From Oculina patagonica (lineage: Eukaryota): a DNA stretch of 64,000 nt. Where the stretch lies: the NCBI RefSeq assembly GCF_052425735.1, contig NC_135761.1, forward strand, positions 62,496,001-62,560,000, in the 5' to 3' direction. This document shows positions 1-64,000 of this stretch, one piece after another. The position numbers and the translations under genes were made by a program. The notes beneath the pieces are model-generated. The model was not told the DNA's origin and made no database searches. It worked only from the letters and a program-made list of their open reading frames with translations. Numbering within the stretch: position 1 is the first letter of the stretch; each line of letters begins with the position of its first letter.

Positions 1-1165
1 CAGAGAGGTTGTGGCAATACTCCAAAGCAATTCATGAAGCTTTGATTTACACAGATATAGGAGCCCCAAAATTCTAGTAGATTTCTGGTTGACTTTTGTA
101 ACAACACACGACAAGTCTGCCAACTCATGATCAAGTCAAGCCAAGTCCCATCGCAGGTTATAATCCCCCCTCCCTCTTCCATCCCCCCCCCCCCCCACCA
201 CTTTTAGTATCCCCCCCCTCCCTTTGCAATAAATAATTTGCAAGAAGAGTGCATCAACACTTTTTAGCAGGATATAGTTTTTTACAACTTTTTGTAGGAT
301 CAGAACCTAGGTGGAGCGTTTTGAAACATGGGGGGGCTCGTCGTTCACCAAGCGCCACCCACCCCTCGGGGGGGGGCTTTTCCCTTTTTTTTTTTCCAAA
401 TTTTTTTTTTGACCTGCCTCCTTTGCAATCTTTTCAGCGACACGGTGTGTCCGTAATCGATTTATGAAGATACATAACTAGGTACAAGTAGATCAGACGA
501 TCCGTTTCATGTCGAAGGATTTGGTTAAAGCTGGTTTTAGTCGTCGAAGGGCAAAAATGAACGCTCTGAAGCCGCCGATACCATCTAGGAATTTGTGAAG
601 TAAAACGTAACACTTATGCGAATCTCTCTCAGTAGCATTTTGGGACGAGGAATTTCGTTGTTGTAAGTCAAACATTGTCCCCATATTATTTTGCCAAAGA
701 CGAGCCTGGTGAATTTCTTGAAGATAAACCAATTTTATGCATGCGCTATCGATATTCTCGGCACTGAAATGTGGCGGGGGGGGGGGGGGTCAAAACGAAA
801 GCTGAGCCCCTCACAACATTTGTTGGGGGCGGGAGGCTACAGCCCCCCTGCCCCCCTGTTACAACGGTTTTACGGAACATCAGGCAACATCATATCAATA
901 TTTCTTTTTGTTTTTAATGAATTTTTGAAAAATACAAGCAGTTAAAAGATTTTATTAGAGGTTGCAGTCACGGCACCTCACGGTGTTTACAGTGATTTCC
1001 TTTGTGTCATTTCATTGCAAATCATTTCTTGTGTCATTTCATTCCAATCAGTCACAAAATACCTATTTTGATAACTCCCATTCACTTATTCAACTCAACT
1101 GTGTTAGTATGTGCTCTTATTGTTCTATTTAAGGATTGTAATGGAAAATTATGCTTATATACTTG

Positions 1166-3967
1166 CTATAAACTACTCTTGGAATTGTTTAGAGTTTGCT
1201 GAAGAAAATACAAAATTTTCTGCCAGGAAATTTCCTGAGCAAATGCATGACACTTGGGCTCCCCACCCATGACCCAATGTTCCTTAAATACCTTCATGAA
1301 AGTGGCATGGCACAGTGGAGTATAAGGAGGTTCGATCAGATGCCCGGCACCTGGAAACCGCATAATGGTACAAAGAGACTCCTTACCCGCTGATTTCAGC
1401 TGCTCAGATATGTGACTTACTGTGAAATCAGTATCAATTAACAAATCATCTGTCCCATAAACAAGCAAAACTGGGCATGTGATTCTTTCTACGGGTGTCA
1501 CTGCGGACAACTCAGCAGAAGGGAGAGTGTACTCTTTTGCTGATGGCATGCAATATCTGAGAATGACCCCTTCATCTGTAGTTTTGATGTTTTTCGTTGA
1601 GTAACGGAAAACATTGGAGAGCTTTTCTTTATATTTGTAAGGTCTCCAAAGGGGACTATGCCATGGTGATATTGCCACCAATGCTTTGACGAGATCAGTC
1701 CTATAACTTGCAAGGAGGAGTCCAACCCACGCACCCATGCAGACTGAGTGAATGGCTATACCATTTGGTAAAACCTTGGGATGATGGTTAAGCCATTCTG
1801 CTGCCTCTTCAATATAATCAAGATCAATGTACTGTGGTGATGAGGGGAGATCATCAAAAGCAAAATAGGCCAGCGCTAGAGCTGCAAATCCATGAGAAGC
1901 TAACAGAGAGGCCTTGAATTCAACCAATCCTCCAGCACCACCAAGTAGATCTAAAACACCTGCAATAAAACAAACCATGTTAAACTGCACATTCAACATG
2001 TAAGTAAAACAGTTCTGATAGGGAGGCACAGTGGCCTAATGGTTAGTGCGGTGGACTCCACATGGAATGGTCCAGGTTCAAGCCTCTTGGGAAAAGACAA
2101 TTTACTCTCATAGTGCCTCTCTCCACCCAGGTGTATGAATACTTACTTACTTACTTACTTATCCTCATCGGGCTTATGAGGACTCTGGGGCGGAGGTGTA
2201 TGAATGGGTACCGGCAAAATAATGCTTGGGTGTTCGAACTCCTTTTTATTTAGTTCTCCAAGCACATGCTTTTTCAACCCCACAAGAGGGGGATACAACA
2301 ATTCATGCGATGTCACTTCCGGTTTCAAATACTAAATGGCTTATATAGAATGTTCAGCTTTTGACAGGGAGAATCCCTGCGATGGACTAGCATCCCATCT
2401 GAGGGGAAGGAGAAATACTCCTAGTTGCTTAATGCATTTATGAGGTTTACTTGTGGCCCCAGTACACTCCACCGGGAGCCTTTTCCCCGGCCCATTTACC
2501 CCATTAGGGTAAAGGCAAAGTCAAGTAAGTCAACCTCACCCCTTTTATATGAGTCAGTTTCCCACCTGGATTTTACCCCCTCTTATACCTAACAGAAACC
2601 TATCTTTCAATATGGCTTAGGTTCTCTCCATGCCAACTTAGGAGCAAAATGTACTATGATCGTAAAGGTCGCAGTATTGCGGTCTTGCGTTATTTTTAGT
2701 GTGGTTTTGTGGAATTTCTTATTCTAACCTGCAGTATTACGGTTTTTTAGACTACCGTATTTATTCGATTAAGCGCCCTGGGCACTTATAAAGTTTTGGG
2801 ACCTTGAGAGTGGGCGCTAAAGCAGAATTTTAACTGTTTGTTGAATTTTTCTGTAAAATACTAAGAAAACTCGGTCCTCGAAAAGGTCTTTTAGTAGTAC
2901 TTAGTTAACAACATTCAACCCAATTGTCACTAAGGTCAATACTCTTCTTGTACTCTTCAGATTTTTTGGAGGAGTGGGGCAGGGTGGGCACTTATTCGAG
3001 GCTGGGCACTTATTAACTTTTCCTACCGATCGGGTGGGCGCTTATTCAAAAAATCGAATAAATACGGTAAGTGTTTTGCAGTGTGTGGAAATCTTTGGTT
3101 AAATTCTACATGGTATTGTGGTTTTTTTAGGTTTTTCTGTGCGGTTTTGCAGTTATTGTACCCCCCTTTCATCAGAGAACAAAGATTTGCCTGGCGAACG
3201 ACAGGAAGGGTTTCCCTTCCCAGTGTCCACTGCACACTTTCATTGCCATTCTCTCCAGGCTCAGCGCACTTCCTTTTCACCTCTCCCCATTTCCCACCCT
3301 TTACGAAAAAACAAGAGGCCTCTGTGGATGATAGAGTCATACGTTGCAAAAATGTCTGAAACAGACTCACAAAACTGCATGACTATAGATCACTATAGGT
3401 GCATAATTTTATAATTGGTGAGAGGGTTCTGTAGAAATCTTGGTTTTGATTTTAAGCAATCAGTCAGCTATAACTACCTGGGAATGGTCCGTCTCCCGGT
3501 GGTAGAAACAGTGTCCCACGGATTCTTCCTTCTCTCACAGAAATTCTCTTCACTCCATCCGTCATGTACCACTTCTGAAATGACACACTTGACAAAGGCT
3601 GCAGCGAAGATTCGTGCGAAGTTACATGGCCATCAAAACAGTTCAACACGATGTTGTATGGTTTGGTGACATCTGATTTCATCAGTCGAGTTCCTTTTCT
3701 CTGTCCCGGTGCGGGTTTCATGCTCCATAACAATCCCATGGGTGAAACTCCGCTGTAAGATCCTCCCAAAGACGAGTCACGGCAAACATCAACTTCACCA
3801 TCTTTATCAGCGATGAAGTGAGCGTGTGACTCGTACCTTTCACCTTGATCGCCAACAATCTTTGCCTGAAGTGTAATTTTCTGCAGTGGTTTAAGTCGTG
3901 CAACGTGAATTTTAGTTATTTTATCTATAAGAGAAGACTTCGGACACAAACTAAGCATGGTCGACAT
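1166..3967 (-). CDS. Acyl-CoA thioesterase / bile acid-CoA:amino acid N-acyltransferase (ACOT/BAAT/ACNAT)-like paralog 1, two exons, ~427 aa
   Basis: Exon 1 3967-3478 (...GPFP G|GTAG), exon 2 1959-1166 (TTTTATTGCAG|GT GTT); the phase-1 intron joins in frame. Motifs GGSYSGVSPMGLLWSM, VREGRIRGTLFLPPG, LLASHGFAALALAY, nucleophile elbow SVCMG, GTDD, GAGHLIEPPY; C-terminus SSL. Confidence 0.92.
2021..2440 (+). mobile_element. tRNA-derived SINE in the intron of paralog 1, interrupted by a short retroposed tail
   Basis: Pol III box A (TGGCCTAATGG) and box B (GGTTCAAGCC) at the 5' end. An (ACTT)n-containing insert is flanked by duplicated GGTGTATGAAT at ~2130-2140 and ~2195-2205. End coordinate approximate. 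Confidence 0.6.
2755..3067. mobile_element. Tc1/mariner-pogo-type MITE
   Basis: TIRs CCGTATTTATTCGATT / AATCGAATAAATACGG flanked by TA on both sides. Confidence 0.75.
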
Positions 3968-4115
3968 TCAATGATCTTCAATGACAAATTGACAAATTGT
4001 CAAAAAATTATGGGCGCAAGTGGGCGCATCACAAGGGGGCAACTCGGCCCTAGGATCTTCTCGGTCGCATGGCCAAGTCACGACAAACATTTGCCCGATC
4101 GACCCCGATCACGAA

Positions 4116-4608
4116 ATGGCGAGATCGATTATTTCTGTACAACCCTCATCTTCACTCATAGACGACAAAGTAAGAATCCTTGTATCTGGTCTTGAACCGA
4201 AACAGAATGTCACGCTAGAAGCAAGGATAGTGGGCGATAGAGGCGAAGTGTTTGAGTCACACGCTTACTTCATCGCTGATAAAGATGGTGAAGTTGATGT
4301 TTGCCGTGACTCGTCTCTGGGAGGATCTTACAGCGGAGTTTCACCCATGGGATTGTTATGGAGCATGAAACCAGCGCCGGGACAGAGAAAAGGAATTCGC
4401 CTAACGAAAAGTGACGTTGCTAAGCCTGATAATATCGTGTTGAACTGTTTTGATGGCCATATAACTCCGCACGAATCTTCGCTGCAGCCTTTGTCGAGCG
4501 TGACATTTCAGAAGTGGTACATGGCGGATGGAGTGAAGAGAATTCCTGTGAGAGAAGGAAGAATCCGTGGGACACTTTTTATTCCTCCGGGGAGTGGTCC
4601 TTTCCCTG
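4116..4608 (+). CDS. ACOT/BAAT-like paralog 2, exon 1 (N-terminal domain)
   Basis: ATG at 4116 (MARSIISVQP...), same motifs as paralog 1, ends GPFP G|GTAAGT (donor at 4609). Confidence 0.9.
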
Positions 4609-4894
4609 GTAAGTAGCGATGTAATCCAAAGGTAATTTTAATTCAATGATAGCAAAGCCGCATAATTTTATGCTTGGTTGAAAGATTGTATGACTTGGAC
4701 GTACTTGAACAATGTTTCAAAAGAGATAAACACTTTAAGTCGGTAATAAGTCATTATCACTGTTTATAGCTTGTAACATTGATTGTGTTTTGTAACCACA
4801 ACGTTCAGCCCCAAATCAGCTGTTAGTTTGGCCATCAATTTGTTTTGTTTGTTGTGTGTGATAATAACCACCCGGTGTGAACACACGATATTAA

Positions 4895-5437
4895 CCCTAT
4901 CCAGACAGGGAAGGGAGGGGGGGGGGGGGGGGGCGGAAAGTGCCCGCGCTGACTTTGAACTCTAATAACTTTTTCAATATTCAACCAAACGCTGCCAAAC
5001 TTTCTGATTTTATCTGAAATGTATCTGGGAATAATTTGGTAGGATCGGTTGCTAGCTGTGTCAGGAACTTGACATGACCATGGCAACGACATTTTGACAG
5101 GCATGTTTTCCCAAATTTTAAATTTTCGTGTTTCTATTAATGAAAAATAACTTTAATGCAATTATTTTCACCTTTTTACGGGTTTTAAGCACACTTCATT
5201 GATTTTGAGTACTTTCCAGTAATTTTGGGCGGTTTTCTAACGTTTTGAAAAAAATTCGAAATCCAAGATGGCATCCAAGATGGCGGCTGTTTTGGCATTA
5301 TGATGTCATTTTCACGTGATGTGACGTCATCATCCCACTTGACGTATACCAAAAGTTAGATTTTCGGACATACAATATATCATGTAAGTTACATTGTGAT
5401 TGCCTAAATATTCTGGAAGTTACGGAGGGGGGCAGAC
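4895..5437. mobile_element. piggyBac-like non-autonomous element, left part (runs into gap)
   Basis: TTAA|CCCTATCCAGACAGGG left terminus. The matching right terminus CCCGGTCTGAATAGGG|TTAA is at 22585-22604, just after the second gap. Confidence 0.7.
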
Positions 5438-5937
5438 NNNNNNNNNNNNNNNNNNNNNNNNNNNNNNNNNNNNNNNNNNNNNNNNNNNNNNNNNNNNNNN
5501 NNNNNNNNNNNNNNNNNNNNNNNNNNNNNNNNNNNNNNNNNNNNNNNNNNNNNNNNNNNNNNNNNNNNNNNNNNNNNNNNNNNNNNNNNNNNNNNNNNNN
5601 NNNNNNNNNNNNNNNNNNNNNNNNNNNNNNNNNNNNNNNNNNNNNNNNNNNNNNNNNNNNNNNNNNNNNNNNNNNNNNNNNNNNNNNNNNNNNNNNNNNN
5701 NNNNNNNNNNNNNNNNNNNNNNNNNNNNNNNNNNNNNNNNNNNNNNNNNNNNNNNNNNNNNNNNNNNNNNNNNNNNNNNNNNNNNNNNNNNNNNNNNNNN
5801 NNNNNNNNNNNNNNNNNNNNNNNNNNNNNNNNNNNNNNNNNNNNNNNNNNNNNNNNNNNNNNNNNNNNNNNNNNNNNNNNNNNNNNNNNNNNNNNNNNNN
5901 NNNNNNNNNNNNNNNNNNNNNNNNNNNNNNNNNNNNN
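5438..5937. other. Assembly gap (500 N)
   Basis: Run of N. Confidence 1.
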
Positions 5938-6348
5938 GGAAAAAGTTTTTCGGAAGCAGCATAGTATATATGACCTGAGACGTCAGAACTGCTTAGTCTT
6001 GCCCAAGCCAAAAACTAACCTTAAACTGAAATCAGTTTCATACATTGGCGCAAAAAGGTGGAATAATTTGCCCAATGCCTGGAGGGCTAAAGAAAGCTTA
6101 GCTTCCTTCAATAGGAAACTAAAGGCCATCAAAAATCTCGATATTGTAAATAGTAAATTGTAAATAGGCTAGTGCATGTAAATATTGTAAATATCTTGTA
6201 TATTGTAAATAAGTTTAGTTAGTATTCGTATTTATCTTAGTGTTAGTTTTGTTATGATTATTTCTTAGGTAACTTAAACACGACCACATCAGCTATGCTG
6301 TAAATTTATCGTGTCTAAATAAAAGATATTATTATTATTATTATTATT
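5938..6348 (+). mobile_element. 3' end of a non-LTR retrotransposon (L2/CR1-like)
   Basis: Degenerate RT C-terminal tail (LPKPKTNLKLKSVSYIGAKRWNNLP), then AATAAA and an (ATT)n tail. Confidence 0.6.
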
Positions 6349-6470
6349 GTCTTTGCATTATGTCGCACCATGAAGCCTAGTCGCTTTATCTATGGAAGTC
6401 AACTGGAATTTAGAACTACAGACACTACTCACGATTCGCCAGGCGATACACAGGTTTTCATTATCATACC

Positions 6471-7053
6471 TAGTCCAGTCCCTGAACTCTCTCTTCCACG
6501 CGCCCTTTATAGGGGTTGAACCCAGGCGCACAAAGAGAGAGTCCAGGATAACTTGCATGCGCATGCTCAGAACGAACCAATCAGAAGCGAAGAGTGTGGC
6601 GTCACTTGCTTGCAGCTTGGGACGCGCGCGCTAGGCTAAAAACTGGCTCGCTCAAATAACGAATTCAACTACGTGACCCGAGTGCGCGAATAAATGCAAG
6701 AAAAAAACTGTGCTTCATTGCATTCAAAACAAATTCAATAAACAGCTACAACATACTAGGAATAGTTGACGGATAGCGATTTTTGTTTTGACCGTTAGCT
6801 TTTAGCAGACACTGACTGCAAAGCTAGGCTTTTTAAAGTTATTCCGGTGATCCTGCTTTAGTACACGGTCGCGTAGTTGAACTCGTCATCTGTGCGTGCG
6901 CGTTTTCAAAAGGGCTGCCAAATATGGTTTTTCCCCCAATTTTGGGGGGAAAACTAGCGCATGCGCATGCAAGTTATCCTGGACTCTCTCTTCGCGCGCC
7001 TGGGTTCAGCCCCTATAAACGCGCGCGGAAGAGAGAGTTCAGGGACTGGACTA
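6471..7053. mobile_element. Non-autonomous DNA transposon with ~105-bp TIRs and 9-bp TSD (Academ-like termini)
   Basis: TAGTCCAGTCCCTGAACTCTCTCTT... / ...AAGAGAGAGTTCAGGGACTGGACTA; TSD TATCATACC at 6462-6470 and 7054-7062. Confidence 0.8.
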
Positions 7054-7494
7054 TATCATACCCTTTTGCAAAAACGCTATCCCTATTTTCGTTCCTAACA
7101 TTCCCTCCCTTCCGATAAAGATAGGTCGATCGGTCGGTCGATTAAAAAAGAAACCCCCCCCCCCCCCACCTCTCCCGCCTACTTGAATACCATTTTTCGA
7201 CTAGCCACGTTGGCTCGAAAAAATGGGTCGGTTTGAAACATTTAAAGCATTGGAATGACCATAGTCTTGTAGTCTCGTGAAAAGGGCATTATGTTTTCCC
7301 TCAAGTTTGTTCCGTTCCTGGCTTTGGGTAAATTTCACTTCACTACACATAAGCGGCGAAGCAGGGGATCAGGGGGCCTGCCCCCCCCCCCCCCCCTAAA
7401 CAAAAATTTGGGGGGCTCAGCCCCCCACGTTTTGGTGCCGGAAAACTCTCGAGCGCAGCGTAAAATTGGTTTATCAAGATATTCCTTCTCGTAA

Positions 7495-8053
7495 GTAAGA
7501 ACCTACGTTGGCCGCCTCTTACAAAAACTATGGAAAAGCACTGTGCACTGTTAGTTAACAAGTGCTTGGTCGGAGACGTTCCCTCATATTTTAAAGACTA
7601 TTTCCTGTTACGTAGCCAGGGCGACAAGCAACATGTTTTAAATCAGAGATGCACTAGATCGTCTTTTACTGACATTATACTTCCAAACATTCATTTAGAT
7701 GTCGCTAAAAAGTCTTTTTATTATCATGGTGCATCCATTTTTAATTGTCTTCCGACGAACATTAAGACTATGCAGCCAAAGGAACGTTTCCAAGCTATCT
7801 CTGCTTTTTATTCTTAGGTTATTTTTAGAACATTTTTAATTCGTAATTTATTTATTTTTATGAGAACACTAGTACTTCTTTTAAACTTTTTAACTTTTTT
7901 TTTTAGCATTTTAGTGGTATCTCTTTAAAGTAGTTTTTATAGATAGATAGATATTTTATACATACTCTTTTTTACTTTAATTTGTTTTATTTTACACAGG
8001 GCCCCCGTTGATACCAGTCCTGCGACTGAAGGGGTCACCCTGTTAAAATATCG

Positions 8054-8113
<60 letters not shown>
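7495..8113 (+). mobile_element. 3' end of an L2/CR1-like LINE with (ATT)n tail
   Basis: ORF remnant ...LPNIHLDVAKKSFYYHGASIFNCLP, then an (ATT)n microsatellite at ~8054-8113. Related copy on the minus strand at 32318-32668. Confidence 0.7.
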
Positions 8114-8115
<2 letters not shown>

Positions 8116-9598
8116 GTTCAAACATCTTCGAAACTTCGTTAACTTTCGGAAAAGTTCGAAAAATGATCGAAAACGTTCGTTTGGCCTTAGAACAACAATC
8201 GGAGGATCTTCGGAAATTTTCGGTTTATAAACTGCTCAGAAAACAAACAGTTGCTAGAACGGAAAAAAGTTTTTCCAAATATGAAAACCTGCCGAGAATT
8301 TTTGAACCAGTCTTATCCCCCCTCCCTCTCCCCACGTTCCAAAACGCTCCGCCGCCTTTGCTACACCCGGTTGATCCCGCCTCCTGCTTAGCTATTGGTC
8401 ATTATTGCAACAAAACATGTGATAATGGAAACTATTTTATAAAAGATGTAGACTACACATTTCTTTAGTTTTTTAACCATTCTCGGTAAAGTACAACATC
8501 AATGCAGCTCAGGTTAATATCAGTGAGTAGAGTAATTTACTTGTAAGAGTACCAGAATTTACCAGGAGGGAAATTTCCTGTAGCTATTGAGTAGCCTAGC
8601 CTCTTGACTCCCAAACCCTCCCCACCCACCACTACCGCGACCCCGGAGGAAGGTTTGAAAACGAAAACACATAAACAATAAGTTCTGAATATTATTTTTT
8701 AATTAATTCTATTATTTTCAATACGCAAAAATAATTTCAGTGTCGCAGTATTTACACAGACTTAAAAATACTCAAAAGCTCTCGTTCTTTAGTTACTAAA
8801 ACACTTAACTGTTCTTAAGAGACGAACATTTAACAGACAATTGTACTACACAATCGAAAAATTTCTATCACCTGCTTTGACAAGAAAATGAAAAGAAACT
8901 CTTGGCTACATCGGAAAACAAGCTCTCTGCTAACGTTACATCGGCTGCCCACCCCCACCCAGGGACGGCGGAGCAGTTTTCCAGGTGGGGGGCTGACTAG
9001 TGACTTTAAGTGGGGGGGGCTTAAGAGACTCTTCTCTTAAAAAGTCTTTATTTTTTCGATAAAAGTGGGGGGGGGGCTAAAGCCCCCCCAGCCCCCCCGG
9101 CTCCGCCGTCCCTGCCACCCCATTGCCTAATCGGTTAAACTGACAGTAAGCTGATACGTTTCCTCCTATTCGTGTGAACCCTTCTTCGCCGAAGCCATGT
9201 ACAGGAAATTTAATTATAACAACAACAAACATTACCAAAACATTCACATGACAAGGAGCTACTCGCCAAAAAGTCCAGTGCAGTCTTACACGAAAAAAGA
9301 TAAACTTGTATTTATCCATTAAACGCCTTATCTTAAAACAGTTATAAATTCTAGGGTTAGTCTACCCAGGAATTAAGTATTCCATACAGTTACAGTATCC
9401 TTACAAAAATCTGTGATTCATTGTTGCTTGGTTATGAAGTTTTTTCCGCGAGTAACAGGCAATCGAAATACCACACGGATCTCTGCAAAGACGACTTTTG
9501 AATTGAGCGCGTAAAGTCAAGCGTTTTTGTTTGTTTGCTTGTTTTTTACCTCAGACTAGCCTGAGCATTTGATTGCCTTTTTTATTAGTCACACGTGA

Positions 9599-12500
9599 CT
9601 AGAAGCACAAGCAGCCCGTTGTCTTTTCCTCTTTATCTTTTTTCTTATTCTTGTCGTCATCCTGGCACCAAGCGAGGCAGGGACACAGCTCCATAATAAA
9701 ACTATAGAAAATCTTGTACGCCAAGAAGCCAACAATGAGTATAACCCAGAATACCAGGCCTATCATAAAGATGATGTCAGAAGGCCCAGCAACTGTACTC
9801 TCCAAATCCGGGACCTCTACCATCACTCTGAGCTTGGCTATGCCCATACATGGAGCCAGGACCATCACCATGAAGCCAAGTCCAGCTGGCATAGCTATCA
9901 GGAACCTTAAGGGATAACAGCTCCAGCAGAATGGGTTCCCAATCCAGAAGTACAGCGGAAGGATCCCTGTGGATAATTAAAGAAAGAAACGTTTATCAGT
10001 TAAATGCATTGTAGAAAAACTAATTAAATTGCAGTTGGCACTACAGCAACGGCACTTTAAAAAAAAAAAAACAATATTTCAACTAGTACAACTGGTCTTC
10101 TAAAATCAGCGTCAGTTCTAGCGATTTTAGAATACTAATTGTACTAGTTGTACTAGTCGAAATATTTAACAATTGGTTCATGCTTTAGCGTGCTCCATCG
10201 AGTTATGGAGCACGCGGAAAGTTTGGAGAGCACGAAAGAAGCGTAAGAGATGCCCGAGGCGATAGCCGAGGGCAACTCTAGCTTCTTGAGTGCTCTCCAA
10301 ACTTCCCAAGTGCTCCATAACTCGATGGAGCACAGCTAAAAGCATGAACCAATTGTTTTATAACATTGCTGGTGGAATTGTGCATCAAAATCGGCCGCGG
10401 GAAAAAACAAACTGTGTTTATTGTGTGCAGTGTGAGAACATAAACTAAGCGGTCGAGCAATAAATTACACATGTACAAGTTTACACGATTGGAGCAGTTT
10501 GTGTCAAATGGCTGATAAATTGAGTAAGTTTATACGGTGGCAGAGCGAAGGAAAAAAAATAACGAAAACAGCAAATACTGCTGTTGATTCTGAGGTTAGT
10601 TTTCGCTGAATTAAAATTAAAATGTTTATACTGCCGAGTGGAAGAAAATTAAAACAAAACAACCTCGAACAGCCGAACAGATAACAAGGGTTAAAAGAGT
10701 CAAAGAATTCGGTTCCATGCTTAGTTTTAAGTATTTTTGTGGACCGATTGTATTTGTAATTGATGTAAATACACATTTATTTTTTGAAAACGGTAGTTGA
10801 ATGAAGCGCCCGATGAAGTAAATTTTTCCCGAGCGGCAAAATCACAACAGAGCCGTAGACGCTTTGGTGTAATGATTAAAACGCGAAAACTTTCGTCAGG
10901 CAGCTAGTTTTTAGTGCCATCCAACTGTTGTCATTCATGGTTGGCCCATTCTTCCACGTTAGGGCAGTGAAAAAATGATTTTCGTCCTTCGAGACTCGCA
11001 CTTTAGTTGTTGTTTTTTGAATGAAGTAAAGCGCACAAACAACTTTGACGGCAAAATCGAATTTATTTTCTCTTTCGCTCTCCGTCTCGTAATAAGAAAC
11101 AGCTTACCTTGTAGCTTGTATCCTTGGAAAAATATTGAATGGATTCACTTTTCATATTCCGAAGATAATATGTCATCGCTTTCGCTAAACACAGCGTATG
11201 AGCTTTACTCAGTGAGATTTTCACTCGTCGATAACGTCATCAGCGTGCTCCATCGCGATTTTGAGCACGCTTACGTATACTGAATTTGATTGCGCGGCTC
11301 TGCTAGCTATGTTATAATGGTTCATTAAAAGTGCCCTTGCCGTAGTGCCAGCCTTGCAATTTAATTTGTTTTTCTACACTTTACAGTGACGTCTGGTACG
11401 AGCATTGCTGCAAAAAGAGATCCAGCAACAAAAAGTACTAGGTTTTACTCTGCGTTGTGTGGTTCCCTGCATTTAAAAGTTTATTTGATGCATTGTTGGG
11501 TGCCTTTTTGCGGTCTGTCTTAAGTAATTCTAAGTTCAGAAACAAGAAAACAACAACACCTCGGAAAGACAGAGGCCCTGAACTTGGATGGACTCAGTGC
11601 GAGGCATAAAAGTTTAAATACTCACGATCTAGGCGAGTTTTCCTTCTCAAATTAGAGACTATGCAATTTATTAGTGTGGGCAAGGAGTCGGACTGAAGCT
11701 TAAAGTAGGATGAAAACCAAAAATTTACTTTAACCCCCACTCTGCTCACTGAAACAAGATCCATTTCTTTTGAAACTTTTAATTAATTATGAGCAGTTTT
11801 TCTGGCCAGAAAATTGGTTGTTGGTTACTTAATCTAGTGAACCAATCAAAACTCGAAGTAAATACATGTAGCTGGCACAAAGCGCGGAAAAACGTGTGTG
11901 AGCGAGTTACGATTGGTTTTGGTTTCACTTCTGAAAGTACACGAGTCTTTTTTAAACCAATCATTAAGTGTAATTATGCAAAACCAAAGCAAATGCGAAT
12001 TACTGGTTTCGACACTCAACTGAAGTTTAAACTGCGCAATACATTAATACTTAAATGCTGATAAATCTCAACTCGCCTTACCTTTATAAATAGTTATTAA
12101 TGCCACGGCGGACACTTTAAGCCCAATCCACAGGCTGCTCCTACTCAGAGAGAGTTCTGCGGGAATCGAGCTGGCACTTACTGCGCATTCCCAACAGTTT
12201 GCTGGCCCAAAGTAATGCACACTCAGCTCCACGGCCAAACAAGAAACTGGAATGTCGTGTACAAACGTCTCCAGGCACATGAAAACGGTGTGAATGTGGA
12301 CAATACTTCGGTAATATTTCGGCGTGTCGAGCGAAGCAACTTCGTGCTCAAATTCTGGATCATGGCAATGCTTGCATAAATTTGGAAGTAATGTGCACAG
12401 ATGTGCAATATAAAGTCCCACACCGATTCCAGCAAAAATTAGAAAAAACCATTGTAGAATCTCCAGCGTAGTTATATGCTTGTCAAGATCAGACAATGTA

Positions 12501-12778
12501 TAATTGCCTGGTTCTCTACAGTAAATCACTTTTGTCCCTCCCGGATCAACCTGGGTGCCATTAATGTTCGATGAGCTACTTTCGAGTTCATTGCATTTCT
12601 TCACAGCGTTAAACACGTCAAAAAACATGCCTATATCTGAGGCTACGTTGTATCCTTGTAAAACGCTGTAAACGGTGAACTGAATAATGTATGAGGTCTT
12701 CATTGTCATTTCACGACAGAATACGGCGCAAATCGCTGAACAACAGCCTATACACAACTCACAAAGTCGATCCGCCAT
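9599..12778 (-). CDS. Uncharacterised Cys-rich multipass membrane protein A, two exons, ~354 aa
   Basis: Exon 1 12778-12082 (YK G|GTAAG), exon 2 9966-9599 (CACAG|GG ATC); in frame. Several hydrophobic segments. Clear paralog of 18216-19872 with the same intron position and phase. Confidence 0.85.
10165..11320. mobile_element. Hairpin-headed non-autonomous element (Crypton-like architecture)
   Basis: ~190-bp hairpin TTAACAATTGGTTCATGC...GCATGAACCAATTGTT followed by TTATAACAT, whose inverted partner ATGTTATAAT is at ~11310-11319. Confidence 0.55.
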
Positions 12779-15678
12779 CTTGAATTCCTTGTAAATCAGC
12801 CGAAGTTAAGTTTGGGAGTGGAGAGTTTTGATGATCTAATTAGAAATAAAAAGTATATGGTCAAACTAAAGCGAAATTAATCTGGACCGCGATTGCATAA
12901 GTCTATACAAACTTCTGGATGACAATTACTGCCTGATCAATATTTGCCATAAAAATCCTTCAACTAAATTAACAGCTAATGACGTCTTGAATCAAATCAA
13001 CAATTGATTATCGATTCCATGACTCTCTTTCGATTCTCTGTAGTCGTTGCAAGTTTACAGTGTCAAGTTGCTGTTGGTTTCTACCACAGATCTGTACGTG
13101 TGTATGTTTCAACAACTCTATTTAGGTATTATTCACTTTCAAGTATTTGCGTTATCGCATAATTTAATACTACGTATAAAAAAGAAAAAAAAATACCTTC
13201 AAATCCACAGAATGCTTGTCAGCTTGAAGCACTAGCAATGTTAACTTGTTGTCTGTTCTAAATCCAAGGAAACTACAGCAAGTTTTGGCAAGGTAACAAA
13301 ACTCTTGTAGAAACAAAACTTATGTTTATACAAATGAAAGCGACGGACTCAAGCGACCGTGAAGTGAACAGTGTATTGATCCGATGAGAAGAAGTACAAA
13401 ATATTTGCATACGCCTGCTAAGGAATTCGAGCGTGACCTTGAAAGAGAATAGAACTGAATAGTTCCAATTTTTCCGAATTTATAAACTACCTTCCGCTCT
13501 GAACGCAGAAATAGTAACATTATTCAACTGAATAGGCGTAAAAATGTTTTAGTGTTTGCTTGATACCTTATTGTTATGAGTGGTTTAACATGCAAGGCAA
13601 CAATCCAACTGAAAGACTATGTTGATTGCTCAGATCAATTCTCATTACATGACTGCTTGACAATGTATTGCGTCCCTATTAAAGATGTAAGGAGAAATTA
13701 GATCTTGATGACAATAGGGAATCATTTGAGGAGGAGAAGTTCAGCTCGCTCGATTGTCACATTTATTCAGATACAAGTATTATTTGTGTACATAATCAAG
13801 AAAAGCAGGCAGATTTTCGAGATTCTCGATCGCCAGAGTGAGTGCGCGAGTAGGTTGCAAAGAACGAGCCACGAGCTCTTATCCCACGCGAGTTCTTTCT
13901 CCCACGCGCGTGTTGCCCGTGACTCTCTATGATGCGCGTGGCAAGTATGGCGGGAAACAGACAGAACGTTGACCGACGGAGCATTTATAGCGGAAGACAT
14001 ATGAAAACTGTAGCGATGATGCGCTTTGTTCGTTTTTTTCGGTGCTTAAGTTTGGAAATCCATTGATGGCTCACTTAATTCTAAGATTCGTGCTTGTTTC
14101 AAAAATCTCTTAAAAGAATTGATTACCTCTAACTTCTGACTGGTATATTGATGTACTTTATTTTTCATTTTTTTGTGTGCACATCTATTATTTTTTTCCT
14201 TCTCTCTCTTTTTTCGTTCCTTGTGTGTGTGCTTGAATGAAAATCGTGTCTCTTTTTTTTATACTTTGTAACTTAATTGCAACTTCTTTTTCGCTTGGCC
14301 CAGCCACTTAGCTCGATCAGCCTTAGCTATTTCTAAGTGGCCGTGCTCTCTTTTTTTTTCACTGTAATTTTTTTCACGTTGTATGTATTAATCTTCATTC
14401 TAATTTCTGGACACGAAATAAAGATTTGTTGTTTGTTGACGCGATAGTTTATTGGCGGGATCCTTGGCAAACAAGAAGCTGCGAGGGACGTTGTACTGAA
14501 CGGCGGGTGGGCGTAGGCGAAGGCATAAAATAAGTCAAATTTTGCATTATTGACATCTTCAATATTCATGTACGATTTTAAAAAACTTCCATTTTTTACG
14601 ATTATAGTCTGAGTTACAGCCGGTCCCTGATTTAAGGAATATCTTTAGCTACTAATAACTTGGCTTTAAAGCTGGGATATCTTAGCAATGTCTCGAATCT
14701 TGTCTTGAATCCCGACATTTAGGACTGGATTATTTTACAGCCAAGAGTTACTTTCACTACATAAAAATATAATATTCACTATTCAATGATTTTGAAAATA
14801 ATAATTTATTGTTTTTGCGTAAGTTACACTGATTTTATACACAGAAGTCTACACACTTTTACAACAATTAATTTTTATCTTAAATACAGCACAATAACAA
14901 TACAACAAACAATGCTAAATATTAGCTCTTTCCTTAATTTTGCTTCAGTTGCGTCTTTCAAACTACCTAATTGATGAGTCAGCATAGCTGGCATAGCCTT
15001 TTTACGAGTTCGTGGCGGCCATTAATCACAACCCGCAGAGAGTCGTCTCTGGTTATCGCATCCTACGCTAGTACTGGCCAATAGCAGAAAGCGGTATCAA
15101 GACAGCTTACTGGAAAGCTAGCGAGCTAGAAACTGAAATTGCACGAATTTCTCTACCATTTTTATCACAAGATATCACGATATCCTGTGAAACATAAGTT
15201 TGCTATAACCAAAAAATTTCTTTTTATTATAACCGAATTGTCACCAACCAATTGAAAATAGAGCGGGAAAATTCACGTAGACCACGAGAGCTGCGTAGAC
15301 TAGCATCTCACTAGCTGGAAACTAAATCTCTGCTACTATTGGTCAGCACATAGTGCACACGCGCGGTTCTATAGCCATAGCTACCAAAACACATTGCATA
15401 TAGCCGTCCTATGATTGCGGTCTTTTGCAATTGAACTCCGAGAATGGAAGTTCTATCCTATTGCTGTCATAGTTTCAGGTTTATTACATCATTTTAGGTC
15501 AATAACATAGTTTACAGACCTATAAAAATTACATAGACTTAATTATAATTAATTATATACGACAACCGCTACACACAACACTGTTTAAGCAGCCTAGTCC
15601 CTTGGCGTGCTCGGCTCAAGGGAGTCTGGGCCTACGCGGTCACCGAACCAAGAGAGAACGCCTAGTGACTAGCTGATA

Positions 15679-16910
15679 TTTAACAATTATTCTTTGAAAT
15701 CGAGGTGAATATTCTGCCGCTATTCACCGAGATTTCAAAGAATGATTGTTCTAGTATATACACACGAAGTGATCTCAACAACAAGCGATCTCAAAGTTTT
15801 CAGAAGGAAACCATTTAAAGTCGATTTAATTGACCTCTCAATTCATGCGTGGAAAACGTACATATAAGCGGCACTAACCGACATGCGCGAAACAGTTTAC
15901 AGAATCTTCAAACATGGCAAATCTAGTTAATCTTCGATAAAATCCTCGTCACAATCTAGCAAAATGGTCCTTTAACACCACTCAAACCTGCAATCTGATC
16001 AAAAACCTGCTTGCAAAACATTTTGACCGTTGAATCAAAGCTTTTGAAGTTCACTTGAATTGAAAATTGAAAGAGCAGTTGGCGAAGGATCCACCTGAAA
16101 GTTTGGATTATAAGCTTACTGAATGTCTGCAGAACTGTGGTGAAAACTGGATGTTTTCTTGCACAAAGACTTCTTCCTGAATATTTGTGGAGGATCTTGG
16201 TTGAATAACACTTGATGTTGCTGCCGATAAATCTGCGGTATTCATTTCTGCCGATGCCGTGCGAAGACCGACTTGACGGTAAGCAATTGTTTATCGTTTT
16301 AGTACTCGAGTTGTGTGGACATTGTGCTGCAAATTGCGAAATATGTAGTCTTCTCTTACTTTGAAAACCATCAGGCCAAATTTCTTAGCCTTTTTTTGTC
16401 TTTTCTGGTTCAGCATCTTCTTGTATTCTTAGTATTTGCGATTCAGAAACGCCGGCGAAACGCGAGTTTACGCCGGCCATTTTGTTTCAGTTTGGATCAA
16501 GCATTATTCACTCCGTAGGGAGTGAATAATTAACAATTATCCTGCGAAATCGCGCGGAATATCGCCTGATACTTAGCCGACGAGGCCGTAGGCCGAGTTG
16601 GCTAAAATCAGACGATATTCCGCAAGATTGAGCAGGATAATTGTTTTATTATTCAACAAATTGTCAACGAAACACATTTTGCAGAAAGAAAAACTGTAAT
16701 TATGGACCGCTTTACAAGATTTCGGACGAATCTTCGCAACCTACGTATATCGCAGGATATCTGTTATGTACGGATGACAGATATCGTGAACATTTTGACC
16801 ATATTTGGGCAGCGCGCGCATGTGTTGAATAATAATGTTCATTAGCCCGAGATAGCGAACCAATCAGATTGCTTGAAACACCAAGATCACTGAGTGTGTA
16901 TATACTAATT
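15679..16910. mobile_element. Two nested hairpin-headed (Crypton-like) elements
   Basis: Outer: TTAACAATT...ATTGTT hairpin plus TAGTATATACAC, partner GTGTATATACTA at ~16896-16908. Inner (~16530-16835): TAACAATTATCCTG...CAGGATAATTGTT hairpin plus TTATTATTCAACA, partner TGTTGAATAATAA. Confidence 0.55.
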
Positions 16911-18215
16911 ACTGAATATATAGCTATAACTTAACTCCCCTTACGATTATTTTAAAGCCCTCTGAATTGTTTATGTATTCCACACTACATAATGAAAATA
17001 GCTCACATTTACGTGACATTTGTCGGACCGAGGAAAACTAGTTTAAAGGGAGAAATTATGAATGCATACATAAATCCTCACATTGCTAGGTATAACTTGG
17101 AAAGCAAATCGTACTTAAACGACTAAAGTATATTATAGCTCGATATTTGCCTTGCTTAATTTAGTTACCTTATACTACCTTGAATTCCTTAAAAACTAGA
17201 CATGGCCCATGCCTGGTCAAATAAAAATCAATGTCTTTACAAGATACACTTTACATGGATTTTCAAAAATAAATGGCTAATAACTTAATTATATTTCGCT
17301 TTTGGCAGTCACGAATTTGCTGTATATTTGTTATGTATATTTCCTCAAAAATGATATTATAGACATCAAAACGTTAAAATAAGAATGATATTTCTAAACT
17401 TAAAAGAATTTGTAAAAAAAAACGTGCAAATTAAATCTATTTATACTATTCAAACAAGAAGCGGCATTTTACAAGACCAAGACCCATTGTCCCATTTACT
17501 GGAACTAAACAAACGCCAAAAAATTTAAAGCATAAATAACAAAGATCGGCGGCGCGGACCTTGGTCTACAAAGCGCTTTACGAAAACAAATGAACAAACT
17601 ATTAAATCTATCTTTTTCACTTGCCAGTTTTATTTTTTATTATTTTAACTTTTAACTTTTTTGTATTTTTGTGTCCTCGTCATTTTTTCTAACTTCATTG
17701 ATTTATTTTGGTGAGGCGCTATTGATAAAACAAAATTAAATTGTTTATCCCTAGTAATCCGCTTTCCCCATGTTCACCGAGCGTGTCAGTTCTAGATGAC
17801 ATTGGATGTCTTGGGGACATTTACTGCCTCATTTATTTCAAACATTTTTGTATACGTTATACTCACTTTCTTTCTTTGCTTGTTTTGTTTTCTTCCTTAT
17901 TCTTTTTGCTTTGCATTTTTTTATGGGGAAAGAGGGTCGGGGTCTATACATAAGAAGTTCCGTCCAGTTAAGCAAAACACAGTCTCAAAAGTAACAACTT
18001 GCATTGCTTTTGTAAGCAATGGACATAAACAGATGACTAATGTGGCTTGGGTGCAACATACCTACTTTCCTTCCGCTCCCCCTCACCATCCCCTTCTCCT
18101 CCCCATCCAACACAGCTCCCCTCCCCTCCCCTCCCCTTCCCCCACTATGATGCCGGAACAAGCAAACAAACTAACAAATAAACAAAACAAAACAAAAATT
18201 TGTTCCACCGTCTCA

Positions 18216-19872
18216 CTAGCAGCACAAGCATCCCCCTTTTGAGCCCTCTGCTTTCTCCTTCCTCTCGCAAGGAAGGCAAACGGCGCAAAGGCATTTGCCA
18301 CAAAAATACCAATAAAGGAAGGTCAACAAGAAAATGATACCCCAAAAGAACAAGCCAAACGTCCAAATGGTCTCTGCTATGGTTCCCATCTCTTCCTTCA
18401 TCTGCGGCGCCACTTCAAACAGGCGATTAAGGGCCACTCCCATGGCAGGGGCTAAGGTCAGCACACAGTAAAGGAACCCAGCTGGGAGCACTACACAGAC
18501 GCGGAGCGGGTAACAGGCCCAACAGAATGGGTTCCCGATCCATGCATACAGTGGCAAGATTCCTGGTGATGAGAACGATGATGAACAATTAATTTAACTT
18601 GTTTTACTTCACAAGCTATCTACAAGCGAGAAGGCAGTCTTCCTAGAGGATATTTTAGGGTCTGCAGAGAGCAGAAATTCATCCCGTAGAATTCTTAGAT
18701 TATCGACAACAAAGTTGTCCGTTCAGTATTAAACATCTTGCAGTGACGTACTATTAAACAAGCAAATGGGATGGTATGAATGCCAGTTGTCAAAAAAAAT
18801 ATTAATTTGACCATCTGTTGATTAACCAGTCAACCAAAAGGTGTTTCAACGATTTTACGAACACTAAATTTCGTGCAAAAAAATAGTAGTTAGTAATCGG
18901 TCAAAATTTCAAGGAAAATTTTTGGTTCCTAGATGGTACGCATAACAAAAACTGAAGAATTGGATTTTCACAAACTTAATTTGGCTTTTACTTACTGTTT
19001 GTATTTTATGCCAAACGTTTAATATTTTCGCTTTCTCTGTATGTAATTTTTCCTGGATTTACACATTTTCCTCTAAAAACTTCAAATTCAAGCAATTACA
19101 TGTAAAAGGCATTAAAGTAAAGTCTAAACTTACCCTTATAGATGCTGACAATGGCTATAGAGCCGAGCAGAAGCCCTAACCACAACTCACAGTTGATCAG
19201 CGCCTGCGGTTCAAGGGGCACCTCGTCTGGTGTTTTGGCGCACTCCCAGCAGTTGATACCACCAGCTCCCCACATCTGCGCGCATAGCTCGACTGCCAGA
19301 CATGACATGGGCACGTCATGAATCAGCGTTTCTACCAAAAGAAACAGCGTATGAATCTGTAGAATCTTCTGGTAATAAGGCGCAGCGTCGCTGACCATGT
19401 TCTCGAAGTTTTCATCTCCCCAGTGCTTGCATGTGTTCGGGAACAGCACCACAATATGGACAACGTATATCCCGCCCGAGAGGCAAATAAAGAAGAAGAA
19501 AACGCCTTCAAGGAGCTCCAGCGTTGCCGCCTTCTCGCCTAGCAACGCCTGGGTAGCGTTTGGCGTCGCGACGCAATACGGGCGCGTGAAGTTTGTGTCG
19601 TTGCTCAAGGGTTGCAGCGTCGCGGTTGAGAGCTCGTCACAGCGAGCATACGTTGCAGACGTTTCCAGGAAAACGCCGACATCAGTGCCAATGTTGAAAC
19701 CTTGGAACAAGGCGTAGAGAATGATTTGGCAGAGGAATCCACAACCAGGGGAAACAGCATTACAGAAGCAACGGCAGATGCCGCGGCAAATTGCCATGCA
19801 ACTTTTCCCAAGGCATTTGCAGCAATTTGAAAGAAACGACTGGATGCAGCTACAAAGACACGAGCAACACAT
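18216..19872 (-). CDS. Uncharacterised Cys-rich multipass membrane protein B, two exons, ~361 aa
   Basis: Exon 1 19872-19134 (YK G|GTAAG), exon 2 18562-18216 (CCAG|GA ATC); in frame. Shares QGxN..D.G.F, ET..HD.P.SCLAVEL, NCWECA and YKGILPLY.WIGNPFCW.CYPLR with paralog A. Confidence 0.85.
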
Positions 19873-22067
19873 TACGGCAGTTTGTTATTTACTCAGTTCA
19901 CAGATGTAATCCACCTGAATATAATATTTCAACTGTTAAGTGTTATTGCTATGCGTTTTTCCTTCGGTTAAGTCTTAAACCAGGCCCTTTGACTGTATTT
20001 CTCAGTTAAATGTTGTCTTCCGAAGGCTCTCTTTGAAATTGTTAGCGAAGATTTCGTCGAAACTTCTGCACACTGTCGATGACCTTATGCCTCAGATGAA
20101 ACAAGATGGCCGCCGTAGGGCTGTCACAACTCGTCGCGAGATTTGTTGTAGGATTTACTTCGATTTGCGAAAAGGCTGAAAGAATGATCGATATAGGCTT
20201 TGTTTCCCAAATTTCTCCTTCAATGAAGCCAGATACTTTGTTACAATCTCAAAACAAAGTATTCAATCCAATGTTTCTTTAATCAAATAAACCATGGTCG
20301 CTTTTTTTTCCTTCGGCAGTTTTCATGAAGTTGACCCGTCGGTTTCTTGGCGAGTAACCACGCTGCTGACTCTTGAATACGCCTTTTAAAATTTTCTTTC
20401 GGCTACCTTCGTTTCTTTTTAAGATCCAGTCGTGATTTTGATTAAATTTGTCGATACACAAGTCGTGTGTTTTAAGTTTTCCTTGACAATCTTGATCCCG
20501 GCGAAATTTGCATTTATCCTCTGGCCAACATACACTTGACAATCGCCAGCTGCAATGGCAAGACAAGCGAAATAAAAATTAGTTTAGAGATTTAAACGAA
20601 AATTTCGTGAAAAAGTAAAGTAAAGAGCGTATTTAAACTTTTACACAAACCTTTCTGGGAGCTCGTTCGAATTTTCGAACAGAAGGACGCAAAAAACTTC
20701 GATGTTTGTTAATATTTAATGACAATGGCTTTTATACCGAGCTGTCAAACGGAGATGGAAGCTAGCCTTATGAATAAGACATTGAGGGAAATTGTGTACG
20801 CGCTGATTATGGTCTTGTGGAGATTAAATAAACAAATCTAAGTAAAGAGAGAGTTTTCAAATTAACCAGTGATTCCTGAAAAATTCAGGGTTTAAACCGA
20901 AAGATTTGGCTGGGTTCGTTTAAAGGAATTGGCGATATTTTTCAAGAACCGCAAAAACGTTTTCTTGCCTATCAGCAAGCGAAATTTCGTCTTATTCAAT
21001 AAAAATCCATACAATGATCCTATGCTAATTTATTCAAAGCGTATTTACGTAAACACAAACTGCCGAAGATTATAAAAGGAAGCACTTTATAAGCAACAAA
21101 TGCTGTGTTTTGAAGGGGTTCCAGTGTAAAGTAAGATTTCAATTCAAATGGGCGATTTTCATAAGGTAATCGTTTCAATGTTCAATCGTCAAAATTTGAT
21201 GGCTAAAAAAAAAGAGATTTTACACAGATTTTTATCTATGGGATTCTTATTCAGAAATGGCAAAGTAAATTTACGATCCGTTTAAGCGCGCTCACTTTTT
21301 TTCGTGCTTGAATGTATACGGCCGGGCTTGAATGTATACGGCCGGAAAAACACAAAATTAACAATACAGTATTCCAACAAATAAAGTTATCTTGCATCAA
21401 CAACTAAGTGTATTATAGACTACATTTATGATTTCCAATCTATTTTTATACATACATAAAAAAATTAATTATACAAACATTGGTTATCATCTTTTTTGCA
21501 TTTTAGATTATCTACTGTTTCTCCGCCATTCTGACGTCAAAACTTATGGGAACTGCCGGTTGACATCGAATAAACAAATACCTCAGTATTCTCAACGTAT
21601 AGCCGGATTGTAATCGATATACGCTACATGATAGTGCGAGGCCGGTTTGCCCATGAAATAAACTTGACACCCTGGACAAAAATAAATCAACAAGGAACAA
21701 AATAAAACATATGTTACCGGTCTAAATGACTGAAGCAAAAAAAAAAATTAAATTACAAATTTAAGATAGATTGTCGACACCTTAAGCTTGCCAAAGAAGA
21801 TTGGAACAAATGGCAAATTGAGAACTTTTATAAAGCTTGGATCTTATTGTTCAAATATCAAGTCCAACTAATATGCATAGAGGATGTTACGCGTTGGTTG
21901 AAGATATGAATTTTATTTTCGAGTGGAAAAACAATATTTTACTAATAATCGCAGCGAATAAGTAAAATATTGTTTTTAACACGAGAAAATAAAATTAATC
22001 TTTAACCTACGTACAGTTTTCGTTTTTAATTATATAGAAAAAAAAAATCACAAATTGGGATTAACTG

Positions 22068-22567
22068 NNNNNNNNNNNNNNNNNNNNNNNNNNNNNNNNN
22101 NNNNNNNNNNNNNNNNNNNNNNNNNNNNNNNNNNNNNNNNNNNNNNNNNNNNNNNNNNNNNNNNNNNNNNNNNNNNNNNNNNNNNNNNNNNNNNNNNNNN
22201 NNNNNNNNNNNNNNNNNNNNNNNNNNNNNNNNNNNNNNNNNNNNNNNNNNNNNNNNNNNNNNNNNNNNNNNNNNNNNNNNNNNNNNNNNNNNNNNNNNNN
22301 NNNNNNNNNNNNNNNNNNNNNNNNNNNNNNNNNNNNNNNNNNNNNNNNNNNNNNNNNNNNNNNNNNNNNNNNNNNNNNNNNNNNNNNNNNNNNNNNNNNN
22401 NNNNNNNNNNNNNNNNNNNNNNNNNNNNNNNNNNNNNNNNNNNNNNNNNNNNNNNNNNNNNNNNNNNNNNNNNNNNNNNNNNNNNNNNNNNNNNNNNNNN
22501 NNNNNNNNNNNNNNNNNNNNNNNNNNNNNNNNNNNNNNNNNNNNNNNNNNNNNNNNNNNNNNNNNNN
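22068..22567. other. Assembly gap (500 N)
   Basis: Run of N. Confidence 1.
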
Positions 22568-23064
22568 GGGGGGGAATCCCCCCCCCCGGTCTGAATAGGG
22601 TTAAACTACTATGTATGATGTATCATCACACAAAAAAGTCGCAGCTATTTGAATGATCGCGATATCATGGATCTCAAAAACTGTCACAAGAAAAGTTATT
22701 TTTATGGTATTTTATAATTTTCAGACGTGATATTAAGTGAAAGCGAATGATATTAAAATGTGCAATTTTATTGCCGCTACATTATTGTCTAAAGATGAAC
22801 ACTGTAATTTTTTCATTTTTGGGCGAAGCCATTTTTGGGCAAAACATTTCTTTCTGCCTGCTGCATCCAAACTGTTTTTATAATCTGTCAGTTTCCTGGT
22901 GTTTTAATGAAAAAAAAAAAAAAATTAAATTTTGTATGAAAATTACTAACTGTTTTGGTCTAGAAGAGAAAAAATCCTTTAAATTGCAATTTTTGTTATA
23001 GATGAGTCTTCTGTAATAGGAACGAAATTTGGGTTTCTGATCATTTTTGTTTTTAATCTTACAG

Positions 23065-23867
23065 GGGTAATAGATATACATGGTGCTACTGGGGGACTTG
23101 TGGAATTCAAGGCTTCCCTTCTGGCATCTCATGGATTTGCTGCTCTTGCATTGGCTTATGCGGATTATGAAGATCTTCCCGCGTCTCCATCATTTACAGA
23201 CATGGACTACTTTGAGGAGGCAGCCAATTGGTTCAGCAATCATCCTAAAGTCTTGCCGCATGGTATTGCCATTCACGGCATTAGCTATGGTTCATGGATT
23301 GCTTTATTAATGGCAAGTCTTAAAATGGATGCAATCAAAGCTATTGTGGCCATTTCACCAATGGTTACAGCTTTTCCAATACCCTTTAAATACAAAGGGA
23401 GGGTATCAGAGGTTATTCGTTTGACTAAGAAAAAAACTACAGAACAAGGTCGCATCTGGCGTGATGGTTTCCCAACACTCACTGATCACAGTTCCTCAGG
23501 TTCTAAATACTCAGCTATAACACCAGTCGAGAACATTTCTTGTCCTGTTCTACTAGTCTTTGGAACTGGTGACCTTGCCCTAAATGCTGACTTTCAAGTC
23601 AAACTGATATTGAGTTGCATGAAAAAGCAAGGTAGGGAACATCTGTGCTCTATTTTACGTTATCCTGAGGCAGGACATCTCATTGAGCCACCATACTCAC
23701 CACACTGCTATGCCTCGTTTATCAAAAAAATTGTGGAATGGACAGGTGATTCCTATCTGGTGTGGGGAGGGGAGATGAATGCTCACGCCAGAGCTCAAGA
23801 GGACTCCTGGACAAAAATCTTAAGTTTTCTGAGAAAAAATCTTCAGGAAATTAAGTGTAATTTGTAA
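23065..23867 (+). CDS. ACOT/BAAT-like catalytic exon 2, most likely of paralog 2 (joins 4116-4608; ~431 aa in total)
   Basis: Acceptor TTACAG|GG GTA is phase-compatible with the donor at 4609. Motifs GISYG, GTGD, YPEAGHLIEPPY; C-terminus CNL. No other unpaired exon 1 is visible upstream. Confidence 0.88.
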
Positions 23868-24528
23868 AATATAGCAAGTAACCTTCTGACTTAGTAACCT
23901 GATTTATTTATAGGGTTATATATGCTTCTATATACTTATATATGCTTCTGTAATTTTTATAGTCACAATTACTTGCGAAAGTCACGTTTCTGACTATTTT
24001 TTCTTATTTTACAGTGAGAATTGGTCTATATCTATTTTACAGAAAGAAAGTTATTAATCAATTCAAAACAAAACTAAAATAAATGGCACACAATGTACAT
24101 TGTATGTAGAAGCAATGACATTTCACATGGGAGTCTTAATACTTTTTAGGACATTTGTCAAAAAATTAACGTACACTGACAACTTGTGCGTGAAATGACT
24201 GTTATCCAACTGCATCTTACATGTTTTGACATCAGACGCAATGTTAGTGAGTGCATAAATCATCATTGACTTTGTTATGATCTGCTGGAAATTAATGTGA
24301 TACAGTGATGGGGTTGCAAATATGAAAATAGTACATTTTTTCATATATTTGTTCAATTGAACAGTGATATTTTATTTTACTTTTTATTTTTTCATTTAAT
24401 TATTGTAGCATGACATCTGATAAACAATATGCGATACATGCATTCTAATTTATTTGTTCCCACATGGCTTTCCATTTGCACAACACTGAATAAAAGTCGC
24501 ATTAACTGCCAATGTTTATAAATTAAAG

Positions 24529-27500
24529 TCAACGTGAAAGAAACATGCCATTTAAACCAGGCCTTACAATAAATATCATTCTTGAGATTAACCATGGAAG
24601 TGCCAATGTCATACATATGCACAGAATCACTAAATATGTATAGAAGAAAGGGTATCTTGTAGGAAGTGGAAGGACAGAATATTCTATAGAACCATCTACA
24701 CCTAAAAAAAGTAAAAAATATGAAATCAGTAAAAACTCTGAATAAACCAAAAGCATTACTTACACTTCTTTCAAGGTTTCCATTTGTGGATTAGAAATTA
24801 ATTTCTGGTGACTGAGGAGAAAGAAGGCAACTGATTTACCTGTGGCCCTTGGATTTCAGATCAAATTGGAATTTGAAATTGCTGGTTTTTGTGGAGGGAG
24901 GAAAACCAAAGAGCTCAGAGAAAAACCCTCAGAGTAAGCTAGGACACAACACACACATGTTGCCGGGCCAAGGAATCAAACCTGAGCCACATTACTGGGG
25001 GCACATCCCTGCTACCTAAAGGGATTTCACGGGCCAGATTGAAATGCCTAATGTGTGGCCGAAGTTTTCCATTGTAGAGCTATAAAAGCTGGCTTACGTT
25101 TGGGTATCACTACTTACAACTTACCTATCACTGCTACAGCAGCACCCATCTTGTCAGTTCCCATGCGATAGCTGCATGTTGGTACAACATATTCTGTAAA
25201 CTGCACTGATCCAATCTTTTGTTCAAATGTGCCTGGCTACATGTAGTACAACAACAACACAAAAGTGAACTTTTTTGACAACTTTGTTGGTTTGGTTTAA
25301 ACTTTTTTCTTTGCATGATCACCAAATGGAAAAATAAGCTGCAGCAAAGTTGTTGATTCTATTTTGACAGAGTTCATTCGATGTCCTTTAATAGTGCTTT
25401 AATATGGAAAGAAAAATAGAAACAACTCAAAGAATGTCCAAAATATATTCCCCTGCTGGGTGCGAATTGGCCACAAAAAATGATGTCAATTAGCAGAAAT
25501 ATATAAATGACTAACATCCGTGCTAACCTTATGAATATGACCCGAGAAGGCATACTGTGGTTGTACAGCATCAACTAACTAAATTGTGAGGGGAAAGAAA
25601 ACTGTATGTTATTGATAATTAAATATAACATTTCAAATTAATTATCGTAGGAATTTTTTCTTGTCCAGAGCCATTTTCTGTACTGAATCACGTGCACAGT
25701 CACAAGCAAAGCTTCTATATTTATCTGTAGCCAAAAAGTAACTGTATTTATACATTTACAACATGGAGTAATATTAAATAAGGAAAAATTCAAGATTAGC
25801 CTTTAAAGCAACTGCAAGTAACAGGTTACCTTAGTCACTTGAACAACTTGTTTTTTATTGGTTAGTCCAAGTGGAACATGTCCAATTAAAATGGAAATTT
25901 TATCCTTGTCAAGCTTTGATGGCAGCTCTTCAATAAAGGCAATCGTACTGTTGTAGACTGTCTGCTCAGCTTTCAAAGGTCTTCTCCTTAACAAGCTCAA
26001 TGTATTTATCTGTGGAAGTTCAATAGAAACATTACATGTAATTTCAAAAATGTCTCAAATGTATAATTAGCACTGTTGAATGCATAAATTAAATTATCAA
26101 TCAGGACAATGTAAATACAGATTAAACAAATATTGTAGGTAGATCAGAAATGTTTTAAGGAAGTTATGTCACTAGTATTTTTAATCAATTCAGTCCAATG
26201 TGCAGTCTAAGTAGAAAGCAATCCAGACAGGCTAGCCCTCTCCTGGGACCCACAAGAGAAAAGAAAGTAAGGAAGGCCAAAAAACAACTGGAGGAGGTCA
26301 GCCAGACAAGAACTGTCACAGCTATGGTTTGGTTTGAATACAACCACCCCCTTGGAAATTCCAGTCAAGCCCCATACTTCCCTTTAAAAATTTTGGCTTT
26401 TGAAACCCCCTCCCCCTCCAACACTCAGAATTTCCAATTGGGTGGGTATGAATATTTCCTGGAACTCTAAACTAACACAGCTTGTAATAACTACTGATCA
26501 TCAGCCTTTGGGCATATATTCATTGTATGATCCAGTCACAACATTATTTTTCTATCTAACTGTATTGCAAACCAACATTACAAGCAAACAAACAGGTTTA
26601 CCTTTACGATCTGAAAAGATTTCAGTTTTATAACATCATTTATGGAACCAAAGTTCTCTGAGAATCTTGAGACTATTTCTGTTGTAATAACATCTGTCCA
26701 TTCCCCTCCAATGTCATTGTCACCTGCAATATGGATCCTGGAGATTCCATCAGGAGTGTGGAATATGTCATTATGCCTTGCCTGGAAGAAAATACCTTCT
26801 CAAATTATACAGTGGAACTCCAATATAACGATATGCCAAGGGAGCAGTAAAATTATATAGTTATGTATTGAGGAATCGTCATATCAAAACTCCTGATATA
26901 ACGATGGCCATAAAATAACCGAAAATATCATTATATCGGGGTAAACCTAACAAATACCTTTTTACTACATATTAAAGGAGGATAAAGAGAATAAAGTTGA
27001 TAAAGAGCCTTTGAACACTGTATCATTTCTGTATATCATCATACAAAACTGTTAACAGATTACCGTATTTACTCGAATAAGCGCCGCCCTTGAATAAGCG
27101 CTGCATTTGGGAAAAAAAGATAATAAGCGCCGCCCCTGAATAAGTGGCACAGTCCCGATGCGAGGCTTAATCGAAGAATTTTGTATAATTAAAATAGCAC
27201 TACAAAGCAACAGTACTCTTAAACAGCCTTGGAAATTCCTTTTCATCAAAAAGCGATGTTTTGCAGTTCAAAGCTATTATGTTTTATCGTTCGCCCATTA
27301 TTTTTTCTATCCAAGATTCTAACAACACATAGTTCTGTTAACATTAAACTTTGTCAGGACAGCAAACACAACAACTCTTTTCCATAAGAGATGAATACTG
27401 ACAATCAAAAGACCCTTCTTTTACATGTAGTAACTGTAGACCTTTCGTCTAGATTACATTGTTTGTAGCCTCCAATTTTATTTAAGCGTCGCCCTCGAAT

Positions 27501-29051
27501 AAGCGCCGCACTTGAGGCGCTAAAACCCTTAATTCTTTGAATACAGTCTGAGTATTCAAACTTTTGATCATAACACTAATTACTTAAATCACATCACCTT
27601 GTACTCCTGAAATTCATCATCAGTAGCAATGTATCCTTCATCTAAAATGTCACCTAAAATATTATTTTAATTCAAAATAATATTTTTAGTGCAGCCATTA
27701 ACAGTTTCATTCTTGCATGTATATATTGCAGTTAATTTTTGATCTCAGTTAATTTTAAATTTTACCTAGTTAATTTTTTTCTAACTAGTTAATTTTTTAT
27801 ACTATATACTATATAGGGTTAGGGTATGGGTTGGAGTCATATATTTTTAAAAAATAGTGGTTCATCCAACATTTCCTACGTGGCAAAGTGGTAAGGGGTT
27901 GGACAGCAAATCCAGAGGTCAAGAGTTTAAATCCAGTGCAGGTTAGTAAAAAGGAAAAAAAAAATAGATGATAGTACTTAGAGGAGGGAGATAATATTAA
28001 TAGCAGATAGTAAGGGGGGTGTTAGTAAAGATGGGGGGTGGGGTAATGAGACATCAAGGGAGGGGAGGTGTATTACTTTTTCTACTGATTAACCTAGAAT
28101 ATAAAAAAAACTAGTTAGAAAAAATACTAACTAGTTAAAAAAAAATTAACTGAGATCAAAATTTAACTGCAACATATACAATAAACTACTGATAGCCATG
28201 TCCCAAATGCATTGTGCTCAAAATGATTACTCTTATACCAAAATTAAACATAACATCATAATTTAAATGTGATATGTACATGCAAAACTCTTTCTGTATC
28301 TGTCAAACTAAACGTCTTCTACACACCTAAATGAATGACAGCATCTGGGCGGAAGGATGTCAATGCCAGAAAAAAAGCTTTTTTCAAGTACCAGTCTGAA
28401 TCAAGGCGTGCTATAGATCCAAGAATTCCAGGGCGTTCTCCTTCGTAACCCTAAAGTAATTAATAAGTAGAGCTAGTACTGACAGTAGGGCGGGGGACAA
28501 GGGGCAGGAGCCCAGGAGAAAAGGGACTGAAAGCCGGAAAAAAAGAGTAAAATTTCATAACATTTCATTATATTTTGCATTAGATATGGGGAAAAGAAGG
28601 GAGAATGGCTACGGAAAGGGGCGTGTGGCAGGAGTTAAAAAATACGGGAAGCGGGAGTAAAAGGCACGGGAGGTAGGAAGTTCAGTCCCCCTGTGCCACT
28701 CCACTCATAAATCACACCCTTCTAGGGTGTTTCAGTGATACGGTACCTATATATTTAAATAATTATACATTACAGAAGCTAGTTAATATCAATTTTTAAT
28801 AAATATTTTCAGCACAAGACAAGATAAAAGCTACAGTACATCTAAATCAAAGTTGTTAAATATTTCACCTGAATTTGTGAGTCAGAGATTAAAAGTAGAT
28901 TCAATGAGTCATGGGAAGTCTCTGGGATGTGCCATGTAAAGAATGCCCACCAGAAACTTCCAAACTCTCCAACTGCCACAGTGACAAAAAACAAAGCTAA
29001 AATGAACTTGAATACACGGCTATGCCAGTACCACCAGCGCCGTGTAAACAT
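24529..29051 (-). CDS. Calcineurin-like metallophosphoesterase, MPPE1/Cdc1/Ted1-related, 8 coding exons, ~352 aa
   Basis: Exons 29051-28869, 28450-28327, 27653-27598, 26781-26602, 26009-25830, 25578-25528, 25236-25125, 24701-24529; all GT-AG and phase-consistent. Motifs ISDSQI, LGDILDEG, AGDNDIGG, GHVPL, FSGHIH, VPTCSYRMG; N- and C-terminal TM segments. Confidence 0.88.
24830..25010 (-). mobile_element. SINE-like remnant in the last intron of the metallophosphoesterase gene
   Basis: Reverse strand has a box-B-like GGTTTGATTCC followed by GGTTTTCCTCCCTCCAC body sequence. Boundaries approximate. Confidence 0.4.
27063..27546. mobile_element. pogo/Tigger-like MITE
   Basis: TA|CCGTATTTACTCGAATAAGCGCC left end, repeated GAATAAGCGCC motifs, degenerate right end. 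Confidence 0.55.
27718..28180. mobile_element. MITE with ~70-bp TIRs containing a tRNA-like segment and TAGGGT repeats
   Basis: TGTATATATTGCAGTTAATTTTTGATCTCAGTTAATT / AATTAACTGAGATCAAAATTTAACTGCAACATATACA. Confidence 0.65.
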
Positions 29052-29842
29052 CAAAACTGAAAGGAGAAAAAAGAGCAAATTTCTGAAGCAATTCAAATAT
29101 TGTTCAGATTTTATTATTATTGTATTTGCTAGCATATTTTTATTTGCTAGTGGTCGTAATCTTGAAATTAATAAAACTGAATAAAAGTATTATTTTATCA
29201 TAGTGTGTTTTTCACAAATTTAAGCTTAGTTTTAGGAGATCAGATCAGTGTGATAGAAGTTCAGTTTATTTGTGCATATATATATAAACTCTTAATCAAG
29301 TTTGATAATGCTTAATAAGCTTATTTTTTGGTATGACGTCTGCGGTAAAATTACGTCGAACAAGGACCAGTGTAAGTAAGTAAGCAACTGATTTCCTACA
29401 CGACTTTGCAAATTGTACAACTGAAACTGTCAAAGGGAAATGAAAAGTCGTACTTATAGAAAGCTTTCAAATCTGACAACTGAACAGCTTAGCTTATTTC
29501 AAGTTTAAACTTCTTTTTAACGGCCAATTCCAGAAAGCTGCAAATTCCTGCGCAATACTGACAGATTTTATGTTCCTATTGATTTCCAAAAAGGCTATTT
29601 TTAGGTTATTTACCTTCCAAAACAACCGAGAAATCCCTCGCTTTCTTTGACAGCTTGTCGTTGGATATAAAAACAACAAGGCGTTCTTTCCGCTGCTCTG
29701 CGCCATCCTGGGAACAAGTCGTTTCTCAACCTCGTCCCCATGGCCCAGGGCGCTTTTGATATTCGAGCGAGCGTGAGCCCGATTTAGTCTAATTTGTCAG
29801 GAGCTGATTTGTCGATAAACTTTTACATCAGAAATCAGAAAC

Positions 29843-30170
29843 CCCCGGGGAGGACGCCTATATGAAACGGACGAGGATGCTCGTCGGAAATTGTGAAAAG
29901 AACCCCTAAAAAAGACCAATGTGGGTGTGAACGAACAAACTGCACTGGGTGGCTCAAGCTTTTCTTGACCCCTAAAAGATACCAAAAAATAGAATTTATA
30001 TTTGTATATTTCTTCGTGTATCACCCAGTACGAGACCATTATGGCTAAAAATATTGGCGTTTTACCCGGAACACCCTAAGCGAGGCCAAAAATTTCGAAA
30101 TTTACACCCCTAAGCGAGACGACGAGCATCCGCGTCACTTTCATATTCGAGTCTCCCCCCCCCTCCCGGG
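29843..30170. mobile_element. CCCGGG-terminated MITE with 8-bp TSD (copy 1)
   Basis: TIRs with ATATGAAA...GATGCTCGTC; flanks TCAGAAAC / TCATAAAC. Same family as 48205-48520, opposite orientation. Confidence 0.75.
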
Positions 30171-30567
30171 TCATAAACTCTCTCCTCAGCAACCTCTCCC
30201 CATTTCCCACCCCAGTACGAAACATGAAAGAGGCCTCTGCAGTGGAGAGAGCATCAGAAACACATAATTATGTGTGACTCGCGCGCGTGATCAGAGTTCA
30301 TAGTCCAAATCAGTGTTGTCGGCAAAGTTTTTCCAAACTGGCGGGGCCACAACCAAGAATCGACAAAAAAGTTCAGCTTTATAATAAATCTACAGTAAAA
30401 ATCAATCCACCAAATATCGCTCAACTATCAAATATTGCTGGGCTAAACAGATGGCAAGCTTGTAGTGGACAGTGAATGATTCGAGAAATTATCAAAAGCT
30501 ACGTTGGGTATTAAACATTTGGACGACCGGCCACGGAAAACAACAACCTCGTTCCCAGGGTCTCTCT

Positions 30568-31025
30568 GTGTACCTTAGTGCCAACCGTTTTCCTACGACT
30601 TTGGAAAACGGCATTCGAACCTCCATTTTTGGGGAAAAATAAATATGTCACGCAAATGCCATGACAGAAATATATCACACATATGCTACACCTTACAAGG
30701 CGGGACCTTAGTAACGCCCTGCGTAGAAATTTTGCTTGTTTCCTATACGTAAATCCGTAAAAGTAACCTGTAAAAATAAGTTGTACGGTTTACAAACACG
30801 TATTTTTCATTTGTAAAACTCGCTGAAGAAGTCCGCGACAGTCGGAGGAAACGCGTGGGAGAATAAATCAGTTTTACAAAACAAATATCGTTCGCAGAGT
30901 GCTGCTCACTAGTTTATTTTTCAAAAACTTCCGTTTTCCAAAGTCGTAGGAAAACGGAAGACGAAAATGGAAGTTCTAATTCCGTTTACCAAAGTCGTAG
31001 GAAAACGGTTGCCACTAAGGTACAC
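30568..31025. mobile_element. MITE with ~60-bp TIRs
   Basis: GTGTACCTTAGTGCCAACCGTTTTCCTACGACTTTGG / CCAAAGTCGTAGGAAAACGGTTGCCACTAAGGTACAC. Confidence 0.75.
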
Positions 31026-31123
31026 GCAATCTCTCTCTCCCCGCCCCCCAGAGCAAGGAGAGGGAGAGAGGTTGGGAAAACAAAGCAATGGCCGTTTAAA
31101 GCAGGGCGTTTAACGCTAAGGTT

Positions 31124-31328
31124 GAACAGATTCCATTTTGCCGTGGGTCTGTTCAGTTATAGATCACAGAAGACGTCAAAATGTGGTAAAACCATCAGTG
31201 ACCCACTCGCCTAGCGGCTCGTGGCCATGGGCGGTCTCCTCGTGGGCCGCGTTTTCTTTACACCACAATTTGACGTCCTCTGTGATCTATAACTGAACAG
31301 ACCCACGGCAAAATGGAATCTATTTGTT
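31124..31328. repeat. ~200-bp hairpin (Crypton-like element head)
   Basis: AGATTCCATTTTGCCGTGGGTCTGTTCAGTTATAGATCACAGA pairs with TCTGTGATCTATAACTGAACAGACCCACGGCAAAATGGAATCT. Confidence 0.75.
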
Positions 31329-31917
31329 ACTTGAGTATATAGACCAGTAGAGGGCTTCTCTTCTCTTAGCTTGATCTCAGATCCGATCTTCCGGCTTTCG
31401 GTACACCGTCTGATGATGAATATCAGTTCCAGTTTTCCGGCTTTGCTTTGCCAGTTGCCCTCGCACAGAAAGAGCTGATCTCTGGTCCTTGAAGTACACA
31501 CTCACAAGCGCTTTCTTCTCGTCACGCGTTTTTTTTGGCTCTTGAGTCTCCTGAAACTTTCGCAGTTTTCGCCTTTTGGGGCTTTCTTGCCACCGAGGGA
31601 ATAGTGCTACGTGGCTCAGTACTTGGCTACGTGGCTAAAGACTTTGTACAGCCACCCTCTCCCTCAATGAGGGGAGGGGGCGGCTGTACACAGACTACGT
31701 GGATATTCAGGTTATTATTGGACACAGTTTTGATGATGCCTCTTATAACGAGTAGTCTGTATTTGAATATTTTGCAATTTAATGAAAGCAGTTTTGGAAA
31801 TGTATAAATGTAATAAAGTTCATTGCTTTCAAATAACCATGCAGTTATTGGTTGCCTACGTGGTAAAAAATGCGGTCTTTTGATCAACGAAGTTTAAGGG
31901 TACTCGGAGTGCAATGT

Positions 31918-32180
31918 AGGGGTCACGAATGGTCCAACAAAATTCTGCAGTGCTCGAAAAATTAGGCTTCTACTCGGAATGCTCGCAAAATATTAGTGGG
32001 TGCTCGTTTGCTCGTGCTCGCACATTTTTACAAGTGCTCACATGCTCGGTTTTTAGTGGGGCAGCTTTTTGACAAGTGCTCGTTGCTCGCAAGGCTAACT
32101 TTTGACAATGCTCGTGCTCGCAAAGAAAAACGCCCTGCTCGCATGCTCGCAAATGCTCGCGAAGACCATTTGATACCCCT
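31918..32180. mobile_element. MITE with 6-bp TSD and internal TGCTCG repeats
   Basis: AGGGGTCACGAATGGTC / GACCATTTGATACCCCT, flanked by CAATGT on both sides. Confidence 0.7.
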
Positions 32181-32314
32181 CAATGTGTTCGCCCGGCGCT
32201 TTTAGAACGAAGGAGCTGTGACAAGTTAGCGTGTTTGTGGCCTCGCGCTTCAAGAATAAAGGATATACATTGCGGATTAGCCTGTTTGTGATCCGGCGTG
32301 ATGAGGCCTAGTGC

Positions 32315-32317
<3 letters not shown>

Positions 32318-32376
<59 letters not shown>

Positions 32377-32668
32377 GATTTTTTAAACAGGATGGCCCTT
32401 CAGTACATGAGTACTGTTCTCAAAGGGGTCCTGTAAAAGAAAAAAAAATATAACAATATAAATATAAAAACATCATATATAAAAATAATTCGATTAAAGA
32501 CTGCCTAAATAAAACCCTACTGCTAGTTTGTCTAGTTTTTAAAGGTAAAGAATTAAAAATATTTGCACCAGAGAAATAAAAACTTTTTCGTGCAAATTCA
32601 AGTTTCACTTTAGGTAGAACAACAGTGGCTCTACAGTTCCTCGTATCACGATTATGAGAACTTAGCAC
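32318..32668 (-). mobile_element. 3' end of an L2/CR1-like LINE with (ATT)n tail
   Basis: LPKVKLEFARKSFYFSGANIFNSLP remnant; (AAT)n on the plus strand at ~32318-32375. Confidence 0.7.
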
Positions 32669-33162
32669 GGGGAATATGAACTGCGTTACTTTTTTAGGAA
32701 CGTTAGTAGTTCCAGTGTATTCTACGGCTCATGGATCAAAGAACGAAGTATATTCATGTGTAGCGCGCTTTCTTCGTCTCCCTTTCCACGTTACCACTCG
32801 GCCTTGTTGACAGGGTCACCCCTTCTCCTACAGAGGACCCTGGGAACGAGGTTGGTAGCCACGTAGCTGCGAAACGACTCTTTTGAGTCTTTTAGAGGGG
32901 CAGGGTATTCTGTAGCCTCCTACGCAGCTGCACGTTCTTTTGGCTCGTCACGCAATCTTTCTTCGTCTTAGTTGCGTGACGAGCCAAAAGAATGTCTGTG
33001 TCTGGGAGGTTAGGTATTCTGCAATTTATAAGCTGAAACATGAGCTGCCTGTAATTGCGCAAGTCATCCACTCAGATTACTAAATTCCCATCAGATCAGT
33101 TTGTAACGGAGAATTTATAGAGTAGATTTGAAGTCTTGTACCATTCTGTCCCGAAACGGAAT

Positions 33163-35642
33163 ATGCTTAATTTGAGGCCGAGGTCTTCTGTTATAGACAA
33201 GATAACAAAAATTAATGTCTCGCGACTCAAACCACTGCAGAAAATAACGCTTGGAGCGGAGATTGTCGGCGACAAAGGCGAAGTTTTTGAGTCACACGCT
33301 CACTTCATCGCTGATAAAGATGGTGAAGTTGATGTTTGCCGTGACTCGTCTTTGGGAGGATCTTACAGCGGAGTTTCACCCATGGGATTGTTATGGAGCA
33401 TGAAACCAGCACCGGGACAGAGGAAAGGAATTCGATTGATGAAATCAGATGTCACCAAACCGTACAACATCGCCTTGAACTGTTTGAATGGTCATGTCAC
33501 CCCAAACGAATCTTCGCAGCCTTTGTCAAGCGTGACATTTCAGAAGTCGTACATGGCGGATGGGGTGAAGAGAATTCCTGTGAGAGAAGGAAGAATCCGT
33601 GGGGCACTTTTTATTCCTCCGGGAGACGGACCTTTCCCTGGTAAGTGGAGCGGGACATCTGAACCTCCCGCCTCCCGTGCCTTTTCACTGTCACGCCAGT
33701 AAGGCAGTAACGCTACTGTCAGGCGCTGCTAAAAAATAAATCCAAAGCTATGGAGTCAAAAAAATCACGTTGTAGATAGATAGTCAACGTGTCCAAGTCT
33801 CAGGTCTCTACGATATTCCCTACTTGAGTTAACCGTCAGAATGTTCCACACAAATTTATGTATGGAAACGCCATGTTGGAGTCCGTGTGAAGGGGCCCCA
33901 ACACGGCCGTCGGAAATCAATGAAAACATGTGGCATTTAGTTCTACTATAGAAAGCGGTCAGTTCACCTTCATGGACACGTAAACATTCACATAAACACT
34001 TCTCATAAAACCTCAACTGTTTTAATAGATTGTTAAAAATAACAGGATGAGGCATTTTCTTTAAGCATAGGTGACAGCCTTCAGCCGGCCATTTTAATGT
34101 CGTGTGGCGCGGAACTCCGAAATTTAGAATGTTATATCTTAAAGACGGCGGATGCTATCGAGCTGAATACCTTCAATAAGATATATATTAACGACGTCTA
34201 ATAGGCAGTAAAGGATAAAAAGTCAGGTGTCTCCCGATTCTGGATTTTAGCTTTTTGATGTCAAAACGGAAAATATAGACGGCACTGACTGATCCTGACG
34301 GCTAAAGCGATCAAAAATAAACAAAGTGGATAAAAGTAGAATATATTGAAAAAAACTTTGTAGGACCCAATTTTTTTTTTCAATATATTCTAGTTTTTTT
34401 ATCCACTTTGTTTATCATTGACCGCTTTAGCCGTCAGGATCAGTTTGCCGTCTATATTTTCCGTTTTAACTAAGTTACTGATCCAGGTCTACAATAGATC
34501 CGGCACCACTCATCGGTTTGTCGCTGTGATATAGCAGTTTTTATTATATTTTGATGTCATGTAAAAACCAAGAATTTTTTACACCCGCCTCCCGCCCCTT
34601 TCCATGGCAGAACTCTCTTCTATATCCCATATCCATTGCGAAATACAACGAAATGTTGTAAAATTTTACTCTCTTTATCCCGATTCCCACCACCTTAAGA
34701 ATCCCGCTTTCCGTTCCTTTTCTCCCGGGCTCCCACCACCCTCAGATTCAAACTCAACTTGTTCCGATTTTCAACATATAATTCACTATTATCTGAGCTA
34801 AATATAAAATTATTGATATCGATTCCACAGGTGTCATAGATATTCTTGGTGGCGCTGGAGGACTCGTGGAGTTCAAAGCTTCCCTTCTGGCGTCAAATGG
34901 ATTTGCTGCTATGGCATTAGCCTACTTTGCTTATGACGATCTACCAGATCTAGAGAGTCAATCATCTATGGATATGGAGTACTTCGAAGAGGCAGCTAAT
35001 TGGCTCAGCAATCATCATAAAGTCTTGCCACATGGAATTGGTGTTCATGCCATATGTTATGGATCCTGGGTAGCTTTGTTAATGGCAAGCCTTAAAATGA
35101 ATGCGGTTAAGACTGTTGTCGCCATTTCACCGCTTGTAAGTGCTTTCCCTGTACCATTCCAATACAAAGGGAAGGTCTCGGATGTACTTTCCCATGATAA
35201 TAGCAAGAAAGTATCAATAGAAGAAGGTTGTATCTGGCGTGATGCGATTCCAGCAGTCACTGACATCAGCACCCCCAGCTCTAAATACCCACCCATAACA
35301 CCAGTTGAGAACATTTCGTGCCCTGTTCTACTAGTCTTTGGAACTGGTGACCTTAATGTTAACACCGATTTCTCAACAGAGCTGATTTTTAATCGCTTGA
35401 AGATCCATGGCAAAGAACATCTTTGCTCTATTTTACGTTATCCCGAAGCGGGACATCTCATAGAGCCACCATACACACCGCACTATTATGCTTCTTTCAG
35501 CGGCCCTACTGCCAATTGGTCCGGTGATAAGTATCTTGTGTGGGGAGGTGAGATGAATGCTCACGCTAAAGCTCAAGAGGATGCCTGGCCAAAAATCTTA
35601 AGTTTTCTGCGAAGAAATCTCCAGTATTCAAGTAGCTTGTGA
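33163..35642 (+). CDS. ACOT/BAAT-like paralog 3, two exons, ~429 aa
   Basis: Exon 1 33163-33640 (GPFP G|GTAAGT), exon 2 34831-35642 (CACAG|GT GTC). Nucleophile AICYG, GTGD, YPEAGHLIEPPY; C-terminus SSL. Confidence 0.92.
34263..34468. repeat. ~205-bp imperfect palindrome in the intron of paralog 3
   Basis: AAAACGGAAAATATAGACGGCA...CTGATCCTGACGGCTAAAGCG pairs with CGCTTTAGCCGTCAGGATCAG...TGCCGTCTATATTTTCCGTTTT. Confidence 0.8.
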
Positions 35643-37265
35643 TATATAGCATGTTATATAAGATAAAATTGTGTCGGGATCGATTTTCTTGCGACCTTAC
35701 GTCGAGTGCAAAAACCATTGGCAGAAAGTTTTGTCCGTGGACATGTGCTCACGAAACACGCGTTGAAAGGTATCTGGTGGTCTCACCAACAAAACTGACC
35801 TTACCTGTGCAACAAAACTTGTAAAAAAGCACGCAATCGTAAAAAAGCCATGTTCTCAATCATTTGTTTGTTAAAGATTGTAACCAGTCATACTAGTACA
35901 TAAGATTTTGAATTACTAGTACATGTGATTATCATTTTGAATTAACCTAACAATTACTGATTACTTAACATAAGGGCACTAATCATTCCCACTGTAGAAA
36001 CAAATCCAATGACAAACAGTCTGACAACGTCAGACTGATTTGCCAACATACTCAATATAGACTCTTGCACGTCTTGCGTGCATATGTTTCGTAATTTGTC
36101 TTTTGCAACCTTCATAAATCGCAACCGTACGTGTTCCTCTTTTTTATTTGTGTTACCTTTGAAGTTAATTTTGTGCATCACACAAGAACAAAAATGAAAG
36201 CATCCAGAATCACAGCACCAGAGGTTTAAGATTATCTCTGCTGAGGAGTCAACGAGAGCTCTGGGAACAGAACCGGAACAAGAATGGTGCCCAAAACCTA
36301 GCACCCAAGTCAAACGTGTTGGCATGCTGTTACCAAATTTCTTCCTTTCCGCCCTCGAGCTCGCGAACATTTTGCATCCCTACCCCCTCTGCCCAGGGAG
36401 TAATCCCTTAGCTTAGCTCTGAAGCCGGTATGTACATGTGTGGAGAGAGTTTTGTGGTTATATATTCTGAGCATTTTGGTCCTGGGACAGAAACAGGGTA
36501 AATGGTTTGTACACGCTTGTCAGCAATTAGGTGTAATGTAATTCTTACTTGAAGGGAGGAGGGATAATAAAAATTTTTTATGCCAGATTGACCGAGTTTT
36601 GGCGCGGAAAAAAAAATGTAATTGATTTAGTTGAATAATCTCGTTCCCAGATCTCGCGTGGAGGACAAAAGTAACAGCAATTACTATCTCAAGAATAAGT
36701 TAATGCCGAAAGCTGTCTTAAAAGTTTTCAGTTATAGTCAAATAATCGTAGACTAATACAAGATCATGTTATTTTTTTAACTTAAAACTGGGTTTTTGAA
36801 GGCGAGCAGACCGCTCGAGAAAATTAAAAGGCCTGTTTCATCATTAGTCCGTTTCGATCTGAACGCATGAATGGGTTTAGTTTACAAGGTGGCATGGTTC
36901 ACTGTCTAAATCAGTTGCTAGAGGTCTGATTATTGTATTTTCATTTTTTCTAACAATGAACTTGAAATTGTCTTTACTCTTTTTATTCATTCTGGTATCA
37001 TCATAGTTATTGGTACTTCCACATGGCGAGAAACGCTTGTGTCTTGATGTGAGGTTTTAAAGGGTCAATTTTATCGAACGTTTTGTGGAGTCTTCCCCTT
37101 GGCGTTAGCAACCCCCCCCCCCCCCCACCCGCTTCCCTTTTAAAACAACAATTTTTCAACAACTCAAATTCTTGCTGCGCGGGCCTTGTCACGTCACGCA
37201 AATCACTGCATTGCGTGATTCCCGCAATTTGCATACGATTACTGTCCTTCTTGATTCGGAAAGCA

Positions 37266-40233
37266 ATGGCGGCTTCTCGTATTTCTGTGCAACCCATATC
37301 TTCCCTCATAGACGACAAAGTTAACATCCTTGTATCTGGGCTTGCACCAAAACAGACAGTGACACTGGAAGCAAAGCTACTGAGCGATAAAGGAGAATTG
37401 TTTCAATCACACGCTCACTACATCGCTGATAAAGATGGTGAAGTTGATGTTTGCTGGTGACTCGTCTTTGGGAGGATCTTACAGCGGAGTTTCACCCATG
37501 GGATTGTTATGGAGCATGAAACCAGCACCGGGACAGAGAAAAGGAACTCGACTGATGAAATCTGATGTCACCAAACCGTACAACATCGTCTTGAACTGTT
37601 TTGATGGCCATGTAACCCCAAAAGAATCTTCGCTGCAGCCTTTGTCAAGCGTGACATTTCAGAAGTGGTACATGGCGGATGGAGTGAAGAGAATTCCTGT
37701 GAGAGAAGGAAGAATCCGTGGGACACTGTTTCTACCACCGGGAGACGGACCTTTCCCTGGTAAGTAGCGAAAGTTCAGACCGGTACAAAATCTAAAATGC
37801 AGACTGGAATATTTATGAAAGTTAGTTATTTGTATGGAATAATAAAACAACACTTCTTACATGGTCTTATGATTCACCAGTTACTTTTGCTCATGATGTT
37901 ACATAATGCTATAATTTCTTTACAGAGCTAGGGCACAATAGATTATCAAACTTTATCACTAGTTAATAGCGAAGGATACAGTGATAATAAACAGTGACAA
38001 GTACTGCACTGATCCATTTAGTTGCCCTCAAGTCAGTGAACCTGAATCCCGGGATTGGTGGGGGGAGGGAGGGGGGGGGGAGTGTACTCCAAAAAATATA
38101 TATACGGGGGTGCTCTGTCCAATTTTCAAATCCTTATCCTTTTTATGTACCATTATTTACAGAAAAGATAACACTTTCGTATACCTTCAATAGAAAATGG
38201 CACCTCAGGGGGGGGGGGGGGGTACTTGGGATTGTAACTTGTAAGTGATGGGGATGACCGAATGGGGGCAAAAATCCAGACCCAAAAAAATCCCTAGGGC
38301 TTCCAACATAACCCAAAAAAATCCCTAGATCAAAAATTGACCTCTCAAAAATCAACAGCAAAACACGTTTGTTTGTACTTTATTCACATAACTACGCGGC
38401 TTAGGCACCACCACAAATCTTCAGATTGTTGTTTATACCCAATAACATACCTACTTAAATAAAAAAATACTTGCCAAATTTTCCTACCCAAAAATAACCC
38501 GGAATCGAAAATTTTAAACCCAAAAAAATCCTTCGATCATCCCCGTCACTTAAAACCCCTAGTACCCCCCCCCTGGGAATAGAACTCCTTTCACATTCTT
38601 TTTTCAAAACTTTTCACTTGAATCAATCTTTCAGGGATGAGTTGGAGTTATTTTGAAAGGCCCTTAAATATTAAATGACAGTTTTTTCGTCCCTTTTCTA
38701 TACTCCAACTCATGAAATCCCTACCCTTCTGCCTGAAAAAAGGTAACAGCAAAAGGCCCCTCCAAATAGTTGAGTCCTCCCTTGATCCCTTCTCACAATC
38801 AGACAGAACCCGGCTCCCTGTACCCAAAGTGTGAATGAACTCACTTCTGTGTGCCAGATAATTTTAAGATAAAATAAGATAAGATTTTATTCACCTCTCC
38901 AAAAATGGTTTTTCAGGGTAAATTACAATAAAAATATTAAAAATGTACAGCTAAAAAAATAAAATCATTATAAATATTAAAAAGGGTTACATTTTAAAGG
39001 GTTCTATGTTTCAATAAAATTCTTCAAAGCACGACGTTTTATAGCATCCTTAAAAATACTCAAACTATTAACATCTGTTAGCGTCTGAGGTAGTTCGTTC
39101 CAAAGCCGAGTAGCTCTGAATACAAATGACTGCTGGCTGGTAGCTGTTTTGAATAGCGAGACATCCAACTTGTTTCTGTGTCTTGTTTCTGCGCAGATAT
39201 GCTGGGGCTTGTCCGTGCAAACATTTATAAGCCATTACAGCATCTCTGACTTCAAGCTGCCAAGCAACCGGCAACCAATGGAGTTGCTTTAACGTAGGGG
39301 TGATGTGATCAAATTTCCTTGTTCTGGTGGCAACCCTAGCCGCAAAGTTTTGCACTTTCTGAAGTCGAGCAATGTTTTTCTTTGTTGTACTGGCCCAAAC
39401 TGAATTTTAAGTTTCCCTTTCATTCTACAGGTGTAATAGAAATGCTTGGTGGTGCTGGAGGACTTGTGGAATTCAAGGCTTCCCTTCTGGCATCTCATGG
39501 ATTTGCTGCTCTGGCATTGGCCTACTTTGCTTATGACGATCTACCAAAGACAATTCAATCATCTTTAGATATGGAATACTTTGAAGAGGCAGCTAACTGG
39601 CTCAGCAATCATCCTAAAGTCTTGCCACATGGAATTGGAATTCACGCCATAAGCTTTGGCTCACTGATTGCTTTATTAATGGCAAGCCTTGAAATGAATG
39701 CAATCAAAACCGTTGTAGCTATCTCACCTTTAGTAGTTACATTCTCTTCATTTCAATACAAGGGGAAGGTCTCAGATGTAATACCTTATGAAATCAGCAA
39801 GGTAATATCAACAGAAGAAGGTGTTGTTTTGCGTTATGCCCAAACAGTCACCGATTACAAGCCCTCAGCTTCCAAATACCCACCAATACCACCAGTCGAG
39901 AACATTTCATGCCCTGTTCTGATAGTCACTGGAACTGGTGACCTTAATGTCAATTGTGACTTTTCAGCAGAGCTGATTTATAATCGTTTTAAAACTCATG
40001 GCAAAGAACATCTTTGCTCTATTTTATGTTATCCTGAAGCAGGACATCTCATTGAGCCACCATACACGCCGCATTGTTATGCTTCTTTCAGCGGTGCTTC
40101 TGCCAAACGGTTCAATGATAAGTATCTAGTGTGGGGAGGGGAGATGAATGCTCATGCTACAGCTCAAGACGACGCCTGGCCAAAAATCTTAAGTTTTTTG
40201 CGAAGCAAACTTCAACGTACAAGTAGGTTGTGA
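37266..40233 (+). pseudogene. ACOT/BAAT-like paralog 4 with a +1 frameshift in exon 1 (recent pseudogene, null allele or sequence error)
   Basis: Exon 1 37266-37759, exon 2 39431-40233. Reads TGC TGG TGA at 37452-37460 where the paralogs read TGC CGT GAC. Otherwise intact: AISFG, GTGD, AGHLIEPPY, C-terminal SRL. Confidence 0.85.
38865..39360 (-). mobile_element. 3' end of an L2/CR1-like LINE in the intron of paralog 4
   Basis: QNFAARV...KFDHITPTLKQLHWLPV...YKCLHGQAPAYL is the typical post-RT C-terminus; AATAAA and a (TCTTA)n-like tail follow. Confidence 0.8.
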
Positions 40234-40667
40234 TAATACAGCCCCTTATAAAAATAGAGTGAATTAATGTGTTGAGCCTGTAGAGTAATTTAAATTGTAA
40301 TTAATGTTTAGGAACCATTTTCTTACAACCTTCGATTAATAGCAGACTCACTAAGATTTTTAACACAAAATTAATTAGCAAAAATGGCAACAATAATAAG
40401 TAAATGTGGCAGATGAGTACCTTTTCAAGCAAAGGTTTTCGGAACCCTGGGCCCAGTTGTTTGATAGCCGACTGACGCTAATCAAAGATTTAAAATTAAT
40501 AAAGTTTTTTTAGTTCTCGTTTATTGAAGTCAGGGCTGTGCTCTAGCAGAGCCTGGGTGCCACAGGCAACTTACTTTTGCCTTTGAGCGACCACGCATCA
40601 TGAAAGCTTTTTAAGAGCTGGGCACCTAAGATTTCTTACAGAAGAGCCTTTGGGCACCCTGCAATTA

Positions 40668-41149
40668 CCTTATTATAGGAAATTAACGCGTCATGAAATT
40701 AACGCGAATTTTAAACATTCGCGTTAACTTAAGTCGCGTTAATTTTAGTTAACGTTAATTTCCGCACTGTTAATTTAGTGGAGCGTTAATTTCCATGACG
40801 TTAATTTCCATTATTTTGGCCCCAATTTCTCGTTGCAGTCCAGAAGTTCTTGACTCCAAGGAAAAAGCATTGTTTTATCTGCCACTATCATTGATACTGC
40901 GAAGAACGCTCAAAGTGGGAAAAGTACCACGAACATTGTTTGCGTTTAAGATTTTTCGCCTGCAAGTGTTGAAATAAACTTGTTCCAGTTGTGCACGTCG
41001 CGTTAATTTCCTTCATTTTGAAATTTTACTCCCTCTTTCGCGTTAATTTCCTTTATTGGGAAGTAATTTTTCCTTCAATTCGCGTTAATTTAAGTCGCGT
41101 TAATTTCAAATACCTTAATTAACACAAGCGTTAATTTCCTATAATAAGG
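40668..41149. mobile_element. TA-targeting MITE with many (GC)GTTAATTT subrepeats, nested in a CAGGG-terminated element (~40532-41171)
   Basis: TA|CCTTATTATAGGAAATTAACGC / GCGTTAATTTCCTATAATAAGG|TA. Outer ends CAGGGCTGTGCTCT / AGAGCACAGCTTTG. Confidence 0.75.
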
Positions 41150-41848
41150 TATTCTAAGAGCACAGCTTTGATTGAAGTGCTTTTCGCTGCTATGTTTGGT
41201 ACAGTTTCTAGACTGATATTCAACATTTTAAAAAGTGAAGTTCGAACAGCAAAAAATATAAATAGAAACCCTCACTATTTACGAAACTAAAAACCAAAAC
41301 ACGTGATAACACTGGGTTTTTAGCCTTATTGTGGTTTGACAACCGGCCATGGTCTTCCCTGGTCCTACAACTTGTTTCTTCTTTCTTTTCACCGTTTTAT
41401 GGCTATTTTTTTCGTGTAAGTAAATAAATAAATGAAGAAACTTAGTGAGAAAATTAATACTAGAAAACAGCAACAAAAAATACTCTCAAATACTCCCAAA
41501 TTTTACCGCGATCGCGCCGCGAATCGCGGCGCGTTTTTGGCCGCCGCGATTGGCGCGATCGCGCCGCGATAGAGCTTGGATCGCGCCGCGATCGGCTTGG
41601 ATCGCGCCGCGAATCGCGCCGCGTTTTTGGCCGCCGCGATTCTCGCATCGCGGCGCGATGGGTCGGGAATCGCGCCGCGATTTGGCTTGAATCGCGCCGC
41701 GATCGCGCCTAAATCTATAAATTTAAAAACAATTATCTTGGCGTTTTGCATACCGACAAAACAAACACACAGACTGTATCGAAACAACATCATTTATTTA
41801 CGGAAGCTTACAGAAAAAGACGGCCAGTTTCGCTGCCGAGCACAATTA

Positions 41849-42228
41849 GGCCATCCCCTTTTTTTTTTTTCGTTTATCGTCGTATGTGTTTTCTGATTTT
41901 GGGTCGGTCGGTCGGAATTAAAAAAAAAAAATTCAAAAAAAAAAGTGGATAAGGAGTCTGGAACTAGGAGGCCCGGTACCTCAGCATAATGTCCGTGGAG
42001 CCTGGAAGCAAGAAGACATGGTTACAAAGTCAACATGGCGGCAATGGAGGAAGGAAAAATCGACGTCGTGGTTAAACTCAAACAAGAACAGCGTAAAAAG
42101 GATGAAACATTATTTAAAATAATGTGTCATTGCCTTCTATACCTTCTGTATAATTTTTTTTTTTTTTGAAAACGCAAAAATCTGGGTCGGTCGGACGACG
42201 CTAAACAGAGAAAAAAAAGGGGATGGCC
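41849..42228. mobile_element. Kolobok-like MITE
   Basis: GGCCATCCCCTTTTTT / AAAAAAGGGGATGGCC with TTA / TTAA flanks. Confidence 0.65.
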
Positions 42229-43883
42229 TTAAATTTCGCAAAGCCGGAGAGCGTGATTGAGTCTTTAGTTTACAAGCAAATAAGTGAACAGTTCTTCTGT
42301 AAAATGTGAACAACACATACATAACGGCAACTAACCTTTTACTCGTGCTCAAGCGAAAGAAGATGCAATGATGTGATCTACCAAACGAGCGAACTATCTC
42401 TTGCATCTGCGAAGAAGCCGAACCGTTGAAGATGTGCTTTCTTTTCCCCGAAGCTTTTTTAAATAATATGATAATACAACATTTAAGTCCCAAGCATCAA
42501 CAGGTACAACTTTGCATTGAATGGTCCTTACCGTCAAAATGTTTTCCTCTTTCCACTGTTCGAGTTTTGCATTTTTTTTATATTCACAGTTTAGCTGTAG
42601 TTCAGTCAACAAAGTCCATGACGAAGCGACGAAGCGCTAGCTGTTGAAATTGTCGTTGAAATTATAAACAAGCTGTCGCTCGAATTAACAAAACAAATTC
42701 TAGCAGTTTTCACAGAGACGCTTTTCCCTCAAGTTAGGTCGCTTCTAAACTCTTGTTATTCAGAAGCAGCTAAAAAAGAACACATTTTTCCAGTCCTGAT
42801 TGTGAAGAGAAAACATACCAACTTTATCGAAATAAAATTTCTTTTCTGCTTGCGATGGCGTAGCGATTGCGTGTACTATGCACTACGTGACCTAACTCAG
42901 CCAATCGTAACGCTCAGTTCACGACACCTTGCGGCAAAAGGCGGGAAAGGACTTCGATGTGTGTGGTCCCCGATCGTGGTCTACGGGAAGGTAAATATAA
43001 AGCTCTAATATATAGATTTAGGCAAGCCTAAAAGCGGAGCACCCCAGTTAATTATTTTGCACTTTATTGAAACCTGAATTCAAGCCATTGTACAATTTTA
43101 AGGCTAAGAATATAATATTCGTTTTATTTTTTTTTTATAAATATTAATATTGTTACTTACTTTTTTTTTACCGTGTCCCGGGGGGGGGGGGGGGAAAGAG
43201 GTACTCCCTAAAATTTACTAAAGGGGTGTGCCACTGAGTCGCTGAGACTCTGGACCTGTTCCAGAGAAAAACGGCTCAATTTGCGACCCTGTTCCAGACA
43301 ATATCCACAATGAAAAATATATGAAGATAGATATAAAAACACTAGCATACATCACAAAGCGCTCACTTGACTTTGTCTGTGGCTTGGAGAAAAACCAATG
43401 AGAGGAGCGGAGTTTCATAGCTAAACTTGATAGTGTTCCACAGTCAAAAGGGTGATTTGTATACCCTGTTTCAGAGTCAGAGAGGCAAAAGGCACACCCT
43501 GTTGAGCAGCACATACCCGTATAGCCCTTATATGGGAGTACCGTATACAGCAACACCAAATAAGCCGAGAACAAACAAAATCAATCAAAACGTTTTAATT
43601 CCACCGACAGCATTATGATCCAGAAGTCTGGATGGGAAATTATGCTGCAAAACGGTTGATTATGTAACCTTCGTGTAGATAAGGAGGGGGTAGTAGGGCT
43701 GCATGTTGGGGTAGATAGGCATATCACGTGGTAAATTAGCAAATCACTTAACATTTAGAGTATAAAGGAAATAATATACATCTACATTAAGAATATGGTT
43801 AATTTTCTTTTTTTTCATTCATTCGTTTTTATTTTCACTATTTGCCTATATTTTAATTTTGAATGGAAATGGCAGAGGTCATA

Positions 43884-44831
43884 CACCGAATGCAAATATG
43901 GCGGATCACTCGGTCGGTGCCTGGAACGAGCTGCATGAAAGCGAGGCTAATCAGGCTTCGGTGTTGTGACAATGCTTTCGTACAGAAGTCTCGCGTATTC
44001 ATCAATCTGGTGTGTTTCTTTTCGCTGCTCCCACGAGTTGCCGTGTTTCTGAACGCAACGAGAAGTGATAGAAGTGTTCCCTGTTTGCCTCTAAGGGAAA
44101 AAGTGGATCAATGCAATTCGTTGAGACGAAAGAAAGGAGTTCGCGATCGCCGCGGGAACTACTGGTATTGAGGTTTGTTCACTAAATTTCTGGTTCGAAG
44201 ATCTTAGGAAATTCGTTTAAATGAAGAGCTTATGTGACGTCTGGTGGTGTTCCAGCACGAGTTACATGGCCAGTACCTTTCCCAAGGTAAAGAAAAGCTC
44301 CCCTTCCAAGACATCCTCTGTCTCAAAAGAAAATATTCATGTCCGGCTTTGTTCGCGTCCGATCCACTCGCATGGAATCGCACGATCAAATACTAACCAA
44401 GCGAATGAAATTCAACTGCCCCGATAGTTAAAGCTAGTGAAAGCATTGAGCCAAATAAAAACGACTTGGAGCTAAATGTGATCGCTTACACATTTTCTAA
44501 GATCTTCTAACCTGAAATGTAACGAACAAACGTTATTAAAAGTTCCCGCCGCGATCGTGAACTCGTTTGTACTCCTTTCACTCGTCTCAGCGAATTGCAT
44601 CGGTCCAATTTTTGCCTAAGAGGCAAACAGTGAACAGTTCTATCACTTCTCGTGGCATTCAGAAACACATCAACTAATAGGAGTAGCGAAAAGAAACACA
44701 CCAGATCGACGAACAAGCAAGACTTCTTTACGAAAGCATTGCCAAAACAAACACCGAAGCCTGACTAGCCTCGCTTTCATGCAGCTCGTCCCAGGCACCG
44801 ACCGAGTGATCCGCCATATTTGCATTCGGTG
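43884..44831. mobile_element. Foldback element with ~330-bp inverted arms, TA flanks
   Basis: CACCGAATGCAAATATGGCGGATCACTCGGTCGGTGCCTGG... is mirrored at 44831 backwards; the arms pair to about 44215/44495. Confidence 0.85.
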
Positions 44832-44867
44832 TATACATGTAGCAAAGGGTTTACAGCATATTGCCAT

Positions 44868-45020
44868 AAGCTAATGCCAAGCAAACCGGAGTGAAAGCTA
44901 ACCACAAGCAAACTAGAGTAAAAGCTAATCCCAAGCACACCGGATGAATAAAGCTAACTGCGAGCAAACAGGGGTGAACCTAACTACAAGCAAACCGGAG
45001 TGAAACTAACTGGAAGCAAA
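44868..45020. repeat. Degenerate ~27-bp minisatellite, ~5.5 copies
   Basis: Unit resembles AAGCTAACNACAAGCAAACCGGAGTGA. Confidence 0.75.
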
Positions 45021-45737
45021 GAAGGGACATTCTGTAACCCCATCCCACCCCCCCCCCCGCCCCCCAAAAAAGGATGATAGCACCTTTTTTACTTTTACAT
45101 GTCTTTTTGAGTCCCCTTCCTCTTAAGGGGTTTCACTTCACTTACAGAAATAAAAAAACAAAAATTCTGGGAAGATAGAATATTGTTTGTGAGTCTCAAA
45201 CTCAGTTTTGTTCTTTGATTACGCAGAAAAAATAGAATCATGTTTGCTTGTGTATAAAACTATGCAAGAAAAAATATAGCATCAATACTTTAACTGCTCT
45301 TTTAAAAATTTGTATGCTTTATTGTACACATTTTTGTGGAGTCATGTTACCCATTCGTCATGGAGTTCACAAAGTAAGCAAATGAGTCACAATTTGGTTG
45401 CTTCATGGTACCTAATGGATACTGCAAATTTTATCTGGCTTTAGAATATTTCACTAATTTTAACATTATAGCTGTTCTTATAAATTGTACACAGCATACA
45501 ACACATAAGAATGAAATTGGTATTGCATATTGCTTGCAATCACGATTTTAACGTCTATACTTTAGAATTACAGTACCACCAGTTTCAGCATTACCAATCC
45601 AAATTCAAATTATTACATTGCTTTTTAACTCCACTACCTCCCCCAAGGTCAACCAAAGATCTTATGATATACAGTAGTTAGACAACTACATGTAAGTCCT
45701 GTGTAGTCGAGGGCTCAAAATATTTGGACACTTACAG

Positions 45738-45949
45738 GAGGGTAGCAAAGGGTTTATGCGTGACGCGTGAAAAGGCCAAAAATTAAAACCTGACGCGTGA
45801 AAATAGGGCAAAAATTAGACCGTGACGCGTGAAAATAGCTAGAAAAGGCTCGTGATTCGTGAATTCTGCTGTTTCAAATATACGTGACACGTGAATTTGG
45901 TTAAAATTTGTGCGTGAAATGGGATGACAACACCCCCTTTGCTACCCTC
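45738..45949. mobile_element. MITE with internal CGTGA repeats
   Basis: GAGGGTAGCAAAGGG / CCCTTTGCTACCCTC; TSD TTACAG (or CTTACAGG if the termini are one base shorter). Confidence 0.75.
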
Positions 45950-46037
45950 TTACAGGTCATGTTAACCGGCCAAAGAGATTTTAGCTTGGTCACATGTGGT
46001 TTCTTACCAGCCAAAACATTGAAAATAGAAATTTTAA

Positions 46038-48014
46038 GAGGCTATATCTGTAATAGTGGTCTGCCCGATCTGGCTTGTTAAATAGATTTCGCTCTTTTCT
46101 AGTGTGTTGCAAGACTTTCATGTACTTATACTAAAAACACAATTCACTTGACCGGATCATTAATTTTTTTCGAGTTTTTAAGGATTTTCGGTTGACCCGA
46201 ACGAGCACTTGTAACGACCACTGTCAAGGCTTAAATTTACCACAACTTTGAAAATTATTTAAAAAAGAACTAACAACTTCTGTACCAAACAAACACTTAA
46301 CAGCCTGTTAAATTATGTCTTTTTAATTTATCACACCAACTTTCACGAACATTGAGCTCGAATCAAGCTAGCAGCAAAACATTAATGACACCCCTATCAC
46401 ACACCTTGATGAAACACTTGAAAACGGCTCAGTTTCAAACTTTATTTTTAAAAAGTGAGGCGGTCTACTTCAATCAAACCAACGCAGCCGAAAAGTAGAT
46501 GTAATAGAAAATGTTCCTATCGAAAAAAACCTTTTGGTATCGTCTAAATGAAATATTTACAGCTGTGTAAACTTGCCCAATTTCGAAGATCTTCATGTTT
46601 ACAGCCATTTTGAGGGACTCGTCAGGACGAGGAGTTTCATCAACTGGCCTCGCAGACATACCTCACACCTTCAGAAATAAACAAAGATTAGATATAAATG
46701 CAGTGCAGATCAACTGAAAGAGAATAAATCGTGTTTAAAAATGGAAGCTCGACTTACATTTCAATGATTTCTACGGGCGTAAGGTCATTCTTGTTCGAAT
46801 TTCGCTTGATGATTCCACAACAAATAACAATATTTGACACGCAGACTTTGACTGAATGTAGCGTTTGAATCAGTTAAAGGTAGTAACATCGTGCTTTCCC
46901 TTCTTTACCGGCGTACAGCGAAGTTGTTTTCACGACAAAACAGCAAGCATCAGGTAAAGAAGACCAAACTGACATGTTTATCGATTGGTCGGTTATATAC
47001 TTCATGTATGGAGTACCGTTGTGTACCGTATGTGTACCGTATAGTGCCTCATACATGAAGTAGTGACCGACAGGCCGTTTCTTCAGCTGTTTCTTCGAGG
47101 TTCAACGTTTTGCGATGGAAAATCTTTGCTGTACGCCAGTAAGGAAGGAAAGCACAAAGTTACTGCCTTGAGCTGATTCATAGGTTACATTAAGTCGAAG
47201 TTTGTATGTCAAATATTGTTATTTCTAGTGGAATCATCGAGCGAAATTCCAATAGTAACAACCGTACTCCCGTAGACGTCCGTAACAGTCAAAATGTAAG
47301 TCGAGCTTCCATTTTTAAACACGATTTATTCTCTTTCAGTTGAACTGCACTGCATTTATATCTAATCTTTGTTTATTTCTGAAGGTGTGAGGTATGTCTG
47401 CGAGACCAGTTGATGAAACTTCTCGTCCTGACGAGTCCCTCAAAATGGCTGCAAACATGAAGATCTTCGAAATTGGGCAAGTTTACACAGCTGTAAATAT
47501 TTCATTAAGACGATACCAAAAGGTTTTTTTCGATAGGAACATTTTCTATTACATCTACTTTTCGGCTGCGTTGGTTTGATTGAAGTAGACCGCCTCACTT
47601 TTTAAAAAATAAAGTTTGAATCTGAGCCGTTTTCAAGTGTTTCATCAAGGTGTGTGATAGGGGTGTCATTAATGTTTTGCTGCTAGCTCGATTGGAGCTC
47701 AATGTTCGTGAAAGTTGGTGAGATAAATTAAAAAGACATAATTTAACAGGCTGTAGTGTTTGTTTGGTACAGAAGTTGTTAGTTCTTTTTTAATTAATTT
47801 TCAAAGTTGTGGTAAATTTAAGCCTTGACAGTGGTCGTTACAAGTGCTCGTTCGGGTGAACCGAAAATCCTTAAAAACTTGAAAAAAATTAATGATCCGG
47901 TCAAGTGAATTGTGTTTTTAGTATAAGTACATGAAATTCTTGCAACACACTAGAAAAGAGCGAAATCTATTTAACAAGCCAGATCGGGCAGACCACTATT
48001 ACAGATACAGCCTC
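46038..48014. mobile_element. ~2-kb fully palindromic foldback element with TTAA TSD (Kolobok-like termini)
   Basis: TTAA|GAGGCTATATCTGTAATAGTGG ... CCACTATTACAGATACAGCCTC|TTAA. Arms are near-identical for ~720 bp, then diverged but alignable up to a ~40-bp loop near 47010-47050. Confidence 0.9.
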
Positions 48015-48204
48015 TTAAACTCCCATTCATTTCTGCTGTTACTGTTTTGGCTGCATATTCTTAAAAAGATCACTTCATAATGCCCTTGTTACATCTAAAA
48101 AGATGTGAAAGAGACAGGTCAATCAAGAAGTTGTTTTCTGAAGTACACTGTAAATACGTTAACATTTAAAATATAAACTTTGCTCATTTGCAGCTTTTCT
48201 TGAT

Positions 48205-48520
48205 CCCGGGGGGGGACTCGCATATGAAAGTGACGGGGATGCTCGTCGTCTCGCTTAGGGGTGTAAATTTCGGACTTTTGGTCTCGCTTAGGGTGTTCCG
48301 GGAAAAAAACGCCCAAAACGCCAATATTTTTAGCCATAATGGTCTCGTTTAGGGTTACACACGAAGAAATATACAAATATAAACTCCATTCTTAGTTTTT
48401 TGGTATCTTTTAGGGGTCAAGAAAGGCTTGAGCCACACCCAGATTGGTCTCTTTTAGGGGTTCTTTTCAAAATTTCCGACGAGCATCCCCGTCCGTTTCA
48501 TATGGGAGTCCCCCCCCGGG
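48205..48520. mobile_element. CCCGGG-terminated MITE with 8-bp TSD (copy 2)
   Basis: Perfect TSD TTCTTGAT at 48197-48204 and 48521-48528; homologous to 29843-30170. Confidence 0.85.
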
Positions 48521-48549
48521 TTCTTGATTTCAATTTACATGTAATTTAC

Positions 48550-50650
48550 TAGTCTCTTGAAAATGGCATCATGAAGACACCCAAACATCAAGCTGGATAA
48601 TCTTAATCCTTCCTGTTTTCTTTTGATGTCCTTGTCCACATTCTGTTTTTGTGTCTCTGAAACTCATGTTAACCCTGAAAAAAGTCAAATGCCACAGATT
48701 AAATTAAAATTGATTAATTGGCATGAATATCAATAATTTATAAAACAAAACACTTAACGCAAGCTTGTATAAAGTGAAGCAAAACTACTGGATGCGAAAG
48801 GATACCTTATATATTTAACAGAGATGTATCAGCACAGACTATTTTTTTTTTACTGATAACTGCGAAGTCAACTACAGAAAAAAACCCTGGTGATAACTCA
48901 AACTCGGATAACTCGAACAACCTTGCTAACTCGAACTCACTTCCATTTCCCTTGGATTTGACCCCACTTTTCAGTCATTTTTACTCGGTTAACTCGAACT
49001 CGGATAACTCGAAAACCCCGCTAACTCGAACTAAATTTTGTTTCCCTTTAACAAAATTTGGGTCAAACTTTTTACCCTGATAACTCGAATTCCGGAACTT
49101 GCAACTCGCAACGGTTGCCCATTGATTATAGCAATGAACAGATCATGTATTTAACAGTCATTTTCCACTATTAACAAAAGAATGTGTGGTCGCTTTAGAG
49201 TTTCTGGCAAGATAAGTTCAATTTGCACAGTACTGTATACTGAAGTGCTTAAAAATCAGTAAACTATCAATTATTAACTTGGCAAATAAAATATTCAATC
49301 AACCCCGCTAACTCGAAAAACCCCGCTAACTCGAACTCATTTTCGTTTCCCTTCAGAGTTCGAGTTAGCAGGGTTCTACTGTAAATATTTTAATAAACTC
49401 AAAGCATCACTGCAAACCCTTACACCCCCTCTTAATTAAAAGGTTTGGCCTTTAAATACTCCCCCTCCCCTCTACCCCTATATATACATGTACATGCATA
49501 GGAAAAACATTGCCACATCTTAAAAGCTTTTCTCTTAACAGTAATACTAAGATTTTTAAAGATACACATTTAATTAATAATAAGTTTGCATGCACAGCTG
49601 CATACAGTGTCTAAAATGGCATGAATTTACTCACAAAGATTCCAGTTTTCCAGTAGTCATTAACCTTTGTTGTGTGCATTTTCCAAATTACACAACAAGA
49701 TTGTGATTTTTTTATGACAAATATAACATTTACTGTTGACATTCTGAATGAAACCAGCAAAACAGACCTCAAAATCTCAAAATTGTTGACATTGTTATGT
49801 AATCCACATGAACGCTCAATAGTGAACAGAACTACATGACAAGTGGATTATTTAATATATTTGGGAACGAAAGAGCTAAGTAATAAAGCTGAAGTTTATT
49901 TACTCTGACTAAATGAACAGTAATTTTACCTCCATCATGAATATCAATAAACTGCATACACTGAATCGATCTATTTCACTCGGAGTTAACGAAATTCCAG
50001 GTGCTTCGTGCAAACTGACATCACTTTCATTCTCATCTCAGCTGCTCTTCCAGCACTGTAAAACAAAATAATCATATCACAAGCATTTAAAAATCGTAAG
50101 CTTTATTTTCTTCGAGATGTGTTGAAGTAATACTAGTATTCTTTGTGAATTCGTTACTCGAAGGCCCAACAATTATTTGTTTACATAATCAAATCCTCCT
50201 ATTTGATCAGTAAAACCTGGTAAAACTGAATTTTAACGAATAGTATTTTTCAACATTGTTCATGTCACAAGCAAATGCTTAGTGGCGAAAGCAAGTAAAA
50301 TGTGCCGTAAATATAAGCTTACAGCTTTGCGTATAAATGACGGAAACACTGCAGTTTTGTACTCACCTTCACCAGTTGGCCGCAGTAGGTACACTCGTCT
50401 GCTCGTTTTATCTCCGTTCCCTTGTTCTCCGCTATTTCTTTGCCTGTTTTCTCGGCACCTCTCTTGCTATTTTAGTCGCTTTTCTTCGCTACTTTGCTAC
50501 CAGGTTCGACAGGCGCTTTGCTATACTTTTTCGCCTGCTTTCTGTCCGGGTTTTCTGGATCTCTCGCGATCTCTTTCCCGTCGCAAATCGCTTAAACCCT
50601 GTTTCCTCGAAGTTAAGTTTACCCTGCTCTCGTTTGTAGTCATCGGCATA
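48550..50650 (-). pseudogene. Possible degraded spliced gene inside the large TIR element
   Basis: Exon-like segments with good splice sites (donor GTGAGT at ~50365, exon ~50056-49929, acceptor TTTCAG at ~48675), but every frame has stops and no family is recognised. Confidence 0.25.
48875..49381. mobile_element. Tc1/mariner-pogo-type MITE with TAACTCGAA subrepeats
   Basis: TA|CAG...AACCCTG / CAGGGTTCTACTG|TA. Confidence 0.7.
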
Positions 50651-51939
50651 ACAAAGAGCCAAAATAAATATGTTTGTCTCAAGTTCTAACTTTCAGACTA
50701 GCTGAATAGGATTTAAAAATACGTAGTAATTTTGAAAATTTCTTTGCCAATAGACCTCACACTGCAAAATTATTTCGCGCCAGTACTGCGCGAGTTGTCA
50801 AGACCTTTCAAGATCCCGGATGTGCGCAACACCGTACGTACGCCGCCGTACGCGCCCGCGAGTCATGCCGCTAGCCATGATGACCATGAAAACTCGGATG
50901 CATGGTTTCCTATTTTTTTTCATGTTTTTTTTTTTTTTTTTTCATGTGTTTTTTTTATGGGTATGGTGCTCCGCTCTGCGGCCCTTACGGGCCGCTAAGG
51001 AGCTCCGCTAAAAAAAAGCTCATTCTGACAGCCTCTTCGGAGCCACAATTAAATTAAATGCCATATAGAGGATTTTTCAATGCAAAAAACGCAATTGCAG
51101 CGAATTCCTGATTGTATTTGCATTTGAAGAAAATGGCCGACAGAAATTTGTCATTGGATTGCTCAAAGATAAGAAAAGAAAGAAACAAAGTGTTTGAAAA
51201 GATTAAAAAACGGACTGTTAAGAAATAAAAATTCTTATCTTTTAATTTATCTTTACTCATTATCACGCGCCGCTTTGTCGCGCCAGTTCGTCTAGACTAA
51301 AACTAAATAAAACTTTTCTCGTGGGAATCACGTCCTCACGGCTCACCGTCACGTAATAAAATGTTTTTCGACATTTTAAATCAAACTAGTTTTATAACTA
51401 CTTTGATTAGTACTTAAAGTTTATTTCATCAATACAAGTCATGATTTGCGTTACGACCACAGCATGATTTGTGAGAGTTTCAAAGCATATTGACTTTCTC
51501 CCGGTGATCGAGAAGTGAGTTATCGCCGGGAACACTTTCCGAGATTTATTCCAGCCCCCCAAATCGCGGAGCGGTGGTAATCAATCGCGCCGCGATCGCA
51601 CTCATCACGCCGCGATCGCGACTATCGCGGCAATCGCACGCCGCGATCGCGACTATCGCGGCAATCGTGGCGCGATCGCAACTATCGCGGCGCGTTCGCG
51701 TTCATTTACAATCGCGTCACGCACGATCGCGTCGCGATGACAACAAATCGCGGCGCGATCGCGTCAGTCGCGGCGCGATCGCGACATTCGCGGCGCGATC
51801 GCGGTTAAATTTTTACAAGGTTTATTTCTGTACATTGTAAAAAAGAAAAGTGTATTTACATAGCAAAAAATTGATAGTAAAAAATAACGCAACATATTAT
51901 CTTGAAAGTAAACCCACTTCTAATTGACAATAATTATTT

Positions 51940-52141
51940 CGCCAGTAGTTTAAATGGACACACACTAGGTCCCGATGAACCGTAAGCTTTACCTTTAATG
52001 TAAGCGAAATCTACTCGTAACGAGAACTAGATACAATCAAGATGGCGGACGCCAAGGAACAGCACGCGCGGGCTTTTATACCACAATAAACGCCGCTGGC
52101 CGACTACAGCGAAATGCCGCTGAACAACTAGCCTACTGGCG
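51940..52141 (-). mobile_element. Putative 3' LTR of the Gypsy-like element
   Basis: Preceded on the minus strand by a polypurine tract AGAAGGAAAGAAGAAG (~52160-52145). Bounded by the inverted repeat CGCCAGTAG/CTACTGGCG; contains TATAAAA and ATTAAA. Confidence 0.65.
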
Positions 52142-52339
52142 TGGCTTCTTCTTTCCTTCTAAAATAAATAATCATGCAAACAAAGAAACTCTAGTCTAGG
52201 TGACGAGTTGATATGAAATACACACACAGAGAAATTACTACTGACTGAAGGACAGACTCTGAGCTACGAGTTAGACAAGAAAACAAACTTAATCAGTGAA
52301 TTGACCAGCTAAATGTCTAAATGTCTAGAATCGTCCGAG

Positions 52340-53883
52340 CTACTTTAATTCGACTACATAGTCTTGAAGATGCTGCGGGAGACGCCGCCGCCGGGTAGGG
52401 CGCTTGTTCACCGCAGGGCTAACAATTGGAGAGAGGGCAGGGATAACCTCGACGTCATCTGGCGAGCCGGGTTGGCTATCCTCATCATAACTCGGGACAT
52501 CTTCTGGTGGTACAGAAGCGGAAGGTGGAGACGATATCTCGATAGGGATCCCTGGGGCAGGCGGAGGTAACGGTTGACTTTCTGGGGGAGGTTCCTCGTC
52601 AATAGGAAGTCCACGACCATCAGCGGGTAAGCCCTGGTCGACACCAACAACGTCAGGATCGCAGTCGCTGGAGTCTTCGTCGTTGAGGTACCTGGGCGTG
52701 TGTACACTGAAGGGGGCGACCTTATAGCACTCATTCTTCTTCACGCGGTACGAAACGTTTCGTAGCTGTGAGCCAACGAACTTGCGAACATTACACCACT
52801 CACGGTCAACTGAGACAACGAGGTAACGGTCACGACTTTGGGACTTGTTACGGTCACAGTAGAGGTAAACTAAGTCACCAACAGATATTGAAGGAGAGCT
52901 ACGCGAGACACCACGGGGGGCTTTCGACGTTTCACTGTGAGGATGGTTTTCCAGTCTTTGCAGATGTTGCTCGCGTATTAGCGCCTGATCTGTTAGGGGA
53001 ATCTGAGAGTTGGTAAACTGGTCTCGTTGAGTCCACATTTCTCTAGCAGATAGGCCGCGGGAGCGGATTCTTGAGTTCAGGTTGGCAGTGGCTACGGACA
53101 GAGTCCTAGGAGAGACAGGACCACCTTCCGGTTGCAACCGCAGGAGCTCGTGTTCCAACTCTTGGATTGCTTTTTCAGCGACTGGATTCTTGTTCTGATT
53201 TTTCACCCGACCAATCTCAAGGCTAATCTTGTGTTGCAATAGAAGCTGGTCACTCACAAGGGCTCTGAAGGCGGGAGCTGGATCACACCGAATGACAGCG
53301 TTAGGTCCATCAAGGGGTCGCAAGCCGACGCATAATTGGATTAACCCATCACGTAAGGTCCCATGCTTCTCGTCTACCACGAGGAGGGTTGAAGTATAGG
53401 AAGTGACGCACTCTCGGAGTACCAAAATAAGTTGGCGAGACTGCTTCAGGATATCGGCTGCGAAAGATACACCCACTGCTGCCGGAGGGTCAGAAGTTGA
53501 CTGTTCTATAACAGCGTGCGGGGCGTGGCGAAGTGCAGCGCATGAATGACAACCAAGGGAAACACGCTCTATTGCCTTGTCCAGGTCAAGGGCGAAGAAG
53601 TAGCGGCTGACAACCTTCTTGAGTTGGAGACTTGATGGGTGAGACAACCTGAGGTGCAAGGCTGTCAGTAAACCATCTAAGACCTGTCTGGGCACTATGA
53701 TACAATCCCGCGAAGGAGCCAAAGGCTCAGTCTTTTTCACGACTAAGAGGCCATCACTGGAGATAGAAGCTACTGACAAGTACCTTTTTACGTCCTTAAT
53801 GTTAGTCAGCTTCTTGGAAGGACGAGTCCCTTGTATTAGGTGAGCATGTGTTCGACGTAAGTCCGCGCACTCAGATTGGATAG
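52340..53883 (-). CDS. Ty3/Gypsy-like pol, integrase portion (disrupted element)
   Basis: HHCC zinc finger (HLRLSH...CHSC), DDE core (FAADI, IRCDP, NPVAEKAI), SH3-like VGDLVY region and a typical C-terminal RPTRRRRLPQHLQDY. The ORF-track start at 53932 lies inside the inserted LTR. Confidence 0.85.
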
Positions 53884-54921
53884 TGTCACGGTATAAACTC
53901 GGCCCTTGTGATTCGAATATTAGAAAACACATCGAAACTCGGAAAATGGTAATTGTAAAATATATTTAACCTTACGATGTCATCTGTTGATTTAGCTTTG
54001 ACCATAAGCAAGATTCATTACAACTTATTTACCTTCCTTATGTGAATTTCCGATCTATTAGTGATCTTATCGTAAATCAGTTTCGCTCATCCGCAATCTA
54101 CTAGGAATTGCAAACTAAGCAAAAACCTTAGCAATAAGCTCTGTTGTTTGCACAACAGAGCACTCGAATATAAATCAAGCACGTACTATAAGGAAAGTCT
54201 TGCAGAGGTCATTGTAAATAGAGAATCATCAATATAATTATACAACTTAAGATAAAAATGAACTTCTTATTGATCTTTAATGCAGTTTCTCGTTGTATTT
54301 CGCTTTATGTCAGTAATCTAATTATATTCAGACTTCTGTAAAATGCAAGGTTAGCATATTACAAGTAACACTATTATTTGCCTTTATCTTAAGCAATATC
54401 CTGAAACTTATTTTGAACGGAAGATTTAAGTGTTAAGCAATTTCCTTCCTAGAGATCGACATTGATAAACTCAATGTAGTTTTTTATTTAGCCTTGAACT
54501 TGTATTTTCACCTGTCATTATTATCACACTTTAAACATATATAAGAAGCCCTTTTCTGTACGACATTTGAATTACCTTGGAATTACCTTTGAATTACCTT
54601 CGAATTACCTCAAGCTACCACCGAGCTACCATTGAGTTACCTACAGCTGTCAAGAGTTGTTTAGTCCAGATGCAATAAAGAAGATAGAAGAAGTTCCTAA
54701 ACCTTGAGTGTCTTACTGCCGCTGAAATGCTGTCCGACTGATCTAGAAGCTAACGACCCTGTACCTCTGGCATTGAGTAACGAGTGCCGTGCAGCGAGCC
54801 TGTGCTCTACCTAGCTTTCTCCCCCGTTCAAGCCGTCCAAACCGTCCGTTAAACAGCGCCCCAGCTGGTTATCCGTTCCCGTGCATTTAGTGCACTTTAG
54901 AGCCAAAAACCTATCGTTACA
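53884..54921 (+). mobile_element. Solo LTR (~1.04 kb) inserted into the Gypsy pol
   Basis: Termini TGTCACG...CGTTACA, flanking duplication (A)TAG, TATATAA ~54538, AATAAA ~54674. Removing it rejoins pol as ...NTWLSIQSEC... Confidence 0.8.
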
Positions 54922-56000
54922 TAGACAGCCAAGTATTTCGACTTGTGAAAGGAAGGTTTTTCTGACCAGATAAGACATCCTGGGCAGATAGGTGTCGAAC
55001 GACAGACTCCTCAGCTTGGGTGATGAACTTGCACACCTGACAAGAGGGATCAGAGCAGTCCGGTGCATTGCGGCTTGCAAAGTCAGAAGGTAAAATTGCA
55101 GCACCAGCAACATGCCTCACGTTGGCTTGGAAGCGGCTGACAGTAGACAAATAGGTCGACACTCGTGGGCTAGCAGAAAACTCTCCCCTGCACATTTTCT
55201 CGAAGGCCTGGACACAAGGCTTACTGTCGGTGAGCACACAAGCCTTGTGCTTGGATTGTATTATGTACGGACTGAAGTGTTTTATAGCAACCCCAATTGC
55301 AAGAGCTTCAACTTCACACGGTAGCCAAGACACTTGATGAGCACGCAATTTGGCACTAAAGAACCCAGCGAGGGCTAGGTTGTCACCCCTCGAGATGTAG
55401 AGAGTGGCAGCGATTCCGGGTCTCTTGACAGCAGCGTCTGTCACAATCCATAATTGGTCATCGGGCTTTGGAAGAGTGATTGTGCGGCTGGACGCAAGGG
55501 AAGCTTGGGCAGACTTGAAGGCCTCAGTAAGATGTACGGACCACACGATGTCATCCTGAGACTGTTTCCCAGCTACGGCCTCGTCAAGGGGGGCTAATAG
55601 AGAAGAACAATGTGGAACAACACGAGCAAGGACCTTGAAAGCACCAATGAAGGACTTCATGCCACTAACTTTACTGGGAGCTAGGACTGCAGGAGGACAG
55701 GGTTGAGACGCGATGAGGGTTGGCGCGAAGAGTGCCTTGGGACCAAGTCCAACCCAGGATAGAAGTAGTTTTTGGATTGATGATGGTCTTCGACGCCGAG
55801 AGGCGTAGGCTAGCTTTATGAAGAGCTTGGAGAACAGAAGCCCAATTTCGGAGTAACTCGTCTGGGCTGTTGCCCCCACAGTACAGATCATCTGCTATCT
55901 TGGCAACGATACAAGCCTGGAGGAGGTCACCCAAGACGCGACACATGAGCTCTTCCAGTGCGGTTTCTGAGCCAGGTATACCCATGGCCGACCGGGCATG
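54922..56000 (-). pseudogene. Ty3/Gypsy-like pol, 5'-truncated RT / RNase H portion with a frameshift
   Basis: AMGIPGSETALEELM, KIADDLYCGG, ILGW primer grip, LWIVTDAA, WLPCEVEAL, LTDSKP, SDFASR. Frameshift near 55680, consistent with a 4-nt AGCT insertion. Confidence 0.85.
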
Positions 56001-56134
56001 GGATCTCGGTATACCTAGGCGTTTAGTGTTTCCACACACATTGTTAACTAAAAACACTGGTATAGCTTGATTGTCGAGTTATCAAACAATAGTCCAAATA
56101 GAGTGGCCGTTGTCGTCGCCGTGTCGTCTTTTTT

Positions 56135-56734
56135 TCAGTCCTCTTCTTCTTGGTCTTCGTCATACTCCAATTTTCGTCTCAACTTTTTGCCTTTGGCCCA
56201 ATCTTCCCAACCGGGTAATGGTTTCAGTTTCTCGGCTTCCGTTTTTCGCACAGCTGGCTTTTTCCTCGTCTTTAGTTTCTCTTCTAAACTCTTGAATCTC
56301 TCTGCCAATGTCGGTTTGCCCGCAGGTGCCGTTTTTGCTTTCTTTGTCGCCTTCGGAGTGACTGTGGGAGGTGATTTCTTGGCACTCCCTTTTATGAGTT
56401 GTTTCAACATGGTCTCCACGGGTCCCGTCACCAAACCTACATTCTCCAACTCCTCCTCCTCCTCCTCCGCTTCTTCGCCCGGCCGTCTGGCTGTTACTCC
56501 TCCCATGGGAAATTGACGTATCCGTTTGGTCAAACGAGCCCGTTCGCGAGCGAGAGGTTTCACTCGTGCCACGGCGATACCATCGGGAACGGATTTATCT
56601 TTTAACAGCAAGTGACTTTCGGCTGCTATGCGAGCCGCTTTGTTCAACAATGCATTGTCCGTGATTTCGCCTTTGTAATATTGCACCAAACGATTCAAGT
56701 CTTTAGCGGGAACCATCACGACTTCCTCGGTCAT
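56135..56734 (-). CDS. Viral hypothetical protein, 199 aa, Lys-rich with acidic tracts
   Basis: Intact ATG ORF overlapping the upstream gene; last gene of the viral run. Confidence 0.7.
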   Translation of the reverse strand: MTEEVVMVPAKDLNRLVQYYKGEITDNALLNKAARIAAESHLLLKDKSVPDGIAVARVKPLARERARLTKRIRQFPMGGVTARRPGEEAEEEEEELENVGLVTGPVETMLKQLIKGSAKKSPPTVTPKATKKAKTAPAGKPTLAERFKSLEEKLKTRKKPAVRKTEAEKLKPLPGWEDWAKGKKLRRKLEYDEDQEEED

Positions 56735-57065
56735 CTTTGAAGTATTCTTCCAACAAGCTTTCGTAACACCCTTGCCAGTAACGAACTTCCTCTTCTAACT
56801 TGGCTATGCGCCTTTTCAAGTCGCTTCTCGATGTACACTTGTCGCTACACTCCTTGCACAGTACTAGGGTCTTTCCTTCCGGAGTCTCTTGCCTCTCACG
56901 AATGCAATCTTCGCACTCTGCGTCGTATTTTAAAGCCAAATAGTCATGATTGACGCGGGCGTAGGCTTCGTGCCAATGGTCTGCTCTTTTTTCCCACTCT
57001 GCTTCTCTGTCCGCCGATTCGTGTAACATTTTCATCATTGTCTGGAGGGTGTTTTGCAGAGACAT
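56703..57065 (-). CDS. Viral hypothetical coiled-coil protein with CxxC...CxxC
   Basis: CEDC and CKEC between heptad-like segments. Start at 57065 or 57038 (ATGA overlap with the upstream stop). Confidence 0.65.
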   Translation of the reverse strand: MSLQNTLQTMMKMLHESADREAEWEKRADHWHEAYARVNHDYLALKYDAECEDCIRERQETPEGKTLVLCKECSDKCTSRSDLKRRIAKLEEEVRYWQGCYESLLEEYFKDDRGSRDGSR

Positions 57066-57370
57066 GCTTGGTAGATCTGTTGCAGTCCTTTCCAAAACCC
57101 GCTACCCTTCTGTGACAGGAGACCTTCTCGCCTTCTCTTCAACGAGTTTCTGCGCTTACCCAGTTCGCGCAAGACTTTCTTATATCGTCGCAGCTTGGCG
57201 GTGATCGGTGGACTGAGCGGAATGCGGTTCTTGAGCAAATTCAATACCATCTCACTCACGGCGTTGATCTGATCGGCGTTGGCGTGCTGTAACATCTCTT
57301 CTCGCTTGAACCGATTGGCTTCTCTCAGAATGCTCCCCAAGAACGGACGCTGTCGACGTAATCGATTCAT
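57035..57370 (-). CDS. Basic viral protein of a type commonly seen in Polintons (putative core protein)
   Basis: LQHANADQINAVSEMVLNLLKNRIPL...LLSQKGSGFW; ATG overlaps the upstream TGA. Confidence 0.7.
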   Translation of the reverse strand: MNRLRRQRPFLGSILREANRFKREEMLQHANADQINAVSEMVLNLLKNRIPLSPPITAKLRRYKKVLRELGKRRNSLKRRREGLLSQKGSGFWKGLQQIYQACLCKTPSRQ

Positions 57371-57570
57371 ACTTCCCACGGGGCTGGACGTCGGTTGTAA
57401 CTACCGGTGACGCCCTTTGCCCCCATTCTCTTATAGCGTTTGTCCTTTCCCAATTTATAACCCAACTTGCCGGCAAACTTGAGTATGTCCAATAAACCCT
57501 CTCCTCTCCACACGGGGCCTCTTTTAGGTTGTTTTCGTCTTCTCCTTACTATCTTTCTTCCTCGCACCAT
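57367..57570 (-). CDS. Small Arg/Lys-rich putative core protein
   Basis: Basic N-terminus, WRGEG motif, amphipathic LLDILKFAGKLGYKLG. Confidence 0.65.
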   Translation of the reverse strand: MVRGRKIVRRRRKQPKRGPVWRGEGLLDILKFAGKLGYKLGKDKRYKRMGAKGVTGSYNRRPAPWEV

Positions 57571-57638
57571 CTTGTCGCAGAATGCAGTCTGTTGTAACTA
57601 CCGGTGACGCCCAATGCCCCCATCCTCTTATAGTGTTT

Positions 57639-57845
57639 TTATCTCTTTTTCTTTCGAGTGGCTGCATCCAAGGCTTTCTTTGCACCCCAACCTGCAGCAC
57701 CCGATGCAGCACCCAAAGCGATTGCTTTTCCACCCGCGATCAAAGCTGGTATCAAGGCTGCTAAGGGTAAAATACCACCCTTCTGTCCTATTCTTCTCCT
57801 GCCAGCACGTCTCCGCCTTTGCGTCACACGTTTCTTTCTCCTCAT
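57639..57845 (-). CDS. Adenovirus pX/Mu-like core protein precursor
   Basis: RRRRAGRRRIGQKGG-ILPLAALIPALIAGG resembles adenoviral pX (Arg-rich, then xxGG-ILPLLIPLIAAAIG, recalled from memory). Confidence 0.72.
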   Translation of the reverse strand: MRRKKRVTQRRRRAGRRRIGQKGGILPLAALIPALIAGGKAIALGAASGAAGWGAKKALDAATRKKKR

Positions 57846-57849
57846 GGTC

Positions 57850-58071
57850 CTATCGTCGTCGCGGTCTACGTCTATAATGATTTACATTATCCATTATCCC
57901 TTTAAATCCTTGACTGGCCAATTTACCACCCAACGTGAAGAATGTGGGTGAAGGACCCGAGAGAAACATGCTGGCCCCCTCGGCTATCTTGTCCACCAAA
58001 CGATGTTTACGTCTCGCGAGAGCTCCACCTCGCTGCCTCCTTCTTCTGGCCTTACGTTTCGTTCTTCCCAT
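57850..58071 (-). CDS. Small Arg-rich putative core protein
   Basis: MGRTKRKARRRRQRGG-AL...; basic at both ends; packed between its neighbours. Confidence 0.65.
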   Translation of the reverse strand: MGRTKRKARRRRQRGGALARRKHRLVDKIAEGASMFLSGPSPTFFTLGGKLASQGFKGIMDNVNHYRRRPRRR

Positions 58072-58089
58072 CCTACCATAACTGTCACT

Positions 58090-58584
58090 TCAGACGGGGG
58101 TACCTTCGGATTTATCGTGTTGTCGTTCGTACGCTTGCACGTACTTGTCGGCCACGGGCGGCGTGAAATCGGTGATCGTGTCATCTAGAGTTTGCATCTT
58201 GATCAAGAATCCTTCTAGTTCGTCCATCGGAAGACCGCGCGCGTACGTTCTCAATTCGATCAACGTCTTGTCGTAGCTGGTGTAGGCAAAACGACATACG
58301 TCCACTTTGAACGAATATTTCTTGAAATCGTTCCAGCCCTTGACCACAGTCCCAGCTGAAGTTAGGCATGCCACAATAACACTATTTTCTGTAAGGGAAC
58401 CCGCAATGATACCCGCTGCCACGATGAATAAAGCCAAAGCATTCAATGAAGCATGACACCACTTAAAATGGTAAAACATTTGACGATGACACCACCACTT
58501 TTTGTGGTAAAAGGTATACAATCCGTCCAATCTGTGTAACAGGTCTGGATCCAAGTTCGTCTTTGACCCGTTTAGTAGGGACAT
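58090..58584 (-). CDS. Viral two-TM-helix membrane protein, 164 aa
   Basis: Hydrophobic hairpin LNALALFIVAAGIIAGSL / VIVACLTSAGTVV flanked by helical segments. Confidence 0.7.
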   Translation of the reverse strand: MSLLNGSKTNLDPDLLHRLDGLYTFYHKKWWCHRQMFYHFKWCHASLNALALFIVAAGIIAGSLTENSVIVACLTSAGTVVKGWNDFKKYSFKVDVCRFAYTSYDKTLIELRTYARGLPMDELEGFLIKMQTLDDTITDFTPPVADKYVQAYERQHDKSEGTPV

Positions 58585-58586
58585 CT

Positions 58587-58988
58587 TTAATGGCTCACTC
58601 TCGTCGAGGTACGACGAACGGTCGGTCGTCCCCCGTCTTTATAGGTCGTAGTGATGGTGTTTGTCGTGGTGATGCCTGCGATGCGACGTCCAGCCGCCAC
58701 TTGACGTTGATCGTTGAACAGCATTTGCAATTGACGTTGCATGTCGTCTTGATTCAATCGGTGTGGACCACCCGTTAGCGTTCCTTGACCTGCAGGTACG
58801 TTGGACCTCGAGGAAGAAGGTCTCAAAGTCCCCGTACCCACTGCAGGAGACGGTAATTGATCCAAGTACCGTCTTAGGACTATGGGGTCGACTCGATCCA
58901 ATGTCTGTTCCAATCCCCCTCGGTTGACGTTGACGATCGGAATGGCACTAGGACTGGTTCCTACTCCTGCTGGCGAATGTCTTGACAT
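58587..58988 (-). CDS. Viral hypothetical protein, 133 aa
   Basis: Intact ATG ORF tiling exactly between its neighbours; Thr-rich C-terminus. Confidence 0.6.
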   Translation of the reverse strand: MSRHSPAGVGTSPSAIPIVNVNRGGLEQTLDRVDPIVLRRYLDQLPSPAVGTGTLRPSSSRSNVPAGQGTLTGGPHRLNQDDMQRQLQMLFNDQRQVAAGRRIAGITTTNTITTTYKDGGRPTVRRTSTRVSH

Positions 58989-59200
58989 GTTTTTCTAGCT
59001 CTCTCTTCTAGTGTCTGGATCAATTCGCTGAAGTAAGTCTCGTTATATTCTCTCACGAATTTCCACATCTGTCGCTTTTCGGCCAAATGTAGCACGGTTT
59101 GCATGGCCTCGTAGTCCATGTCCTCTTCTCTCATACGCTCGAAATGACGACTGCACAAGTCCAAGAACGCGAGCCACACGTGATCGTTACGTACGAACAT
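58961..59200 (-). CDS. Viral hypothetical protein, 79 aa
   Basis: ATG ORF overlapping the ATPase stop and the next start. Confidence 0.6.
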   Translation of the reverse strand: MFVRNDHVWLAFLDLCSRHFERMREEDMDYEAMQTVLHLAEKRQMWKFVREYNETYFSELIQTLEERARKTCQDIRQQE

Positions 59201-59852
59201 CTGGAACGAATCTGTAACATCTCATGCATCCCTCGTCTTTTAAGAGGTGGCTAAAAATCCGTCTGTCGTCGCCACTGGCAGGGTGTAGATCCAATACCAT
59301 GTAACCAAAGGGTCTTTCCGTCGTCTTGGTGTAGACGTCCATCACATCTTGCCATCGGGAGGGAAACGCTTGTAACAGTAAATTCCTCATGCCCAATTGA
59401 TCGCGAGGGTTCTTGAAAGCCACGATGTAATGCGCATTTCGAGAAATGCTCTTGGCGTATTTTCCCGGCGGAAACATGTCTTGACACAAGTACAGGACGG
59501 TGATGTTCCTGTGGTGGGAAAGTTTGGTGAACAGATCCAATACTCTCTTGTCGTTTCCTCCTTCTTCCATCAGATCGTCCAATACCATCACCCCTCCACG
59601 GGGAAACCATTTGGTCAAATCTACTTCTTCGGGAATCCCTTCGTGAAATTTCACGCCTCGCTTTTTCATGTTCGCGAAACCGTCTTGCCAAGCCCCAAAA
59701 CAGTAATGAATGGTCTCAGGGGGTGTACTAAACAACTCTTTTGAGTGATTCAAAAGTACCGACTCGGTAAAACAAGTCTTTCCGCAGCTAGAGGGGCCCA
59801 CGATCAAAATGCTAGAGGGCATCCGAAAGCTAAAGGCTTCACCGCGCTCCAT
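59187..59852 (-). CDS. FtsK/HerA-superfamily (A32-like) DNA packaging ATPase
   Basis: Walker A GPSSCGKT, Walker B MVLDD, SHHRNITVLYLCQ, ISRNAHYIVAFKNPRD. Probable ATG at 59852. Confidence 0.92.
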   Translation of the reverse strand: MERGEAFSFRMPSSILIVGPSSCGKTCFTESVLLNHSKELFSTPPETIHYCFGAWQDGFANMKKRGVKFHEGIPEEVDLTKWFPRGGVMVLDDLMEEGGNDKRVLDLFTKLSHHRNITVLYLCQDMFPPGKYAKSISRNAHYIVAFKNPRDQLGMRNLLLQAFPSRWQDVMDVYTKTTERPFGYMVLDLHPASGDDRRIFSHLLKDEGCMRCYRFVPDVRT

Positions 59853-59859
59853 GGCGAAA

Positions 59860-59975
59860 TGACATTCGTCAAAAAACGAGCAATGATATAAGCATGTTGC
59901 AGAAAAAAAGTCTGCAACGAATCCCGATCTCCCGAGCGACAGACGACACACACCTTATTTATTTCAACGTTTTTA
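59860..59975 (-). promoter_or_regulatory. Viral intergenic region: poly(A) signal for the upstream block and TATA-like element for the ATPase block
   Basis: AATAAA overlaps the protease stop with a second AATAAA downstream; CTTATAT lies ~35-40 bp upstream of the ATPase ATG. Confidence 0.45.
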
Positions 59976-60554
59976 TTTGTCATCTCCCAACAACAAGTGT
60001 CTTACACCGCAGAGAGACGGTTCACAATCCTGATGGTATTCCATCTTACAAATTTTGTGCCACGACCTTTCCTTCGAGATCAATTGCTTCAACATTTGCC
60101 CAACTTTATGATCATTGTACACGTAATCGTGTTTCTTGAATCTCGCTTCGAATTGACTCATGCTACGTCCTTCGGCCCTATCGATGAGATACATCAACGC
60201 GTAATCGCCGCAGCTCTGACTGAACAACGATTGTAGACTCTGTCCGTTGCGCTCCACGTACTTCCAATGAGCGTCCAACCAATCTTGCAACGGTTGCGCC
60301 GTCTGGTACACCTCCAGGGGTAAGGCGTAACTGTCCAACACTTCGCACACGTTTCCATTCGTCCACAACGCGATCCAATGCCGACCGCGCATGTAGTGAG
60401 GATCGGTGTTGACGATGTACCCGCGGGCTTCCGTCTTGAATGGTTTGCGAGGTAATCGATCGCAGGCCACTGTCCCGTAAAAATAAGGTTTCAACGACGG
60501 GTGATGTCTGGCCAACTGATCCAATTGCACGTTATTCAAAGTCACTTTCTCCAT
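59973..60554 (-). CDS. Adenain/Ulp1-like (clan CE) cysteine maturation protease
   Basis: IVNTDP...GRHW (His), LDSY (Asp), LQSLFSQSCGDY (oxyanion Gln, catalytic Cys). Confidence 0.92.
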   Translation of the reverse strand: MEKVTLNNVQLDQLARHHPSLKPYFYGTVACDRLPRKPFKTEARGYIVNTDPHYMRGRHWIALWTNGNVCEVLDSYALPLEVYQTAQPLQDWLDAHWKYVERNGQSLQSLFSQSCGDYALMYLIDRAEGRSMSQFEARFKKHDYVYNDHKVGQMLKQLISKERSWHKICKMEYHQDCEPSLCGVRHLLLGDDK

Positions 60555-60556
60555 CA

Positions 60557-61960
60557 CTAACGCTGGTACACGTCGTACAACACGGCTTTGTTCTTGTCTA
60601 TCTCCAAGAGATTCTCAAACTCTCCGTACACGATGATGGTCAAGTTCACAGCTGGGTTGGCTCCAAAGTTCAGCTCTATTAGTAGATTTCCGGCTTGCTT
60701 GGGGTTCATCCTGTAACTGTCCACGCATCCATTGGCCACGTTGTCGAACACGAACAACGTGCAATTCTTTCCTTGTCCCCAATCGTCACCTCTCACCATG
60801 TTTCCTTGCTGCTTGCACAGGCATCCGGTGGCTTGCAAGAAACGGTGGTACCCTCTGAGATCTTTGGTGGCATCGTTGTGAACCAGTTCTAGCGTCTCGT
60901 AAGGATACTCTTCTCCTCCCACGAGTTGTTTTATGCTGCTCATTCCAAACTTCTGAAAACAGAAGGGATCGTTGACCACGTTCCCGGTGAAGGCTGTGGA
61001 CAGTACCATACCCACGATCACGCGGTTGGGAATTCTTCCTTGGAACAAGTTGGTGCATTCGTACCGTCGTTGATCTCCCTGCATGTTGAAGGTCCGAATC
61101 TCGCTTCTCACGGTCGGGTAACTCACCACTTGACTCTTGGTGGTCATCTCATCCATCAGTCTCCTGTACGTCGTGGGATTGAGACGCACTTGACACAGGT
61201 ACATTCGAACTTTGACTTCCTCGGCCGTCAACTTTCCTGCCAGACCCACTCCGTTCAAGAACACGTCGGGAGAATTGAAGTACATCTGTATTCCTATCTG
61301 CACTCTGGGTACCAACAACTTGCTCAGATGAAACACTTCGATGAGGGGTTTGAAACGCAACACGTGTCGCTTGCCTTCCGTGTAATTGGCTTGTTCTGCT
61401 TTAGAGTTCTTGAGAGCCTCCTTGTGATTGGCGGTCAGGGCTACATAGTCTGCGTGTCCAGCTCCAGCGTTGGCTGCAGTGTTCGTGTTATTGTCCGTCC
61501 ACGTGGCTGGGAAATCGATATGATTGTACCATCCTTGAGGTTTCAAGATGGTTTCTCCATCACGTCTGTCGTAATTCAGCAACGTTTCCAAGAAGGCTCT
61601 GTAATGGTACGTGTCCGTCTGGGGACTGATGAGAGTACCGTTGAGACGCACGCTGATTTGCTTGAACAGAGAATGGGCTAGATTGTTGACGGGCCACAGC
61701 TTGTCGGCAGCTGCCACGTTCTCATCGTTGTCTTTCTTCAGTTGCAATTCTACCTCGAAAAAGCTACGGCTGAGATCGATGTAATCTTCTTGGGGGTCGA
61801 TCTGAAACTCCACCGGATTGATGCCTGTGGTGTAGGTCTGAACGGGGACCATCCGATACGACGAGACGCTGACGTCTGTCGGTGGTACGGCGAATAGATC
61901 CAATCGAGGATTGGCCTCGCGTCTCGACTGCGGGTAGGCGCTCGAGATGGTTTCGGTCAT
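60557..61960 (-). CDS. Major capsid protein (double jelly-roll, hexon-like), ~467 aa
   Basis: LDLFAVPPTD, YIDLSRS, PVNNLAHSLFKQISVRLNG, YRAFLETLLNY, FQGRIPNRVIVGMV, AFTG...PFCFQ are typical Polinton MCP motifs. Probable ATG at 61960 overlaps the upstream stop. Confidence 0.9.
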   Translation of the reverse strand: MTETISSAYPQSRREANPRLDLFAVPPTDVSVSSYRMVPVQTYTTGINPVEFQIDPQEDYIDLSRSFFEVELQLKKDNDENVAAADKLWPVNNLAHSLFKQISVRLNGTLISPQTDTYHYRAFLETLLNYDRRDGETILKPQGWYNHIDFPATWTDNNTNTAANAGAGHADYVALTANHKEALKNSKAEQANYTEGKRHVLRFKPLIEVFHLSKLLVPRVQIGIQMYFNSPDVFLNGVGLAGKLTAEEVKVRMYLCQVRLNPTTYRRLMDEMTTKSQVVSYPTVRSEIRTFNMQGDQRRYECTNLFQGRIPNRVIVGMVLSTAFTGNVVNDPFCFQKFGMSSIKQLVGGEEYPYETLELVHNDATKDLRGYHRFLQATGCLCKQQGNMVRGDDWGQGKNCTLFVFDNVANGCVDSYRMNPKQAGNLLIELNFGANPAVNLTIIVYGEFENLLEIDKNKAVLYDVYQR

Positions 61961-62193
61961 CGTCTTCTCTTCCTTCTTGCACTGCGCTTCCGTAAGGTCT
62001 GTATCCAGTCGTAGCCAGGAGGCTTTCTGACCTCGGGACCTATCCACCCGCCCTTTTGTACTTTTCGTCGTCGGCTCTTTTGTCCCAACAAGGCCTGGTT
62101 CAAAAGTGCCAGTGAGAATCCTTCTCCCCGCTGTCTGACGGGGGCGCGTTTGGATCGGACCAATCTAGACGATCGCGAGTAAACGGGATTCAT
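61957..62193 (-). CDS. Small basic putative core protein
   Basis: Arg-rich with QRGEG and QKGG motifs; ATGA overlaps at both ends. Confidence 0.65.
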   Translation of the reverse strand: MNPVYSRSSRLVRSKRAPVRQRGEGFSLALLNQALLGQKSRRRKVQKGGWIGPEVRKPPGYDWIQTLRKRSARRKRRR

Positions 62194-62447
62194 TTTTCGG
62201 CAAAGATGTCGTTCAGTTTTCTCTTGACGTTTCGTTCTATGACGTTTTTCAGTTTGCGTTTCACGACTCGTTTAGGACCACTCTTGGCTCCTTGACCCGC
62301 TTTACGAATGCGGTCCGCGACGCCGCGCCCACTCTTAAATCCTCTCACGGCTCCACCGAGAGACTCTCTCACGATGTCGGCCAAAAATCCGTTCCCCTCT
62401 TGAGGTGGAGGATCCGGTGTGAAACGCGTCAGGGCACCGCCTCTCAT
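62190..62447 (-). CDS. Small basic putative core protein between mCP and MCP
   Basis: MRGG and QEGNG motifs, Lys/Arg-rich, ends ...NDIF; ATGA overlaps at both ends. Confidence 0.7.
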   Translation of the reverse strand: MRGGALTRFTPDPPPQEGNGFLADIVRESLGGAVRGFKSGRGVADRIRKAGQGAKSGPKRVVKRKLKNVIERNVKRKLNDIFAEK

Positions 62448-63475
62448 GTTCGCTTGATATGTAAGGTCACGATCGTGTTGCCTTCGCCAAAATCCACCAG
62501 TTTACCTGTAGTCTCGCTCACTTGCGTTTCAATAATGTCCACGATCTGGTTGCGGAGTGGAATATATTGTATGTGGAGAGGTTCAAAGTACTTGATACCT
62601 TTTCCTTCACGTTGAAAGTGAATTTCCCGCAACAGATCCGTGACTTGATTTCCCACAACGGAACTACCACCCACGTCTGAGTAAACGAAAAGCGTACGCG
62701 ATGCATCTCCAATCACTTTTTGGAAGGCTCTGTTGAGTTTCACAAAGCGCCAGTTGCAATAGCAACTCAAGAAAAGCTGTCCATTCTCAACAACCCAGAA
62801 ATTTTTCTTGCCCTCTCCAAAATCATCCACGTCTATGGGATCGGGTATCGTAGCCTGGTGGCATTCCGGCTTCAGGTTCGGCCCGAGAAACACGTTTTCT
62901 TTCTCGTCCTTTTTTACCCATCCCATGTCAAAGGCCAAATCCTCGTTGAAAGACATGTAATATGGGACGCCTTCAGTTTTCACTTCCGAGACGTCCAAGT
63001 TCGAGTTGTCGAGGACTAGTTCTTCACCTTCCCACTTGAAAGTATATTCCCACTGCTTTCCATTATCGGGCGACTTGGTCAAGTCTCCCACGATACGCTT
63101 GTATTCTTTGACTTGATCGAACTTGAAGACCAGGGCTTTCATGAAACTGAGGCCATCCACGATGTTGTCGTCATATAGAATGTCCTGGAACGTCAGATCG
63201 GTGGTCACCGACTTGCTTTGCACGCGACCCTCGTTGTCTTTGCGCTTGAGCATCCACTGGGCACTCAAGAGAGGAAACTTGAACGACTTAAAGCGAGTTA
63301 AGTCGATGCTGGCATCTGGCACGGAAATGCTACTCAATCCCACTTTCCAACCGGTTCCTTCCAATCGTAGCGGGTGAGGTAATCGCACCTTGAAAGAGTT
63401 TGCTCTATTCTCTGGAAACTCGGTTCCGCTGCTGTGACTGGGTAACGTGACGTAAAATCCTTCCTCGTGGCTCAT
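62444..63475 (-). CDS. Minor capsid protein (single jelly-roll, penton-like)
   Basis: FYVTLPS.S...FPEN.ANSFKVRLP.PL.L...WKVGL..I N-terminus and LFVYSD...VGN....LLR...Y.PL...G..V.F..G...VTLH C-terminus. Confidence 0.88.
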   Translation of the reverse strand: MSHEEGFYVTLPSHSSGTEFPENRANSFKVRLPHPLRLEGTGWKVGLSSISVPDASIDLTRFKSFKFPLLSAQWMLKRKDNEGRVQSKSVTTDLTFQDILYDDNIVDGLSFMKALVFKFDQVKEYKRIVGDLTKSPDNGKQWEYTFKWEGEELVLDNSNLDVSEVKTEGVPYYMSFNEDLAFDMGWVKKDEKENVFLGPNLKPECHQATIPDPIDVDDFGEGKKNFWVVENGQLFLSCYCNWRFVKLNRAFQKVIGDASRTLFVYSDVGGSSVVGNQVTDLLREIHFQREGKGIKYFEPLHIQYIPLRNQIVDIIETQVSETTGKLVDFGEGNTIVTLHIKRT

Positions 63476-64000
63476 GATTTTTTTAGAGCCGTCTTCTCGA
63501 TCCAGCTGTCGTACTTGTCTGGCCAGCCTTTCCAGTGCACCAAGACTTTATTTCCTTTTCGTTTGACGATCTTGTCCACCCTGAAGACATCGTCGTCGGA
63601 CACTGCGACTTTTTGTAGATCTTCCTTGTAAAACGTACCGCGAAGGGGGGTGTCGTCCAACTCTTGGATCTTGTAAGTCGTGACGGGTGGTCCCCGACGC
63701 ACCTCTCGTATCACAAACACTTCTTCGGTCCAGCCGGGTAAATACCCTTTCTCGAACGTGCGAAATTTCTTGTTCAATCTCACGCGTTCTCCTACTTTTA
63801 GCGGGGTTTTTCGTTCTCTTTTACCCGACGACAATCTCTTCGCGTACAGACGTTCCCACACTTTTCCTTCGTTGCTCGCATTCACTGTCTCGGGGCTGGT
63901 GCCGATGCTACGATGGTGGGATCCGTTGTAACCTCTCACCAAGGCCTGGAGTACAGGTAGGTAACTGAGCGTGTTCTTGGCGGTAAAGTATCGGTACATG
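63472..64000 (-). CDS. Retroviral-like (c-)integrase, C-terminal part with chromodomain (5' end outside the window)
   Basis: YNGSHHRSIGTSP, KVGERVR, FEKGYLPGWTEEVF, GTFYKEDLQ, then chromodomain VDKIV...VLVHWKGWPDKYDSWI. Confidence 0.92.
   Translation of the reverse strand, partial: MYRYFTAKNTLSYLPVLQALVRGYNGSHHRSIGTSPETVNASNEGKVWERLYAKRLSSGKRERKTPLKVGERVRLNKKFRTFEKGYLPGWTEEVFVIREVRRGPPVTTYKIQELDDTPLRGTFYKEDLQKVAVSDDDVFRVDKIVKRKGNKVLVHWKGWPDKYDSWIEKTALKKS

Follow-up and report, generated by a model that had tools for sequence, protein, structure and literature searches.

Gene content of the element

The window, that is, the whole 64,000-nucleotide stretch of DNA analysed here, contains the virion and integrase arm of a left-truncated 19.6-kb copy of a young Polinton/Maverick family in the genome of a stony coral, Oculina patagonica (Table 1). 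Positions 56135-63999 hold a contiguous run of 16 ATG-initiated minus-strand ORFs, each 60 aa or longer and free of internal stops; the initial annotation had rightly described the ORFs as contiguous, with no evident frameshift or premature stop in the integrase part, mCP, MCP, protease or ATPase, and had counted 15. Its calls of MCP, mCP, protease and ATPase hold as well, with fold matches backing the two capsid proteins and motifs backing the two enzymes. The MCP model (pLDDT 90.7) matched the capsids of PBCV-1, SGIV, Sputnik and mavirus (E ~1e-15 to 1e-12), the Foldseek match to that of PBCV-1 having E 1.5e-15. The best matches of the mCP model (pLDDT 84.5) were the pentons of mavirus, Sputnik and adenovirus, with E values from 4e-8 upward and TM-scores that are low (~0.3). 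The ATPase possesses GPSSCGKT19, VLDD90, CQ123 and SRN137, and the protease HW59/LDS73/Q105-108/CGDY115; Pfam matches of both are weak and below cut-off, and a PDB sequence search reached only E 0.63 to ASFV S273R. Among the 29 copies examined, protease length is 193 aa in the window copy and two others, 189 aa in 25 copies and 188 aa in one. The integrase (PF00665, E 4e-13, plus a chromodomain) has its DDE motifs at residues 78-181, beyond the window end and therefore invisible to the initial annotation, whose remark that catalytic motifs are preserved applies within the window to protease and ATPase; the integrase motifs are intact in L031.

Table 1. Features at the locus; positions without a prefix are those of the window, and L031 and L032 positions lie beyond its end
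Feature	Position	Strand	Basis or remark
5'-truncated Gypsy-type LTR retroelement, not virus	51940..56021	-	RT/RNase H 54917-55985, integrase 52340-53932
Host DNA between Gypsy piece and element	56022..56101		Contiguous with right flank at empty site
Left 6-bp target-site duplication (TSD), AGTGGC	56102..56107	+	Same hexamer after right terminus, L032:3689-3694
Broken left end, ~first 18 codons of PLA2X, then host DNA	56108..56163	-	Start codon inferred
199-aa ORF, Lys-rich, acidic tract, no family	56135..56734	-	ORF call, profile search
120-aa coiled-coil ORF, two CxxC pairs	56703..57065	-	Weak Filament match, below cut-off
111-aa basic ORF, QKGSG motif then hydrophobic stretch; candidate protease-processed core protein	57035..57370	-	Inferred
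67-aa Arg/Lys-rich ORF, WRGEG motif, amphipathic-looking stretch; candidate core/membrane-active peptide	57367..57570	-	Inferred
68-aa Arg/Lys-rich ORF, QKGG motif; pX-like candidate	57639..57845	-	Inferred
73-aa Arg/Lys-rich ORF, QRGG motif; candidate core protein	57850..58071	-	Inferred
164-aa ORF, SLATT-like two-helix membrane protein	58090..58584	-	PF18181 E 3e-4, below curated cut-off
133-aa ORF, no function recognised	58587..58988	-	ORF call, profile search
79-aa ORF, no function recognised	58961..59200	-	ORF call, profile search
Packaging ATPase (A32/FtsK-like), 221 aa	59187..59852	-	Walker A/B and downstream motifs; Pox_A32 only E 0.09
Adenain-like cysteine protease, 193 aa	59973..60554	-	Peptidase_C5 E 0.014; motifs
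Major capsid protein (MCP), double jelly-roll, 467 aa	60557..61960	-	Structure model; 27 genomic copies at 99-100% aa
78-aa Arg/Lys-rich ORF, two QxGxG-like motifs; candidate core protein	61957..62193	-	Inferred
85-aa basic ORF, QEGNG motif; candidate core protein	62190..62447	-	Inferred
Minor capsid protein (mCP, penton-like), 343 aa	62444..63475	-	Structure model matches
rve integrase with chromodomain, C-terminal half in window	63472..64000	-	Full gene 362 aa, L031:472-1560
pPolB, single open 1,306-codon frame	L031:7565 to L032:2485		PF03175 above cut-off; Exo and Pol motifs
Right terminus, one proper AGTAGT end	L032:3688

Past the integrase come three small ORFs, a GRF-zinc-finger ORF, a 173-aa ORF (sole atlas lead Maelstrom, 0.88), tandem repeats, pPolB and the right terminus, for a total length of 19,581 bp. 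Extension past the window for pPolB and TIR, as proposed in the initial annotation, recovered the polymerase and the right terminus; the left TIR is absent. In the N-terminus of pPolB, CCARA (residue 178) and HYH (residue 276) are candidates for the catalytic Cys and His of the OTU domain known from alpha adintoviruses; neither Pfam nor the atlas search gave a match for this N-terminal domain. Pfam matches above cut-off are rve, chromo, DNA_pol_B_2 and PLA2; PLA2X (PF08398, E 7e-12) is found in the family and missing from the window copy. Gene content, capsid folds, the AGTAGT terminus and the 6-bp TSD bear out the Polinton/adintovirus-like assignment, and the family is an alpha-adintovirus-like polintovirus.

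The clipped left end

In other copies the PLA2X gene comes after the 199-aa ORF; the window copy is cut at 56108 and is short of ~1.2-1.5 kb at its left end, comprising that gene and one TIR. No TIR, filler or microhomology was found at the break. On the plus strand the left end reads CGTTGTCGT, an echo of the normal AGTAGT terminus; as a background for such end-like sites, 52 of 7,893 positions match NGTNGT and five match NGTNGTNGT. An empty paralogous site (G000:C4:62594975-62595466) carries a single AGTGGC and, combined with the perfect TSD and a count of four codon changes private to this copy out of 1,864, upholds the earlier proposal of a recent integration.

The same copy had been called intact. 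An intact Maverick has been defined by core ORFs, both TIRs and a TSD (Barreat and Katzourakis 2021, PMC8097293); lacking the left TIR and PLA2X, the window copy fails this definition and is a poor candidate for excision or for complete particles by itself. Each of the 16 ORFs in the window is open, as are the integrase and pPolB, and the catalytic motifs are in place, as expected of an intact provirus still making particles on its own. With these losses, however, excision and replication in cis are largely refuted, the copy could at most supply protein in trans, and such a provirus is very improbable.

The neighbouring Gypsy piece is locally truncated and interrupted; it carries insertions of 1,041 bp and 4 bp, plus 22 nt of filler (56000-56021). 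It is nevertheless 98.5-99.8% identical to seven other copies over aligned parts, so that for this piece the earlier description of the adjoining host transposons as heavily decayed does not hold. Insertion of the Maverick into the Gypsy element was ruled out because the 86 bp of host DNA separating them matches the empty site.

The clipped end is most likely integrase-directed. That an internal AGTAGT-like site served as the end has nearly an even chance, cutting of the left TIR at its boundary with incomplete repair is somewhat less probable than that, and a chance deletion or misassembly is improbable. When four runs were compared, viral contigs of three started at 56108 and one listed loose end continued into PLA2X; in two runs, contigs with the empty site are present, though this may be the paralogous locus. 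No second one-ended copy with a TSD was found, the other two unpaired copies being explained by an assembly gap and a nested insertion. We considered whether truncation and mosaics alike could be assembly artefacts from collapsed or mis-joined repeats, given that the locus sits within a tandemly duplicated region, that one copy ends in an assembly gap, and that the truncated junction, seen in the present assembly only, is absent among the matches listed for the four runs. However, the junction has no homology for haplotype mis-joining and restores an exact TSD, the polymerase classes described below turn up repeatedly at independent sites, each with a TSD of its own, and the junction of the pol-less copies recurs five times on five contigs, making such artefacts highly unlikely as the explanation.

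Polymerase classes and genome ends

The initial annotation had asked for the copy number, which is ~30 sister copies in the genome; family statistics rest on 29 copies examined. Paired AGTAGT...ACTACT termini are present in 26 of the 29, with TSDs matching at 6/6 positions in 24 and at 5/6 in two. For a 593-nt stretch of the 199-aa ORF, 33 of 36 genomic matches are at least 90% identical over at least 528 nt. The module from integrase to PLA2X is near-invariant across polymerase classes, and MCP genes that are ~99% identical across the family are joined to 6-7 pPolB classes (56-100% identical). Median MCP nucleotide identity is 99.21% both within classes (56 pairs) and between them (220 pairs). 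By contrast, the terminal 300 nt have a median identity of 75% within classes (113 pairs) versus 52% between them (238 pairs, a raw value). In 21 of 25 copies the two ends match each other at 95% identity or more, and terminal sequence at both ends tracks pPolB class, with the exception of two class-B copies that carry class-A inner repeats. Such linkage could stem from physical adjacency rather than co-adaptation. The switch points map to two zones, one ~100-400 bp ahead of the pPolB ATG and the other 200-300 bp beyond the stop codon of PLA2X. A pPolB next to a 53%-identical MCP agrees at 99% of amino acids, and at 95% of nucleotides over 4.6 kb, with the pPolB from a copy whose MCP is 100% identical. 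Of six outside pPolB loci examined as possible donors, two matched a swapped class, three did not and one gave no complete segment.

Ectopic recombination or gene conversion among integrated copies, in place of extrachromosomal replication, would have many near-identical substrates, a donor near its recipient and nested or tandem elements (the C1187 copy) to work with, and tandem accretion plus deletion has been proposed in a preprint (Barth et al. 2026, 10.64898/2026.10.13.758929). Yet a single ectopic crossover would mismatch the flanks, at odds with perfect 6-bp TSDs in 24 of 26 two-ended copies, and both TIRs change with the polymerase, needing two matched conversions per copy. We regard chromosomal mosaics of this kind as quite unlikely.

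Five TSD-flanked copies on five contigs share one deletion junction by which the polymerase is gone and an N-terminal ORF is kept, open over 155 or 166 codons. From its position, this ORF is probably the terminal protein.

Selection and lesions

The piN/piS ratio was 0.074 for MCP, 0.10 for mCP, 0.12 for the protease and 0.18 for the integrase, and judged by such ratios the MCP genes are under purifying selection. Private changes in the family number 149 synonymous and 107 non-synonymous plus 2 stops, versus ~21% synonymous sites, with 37 synonymous to 22 non-synonymous in MCP; several copies have an excess of non-synonymous private changes. Purifying selection on capsid genes would, on balance, most simply reflect packaging in particles, and it could also be ancestral inheritance.

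In a purely intracellular self-synthesising transposon, germ-line excision, replication, recombination and reinsertion would proceed without particles, and capsid conservation would be due to a recent burst from a functional ancestor. This is possible though unlikely. It fits a family observed as integrated DNA, in which pPolB is frameshifted in three copies, capsid or ATPase genes are lesioned in several and mCP has a stop in two, and in which one polymerase donor and its recipient share a contig and lie only ~150 kb apart. However, the synonymous excess extends even to private changes, in MCP as in the family, and TIR variants differ in nearly every copy, which is not the pattern of copies made from a single master element.

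Within the virion module, recombination was not established: 45% of site pairs are incompatible, and incompatibility does not fall off with distance (permutation p 0.38 and 0.10). CpG hypermutation found no support as the cause of incompatible pairs, non-CpG sites having equal incompatibility and CpG o/e being ~1.0. The stretch compared against sequencing runs is present in 20 of the 22 listed, none on record as RNA. Three runs marked 'RNA?' and one of DNA also extend over non-coding repeats; these four look genomic and thus say nothing on expression.

Discussion

Near-identical capsid genes combined with several polymerases and matching genome ends suggest recent copying and mixing outside the chromosome. 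All observations are of integrated DNA; particles, transcripts and free genomes were not among them. We propose that the elements would replicate as linear extrachromosomal DNA, protein-primed from the TIRs, and that co-resident genomes would recombine just upstream of the pPolB start, whereby polymerase and adjacent origin would arrive as one block. The opposite TIR would be rewritten from the new one by panhandle copy-correction, known from adenovirus work, and insertion of each product by the integrase would create a 6-bp TSD. The pol-less lineage, keeping its N-terminal ORF and class-A-like ends, would borrow pPolB in trans.

A Polinton family with extrachromosomal replication, polymerase/TIR swapping and likely packaging is probably the best overall explanation. 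A more far-reaching interpretation, which we offer tentatively and consider rather doubtful as a whole, is that the genome may preserve recent traces of a coral virus population that circulates and reassorts freely, with one capsid/integrase module across 6-7 replicon types of pPolB and cognate TIR, both ends rewritten per swap, a helper-dependent terminal-protein-only satellite, and a one-TIR copy left as the footprint of integrase-directed end cutting in excision.

In the papers on animal Polintons drawn on here, questions of particles, excision and replication rest on indirect evidence. The present family represents a natural series: one capsid module joined to multiple polymerase-origin pairs, a derivative that probably retains the terminal protein alone, and a one-ended insertion whose TSD is exact. 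On such a series, origin specificity, end repair and end cutting can be studied with sequence data and purified proteins, and it gives specific particle probes for a coral. The derivative without a polymerase would have to be complemented in trans, and the one-TIR copy with its perfect TSD, if produced by integrase-directed end cutting, is the footprint of a long-postulated excision step. The window copy alone is an ordinary truncated Polinton, and the family is of greater interest than the copy.

Both polintoviruses in corals and swaps of pPolB have been described before, and the family is of a known kind. The virus had been called probably undescribed, which stands at the element level only, coral polintoviruses having been surveyed (Stephens et al. 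2024, PMC11131425). NCBI has proteins 99% identical to the window MCP, hypothetical or 'F54H12.2-like', labelled Oculina patagonica. An IMG/VR scan with the MCP, by a method that detects close relatives only, gave two pattern matches and none confirmed. The word 'Oculina' is absent from the main text of PMC11131425, no literature joining Oculina and polinton was found, and neither a terminal-protein-only lineage nor a one-TIR copy with a TSD came up in the titles and abstract openings searched, which covered few subscription journals and no supplements.

The family resembles the stony-coral polintoviruses of Stephens et al., a survey of 30 coral genomes, in its integrated MCP/mCP/ATPase/INT/PolB with TIRs, many per genome, and in paralogous expansion; hallmark genes were expressed in Stylophora. 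That work deals with counts, MCP phylogeny and expression, whereas within-family polymerase/TIR reassortment and a pol-less lineage are described here. With alpha adintoviruses (Starrett et al. 2021, PMC8502044) it shares a pfam03175-type PolB, rve integrase, adenain, FtsK-like ATPase, hexon, penton and PLA2X. The Alpha/Beta module exchange reported there is between deep lineages, whereas exchange here is among ~99%-identical modules in one genome.

Vertebrate Mavericks (PMC8097293), which are 13-25 kb long with up to 38 intact copies per genome, likewise have TIRs and a 6-bp TSD, but there the ATPase sits with pPolB and gene order differs from that of the coral family. Purifying selection was taken as evidence for virions in that study, on between-species estimates far stronger than the coral within-family ratios. 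Nematode Polintons with pPolB1 or pPolB2 (Jeong et al. 2023, 10.1101/2023.08.22.554363) also indicate recent pPolB replacement among closely similar elements of one species; by contrast, they are reported as two classes at 16% identity with conserved TIRs, while the 6-7 coral classes are 56-88% identical to one another and TIRs change at both ends. Finally, the coral family is similar to mosaic Polisuvirus genomes (the Barth preprint), in which replicase and capsid modules often reassociate and which include rare contigs with identical capsid genes and different replicases, found in a dereplicated cross-lineage survey. In that account pPolB is linked to the DDE integrase, whereas the coral integrase travels with the capsid module, and pPolB and TIR are exchanged at mapped switch points.

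The virion module and its host

The window is G000:C4:62496001-62560000 of the 529 Mb host genome, and the Polinton/Maverick element within it continues past the window end. The initial annotation had counted 15 contiguous minus-strand ORFs; they are indeed free of internal stops and number 16. GC content is ~49% in the element, whereas most of the window before it lies at 32-45%. Because a Pfam search of the window ORFs was nearly blind on the module (only a chromodomain above cut-off; weak protease, ATPase and SLATT matches), the two capsid candidates were folded. The predicted MCP (467 aa; pLDDT 90.7, alignment of 95 rows) matches the major capsid proteins of PBCV-1, grouper iridovirus, Sputnik and mavirus (E 1.5e-15 to 1e-12), and the predicted mCP (343 aa; pLDDT 84.5, 107 rows) matches the pentons of mavirus, Sputnik and adenovirus (E 4e-8 and up, TM ~0.3). 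The motifs expected of the protease and the ATPase are present. A (Q/W)xGx(G) motif with hydrophobic residues after it is common to PLA2X and six small basic ORFs and occurs once elsewhere among 24 proteins scanned, making these candidate protease-processed core proteins. The 173-aa ORF may encode a DEDD-type nuclease: its atlas matches are eukaryotic clusters without a name (0.96-0.97) and, as a weak lead, Maelstrom (0.88).

The closest named MCP (99%) is an NCBI hypothetical protein labelled Oculina patagonica, and coral-metagenome runs contain the stretch 57000-63999, indicating a stony coral host. Between 57000 and 63999, 73-85% of sampled words occur in runs with four coded organism labels and 'coral metagenome'. 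In public gene models the MCP appears within hypothetical proteins of 798 aa, which are probably fusions to neighbours, or as 'F54H12.2-like' proteins; these elements are thus annotated as host genes.

Features in and beyond the window (L-numbers, stretches taken from the host assembly G000)
Feature	Position	Size	Remarks
Fold-back element	window 46033-48019	2 kb	near-perfect; arms 97-98% complementary; 98% copy in L037
Gypsy-type element	window 51940-56021		5'-truncated in RT; ends in 22-nt filler
Insertion in Gypsy piece	window 53880-54920	1,041 bp	no counterpart in other copies
Insertion in Gypsy piece	window 55679	4 bp	no counterpart in other copies
Minus-strand ORFs	window 56135-63999		contiguous
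Direct repeat	window 57390-57441, 57587-57638	52 nt	90%; overlaps 67-aa ORF end and gap before ORF
Integrase, full gene	continues past window end	362 aa	
Further features	past integrase		three small ORFs, GRF-zinc-finger ORF, 173-aa ORF, tandem repeats
173-aa ORF	L031:4107-4628	173 aa	LDLEG motif
pPolB	beyond window	1,306 codons	open; strand opposite to module
Right terminus	L032:3688		...CTTACTACT, then AGTGGC
Second PLA2X gene	L036:5500-7609; L046/L048	133 aa	divergent (~79%); in long TIRs of two pol-less copies
Inverted 199-aa ORF regions	G000:C5:16197807-16212566	~14 kb apart	two, on either side of an incomplete 89% MCP; may be a further long-TIR derivative

A young family under selection

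An MCP search of the genome, with 91 of 219 candidates scored, gave 27 copies at 99-100% amino acid identity and three at 91-97%. We examined 29 copies (the window copy, 26 others at 99-100% and single copies at 97% and 91%), leaving out a duplicate on contig C1263 and partial matches. Paired AGTAGT termini lie 18.5-21.3 kb apart in 26 of them, with TSDs matching at six of six positions in 24 and at five of six in 2; both TIRs, an open pPolB and six core genes without stop or frameshift are combined in 14/29. Every Polinton/Maverick feature tested is present in the family, in agreement with the class first assigned. MCP genes are 97.9-100% identical (25/27 copies, two being split by a stretch boundary). 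With the 97% and 91% copies excluded, piN/piS is 0.074 (MCP), 0.103 (mCP), 0.123 (protease) and 0.183 (integrase; 26 of the 27 copies). Of the private codon changes in seven genes, 149 are synonymous, 107 are non-synonymous and 2 create stops, against a share of ~21% for synonymous sites; non-synonymous changes outnumber synonymous ones in several copies, as expected under drift after insertion.

A second AGTAGT-terminated element sits inside the PLA2X gene of one copy (L102, contig C1187), forming a nested Polinton. A second, larger Polinton family (MCP ~25%, pPolB ~40% identical to the window family) occupies many contigs; its long open polymerase frames number in the dozens.

Exchange of polymerase and termini, and possible penton swapping

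Among the 27 near-identical modules, pPolB is 95-100% identical to that of the window copy in 10 and 56% identical in 4; another 7 belong to five more clusters, which stand at 74-79% and include one pair that is 88% alike; 5 lack pPolB and 1 is a nested tangle. In a pPolB tree of 28 rows, which omits C1176, L134 and the pol-less copies, the multi-copy clades are supported. MCP identity is equal within and between pPolB classes (median 99.21%; between-class maximum 99.93%), whereas the terminal 300 nt track the polymerase (median 75% within class versus 52% between, with no shuffled baseline). Left and right ends are at least 95% identical in 21/25 copies. Common sequence stops ~100-400 bp before the ATG of pPolB and 200-300 bp beyond the PLA2X stop, and two class-B copies keep class-A inner repeats, indicating that TIRs are themselves mosaic. 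In the termini of 26 copies, the AGTAGTAAGG..CGCT start is followed, as far as a CCAAT box, by ~15 nt that are hypervariable among copies and the same at both ends of any one copy. A donor pPolB, linked, judging from distance, to a 53%-identical MCP 4.6 kb away, shares 99% aa and 95% nt identity over 4,576 bp with the pPolB of a copy whose MCP is 100% identical.

The penton is only 51-52% identical in the 97% and 91% MCP copies (L113 on C1176 and L116 on C7:26.65), in which close integrase (96%, 77%) and MCP (97%, 91%) genes flank the divergent minor capsid gene, suggesting penton swapping. On C1176, pPolB and module share one strand. Within the virion module 45% of site pairs are incompatible, which suggests recombination there as well; it is not established, because no distance decay of this incompatibility was found.

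A lineage without polymerase

One junction recurs in five copies, each on a different contig; it joins pPolB codon ~154 to an inverted right arm that begins inside PLA2X and gives TIRs of 2-3 kb; a genome-wide pattern search for this junction returned exactly these five. Every one of them carries an individual TSD and an individual TIR variant that is 65-78% similar to most class-A termini. One deletion and its subsequent insertion at five sites imply that the lineage would have replicated with a borrowed polymerase. All five keep an open ORF of 155 or 166 codons that stops just short of a vOTU-like motif. Since a passage of PMC11071308 places the terminal-protein domain in the pPolB N-terminal region before vOTU, we read this ORF, by position, as a putative stand-alone terminal protein.

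The truncated left end of the window copy

Sister copies continue from the 199-aa ORF into a gene with a PLA2 domain (PLA2X; PF08398, E 7e-12) and the TIR. The window copy breaks off at 56108, ~18 codons inside PLA2X and 1.2-1.5 kb before class-A ends. With its left TIR missing it falls short of the two TIRs of an intact Maverick and is a truncated member, not the intact module of the initial annotation. AGTGGC lies just outside the break and identically at the right end, and both flanks meet across a single AGTGGC at an empty paralogous site, which lies 23 kb downstream of that right end. Combined with only 2 synonymous and 2 non-synonymous private changes, the exact TSD and empty site sustain the proposed recent integration. 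The left junction has neither filler nor microhomology. That a random deletion should end exactly at the TSD is improbable; we therefore favour an integrase-directed event. A cryptic internal end, reading CGTTGTCGT, may have been taken for an AGTAGT terminus; 0.66% of positions match NGTNGT and 0.06% match NGTNGTNGT, the pattern having been picked after the fact. Alternatively, a cut at the TIR boundary may have been followed by incomplete repair, analogous to the abortive gap repair of DNA transposons. Among the 29 copies, the window copy alone has one TIR with a TSD.

The neighbouring Gypsy piece is a separate element, 98.5-99.8% identical to 7 other copies and, on these identities, young. 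Its filler is similar to a fold-back copy of sequence close by, and 86 bp of host DNA separate the two truncated, facing elements.

Proposed mechanism and comparison with known systems

Given the anatomy, the TSDs, the reassortment, the covariation of the ends and the selection observed, we propose protein-primed replication outside the chromosome, during which a crossover in the spacer that precedes pPolB would exchange the polymerase together with its near TIR. Panhandle repair, a means of rewriting one TIR from the other, would then rewrite the far TIR, and the rve integrase would integrate the product. Packaging in particles is the simplest and, by our estimate, a somewhat probable reason for capsid conservation, which a passage of PMC8097293 takes as a sign of particles for vertebrate Mavericks; an intracellular route without particles is less probable. 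No close relatives of the MCP were confirmed in an IMG/VR scan, and no RNA record occurs among the listed runs that contain the stretch 57000-63999.

An incomplete literature search, on which supplements (e.g. the PMC11131425 genome list) may bear, did not find the combination of many recent classes of polymerase plus TIR on a single 99% module with a lineage that keeps just the putative terminal protein and a copy that has one TIR and a perfect TSD. Interest is carried by these family-level features, beyond what the initial annotation could see in the window alone. Coral polintoviruses with expressed hallmark genes are already described in PMC11131425, and the Barth et al. 2026 preprint (10.64898/2026.10.13.758929) presents module mosaicism as general. 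For nematode Polintons, a section of 10.1101/2023.08.22.554363 reports pPolB swaps, but the TIRs there are described as conserved.

What the first reader, a model, noticed from the sequence alone, without database searches (positions are those of the whole stretch)
57035..62447. Six small basic proteins share an adenovirus-style protease cleavage code, mostly with Gln at P4
Seen: MRGG-A and QEGNG (62190-62447), QRGEG and QKGG-W (61957-62193), QRGG-A (57850-58071), QKGG-I (57639-57845), WRGEG (57367-57570) and QKGSG (57035-57370). Most follow an Arg/Lys tract and precede a hydrophobic or amphipathic segment. Known: adenain cuts (M/I/L)xGG|x and (M/I/L)xGx|G in core precursors pVII, pX and pVI. 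Inference: an expanded protamine-like DNA-condensing core system matured by the element's own protease (59973-60554) with shifted P4 specificity, releasing basic DNA-binding peptides and membrane-active helices. These tiny genes would normally be missed by annotation.
Basis: partly seen in the sequence, partly recalled or inferred. Interest (0 to 1): 0.82.

Follow-up and report, generated by a model that had tools for sequence, protein, structure and literature searches.

The report
Protease-cut core proteins of coral Maverick
A virus-like Maverick/Polinton element in a coral genome carries six tiny, very basic genes that share a conserved Gln-x-Gly-Gly or Gln-x-Gly-x-Gly signature. This is most likely the cutting site of the element's own adenovirus-type protease, so it is a sequence-level variant of a known virus maturation system, not a new kind of system.

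Summary
All eight quoted motifs are present at the stated coordinates. Q-x-G-(G-x|x-G) occurs 6 times in 482 residues against 0.34 expected (0 of 20000 shuffles).

The region is the virion module of a Maverick/Polinton ('adintovirus'-like) element in the coral Oculina patagonica:
- a double jelly-roll capsid protein;
- a protease whose fold is closest to adenain, with the His, Gln and Cys columns invariant;
- a packaging ATPase and an integrase.

The small ORFs are real genes, with dN/dS 0.12-0.22 against 0.15 for the capsid protein. Their motifs sit at orthologous positions in relatives down to 27-32% capsid identity. Seven of the eight sites keep P4 (Gln at six, the initiator Met at one), and Gly at P2 is invariant. 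The GG|x and Gx|G forms swap within one column. In 121 homologues of the 111-aa protein, P4 is Gln in 115, while P3 and P1 vary.

The best reading is a set of protease-processed core and membrane-active precursors, comparable to adenovirus pX, pVII and pVI, adomavirus LO6 and adintovirus PLA2X. Cleavage itself is inferred.

'Shifted specificity' is overstated: a published extended adenain consensus already lists Gln at P4. I rate this a new variant of a known kind, of moderate interest.

The parts
56108..64000 (-). Retained part of a Maverick/Polinton (adintovirus-like) element. It runs off the window at 64000. The low-coordinate end abuts a retroelement fragment.
   Evidence: Nucleotide similarity to relatives L001-L005 spans about 56145-64000. 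The 99.3%-identical Logan contigs are colinear with the window down to 56108 and then diverge from it. Relatives carry rve integrase, PLA2 (PF08398) and PolB (PF03175).
63472..63999 (-). C-terminal part of the integrase, with a chromodomain; the gene continues beyond the window.
   Evidence: Chromo PF00385, E=6.9e-6. tblastn with the integrases of L001 and L004 gives 85% and 68% identity.
62444..63475 (-). 343-aa minor capsid (penton) candidate.
   Evidence: It sits between the integrase and the capsid protein, as in published Maverick maps (PMC8097293). Homologues are present in every related locus. Its fold was not tested.
62190..62447 (-). s85, an 85-aa basic protein. It has M-R-G-G|A at residues 1-5 and Q-E-G-N|G at 16-20. 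The predicted 66-aa C-terminal piece has net charge +13 and is amphipathic.
   Evidence: Across 10 orthologues, Met1 is 10/10, Gln16 is 10/10 and Gly at P2 is 10/10; the GG-x and G-x-G forms split 4:6 at the second site. dN/dS is 0.18.
61957..62193 (-). s78, a 78-aa basic protein. It has Q-R-G-E|G at 21-25 and Q-K-G-G|W at 46-50, giving three predicted basic pieces. With s85 it occupies the 'PW' slot between the minor and major capsid genes.
   Evidence: Gln at P4 is 5/5 at both sites. dN/dS is 0.16. The slot is described in PMC8097293.
60557..61960 (-). 467-aa major capsid protein with a double jelly-roll fold.
   Evidence: AF2 pLDDT 90.7. Foldseek matches the capsid proteins of an iridovirus, PBCV-1, Sputnik and mavirus at E about 1e-15 to 1e-13. 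The search finds 5517 representative relatives.
59973..60554 (-). 193-aa clan CE, adenain-like cysteine protease; the presumed processing enzyme.
   Evidence: The profile hits ASFV S273R (E=3e-4) and adenain 1avp (E=8e-4). AF2 pLDDT is 92.1. The top six Foldseek hits are adenovirus proteases (E 5e-8 to 6e-7, TM 0.54-0.65). H59, Q108 and C115 are invariant; E71 and D74 are nearly so.
59187..59852 (-). 221-aa packaging ATPase candidate (FtsK/HerA, A32-like).
   Evidence: Weak hits to AAA_16 and Pox_A32. It is conserved at 64-73% identity in relatives. The L009 homologue carries a faint Pox_A32 hit.
58587..59200 (-). Two ORFs of 79 aa and 133 aa with unknown function. Homologues of the second are longer and glycine-rich in several relatives.
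58090..58584 (-). 164-aa SLATT-like two-transmembrane protein.
   Evidence: SLATT_1 PF18181, E=3e-4, below the family cut-off. A SLATT homologue is listed for viruses with adinto-like genes (figure legend in PMC8502044). 62-80% identity in four relatives and 38% in L009.
57850..58071 (-). s73, a 73-aa basic protein with Q-R-G-G|A at residues 13-17. The predicted 16-aa N-terminal piece is 56% R+K, net +9.
   Evidence: The Q-R-G-G-A column is identical in all 4 rows that have letters there. In L002 and L005 it is fused to a second module through a second Q-R-G-G site.
57639..57845 (-). s68, a 68-aa protein. A 24-aa Arg-rich head (net +13) is followed by Q-K-G-G|I at 21-25 and then a hydrophobic Ala/Gly-rich helix (mean KD 1.9 over 18 residues). 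It is the pX/Mu-like candidate.
   Evidence: Gln, Gly and Gly are 7/7 in orthologues, and P1' is always hydrophobic. Adeno_PX PF05829 matches below threshold in 3 of 7 members, best E 0.0075. dN/dS is 0.12.
57367..57570 (-). s67, a 67-aa protein. A 24-aa basic head (net +10) is followed by W-R-G-E|G at 21-25 and then an amphipathic helix (hydrophobic moment 0.57).
   Evidence: P2 Gly is 5/5, but P4 varies (W2, Q1, S1, G1). In L002 the same C-terminal domain directly follows a Q-R-G-G-A site. dN/dS is 0.22.
57035..57370 (-). s111, a 111-aa basic helical protein with Q-K-G-S|G at 87-91. Cutting there would release a 21-aa C-terminal peptide that starts with Gly and contains Cys.
   Evidence: Among 121 family members, P4 is Gln in 115, P2 is Gly in 114 and P1' is Gly in 110, while P3 and P1 vary. 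P2' is Phe in 116 and P3' is Trp in 115. The tail has a median length of 16 aa and holds a Cys in 114 of 120. dN/dS is 0.14.
56135..57065 (-). Two conserved ORFs of 120 aa (coiled-coil-like) and 199 aa with unknown function. Neither has a Q-site.
56108..56163 (-). Remnant of the PLA2-like gene. It is broken once, cut short where the element ends against the retroelement.
   Evidence: Only the basic N-terminal tract is left, and tblastn with relatives' PLA2 proteins finds nothing in the window. A 99.3%-identical copy (L014) has a complete 121-aa PLA2 ORF with a Q-R-G-R-G site at residue 18.

Best explanation
The six small basic ORFs are precursor proteins of the virion interior of a Maverick/Polinton element. 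In intact relatives the PLA2-like protein belongs to the same set.

Each one carries one or two copies of a short linear site: P4 Gln (Met at one site), P3 any residue, P2 Gly, and then either Gly|x or x|Gly. I infer that the element's own adenain-like cysteine protease cuts there inside the assembled particle.

Cutting would free three kinds of piece:
1. Arg/Lys-rich peptides of 16-24 residues (net +9 to +13), which stay on the DNA as adenovirus Mu and VII do.
2. Hydrophobic or amphipathic helices, and in intact copies a PLA2 domain, for acting on membranes at entry.
3. From the 111-aa protein, a short Gly-started, Cys-containing C-terminal peptide.

Shown here: the genes are real and constrained; the site is conserved with exactly the variable and invariant positions of the two published adenain site types; the protease has an adenain-like fold and an intact catalytic set.

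Inferred, not shown: that cutting happens, which enzyme does it, and what the pieces do.
For: (1) Enrichment. In the window there are 6 sites against 0.34 expected, and 0 of 20000 shuffles reach 6. Over 11 loci there are 61 against 4.0, and 0 of 2000 shuffles reach 61, confined to the small basic ORFs.

(2) Positional conservation. All 54 aligned orthologous rows fit xxG(G.|.G). P4 is invariant at 7 of the 8 window sites: Gln at six and the initiator Met at one. Four sites switch between the GG-x and G-x-G forms within one column. That switch is the signature of the two adenain site types quoted in PMC6048507 and in bioRxiv 10.1101/341131.

(3) The 111-aa family. In 121 sequences, P4, P2 and P1' are 91-95% conserved while P3 and P1 vary freely.

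(4) Persistence with divergence. The sites persist down to 27-32% capsid identity (L010, L011, L013).

(5) Module boundaries. Where two small genes are fused, a Q-R-G-G site sits at the junction (L002 13558-13899, L005 14557-14889).

(6) Coding constraint. dN/dS is 0.12-0.22 for the small ORFs, against 0.15 for the capsid protein.

(7) The protease.

(8) Precedent. The N-terminal tetrapeptide Met-Arg-Gly-Gly of the s85 family is the same tetrapeptide used as an adenain test substrate (PMC4246237). Adomavirus LO6, which carries such motifs, is found in lower-molecular-weight bands of virions, which its authors take to suggest a cleaved form. The mavirus protease cuts at GG|X and GX|G.
Against: - There is no direct evidence of cleavage, of particles, or of expression.
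- The small proteins have no significant sequence match to adenovirus pX, pVI or pVII. Pfam Adeno_PX stays below its cut-off, and profile searches of solved structures find nothing.
- The WRGEG site has a poorly conserved P4.
- A cut after only four N-terminal residues (MRGG|) has no precedent in the papers I read.
- The window's copy is itself truncated: the PLA2 gene is cut short and no PolB lies in the window. This particular copy is therefore a relic, whatever its lineage does.
- I could not examine the S4 pocket of the model.
Confidence: 0.72

Rival explanations
1. The sites are cut, but by a different Gly-Gly-specific protease. Candidates are the vOTU-like cysteine protease domain of the element's protein-primed PolB, or a host clan CE/CA enzyme of the SUMO, NEDD8 or ubiquitin systems.
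For: The pPolB of polintons contains a vOTU-like deubiquitinylase domain that is predicted to be an active protease (PMC11161782). Relatives' PolB N-termini carry a Q-site of their own. The fold search also places host SENP, NEDP1 and bacterial clan CE enzymes among the protease's neighbours, so Gly-Gly specificity is common in this clan.
Against: The adenain-like protease is encoded inside the virion module next to the capsid gene. Its homologues in adenovirus and mavirus are packaged and cut exactly such sites in virion proteins. Enzymes of the ubiquitin-like systems normally need the folded modifier, not a short linear site (my own knowledge).
Confidence: 0.1
2. The motif is conserved for a reason other than proteolysis. 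Possibilities are a flexible hinge between a nucleic-acid-binding tract and a helix, an RGG-type nucleic-acid-binding or arginine-methylation box, or part of a nuclear or nucleolar targeting signal.
For: Several sites read R-G-G and follow Arg-rich tracts. Gly-Gly is a natural helix breaker.
Against: P3 is not constrained to Arg: Lys, Thr, Asn, Asp, Glu, Trp and Tyr all occur there. The invariant Gln two residues before the first Gly, and the GG-x to G-x-G swap, have no explanation under a hinge or RGG model. They match the published protease site types exactly.
Confidence: 0.1
3. The small ORFs are not genes, and the motifs are chance or a by-product of base composition.
For: There is no expression evidence, no Pfam family, and the public annotation of this genome does not call them.
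Against: The ORFs are open and syntenic in 10 or more divergent loci. dN/dS is 0.12-0.22. There are 205 database homologues for the 111-aa protein alone. No shuffle reaches the observed counts.
Confidence: 0.02

Closest known systems
Adenovirus core and lytic precursors (pX/Mu, pVII, pVI) processed by adenain
   Same: - Small Arg-rich precursors.
- A papain-like clan CE protease encoded next to the capsid gene.
- Two site types with Gly at P2 and either GG|x or Gx|G (PMC6048507, PMC4246237).
- A basic peptide plus a hydrophobic segment, as in pX.
- A C-terminal peptide that starts with Gly and contains Cys, as in pVIc.
   Different: - There is no significant sequence homology of the small proteins; Adeno_PX matches only below threshold.
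- Gln is the rule at P4, where the consensus quoted from the literature lists it after Met, Ile, Leu and Asn.
- There are six to seven separate tiny genes, in two clusters flanking the capsid-protease-ATPase block.
- The host is a cnidarian, and the element integrates by means of an rve integrase.
Adintovirus virion accessory proteins (PLA2X, GasderminX, cupiennin-like; 'Macc' class) and adomavirus LO6
   Same: - The same gene neighbourhood: penton, small core genes, hexon, adenain.
- A PLA2 domain protein.
- pX-like basic and hydrophobic modules.
- LO6 carries adenain motifs and is reported in lower-molecular-weight bands of virions, which suggests a cleaved form (10.1101/341131; PMC8502044).
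   Different: - In the intact relatives the PLA2 protein is short (89-127 aa as called) and has the site at its N-terminus. The pX-like modules are separate genes instead of a C-terminal domain of the PLA2 protein.
- Neither paper mentions a Gln-at-P4 rule or the full substrate set, in the parts I read.
Mavirus/Sputnik virophage maturation (cysteine protease cutting the basic C-terminal domain of the capsid protein)
   Same: A clan CE protease, GG|X and GX|G sites, and basic DNA-contacting peptides detached from the capsid by cutting (PMC6048507).
   Different: In the virophages the basic peptides are a tail of the capsid protein. In this element the capsid protein has no basic tail and no Q-site, and the basic peptides are separate genes.
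Vertebrate Maverick small conserved ORFs PW, PM and PZ (Barreat & Katzourakis 2021)
   Same: Small conserved ORFs of unknown function in the same slots: between the minor and major capsid genes, and after the ATPase (PMC8097293).
   Different: Homology to PW, PM or PZ was not tested, because no sequences were on hand. The module order also differs: all genes here are on one strand.

Membership tests
Maverick/Polinton (adintovirus-like) element | Double jelly-roll major capsid protein | tested here: met
   AF2 pLDDT 90.7. Foldseek matches the capsid proteins of PBCV-1, an iridovirus, Sputnik and mavirus at E 1e-15 to 1e-13.
Maverick/Polinton (adintovirus-like) element | Retrovirus-like (rve) integrase | tested here: met
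   The window holds the C-terminal part with a chromodomain, 85% identical to the rve-bearing integrase of L001. The catalytic core lies beyond the window.
Maverick/Polinton (adintovirus-like) element | [quoted passage not shown] | tested here: inconclusive
   Absent from the window. Present (PF03175) in relatives L001-L004, L006 and L007. In L001, the closest relative, it lies on the far side of the integrase, which here would be off the window.
Maverick/Polinton (adintovirus-like) element | Adenain-like maturation protease and FtsK/HerA-type packaging ATPase | tested here: met
   Protease. The ATPase has only weak hits (AAA_16, Pox_A32), but it is conserved and syntenic.
Clan CE adenain-type protease (Peptidase C5 and relatives) | Fold, plus a His / Glu-or-Asp / Cys catalytic set with the oxyanion Gln seven residues before the Cys | tested here: met
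   H59, Q108 and C115 are invariant; E71 and D74 are 90% or more conserved. The His and Cys align with those of 1avp and 6lj9. The top fold hits are adenovirus proteases. Pfam Peptidase_C5 alone stays below its cut-off (15.6 against 21.3 bits).
Adenain substrate sites (types 1 and 2) | P2 Gly, GG|x or Gx|G, and a restricted P4 (M/I/L/N/Q as quoted in PMC6048507) | tested here: met
   All 54 orthologous rows fit; P4 is Gln or Met in 50 of them. In the 121-sequence family, P4, P2 and P1' are conserved while P3 and P1 are free.
Adenain substrate sites (types 1 and 2) | The bond is actually cut by the protease | not testable with these tools
   No biochemical or proteomic data are available here.
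Adenovirus pX/Mu family (Pfam Adeno_PX) | Significant sequence match to the family model | tested here: not met
   The window's 68-aa protein has no hit. Three of 7 orthologues match below the cut-off (best 16.6 bits against 25; E 0.0075). The match covers the Arg tract, the site and the start of the helix. It therefore works like pX, but membership is not shown.
Adenovirus pVI / pVIc cofactor | A C-terminal peptide released at a Gx|G site, with conserved Gly1' and a conserved Cys, that binds and activates the protease | tested here: inconclusive
   A Gx|G-type site, Gly at P1' (110/121) and a Cys in the tail (114/120) are present. The tail is longer, with a median of 16 aa. There is no sequence match to solved structures. 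The protease has no conserved Cys in the stretch (roughly residues 75-110) where I would expect the counterpart of adenain Cys104 to fall, by my own reckoning from the alignment. Binding was not tested.
Parvovirus-type PLA2 (Pfam Phospholip_A2_4) | PLA2 domain | tested here: not met
   In the window only the basic N-terminal remnant is left. Relatives' proteins match PF08398 (E=7e-13 for L001).

The most novel reading that the evidence does not exclude
The conserved C-terminal peptide of the 111-aa protein is the functional counterpart of adenovirus pVIc. It is released at the Q-K-G-x|G site, starts with Gly, is followed by a conserved Phe-Trp pair and contains a near-universal Cys. If so, the 'peptide cofactor / DNA sled' activation of adenain predates adenoviruses and operates in Maverick-type elements of cnidarians. 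The Gln-at-P4 rule would then define the whole substrate set (core peptides, PLA2, polymerase N-terminus) of a large Maverick clade.
Probability: 0.2. Interest if true: 0.72.

Novelty: new variant of a known kind. Interest (0 to 1): 0.5.

Why it matters
Mavericks/Polintons are thought to be viruses, yet their particles have never been seen. A conserved, protease-type site repeated across a battery of tiny basic genes is sequence-level evidence of three things. These lineages have been selected for a working maturation pathway. Their virion interior is built like that of adenoviruses. Their substrate set can be read from sequence.

In practice, the Q-x-G-(G|xG) rule gives annotators a way to recognise 50-110-aa genes that eukaryotic gene predictors skip or splice out. 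In this coral's public annotation they are swallowed by chimeric penton-capsid and protease-ATPase models.

The rule also poses a clear structural question: what makes the S4 pocket prefer Gln? It points as well to a possible ancestor of the pVIc cofactor mechanism.

Tried and rejected
- Frameshift fusion. I asked whether the N-terminal MRGG is really the junction of a penton-s85 fusion made by a -1 ribosomal frameshift; Buck et al. 2024 note slippery sequences at penton 3' ends. Rejected as a general explanation. The s85 frame is open for only 2-54 codons upstream, and in five relatives the ATG does not overlap the penton stop.\n- Sequence homology of the small proteins. Pfam at E up to 10 gives nothing for five of the six; the 111-aa protein has one weak hit far below its cut-off. 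Profile searches of solved structures with the s68 and s111 families give only noise. A profile search of solved structures with the capsid protein also gives only noise; only the fold search identified it.\n- The rest of the element. I looked for PLA2 and PolB elsewhere in the window and found none.\n- Prior reports. I searched the paper library for a Polinton cleavage motif. No paper held 'polinton' together with 'cleavage motif'.\n- Expression. Logan contigs from 14 runs (SRR11296567-607) are 99.3% identical and colinear with the window, but I could not tell whether the runs are RNA or DNA. They are therefore not counted as expression evidence.\n- Structure jobs.

Full report
WHAT IS THERE

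The last 8 kb of the window (about 56108-64000, minus strand) is a run of 16 tightly packed ORFs. Five junctions are ATGA start/stop overlaps.

The 467-aa ORF at 61960-60557 is 99% identical to part of an Oculina patagonica gene model, so the window comes from this coral. It has more than 600 close relatives and 5517 representative relatives. Its predicted structure (pLDDT 90.7) matches the double jelly-roll capsid proteins of an iridovirus, PBCV-1, Sputnik and mavirus (E 1e-15 to 1e-13).

The 193-aa ORF at 60554-59973 is an adenain-like clan CE cysteine protease:
- A profile of 39 homologues hits ASFV S273R (E=3e-4) and adenain 1avp (E=8e-4), with the His and Cys motifs aligned.
- The model (pLDDT 92.1) has adenovirus proteases as its six best fold matches (E 5e-8 to 6e-7, TM 0.54-0.65).
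- H59, Q108 and C115 are invariant, and E71 and D74 nearly so.

Related loci fetched through the capsid protein (L001-L013) carry rve integrase, a parvovirus-type PLA2 (PF08398) and protein-primed PolB (PF03175). The element is therefore a Maverick/Polinton of the PLA2-bearing 'adintovirus' type described by Starrett et al. (PMC8502044).

STATE OF THIS COPY

Inside the retained part every ORF is open. One gene, the PLA2-like gene, is broken once. It is cut short where the element ends against a fragment of a retroelement, marked by RVT_1 at 55671-56057 and RNase H at 54917-55891.

No PolB lies in the window. The integrase runs off the window end. In the closest relative, L001, PolB lies beyond the integrase.

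A 99.3%-identical copy assembled from 14 sequencing runs (L014-L021) is colinear with the window down to 56108. It then continues into a complete 121-aa PLA2 ORF.

THE OBSERVATION

- Q-x-G-(G-x|x-G) occurs 6 times in the 482 residues of the six proteins. Composition-preserving shuffles of each protein give 0.34 on average, and none of 20000 reaches 6.
- The number of GG/GxG sites as such is ordinary (14 against 11.2). The anomaly is Gln at P4.
- Over the window and ten relatives, Gln occupies P4 at 61 of 149 such sites in small basic ORFs, against a background of 4.6%. The shuffle mean is 4.0, and 0 of 2000 shuffles reach 61. Met comes second (13 sites). The larger ORFs of the same modules show no Gln excess.

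ARE THE TINY ORFS GENES?

Yes.
- Each has syntenic homologues in several divergent loci.
- Against L001, dN/dS is 0.12-0.22 for the six, compared with 0.15 for the capsid protein and 0.09 for the protease.
- The 111-aa protein alone has 205 database homologues.
- The public annotation of this genome nevertheless misses them. One gene model joins most of the penton candidate to the capsid protein and skips the 85- and 78-aa ORFs. Another joins protease and ATPase pieces.

IS THE MOTIF CONSERVED WHERE IT SHOULD BE?

In alignments of each family, all 54 orthologous rows fit xxG(G.|.G). P4 is invariant at seven of the eight window sites (Gln at six, the initiator Met at one), and P2 Gly is invariant at all eight. 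Four sites change between the GG-x and G-x-G forms within the same column.

In 121 members of the 111-aa family:
- P4 is Gln in 115, P2 is Gly in 114 and P1' is Gly in 110.
- P3 varies (K 47, T 44, N 18) and so does P1 (S 61, N 20, A 12, G 11).

Fixed P4, P2 and one Gly, with free P3 and P1, is the pattern of the two adenain site types as quoted in the literature. Born et al. give (M/I/L/N/Q)XGG|X and (M/I/L/N/Q)XGX|G (PMC6048507). Welch et al. give (MIL)XGXG or L(LR)GG (10.1101/341131).

The sites persist in relatives with only 27-36% capsid identity (L009, L010, L011, L013).

Where two small genes are fused in a relative, a Q-R-G-G site sits at the junction (L002 13558-13899, L005 14557-14889). 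The C-terminal domain that follows W-R-G-E-G in the window follows Q-R-G-G-A in L002. The Trp site, the weakest of the eight, is thus functionally replaced by a canonical one.

The N-terminus of the first gene after the penton is Met-(Arg/Lys)-Gly-Gly in nine of ten loci (Ile at P3 in L010). Met-Arg-Gly-Gly is the tetrapeptide used in a classic adenain substrate (PMC4246237).

The same Q-site precedes the PLA2 domain in all six relatives that have one. It also occurs near the PolB N-terminus in three of three relatives.

WHAT CUTTING WOULD PRODUCE

- 73-, 68- and 67-aa proteins: N-terminal peptides of 16-24 residues with 45-56% Arg+Lys and net charge +9 to +13.
- 68-aa protein: an Ala/Gly-rich hydrophobic helix (mean hydropathy 1.9 over 18 residues).
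- 67- and 85-aa proteins: amphipathic helices (hydrophobic moment 0.57-0.65).
- 78-aa protein: three basic pieces.
- 111-aa protein: a 90-residue basic helical body and a 21-residue tail. The tail starts with the conserved Gly and contains a Cys, which is present in 114 of 120 tails.

MECHANISM PROPOSED

By analogy with adenovirus maturation (PMC4246237) and mavirus (PMC6048507), the precursors would be packaged with the DNA and the protease. The protease would then cut at the Q-sites. The basic peptides would remain on the genome, and the hydrophobic or amphipathic pieces and the PLA2 domain would become free for membrane attack at entry.

Shown: the genes, the constraint, the site pattern, and the protease fold and catalytic residues. 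Inferred: the cutting, the enzyme-substrate pairing, and the roles of the products.

RIVALS

- Another Gly-Gly protease does the cutting, either the vOTU domain of PolB (PMC11161782) or a host enzyme. This is possible but less likely, given the protease's place in the virion module and the precedents.
- The motif has a non-proteolytic role, as a hinge, an RGG box or a targeting signal. That does not explain the invariant Gln, the free P3 or the GG-x to G-x-G swap.
- The ORFs are non-coding or the motifs arise by chance. Searches exclude this.

COMPARISON WITH WHAT IS KNOWN

The system works like the adenovirus core precursors with adenain, like adomavirus LO6, and like the adintovirus PLA2X and 'Macc' proteins. 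It is also the split-gene counterpart of the basic capsid tail that the mavirus protease removes.

Membership of the small proteins in the adenovirus families is not shown:
- Pfam Adeno_PX matches three orthologues of the 68-aa protein only below its cut-off.
- Nothing matches pVI or pVII.

Gln at P4 lies inside the extended adenain consensus quoted by Born et al., so 'shifted specificity' should read 'Gln is the dominant rather than an occasional P4 residue'. In the paper library I searched, no paper holds 'polinton' together with 'cleavage motif'.

THE pVIc PARALLEL

According to PMC4246237, pVIc is released at a Gx|G-type site, and its strictly conserved residues are Gly1' and a Cys. The tail of the 111-aa protein shares these features.

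It also differs. The tail is longer. No conserved Cys of the protease lies in the stretch where I would expect the counterpart of adenain Cys104, by my own reckoning from the alignment; the conserved cysteines are C31, C70 and the catalytic C115. I rate this reading at about 0.2.

VERDICT

I class it as a new variant of a known kind, of moderate interest.

A SLIP TO REPORT

None of these letters went into a tool call, a note or this report, and no conclusion rests on them. All consensus patterns cited here are taken from the named papers. Consensus lines printed by the alignment tool were not used.

Noticed in passing
window 63475-61957 and 57370-57367: There are five ATGA start/stop overlaps in a row: integrase to penton candidate, to 85 aa, to 78 aa, to capsid protein, and also 67 aa to 111 aa. 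Such overlaps suggest coupled termination and re-initiation, or simply extreme compaction. They are not conserved in all relatives.
   Followed up: partly
window 59187-63475 (proteins P0001, P0372, P0271): Public Oculina patagonica gene models are chimeras. One joins residues 38-337 of the penton candidate to the whole capsid protein and skips the two small ORFs. Others join protease and ATPase pieces.
   Followed up: yes
window 54917-56057 and 52340-53932: A retroelement fragment (RVT_1, RT_RNaseH) abuts the truncated end of the element. Next to it is a 530-aa ORF with no Pfam match. GC content rises from about 0.36-0.41 to about 0.45-0.50 from 52 kb onward.
   Followed up: partly
L001 945-5093(-), L003 17840-21413, L004 19082-21410: The PolB N-terminal regions of three relatives each carry a Q-x-G-G or Q-x-G-x-G site, at residues 45, 62 and 17. 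This recalls the processing of the adenovirus terminal-protein precursor.
   Followed up: partly
L002 13558-13899; L005 14557-14889; L007 9552-9956; L003 9181-9369: The small basic modules are shuffled among relatives. Some are fused pairwise with a Q-site at the joint, some are absent, and some have moved from downstream of the ATPase to upstream of the capsid gene.
   Followed up: partly
L003 7358-9147; L004 7315-9466; L005 7001-9105: Three relatives have two penton-like ORFs in tandem, where the window has one.
   Followed up: no
window 58587-58988; L003 12671-13576; L005 12793-13677; L007 12652-13602: The 133-aa ORF matches only the C-terminal part of proteins of 249-316 aa in relatives. 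In L003 and L005 these contain long glycine runs. The gene is absent from L001 and L002.
   Followed up: no
window 58090-58584: A 164-aa two-transmembrane protein has a sub-threshold SLATT_1 match. It sits just before the second cluster of small basic genes and is conserved in relatives.
   Followed up: partly
L014-L021 (Logan SRR11296567-SRR11296607): Contigs of 1.9-3.8 kb were fetched from 8 of the 14 runs of one series that carry this protein. They are about 99.3% identical to window 58990-56108 and colinear with it, and they hold intact small ORFs. Four of the eight run on past 56108 into PLA2 sequence, and L014 holds a complete 121-aa PLA2 ORF. Whether the runs are RNA or DNA could not be determined.
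   Followed up: partly
L001, L002, L003, L006: Several relatives are themselves degraded.
- L001: the penton ORF is short and the ATPase is in two ORFs.
- L002: the protease and ATPase ORFs are short.
- L003: the protease is in two ORFs.
- L006: nothing recognisable remains downstream of the capsid gene.
   Followed up: no
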